From the NCBI GenBank assembly GCA_964426185.1, contig CAYRPF010000100.1:1-9193 (forward strand): a DNA stretch of 9,193 bases, written 5' to 3'. Positions 1 through 9,193 of this stretch are shown here, piece by piece (the stretch's first letter is position 1; each line of letters opens with the position of its first letter). Position numbers and translations under genes: made by a program. Under the pieces are notes generated by a model, which did not search any database, was not told the origin of the DNA, and saw nothing but the letters and a program-made list of their open reading frames with translations. The DNA comes from an uncultured archaeon. Its GTDB lineage: Archaea; Asgardarchaeota; Lokiarchaeia; Sigyniarchaeales; Promethearchaeaceae.

Positions 1-1
1 T

Positions 2-1030
2 CCGCTGCACAATAAGATCACTAAACCTCAAATTTGTAATGGAATTACAAATGCAATTTTTTTAACCAGTCGAATGTTCCTAAATTCAGGAGAGTGTGTG
101 GTGTGTCCAAATAAACGATGGGGCAACTATGATGCAGTTCTTCGCTATCAGAACGGATTAGATTTAAAACTTTTTACCTTCTTTAAAGACCAACAATTTA
201 ATTTGGAGGGTATGATGGAAGCAATGGAATCATGTGCCCAAAACCAAGAAAAAATTGTGGTAATCTTAAATTTTCCCAACAATCCCACAGGATATTGTCC
301 TACCACTTTAGAAGCCCGACATATTATAGATTCATTAGTGGATTTTTGCGAACGTATCCAAAAACCCGTAGTTGTACTTTGCGATGATGCCTATGAGGGT
401 TTTATCTTCAAAAACAATGTAATTACCAATTCAATATTTTACATGCTGGTAGATCGACATCCTTTGCTGATTCCCTTAAAATTAGATGGAACTTCTAAAG
501 AAATGTTGATGTATGGAGGTCGAATTGCTTGTGTTACCTTGGGAATCCATTCATCATGGGTTAAACCAGAAGAATTACCTGCTTTTCGCGCCGAATGGGA
601 AAATAAATTACAAGGAATGATTCGCTCCACTATTTCTAACTCGAATCATTTCATTCAGGAAATTTTAGTGGAATATTTAAAAGATGGATTTATAAAACTT
701 TTAGAAGATCAGTATAAAATCCACAGTCTTCTTCAAAGAAGATATGAAGAGACAATAAGAGCCTTTAATACCTATAAACATCCCAATATTAACATGGATC
801 CTGGTTCGGGGGGATTTTTTGTCTTCTTAAACTTAAAAGGTATTTCAGCGACAACATTTGCAGATCATTTAGTGTTAAAATATAAAGTAGGTGTTTTTCC
901 CAACGAAAATGTGGAAGAAAATATCAATGGAATTCGATTTGCCTTTTGTTCTGTGCCTAAAGAAGAAATTGAAGAATGTTTCAAGCGAATATTTCAAACC
1001 ATGAATGATTTCATTCCAATTTCAACTTAA
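2..1030 (+). CDS. PLP-dependent aminotransferase class I/II (fold type I, aspartate aminotransferase-like), 5'-truncated by the window edge
   Basis: The frame is open from position 2 (PLHNKITKPQICNGITNAIFLTSR) into the listed ORF at 74, so the ATG at 74 is internal. Motifs: ILNFPNNPTG, LCDDAY (PLP-binding Asp), KLDGTSKE (Schiff-base Lys) followed by GGRIA, GGFFVF, and C-terminal GIRFAF (substrate-carboxylate Arg). Confidence 0.93.
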   Translation, partial: PLHNKITKPQICNGITNAIFLTSRMFLNSGECVVCPNKRWGNYDAVLRYQNGLDLKLFTFFKDQQFNLEGMMEAMESCAQNQEKIVVILNFPNNPTGYCPTTLEARHIIDSLVDFCERIQKPVVVLCDDAYEGFIFKNNVITNSIFYMLVDRHPLLIPLKLDGTSKEMLMYGGRIACVTLGIHSSWVKPEELPAFRAEWENKLQGMIRSTISNSNHFIQEILVEYLKDGFIKLLEDQYKIHSLLQRRYEETIRAFNTYKHPNINMDPGSGGFFVFLNLKGISATTFADHLVLKYKVGVFPNENVEENINGIRFAFCSVPKEEIEECFKRIFQTMNDFIPIST

Positions 1031-1036
1031 ACAAGA

Positions 1037-1080
1037 AATTTTCTTTTTCATTCTCATTCTTGTTTTCTTTCCTCATTTCT
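1037..1080 (+). terminator. Pyrimidine/oligo-T-rich tract, candidate archaeal intrinsic terminator for the aminotransferase
   Basis: T-rich run (tttttctttttcattctcattcttgttttctttcc) just after the TAA at 1030, in a convergent intergenic gap. Confidence 0.4.
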
Positions 1081-1103
1081 CAAAAATATATTGATGAATA
1101 TCT

Positions 1104-1796
1104 TTAATGTCGTTTAAATTTGGCGGTGTTATTCACAGCCTTGTATAATTCAAGCCATTTTTTCCAATATTTTTCTTCGATCGTTTGAATTTTCCCTAAG
1201 TGAGCCGCACCCCAATAAATTTGAGATAATTTTTCAACTAATTTGGCGTTTTTTACGGCTGAAGTCATATCTTTTCCACAAACTACAACGCCATGGTTAG
1301 TTAATAGAACAGCATTTTTATCACCCATAGCTTTTAAAGCAATTTCTCCAATGTCATCAGTTCCAGCCGGTGTGAATTCTGCCACTTCAATTTCACCTCC
1401 CAAGAAAAAGATCATTTCTTCTAATAATACAGGAATTTTTTGTTGAACAGCTCCCAAAATACAAGCATAAACTGAGTGAGTATGAATTACACATTTAGCC
1501 TTTGGTCTTGCTTTGTAAATAGCAGAATGTAGCCTATATTCCGACGAAGCAGGGCGTCCTTCGCTCAATTGAGTGCCATCAAACTGAATGTGCACGATAT
1601 CTTCCAATTTTAAGGTTGCATAATCATTTTGAGTAGGAGTAATAAACATCTCATCTCGCTTTTTTACTCGCATCGATACATTACCTTCTCCAAAATCCAC
1701 TAAATTCGCTTTATATATTTCTTTAGCACCTTGGAGAACAATTTCACGGTATTTTTTTTCCTTTTCTTGAGTGAGCATGTTAATTAATATTTTCAT
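1104..1796 (-). CDS. fucA: Class II aldolase/adducin family protein (L-fuculose-1-phosphate aldolase-like, metal-dependent)
   Basis: GEGNVS phosphate-binding motif, FITPT, PASSEYRLH (catalytic Glu), IHTHS and NHG metal-binding histidines. An alternative start is the ATG at 1778 (MLTQ...). The family is secure; the substrate, and hence the symbol, is tentative. Confidence 0.88.
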   Translation of the reverse strand: MKILINMLTQEKEKKYREIVLQGAKEIYKANLVDFGEGNVSMRVKKRDEMFITPTQNDYATLKLEDIVHIQFDGTQLSEGRPASSEYRLHSAIYKARPKAKCVIHTHSVYACILGAVQQKIPVLLEEMIFFLGGEIEVAEFTPAGTDDIGEIALKAMGDKNAVLLTNHGVVVCGKDMTSAVKNAKLVEKLSQIYWGAAHLGKIQTIEEKYWKKWLELYKAVNNTAKFKRH

Positions 1797-1888
1797 TTCT
1801 GGTTATTAATAATTATCTATGTTTTCTAATGATGGGGATGGAGATGTTTTGTTGTTTTCTTGCAAAAGATTAATAGAATACATTTGTA

Positions 1889-1906
1889 TATCTATTAGAG
1901 TAGATA
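1889..1906. promoter_or_regulatory. Inverted repeat TATCTA-N6-TAGATA, candidate operator in the aldolase/GH57 divergent promoter
   Basis: Perfect 6-bp arms at 1889-1894 and 1901-1906, ending 3 bp before the GH57 ATG. A second TATCTA(T) half-site lies at 1814-1820 near the aldolase start. Confidence 0.35.
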
Positions 1907-1909
1907 ACC

Positions 1910-3115
1910 ATGACAGTATATTTTGCCTTTTTACTTCATATTTACCAACCTCCAGTTCAAATTGCGCCAGTGATCAAACAAATCGTAAAAGAATCTTATC
2001 GTCCTATTCTGGATGCTTTACGAGATCATCCCGAAGCAAAAATTACTTTAAATATCAATGCAACTTTGACTGAACAACTCGATGATTACGGGTATCAAGA
2101 TATTATTGAAGGAATTTCCACCTTAGCTTCACGTGGACAAATTGATTTTACCGGATCGGGCAAATTTCATCCACTACTACCTTTAATCCCCGAACCTGAA
2201 GTTCTTCGGCAGATTGAATTAAACACGCAAACCAACCGTCAATATTTCGGAAACATTTATCAGCCCAGGGGATTTTTCCCACCAGAAATGGCTATTAGTG
2301 AAGAGATTTTTCCCGCAATTAAAAAATCTGGATTTGAATGGGTGATTTCTTCTGGAATCGCTAACACATTACCGGAATTTCCCAGCACTTTCATTTCGGA
2401 ACATGAAAAAATTGGGCTGAAATTGGTCTTTCGCGACGATTTAATCTCCATTGATTGTGCATTCGATAAGATAAACACCGTTGAAACATTTGCCCAACGA
2501 TTGAAGTATAAAAATCAAGATCATGACTACTATGTTATTCTGGCAATGGACGGCGAAACTTTCGGACATCACGTGAAACATGCCATAAAAAATTTCTTAA
2601 TTCCGCTGTTTGATGCACTACCCCATCGTAATGACATCAAATTATGCACTATTTCTGAAATTATTGATCACTTTCCAACAGGTTCAAAACAAATTCCTCG
2701 TGCATCAAGTTGGAGTACAATGCCGTATGATATCGAGCGAAAGGTTCCATTTCCACTATGGTTTGATCCAAATAATAAATTACATCAAGAACAACACCGA
2801 TTTATTATGTATGCCCTTACCACAGTGCATTTAGCTCAAAAATACCGAGAAAGAATGAGCAATGAACAAAAACAGTTATTGGATAATGCCCGAAATTTTC
2901 TCGATCGGGGGATTCATTCTTGTCAACAATGGTGGGCATCTAAACGCCCATGGTACTCACCCGATATGATTATTCGAGGATTAAGTGAAGTTTTATTGGC
3001 CAGTGTGAATGCTAAGCGCAGCATTCCACCTGAAGCAGATGATATCCAAGAAGCCATGAATTTAATCTTAGATGATATGCTTAAGGCACAAAATCTTATA
3101 ATTAAAACCCTGTAA
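1910..3115 (+). CDS. Glycoside hydrolase family 57 protein (alpha-glucan-active; amylase/amylopullulanase-like)
   Basis: GH57 conserved regions: LHIYQP, FHPLLPLI, FFPPEMA (nucleophile Glu), LAMDGETFGHH (acid/base Asp) and ASSWS. No evident signal peptide, so probably cytoplasmic. Confidence 0.92.
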   Translation: MTVYFAFLLHIYQPPVQIAPVIKQIVKESYRPILDALRDHPEAKITLNINATLTEQLDDYGYQDIIEGISTLASRGQIDFTGSGKFHPLLPLIPEPEVLRQIELNTQTNRQYFGNIYQPRGFFPPEMAISEEIFPAIKKSGFEWVISSGIANTLPEFPSTFISEHEKIGLKLVFRDDLISIDCAFDKINTVETFAQRLKYKNQDHDYYVILAMDGETFGHHVKHAIKNFLIPLFDALPHRNDIKLCTISEIIDHFPTGSKQIPRASSWSTMPYDIERKVPFPLWFDPNNKLHQEQHRFIMYALTTVHLAQKYRERMSNEQKQLLDNARNFLDRGIHSCQQWWASKRPWYSPDMIIRGLSEVLLASVNAKRSIPPEADDIQEAMNLILDDMLKAQNLIIKTL

Positions 3116-3246
3116 TACTAGAAATATTCATCAATTCAGAGATTTATATTACTTAAAACATAACAAGAAAAATCATAAATATCAGTGCTTCAATATTAGG
3201 AATAAGTATTGTATTATATGATAAAAAATTCAAGTTTGGAATTAAA

Positions 3247-4170
3247 ATGGCAGATAATGCAGGCTTTGGGAACAATAACGATAAAAAAGAAAAATCTAAT
3301 CTTCTCGAGAAGAAAAAAATTATAGATTTCGACAAATTTCGCCAAGATTTTGAGCAATTCGTTGAAAATATCAACCCCCTCAAAATTTTTGAAACAAATC
3401 AAACCAACCAATTAAATAAGGAACCTCTAACAGCGATGCAAACAAGTAATTCCAAGAATAAACTGGATATTTCTAACAGTTCTCAAGATGAAAATTTTAC
3501 AAATGAGTGGTCTCAGTATACACAATCTGTCCAAAAAGAGATGGAAAATGCCCAAGAACAAAAATTCCAGCGACAAAACCAACAATTAGCCAAAAAAATT
3601 AAGAATAAAAACAGATTGAAACGTCGGCAAACTCGATTGCATAATCGTCAAAATCGTGAGCGAGAACGGCTGAAAGCATTTTTTATCCAACAACAAAAGG
3701 AATTCCGTCAAAAATTGGCCGAAATCGAACAAAATCGGAAAGAAAAGCGTCAGAAAATTCAACAAATTACCAAATTGACCCATAAGGAACTGCAACTTCA
3801 AAATCAAACAATAATGCAGGAAAATAGGGAACTGCAACAAAAAATTCGGGAACACAGAAGAACCCTTCGTCTAAAACGAAGAGCAGCCCGACAAGCCCGA
3901 CAACAAATGAGTACACAAATGCGAAAAGAATATTTAACAGAAACACAACAAATCCGACAACAGAGCTGGAACAGATTCCTCCGTCAGCAGCGAAGACGAA
4001 CTGAACGATTTTTAAAATATTCCAATCGATTGTGGTGGCGGGGTTATTTGAGTTTACTCGCTTGGATTGTGGGAATTTTCTTGATTCTCATGGGAATCTT
4101 TTATATCTTTAAATTTTTAGGAATTGATTTGATCGGTTTGGTGCTACAAAACACTACAAATGCTGGTTAA
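3247..4170 (+). CDS. Hypothetical tail-anchored coiled-coil/charged-helix membrane protein (paralog A)
   Basis: 307 aa. N-terminal amphipathic segment (FDKFRQDFEQFVENI), polar linker, proline-free Q/R/K/E-rich helical region from about aa 85 to 262, then NRLWWR and one hydrophobic span at about aa 267-288. No signal peptide. Confidence 0.85.
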   Translation: MADNAGFGNNNDKKEKSNLLEKKKIIDFDKFRQDFEQFVENINPLKIFETNQTNQLNKEPLTAMQTSNSKNKLDISNSSQDENFTNEWSQYTQSVQKEMENAQEQKFQRQNQQLAKKIKNKNRLKRRQTRLHNRQNRERERLKAFFIQQQKEFRQKLAEIEQNRKEKRQKIQQITKLTHKELQLQNQTIMQENRELQQKIREHRRTLRLKRRAARQARQQMSTQMRKEYLTETQQIRQQSWNRFLRQQRRRTERFLKYSNRLWWRGYLSLLAWIVGIFLILMGIFYIFKFLGIDLIGLVLQNTTNAG

Positions 4171-4186
4171 TTATAGTTAATTATAG
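4166..4186. repeat. 10-bp tandem direct repeat (GTTAATTATA x2) spanning the stop of paralog A and the intergenic spacer
   Basis: gttaattata at 4166-4175 and 4176-4185, plus g at 4186. Confidence 0.75.
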
Positions 4187-4192
4187 AAAGAG

Positions 4193-4900
4193 ATGGAAAA
4201 AATGACTCGCTCACGTAAAGGATTATTCAATCAGCCTATAAGGGATCTTATAAGAAATCTAGAGAAAATTGGAGATGAATTAAACAACTTTTTTTCTCCA
4301 AAATCCAATCCGAATGATAATGAATTAAAATCTGAGCAATCAGAACTTGATTTATCAGAAATTACACCTGAAGAAAAAGAAGAGTTAGAAAAAGAATTGC
4401 CATTGCCAATGAAAATTGCACGCGGTTGGCAAGATTTTGTTCTAAACACCCAAAAAACTTTAGAGCAATTTGAATCCGAGATGCAACAGAATCATTTACG
4501 ACGATTGGAAAGGATGAGAAAACGACAGAAAAACGCACGACAACGACGATTAGAGCGAATAAAAAAAAGAGAAGAGCGCTTAGAAAAGAAATTCAAACAA
4601 GAAATGGAAGAGTTTGAAGCTGCCAATCAACGATTGAATGAAGAATTTTTGGCGATGCAAAATGATTTGTATCAAAAAAAATCCGCCCAGCGTGATAAAT
4701 TTCATTCAAATTTAGCAGCCACTCAAAACAAATGGGAAAGAGTAAGTAGGAAAAGACAACGCAATATTGAAGGAATTTTGAAGGGAATCAATCGCTGGGG
4801 CTGGCGACAACAGCTTCGTATCGTTCTAATTCTTATTCCTTTGATTGTGGTACTTGTACTGGTTATAATCTTGATTCGTCCTTTTCTAACTGTTATATAA
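4193..4900 (+). CDS. Hypothetical tail-anchored coiled-coil/charged-helix membrane protein (paralog B)
   Basis: 235 aa, 22 bp downstream of paralog A. Same layout: amphipathic N-terminal segment (IRDLIRNLEKIGDELNNFF), acidic linker, long R/E/K/Q helix, NRWGWR and a very hydrophobic C-terminal span at about aa 210-228. Confidence 0.85.
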   Translation: MEKMTRSRKGLFNQPIRDLIRNLEKIGDELNNFFSPKSNPNDNELKSEQSELDLSEITPEEKEELEKELPLPMKIARGWQDFVLNTQKTLEQFESEMQQNHLRRLERMRKRQKNARQRRLERIKKREERLEKKFKQEMEEFEAANQRLNEEFLAMQNDLYQKKSAQRDKFHSNLAATQNKWERVSRKRQRNIEGILKGINRWGWRQQLRIVLILIPLIVVLVLVIILIRPFLTVI

Positions 4901-4947
4901 TTTGAAAAAACATGCAAAATCTTCAAAAAAAGAAATAAAATAAAAAA
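4901..4947 (-). terminator. Oligo-T tracts on the minus strand, candidate terminator for profilin
   Basis: A-runs on the + strand (caaaaaaagaaataaaataaaaaa) read as U-runs directly 3' of the profilin stop. Confidence 0.4.
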
Positions 4948-5331
4948 TTATTCGCATAAACGACGGACAAAACTTTGGACATTAAAAAGAGCATCACGTG
5001 GCCCTTTATTTGGATCAATAAAAGCCACCAACGCCCATCCTTCATGCATTGCAATAATTATATGGCCCTTTCGGGATACATTTGTCGCAATTATGCGTTC
5101 AGGGGTGAACTCTACGATCATATAAGTGATCTTCATTATCTGAATACGTCCAGGATTTTTACCATCAGTTTTTTGCGCTTCTTCTATGGCATCTATAATT
5201 TCATCAATTTCCTGCTGTAAATCCCAATTTTCGGTTTGAAACACTAATTCTTTTTTTGGATTTATCACCGCCCCGCCAAATACAGCAGGTTCAGTATCCA
5301 ATAATTCAAAAATCAATTTTTCATAATCCAT
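4948..5331 (-). CDS. Asgard (Loki-type) profilin, actin-monomer-binding eukaryotic signature protein
   Basis: 127 aa. Contains motifs I recognise from Lokiarchaeal profilins: FQTENWD, YMIVEFTPERIIATNVSRKGHIII and AFIDPNKGPRDALFNVQ. The helix/strand pattern fits the profilin alpha/beta/alpha fold. Confidence 0.9.
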   Translation of the reverse strand: MDYEKLIFELLDTEPAVFGGAVINPKKELVFQTENWDLQQEIDEIIDAIEEAQKTDGKNPGRIQIMKITYMIVEFTPERIIATNVSRKGHIIIAMHEGWALVAFIDPNKGPRDALFNVQSFVRRLCE

Positions 5332-5349
5332 ATGATCTTTTTAGCTTCA

Positions 5350-5366
5350 TCACCTTAAGAAGGTGA
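5350..5366. promoter_or_regulatory. Perfect inverted repeat TCACCTT-aag-AAGGTGA upstream of profilin (operator or leader hairpin)
   Basis: 7-bp arms at 5350-5356 and 5360-5366, 18 nt upstream of the profilin ATG. Confidence 0.45.
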
Positions 5367-5440
5367 GGGTTAATTTTGCACTCCTTCTCAGAAACTTAAT
5401 GGAGATAGCATATAGAAGAAAAATGAAAAGAAGACATTCA

Positions 5441-5456
5441 CACAAAAATATATATG
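5441..5456 (+). promoter_or_regulatory. Candidate BRE/TATA box for the ABC operon, possibly bidirectional
   Basis: cacaaaaATATATATg, a purine run followed by a TATA-like element about 50 bp upstream of the ATG at 5503. Confidence 0.4.
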
Positions 5457-5489
5457 ATTGTAAATAATAGTTCATTAAGATATTAACAC

Positions 5490-5494
5490 GAGGT
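5490..5494 (+). promoter_or_regulatory. Shine-Dalgarno site (GAGGT) for the ABC permease
   Basis: GAGGT followed by an 8-nt spacer to the ATG at 5503. Confidence 0.6.
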
Positions 5495-5502
5495 ATAGCA
5501 TA

Positions 5503-6072
5503 ATGGGACTACGATTAATCGGAAAATCAATTAAACTGGCAATGCGAAGTCGCCGTCGTTTTATTGTATTTACTTTAATGTACACCGTTTTAATGGCATG
5601 GATGGCTTCAAATTTTGAAACATTCTTCTATAAAGAAGGCGATCCAACAGAAAACGAATGGCTGATGTTAGGGATTTCTATCGTTTCTACACTTATTTTA
5701 TCAATATTATATGCTTGGATTGTTATTAATTATCGCAAGCGGGAAATAGCAACTCTAAAATGTATTGGATATACTAATGCAAATATCCGCACGATTATTA
5801 TTGGGGAATTAATGTGGGTTACTTTTGTGGCATTCGTATTAGTTGCGGAAGTTCTAATCCATATTACCGCTGCAATAACTTATTTCTATTCACAAGCAGC
5901 AAATTTCCCTGGATTAGAAGAATATCACCAGATAACGCGTCCGTTATTAAGTATTTGGCCAATAACAATTACATTAGCTATGTTTATCGTTGCTCAAGTT
6001 CTAGGTATTACTGCAATGTATGCAAAAATACTAAAGCTGAGGCCAATTGTGGCGTTGAGGGTGTTAAAATAA
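5503..6072 (+). CDS. FtsX-like/MacB-type (type VII) ABC permease, minimal form without a large extracytoplasmic domain
   Basis: N-terminal basic amphipathic helix (KLAMRSRRRF), four hydrophobic spans, the coupling motif RKREIATLKCIGYT...IIIGE and the C-terminal KLRPIVALR signature. Confidence 0.88.
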   Translation: MGLRLIGKSIKLAMRSRRRFIVFTLMYTVLMAWMASNFETFFYKEGDPTENEWLMLGISIVSTLILSILYAWIVINYRKREIATLKCIGYTNANIRTIIIGELMWVTFVAFVLVAEVLIHITAAITYFYSQAANFPGLEEYHQITRPLLSIWPITITLAMFIVAQVLGITAMYAKILKLRPIVALRVLK

Positions 6073-6078
6073 AGGAGG
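6073..6078 (+). promoter_or_regulatory. Shine-Dalgarno site (AGGAGG) for the ABC ATPase
   Basis: AGGAGG immediately after the permease stop, with a 7-nt spacer to the ATG at 6086. Supports a bicistronic operon. Confidence 0.7.
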
Positions 6079-6085
6079 AAGAAAA

Positions 6086-6766
6086 ATGCCAGAAGTCATG
6101 ATAAAATTGGAAAATGTTCAAAAAGAATTCCGCCTACGAGGCAATATCATTCGTGCATTAGCAGATGTAAATTTAACGATCAATGCAGGCGAATTTGTGA
6201 TCATTATGGGTCCAACAGGTTGTGGAAAAACCACTCTTTTGAATGTAATGAGCGGATTGGATCTCCCTGATGATGGAACTGTCATTGTTGACGGAGAAAA
6301 AATTGAACGTGCTACCGAAGAACGGCTAAGTAATATTCGACGCCGAAAAATTGGATTTGTTTTTCAAGATTTCAATCTGGTCGAGAACCTAACTGCAATC
6401 GAAAATGTAGAAGCTGTGTTATGGCCGGGAGTTCTCCGTTCTAAGGAAATTGAAGATCGTGCCATTGCAGCACTCCGAAAAGTGGATTTGCTCGATCGTA
6501 AAGATAATTTACCGAAAGAATTATCGGGGGGGGAAAAACAAAGAACAGCAATTGCCAGAGCGATTATTCATAAACCCCGAATTCTGTTTGCAGATGAACC
6601 TACTGGAAATTTGGATAATGAAGCTGCCCGCCAAATTATGGAATTACTAAAACAACTCAATAAAGAAATGGGTACTACGATGTGCATTGTTACTCATGAT
6701 AAAGGGTTAGTTAAATACGGAAACCGATTGGTCGAAATGGAACATGGAAAAGTCGTTAAGTCTTAA
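6086..6766 (+). CDS. ABC transporter ATP-binding protein, LolD/FtsE/MacB (MJ0796-like) family
   Basis: Walker A GPTGCGKTT, Q-loop IGFVFQ, signature LSGGE, Walker B/D-loop ILFADEPTGNLD and H-loop IVTHD. Confidence 0.96.
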   Translation: MPEVMIKLENVQKEFRLRGNIIRALADVNLTINAGEFVIIMGPTGCGKTTLLNVMSGLDLPDDGTVIVDGEKIERATEERLSNIRRRKIGFVFQDFNLVENLTAIENVEAVLWPGVLRSKEIEDRAIAALRKVDLLDRKDNLPKELSGGEKQRTAIARAIIHKPRILFADEPTGNLDNEAARQIMELLKQLNKEMGTTMCIVTHDKGLVKYGNRLVEMEHGKVVKS

Positions 6767-6816
6767 TTTATTATATAATTTTTATTAAAGATCTTGAATT
6801 TTCATCCAATTTTTTC

Positions 6817-7335
6817 TTATCTTTTATTTCCAACTACTTTAAAGCTATAATATCGATCTAAAAGAAATTTGGTGACATATCCAAAAGTTAATGCAATTAT
6901 AATTCTAACATTTAGAATCCAATTTGTCCAAATTCCCAAAAGAAATTGAATGAGTAAATTTTCTCCTGTAGTTAATATGGCAAAAATAAAATAAAGTCCG
7001 AATTGTCGACCCATTTCCTTAAAATGAGTGGAATTCCTGCGAAAGACCACAAATTTATCTAAAAAAAATTTTAACACATAAGTAATCAATACGGCCAAAG
7101 CTGACCCTACTATTTCTGGCATATTATAAGGATTGGTTGAGAGATACACAGTTTGGAAAAAGGGAATCGAATTTAGTCGGGGTTCCAGCCAAGGATATAT
7201 CACTACCAAGTGGAAATTCTGGATCACGATGTTTAACAAGACCATTAATACTGCAAATGTAAAATAGGTAAAAATTTGAAACCCAAGAGAGGGTAGTGGT
7301 GGATTTAGTTTCTGGGTGTGATCCTTGATAACCAT
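6817..7335 (-). CDS. GtrA-like four-TM membrane protein (putative lipid-linked sugar flippase or scaffold)
   Basis: Two internally repeated helix pairs, starting QIFTYFTFAVL and QFGLYFIFAIL and ending YVLKFFLDKFVVF and YVTKFLLDRYYSF, as is typical of the GtrA duplicated architecture. Confidence 0.78.
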   Translation of the reverse strand: MVIKDHTQKLNPPLPSLGFQIFTYFTFAVLMVLLNIVIQNFHLVVIYPWLEPRLNSIPFFQTVYLSTNPYNMPEIVGSALAVLITYVLKFFLDKFVVFRRNSTHFKEMGRQFGLYFIFAILTTGENLLIQFLLGIWTNWILNVRIIIALTFGYVTKFLLDRYYSFKVVGNKR

Positions 7336-7428
7336 TATTTAATTTAATATGGGATATATTTTAAAAATACTAAGATATTATGGAAAAAAAAAGGAATATT
7401 CAAATTTTTGGCATGCATTAATAAATTA

Positions 7429-8079
7429 ATGTTATTAATACGTGCTCCAACTTCGGTTGTTTTACAGATTGTAGGAATTTCTATATTAATGATAATTTTA
7501 TCACAATGGTTTTCTCGAAAATTTTCCGTTTCTGCAGAATCTCAAATGCAAACCCAAATGCTGGTTCAAGATCTGCAAGATCAACTACGTGCTGCTCAAA
7601 ATGATAATAATTCCCAATTAATTGCCCAAATCAATGAAGAAATGATGGTACTTCTGCGTGAAATGTCAAAAAAACAGTTTTTACCCATGATTATCCGCTC
7701 AATAGCTTTTTTTGCTATTTGGGGCCTGATGAAGTTGTTATACGGTAATTATGATGAATATATATATATTTCTGAGAGTCTGGTAATTCGATCAATCTTC
7801 ACACTGTATTTAATTATTGCTCTTCTTTCATCCGTTGTAATTACAATTGGAAAGAAATTGTATCTAAAAATGCATCCGGAAAAGAAGAAAAATAAAGAAT
7901 TAGTGGTGGATAAAATTCGGGCTTTGCAATCCAATATTATCTATACTTCTGAAAATCCAACTACAAATAATGCCCAAAACCAATATTCAGATGCTAGTTC
8001 CTCTTCAATGTTAAATTCTGATTTAAATACACCCCAAATTAAGAAAGAGAAAGGGTGGAAAGAGCGTTTGGAGCAATAG
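7429..8079 (+). CDS. DUF106/EMC3/TMCO1 family (Oxa1 superfamily) membrane insertase-like protein
   Basis: TM1, then a helical hairpin (QDLQDQLRAAQNDNNSQLIAQINEEMM), then MSKKQFLPMIIRSIAFFAIW (family-like QFxPM entry to TM2), then TM3 (IFTLYLIIALLSS). The ATG at 7429 is preferred over the listed TTG at 7408. Confidence 0.75.
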   Translation: MLLIRAPTSVVLQIVGISILMIILSQWFSRKFSVSAESQMQTQMLVQDLQDQLRAAQNDNNSQLIAQINEEMMVLLREMSKKQFLPMIIRSIAFFAIWGLMKLLYGNYDEYIYISESLVIRSIFTLYLIIALLSSVVITIGKKLYLKMHPEKKKNKELVVDKIRALQSNIIYTSENPTTNNAQNQYSDASSSSMLNSDLNTPQIKKEKGWKERLEQ

Positions 8080-8128
8080 AAAAGAAAAAAAGAAGAATTT
8101 AACCATTTTTTTGGTATTTTTAGTTTTT
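8080..8128. terminator. Candidate bidirectional terminator between convergent genes
   Basis: An A-tract (aaaagaaaaaaagaag) is followed by T-tracts (tttttttggtatttttagtttttt), giving oligo-U on both transcripts. Confidence 0.5.
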
Positions 8129-9193
8129 TTAGAAAAGATTTCCGTTGATAAAAGCCCTAATGTACTTTTCGTATAAAGTAGCCCAGCGGGTAGGAATTGA
8201 AGTGGCAATTGCACACCCTAATCGACATCCTTTACAAAATGGAAAGCCATCTTTCATATCCATGATCTGTTTTGCCTCATATGAATGGTAAACATCACAT
8301 AAAGGATATTTCTTTACATTGACGCGAAGAACGGGATGAATTTTGCATGGTAAAACCACCTCACCTTTATAATTAATAACGATAAACGCCCGCGCAGAAA
8401 CACAATGCAACAAATTTTGATAACCAAAACCCCCTGCTTCAATAATATCAGCACTTATCGTATCTGTAATGATGTTTGGATATATTTTAACCAGTCTTCG
8501 GATTTCAGCTGCGTATTTATGAAGATCCGGGATAAATGAGAAAATATCATCTACGATGTGAGGGGTATCTTGTTCCCGAATTATATTTTCACATGGAAGC
8601 ATTTCAATCATAGCACCGAGTTTTTGTGCCAATTTGCTCATTTCTTCCATGTATGGGAGATTTTCCTTGGTGATGACCATTGATATAATTACTATTTTTC
8701 TTTCTAAAACGGCTGCCCTAATTCCTTTAATGGTTTGCTTAAAAATGGGAATCCCTCGATATTGATCGTGTTTTTCTGCAAAAGGCCAATCTAATGAAAC
8801 CATAATTAATTCAGCATCTTTAAACTTCTGAGTTTTAATCAATTGGTATAACAAAAGACCATTTGTGGCCACCGTCGGCATCATTCCTTTCTGTTTCGTA
8901 TAAGAAATTAATTCTGGCAAATCTTTTCGAAGAGTTGGCTCTCCGCCGGTGAAATTTACCACCTGAACATCTAATTTGTGCAGTTCATCAATGATTCTCT
9001 TAACTTCATTAGTTTTCATTTCTTGGGCCAATTCTTGCTGAAAATCAGGATGCCAAATGGAACAGAAGACACACTTTGCGTTACATTTTAGTGTGAGTTC
9101 GATTTGAGCGTTAAGGGGCTTGTAAATATGGTTAAAGGAAAAATTATTGAGGGTAAAATTCTTTGCAAATCGCAGATAGTTCAATCGAGTCAT
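8129..9193 (-). CDS. Radical SAM enzyme with C-terminal SPASM/Twitch-like cysteines, substrate unknown
   Basis: CNAKCVFC (Cx3Cx2C), FTGGEP, VATNG and VSLD motifs. The C-terminus has C-x12-G-x5-C and CKGCRLGC. The ATG is at the very edge of the window, so the start cannot be confirmed. Confidence 0.93.
   Translation of the reverse strand: MTRLNYLRFAKNFTLNNFSFNHIYKPLNAQIELTLKCNAKCVFCSIWHPDFQQELAQEMKTNEVKRIIDELHKLDVQVVNFTGGEPTLRKDLPELISYTKQKGMMPTVATNGLLLYQLIKTQKFKDAELIMVSLDWPFAEKHDQYRGIPIFKQTIKGIRAAVLERKIVIISMVITKENLPYMEEMSKLAQKLGAMIEMLPCENIIREQDTPHIVDDIFSFIPDLHKYAAEIRRLVKIYPNIITDTISADIIEAGGFGYQNLLHCVSARAFIVINYKGEVVLPCKIHPVLRVNVKKYPLCDVYHSYEAKQIMDMKDGFPFCKGCRLGCAIATSIPTRWATLYEKYIRAFINGNLF

Follow-up and report, generated by a model that had tools for sequence, protein, structure and literature searches.

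We found that two adjacent genes of a Lokiarchaeial contig, here called A and B, encode diverged paralogues in which a long helical rod with an 11-residue hydrophobic repeat leads into a single C-terminal transmembrane (TM) helix. The family to which they belong is confined to one archaeal order, Promethearchaeales ("Loki"), and A arose from one duplication inside one family of that order, after which it was inherited together with B as a two-gene operon. The pair is best read as a scaffold peculiar to this lineage, lining the membrane or serving as a strut, with A and B working together; that these order-specific tail-anchored paralogues jointly form a lining of the membrane is a proposal we favour only tentatively.

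The window, i.e. the whole stretch of 9,193 nucleotides that was analyzed, carries both genes in the same orientation and 22 bp apart, as the earlier note had read it (Table 1). Judged by the usual geometry of archaeal promoters, the TATA-like box in front of A is a putative promoter, and its position suggests that the A transcript is leaderless or near-leaderless. An alternative start of B is the ATG at 4202, and a public copy (P0003) is 232 aa long. A search of the window against Rfam gave no match. The host had been taken for an Asgard archaeon, and this was borne out by the adjoining Loki profilin gene and by placement in the same genus as Ca. Harpocratesius repetitus, the only organism returned when related loci were searched for with a single protein; a word-based search for homologues returned only 4 close matches.

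Table 1. Features of the A/B locus; positions are those of the window, residues those of the encoded protein.
Feature	Position	Strand	Residues	Remarks
Class I/II aminotransferase gene	2-1030	+		PF00155, E 1.6e-26; cut by contig end
TATA-like box, AT-rich (TTATATGATAAAAAA)	3214-3228	+		Centre ~26 nt upstream of the A ATG
Gene A	3247-4170	+	307 aa	ORF call; A-type (derived) paralogue
A, N-terminal amphipathic helix	3328-3372	+	28-42	AlphaFold2, block pLDDT 61-79 over residues 21-40
A, linker	3373-3492	+	43-82	Disordered, variable, N/S/Q/T-rich; AlphaFold2 and alignment
A, cytoplasmic rod (putative topology)	3493-4041	+	83-265	Single unbroken helix, Pro-free
A, juxtamembrane motif	3967-4050	+	241-268	Basic and aromatic (W-N-R-F ... 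N-R-L-W-W-K/R-G-Y)
A, TM helix	4045-4116	+	267-290	Gly-containing; hydropathy scan, AlphaFold2
A, post-TM short helix	4129-4158	+	295-304	Within the G-I/V-D/N-L tail motif
A-B spacer	4171-4192	+		22 bp; gap consistent with co-transcription
Gene B	4193-4900	+	235 aa	ORF call; conservative, ancestral-type paralogue
B, N-terminal amphipathic helix	4229-4294	+	13-34	AlphaFold2 (low confidence); conserved across the B alignment
B, cytoplasmic rod (putative topology)	4403-4807	+	71-205	AlphaFold2 and rows-of-11 layout
B, juxtamembrane motif	4733-4816	+	181-208	Basic and aromatic (W-E-R-V ... N-R-W-G-W-R-Q-Q-L)
B, TM helix	4811-4879	+	207-229	Invariant mid-helix P216; ends 6 residues before the C-terminus
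Loki-type profilin gene	4948-5331	-		Convergent neighbour; context, no functional link implied

Analysis by AlphaFold2 and hydropathy revealed in both proteins the common architecture that had been proposed for them, consisting of an N-terminal helix, a linker, a rod and a C-terminal TM helix. The rods begin with the shared W-x2-(Y/F)-x4-QK-x2-E motif (residues 88-100 of A and 79-91 of B), and the 28-residue membrane-proximal segments give a gap-free alignment with 12/28 identities, the figure first obtained by hand; BLASTP of A against B recovered the same stretch with an E-value of 0.006, which is marginal on its own. Comparison of orthologue alignments (hhalign, 8 B versus 8 A) gave a profile-profile match of 98.3% probability and E 1.4e-14 over 190 columns, which spans the N-terminal helix through the TM and aligns the N-terminal helices of A and B with each other, indicating that the two are true paralogues, as the earlier note had supposed. 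The hydropathy scan showed hydrophilic N-termini and one C-terminal TM in each protein and, again as predicted, no signal peptide. Both proteins fall into the tail-anchored class, defined by a single TM domain within ~30 residues of the C-terminus and no signal peptide (10.1101/810531), in that each has one TM domain near its C-terminus (ending ~17 residues from it in A) and no other.

The AlphaFold2 model of A consists of a helix at residues 28-42, a disordered stretch at 43-82, one helix at 83-290 and a short helix at 295-304, whereas that of B has a helix at 13-34, disorder at 35-58 and one helix at 71-234 that continues into the TM. The linker of A is gappy among A orthologues, with pLDDT <50 at residues 50-78. 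The best-conserved part of the A alignments is the juxtamembrane motif, in which W241, W263, W264 and Y267 vary little or not at all; its hydrophobic moment is 0.40-0.59 and its charge +5 to +6, compared with 0.44-0.58 and +4 to +5 in B. The junction of rod and TM, a candidate hinge, is occupied by Gly, Ser or Ala, i.e. by a small side chain. The G-I/V-D/N-L tail with its post-TM helix is restricted to A-type members, and the Pro-containing TM of the B type also occurs in single-copy members. The net charge of A is +31 (+33 over residues 86-265, with +9 in the 18 residues 113-130) and that of B +12 (rod +14), and it ranges from +4 to +30 among orthologues, while single-copy relatives are near neutral (-3 to +13), indicating that a cationic character is not required family-wide. 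Rod length also varies, from ~130 to ~208 residues among A orthologues, independently of the B rod.

What had been described as a long charged helix in the manner of a coiled coil is indeed a long helix, but not a canonical coiled coil, as its hydrophobic period is 3.65 (11/3) and not 3.5. This periodicity was seen over 63 members and over 20 single copies, with a peak at 3.55-3.65 in the A rod and at 3.65 (power 14.8) in the B rod; the 58 residues before the TM, like the whole rod, peak at 3.65 rather than 3.5, whereas a heptad coiled coil encoded at these loci, taken as a control, peaked at 3.45-3.5. Since hydrophobic residues recur every 11 positions, the stripe runs nearly straight along the helix, as in B (F82, F93, ... 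L148, L159, F170, W181, I192). The stripe is narrow (~3/11 positions) and sparse, very much so in A residues 100-140, which are the most basic, and is made up of F (14%), W (12%) and L (10%), Met also being among the enriched residues. Basic residues lie closer to it than acidic ones and are spread across the entire polar face. A HeliQuest-type discriminant exceeded 1.34 in 49% of windows in A and 44% in B, compared with 1% for the control protein, and was maximal in the juxtamembrane segment.

Searches of Pfam, NCBIfam and the PDB gave no match above threshold, in agreement with the earlier statement that the proteins belong to no recognised family; the sub-threshold matches were of the "helix + TM" or amphipathic-repeat kind (LMBR1, Tweety, Prominin, Rifin, DUF6594, Apolipoprotein, Synaptobrevin). 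The ESM Atlas returned by sequence the family's own archaeal cluster only and by structure generic long helices (ATAD3_N, caldesmon, MAP7), which are uninformative. A literature search on tail-anchored Asgard or Loki proteins found no account of the family, and a search with six locus tags, namely DSAG12_01908 (the A copy in MK-D1), NEF87_004359 (the B copy in L. ossiferum) and their immediate neighbours, found no mention in the papers searched; the family is annotated as "hypothetical protein" only. Helices with 11-mer repeats that lie on lipid surfaces are known from alpha-synuclein, perilipins and domain M of CCT-alpha. Exchangeable apolipoproteins (ApoA-I/A-IV/E, PF01442; apoLp-III, PF07464) likewise share with A and B the 11/3 periodicity and the basic residues flanking the hydrophobic face, whereas A and B are TM-anchored rather than soluble or secreted and have a narrower hydrophobic face. 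ApoA-I was the top PDB profile match (E 0.011), and the best scores reached 31.5 bits on PF01442 (cut-off 90; the A copy of genome G008) and 18.9 bits on PF07464 (cut-off 36.3). Proline-punctuated 22-mers were sought in A and B and none was found; both rods are free of proline.

Among 1.84 billion proteins, ~77 plausible clusters of the family were detected. Within Promethearchaeales a match was present in 9/13 (f1), 1/1 (f2), 109/135 (f3) and 3/4 (f4) genomes, and in the remaining 246 genomes of the phylum the search yielded a single marginal match, which covers the rod and nothing else. Four genera, all of one family, carry the A+B tandem, and the two cultured Asgard archaea, MK-D1 and L. 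ossiferum, are among the carriers. That the diverged pair is kept together was upheld in each of the 8 genomes having both copies, which form a tight tandem with gaps of 9-48 bp; most genomes of the order have a single B-like copy. With single copies so prevalent, a heteromer is not something that characterises the family as a whole. In the tree the A clade has a support of 98 and the B group of 93, and the branching of one subtree mirrors that of the other. When scored against both profiles, all single-copy relatives examined (23/23) fitted that of B better than that of A, indicating that B is the ancestral-type copy.

The region is syntenic across the order. Its most constant gene is the aminotransferase, whose gene cluster (C1) is present at 27/31 loci examined, and other neighbours are GH57 and FtsX/ABC genes. 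The conserved neighbours include an EMC3/DUF106 insertase gene, and the genome also encodes an ArsA/Get3-family ATPase. The convergent neighbour of B matches the Loki profilin chains 5yed/5yee at E 2e-22 and 5zzb at 5e-21, and reached Pfam Profilin at a sub-threshold level only.

As a membrane-lining scaffold, A and B would enter the membrane after their translation and keep their N-termini in the cytoplasm, where each would extend as one helix, ~135 residues (20 nm) long in B and ~185 residues (27 nm) in A. The Trp/Arg juxtamembrane segment would sit in the interface of the cytoplasmic leaflet, the cationic amphipathic rod would run along or near the membrane's anionic inner surface, and A and B may lie side by side through their conserved, differing TM and juxtamembrane segments. 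The resulting skeleton would stiffen or shape the envelope, e.g. long protrusions, and would not be a fusion machine. The support cited for such a scaffold includes the weak echoes of apolipoproteins, the membrane-binding index, the genes of the insertion machinery and the hinge at the junction; against it stand the narrow stripe, which is thin for stable membrane adsorption, the near-neutral single copies and the unmatched lengths of the A and B rods. AlphaFold2 draws rod and TM as one straight helix, and a projecting stalk would fit this equally.

In such a stalk, a somewhat unlikely arrangement, A and B would wind on the 11-residue repeat into a parallel, nearly straight or slightly right-handed coiled coil, two-stranded or of higher order, that rises 20-30 nm from the inner side of the membrane, with the flexibly linked N-terminal helices held out to a partner. 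The peripheral stalks of ATP synthases (F-type b/b', A/V-type E/G) are right-handed hendecad coiled coils, with which A and B share paired long helices, the 11-residue periodicity and genes lying side by side, b/b' being membrane-anchored as well; the pair might, with no greater likelihood, be their C-terminally anchored counterpart. The hendecad-type periodicity, the narrow stripe on an otherwise highly charged surface, the continuity of helix and TM at pLDDT >90, the conservation of N-terminal helix and linker in A, B and some single copies, and the fact that a diverged tandem pair has been kept, as is typical for obligate heteromers, with its own conserved TM in each copy, all argue for a stalk. 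However, the anchor is C-terminal rather than N-terminal as in b/b', the genes are not part of an ATP-synthase operon, and the stripe is aromatic-rich, Trp and Phe being unusual in two-stranded cores. Moreover, since both rods are strongly cationic, unlike ATP-synthase stalks, a parallel A/B pair would be self-repelling unless a polyanion neutralised it; the rods are also unequal in length without covariation, a single copy suffices in most of the order, and a scan of 19 members with E-values up to 0.05 matched neither PF00430, the b family, nor another stalk family. The likeness is one of design only, in hendecad periodicity and paired paralogues. The earlier note had likened the pair to SNAREs and golgins, in which case tail-anchored coiled coils would zipper two membranes together or capture vesicles. 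This analogy fails because the rod periodicity is 11-residue rather than heptad; a function of this kind is highly improbable, and the fusogen is the least likely of the tether, fusogen and scaffold roles then inferred. Golgin-84, giantin and CASP are heptad coiled coils of hundreds to thousands of residues, which, like A and B, join a cytoplasmic rod to a tail anchor without a signal peptide but differ in periodicity, and no homology to them was detected. The basic WW or WxW juxtamembrane motif of A and B resembles that of synaptobrevin. SNAREs (synaptobrevin and the R-SNAREs, and the prototypic SNAREs of Heimdallarchaeota, 10.1101/810531) are likewise small and tail-anchored, with a helix leading into the TM and a basic, Trp-containing juxtamembrane segment. 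Yet the SNARE motif, as defined in 10.1101/810531, is a heptad-based stretch of ~53 residues that immediately precedes the TM and forms 16 hydrophobic layers, with an ionic 0-layer (Q/R) at its centre, and A and B hold no heptad register in which such layers could be assigned; their helix has 135-185 residues as against ~55, and they form one or two paralogues, not the four SNARE types, in a single order. At the level of the family profile (PF00957), A and B gave no match at E up to 0.1, and 0/61 related genomes passed the cut-off of 26.4 bits. One of the 27 members and single copies scanned, the B copy of L. ossiferum, reached 21.6-24.2 bits over profile positions 6-86; other rod loci stayed at noise level, similar noise was seen in 10/14 control prokaryotes, and the matches to LMBR1, Tweety, Prominin and Rifin, which are spurious, were equally strong. 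Sub-threshold synaptobrevin matches also came up at ~13 loci of the sister family, and the two sampled were ~250-aa soluble coiled coils without a TM and hence not SNARE-like.

Two further explanations start from the charge of the rods. The cationic rods might bind acidic Lokiactin filaments or recruit the neighbouring regulators, pinning filaments to the membrane, a role that we regard as unlikely. It is suggested by the profilin gene, which is the immediate neighbour in 6/8 pair-bearing genomes and lies within 4 genes in 8/8, and by a gelsolin-repeat gene (PF00626, E 1e-27), itself adjoined by a heptad coiled-coil gene, two genes from the single copy at 18/19 loci of the sister family. The two adjacencies look separate, because the profilin orthologue in the sister family and the gelsolin orthologue in the pair-bearing family are each hundreds of kilobases away, and a rough estimate puts the probability of a chance placement within two genes of any of ~10 actin-regulator genes at ~1% per lineage. 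On the other hand, these regulators are never co-transcribed with the rod genes, being convergent, or divergent across an intervening aminotransferase gene; since synteny is order-wide, the genes may have remained neighbours by descent; the single-copy proteins lack the cationic character; and no known actin-binding motif (WH2, gelsolin or other Pfam) was detected in A or B. A WH2-like reading of the N-terminal helix was dropped, given that it has no LKKV-type motif and no Pfam match. The very basic rods (pI ~10 in the pair-bearing family) could instead tether nucleic acid or ribosomes to the membrane, in the manner of basic tail-anchored proteins that anchor ribosomes or chromatin; this would accord with the net charges of A, B and their orthologues, the local charge of A residues 113-130 and the spread of basic residues over the polar face. 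We consider this quite improbable: Pfam and other family searches detected no nucleic-acid-binding domain, no nucleic-acid-related gene was seen among the annotated conserved neighbours, and the near-neutral single copies indicate that polyanion tethering was not the ancestral function.

To our knowledge, Promethearchaeales hold the only cultured close relatives of the archaeal ancestor of eukaryotes, and their membranes and protrusions are unusual; how these are organised is the question that A and B touch. The family is new, occurs almost throughout the order, both cultured strains included, and is now defined by its 11-residue-repeat rod, its juxtamembrane motif, two TM types and a single duplication. 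It is thereby removed from the Asgard SNARE candidates, and its recurrent profilin and gelsolin neighbourhood offers a lead towards membrane-cytoskeleton coupling. It is conceivable, if improbable, that the family forms the membrane side of the Lokiarchaeial cell cortex, a helical skeleton lining the cytoplasmic leaflet and coupled to Lokiactin filaments or their regulators. If so, it would represent an archaeal membrane skeleton of a type not recognised before and lacking homologues in eukaryotes; in MK-D1 and L. ossiferum it would help to form the long protrusions or keep them stable, the A/B duplication providing its heteromeric version.

Comparing the two tandem rod genes, we found that A and B are, on profile evidence, paralogues despite a marginal pairwise BLASTP match (E 0.006) that recovered the membrane-proximal stretch aligned in the earlier note. 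Alignments of eight orthologues of each protein, compared profile to profile, matched over 190 columns (98.3% probability, E 1.4e-14) spanning the N-terminal helix, the start of the rod and the juxtamembrane motif and running into the transmembrane helix (TM), with a mid-rod insertion of ~58 residues in A. The shared ancestry proposed in the earlier note is thus borne out, and its particulars were reproduced: 22 bp between the co-oriented genes, a common W-x2-(Y/F)-x4-QK-x2-E motif and 12/28 identities in the gapless membrane-proximal alignment. The start of B is ambiguous, with in-frame ATGs at 4193 and 4202, three codons apart; because the publicly available protein begins at the second ATG and has 232 aa, B may start at 4202.

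Both N-termini are hydrophilic and hydropathy detects one hydrophobic stretch in each protein, at the C-terminus; the predicted topology is tail-anchored and N-in. The genome carries an ArsA/Get3-family gene, as do 14/14 control genomes. The AlphaFold2 model of B (8 sequences) has a low-confidence helix (13-34), a disordered segment (35-58) and a single helix (71-234) continuing into the TM, with pLDDT >90 at residues 100-160, and that of A (24 A-type sequences) has a helix (28-42), disorder (43-82), a single helix (83-290; pLDDT >90 at 110-250) and a short helix (295-304). Both rods lack proline. Hydrophobicity peaked in Fourier analysis at 3.65 residues in B (power 14.8) and at 3.55-3.65 in A, and the family-averaged peak was sharp at 3.65 in 63 members and likewise in 20 single-copy relatives, whereas a heptad coiled-coil protein from the same loci, run through the same script, peaked at 3.45-3.5. 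In rows of 11, the B stripe F82, F93, L148, L159, F170, W181 and I192 falls in one column. We therefore rejected a canonical coiled coil, and of the architecture first described the N-terminal helix, linker, long helix and single C-terminal TM stand.

Searches of Pfam, NCBIfam and PDB gave only sub-threshold matches, in agreement with the initial view that the proteins belong to no recognised family. The best PF00957 score, from one orthologue, was 21.6-24.2 bits against a cut-off of 26.4, which was exceeded in 0/61 genomes, and control prokaryotes gave comparable noise. SNAREs are defined by a heptad 16-layer motif (10.1101/810531), a feature that the rods, with a period of 3.65, do not have. 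SNARE membership was rejected on both counts, and the SNARE analogy of the earlier note falls with it. At ~13 loci of f3, the sister family with a single-copy rod gene, ~250-aa ORFs recurrently match PF00957 at positions 3-60 (≤22.5 bits, sub-threshold); the two sampled encode soluble coiled coils without a TM and are therefore not SNARE-like. Weak apolipoprotein profile matches reflect a common 11-residue amphipathic periodicity rather than homology. By design the rods come closest to 11-mer lipid-surface helices and to the peripheral-stalk pairs of ATP synthase with their hendecad repeat (b/b', E/G), but they belong to neither group.

Searched exhaustively with the family profile, a set of 1.84 billion representative proteins yielded 89 matches, of which ~77 have both the TM and the Trp motif and are plausible members; longer matches cover the rod only and are marginal. 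Scanning 400 genomes of the phylum, we found rod genes in 9/13 genomes of f1 (the pair-bearing family, which includes the window), 1/1 of f2, 109/135 of f3 and 3/4 of f4, all families of one order, to which the rods are restricted: whole-genome scans of the other 246 gave one marginal, rod-only match. Copies in Ca. Harpocratesius repetitus FW102 (same genus as the window; order Promethearchaeales at NCBI), Promethearchaeum syntrophicum MK-D1 (A, DSAG12_01908) and Ca. Lokiarchaeum ossiferum B-35 (B, NEF87_004359) are annotated 'hypothetical protein', and a literature search with six locus tags (these two and their immediate neighbours) found no mention in the library covered. The commonest state is one copy per genome, of ~155-205 aa, with 4-11 Trp, roughly neutral and with a Pro-containing TM. 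Conservation of the tandem pair, raised by the earlier note, thus holds in part: A and B are co-inherited and always adjacent (gap 9-48 bp) in four genera of f1, while most genomes are single-copy. All single copies (23/23) score higher with the B than with the A profile, and a phylogeny built on the last 125 residues places all A copies in a single clade (support 98) and all B copies in a single group (93), with mirrored subtrees. Together with the distribution, these data point to one duplication followed by faster divergence of A, which would then have gained its Gly-containing TM, WW-K/R-G-Y junction and extra tail helix.

Features of the window and of compared loci
Feature	Position	Strand	Remarks
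Glycoside hydrolase family 57 (GH57) gene	1910-3115	+	between aminotransferase gene and A
Gene A	3247-4170	+	ORF, 307 aa
Gene B	4193-4900	+	ORF, 235 aa
Loki-type profilin	4948-5331	-	127 aa; convergent with B, 47 bp apart
Small FtsX-like permease and ABC ATPase	5503-6766	+	189 aa (PF02687) and 226 aa; tightly linked
GtrA-like gene	6817-7335	-	
EMC3/DUF106 insertase gene	7408-8079	+	Oxa1 superfamily
Radical-SAM/SPASM gene	8129-9193	-	
Two-domain gelsolin-repeat gene	L031 (f3 locus):3453-4457	-	PF00626, E 1e-27
RING-like protein	L031:7432-9471	-	680 aa; C-terminal zinc finger (sub-threshold)
Proteasome subunit gene	L031:9594-10208	-	
ORF in genome G046	L049:1210-1962	+	sub-threshold Synaptobrevin match
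ORF in genome G057	L050:1211-1957	+	sub-threshold Synaptobrevin match

The window spans a complete contig of 9193 bp. The gene order in f1 is aminotransferase, variable genes, A, B, convergent profilin, FtsX-like/ABC, GtrA, EMC3/DUF106 and radical-SAM. GH57 occupies the variable site only in the window's genus (window and FW102); other genera carry other insertions, such as PIN-like and small antitoxin-like genes (loci L019 and L020). The FtsX-like/ABC pair adjoins profilin in most pair-bearing loci examined. By sequence the profilin is genuine, matching solved Loki profilin chains (5yed/5yee, E 2e-22; 5zzb, 5e-21) with a sub-threshold Pfam Profilin score (18.7 vs 25 bits). The f3 single copy and this aminotransferase gene are transcribed divergently; beyond the latter, in 18/19 loci and two to three genes from the rod gene, lie a gelsolin-repeat gene and an HMMR_N-like gene for a heptad coiled coil (355-470 aa). 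EMC3/DUF106, GtrA and radical-SAM genes are close to the f3 rod gene also, lying within ~8 kb in both families despite rearrangement; RING-like and proteasome genes follow the f3 rod gene and a LysE-type transporter gene directly. The orthologous profilin in f3 is far from the rod gene and the orthologous gelsolin in f1 hundreds of kilobases away; therefore, different actin-regulator genes adjoin the rods in the two families, which is suggestive of an actin link. The actin-regulator genes are all outside the transcription unit of the rods, however, and synteny extends over the entire region. We consider a role as actin linker, which could be combined with either a scaffold or a stalk, improbable.

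Among the heteromeric tether, fusogen and scaffold functions first proposed, a fusogen role is unlikely. A hendecad stalk projecting from the membrane would account for the narrow stripe and for the AlphaFold models about as well as a membrane-lining scaffold would; we regard the stalk as somewhat less likely. Tentatively, we favour the scaffold, in which cationic amphipathic rods would line the anionic inner leaflet. Over the whole family, Phe makes up 14% of the stripe, Trp 12% and Leu only 10%, figures somewhat biased by a hydrophobicity scale that weights Trp highly, and Lys/Arg lie closer to it than Glu/Asp. The window rods are strongly cationic (net charge +33 in A and +14 in B), with +4 to +30 in the orthologues. 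A HeliQuest-type lipid-binding discriminant exceeded 1.34 in 49% (A) and 44% (B) of 18-residue windows but in 1% of those of the control coiled coil, with its maximum in the juxtamembrane segments (hydrophobic moment 0.44-0.59, charge +4 to +6). In such a scaffold, A would associate with B and the basic, aromatic juxtamembrane segment would sit at the membrane interface.
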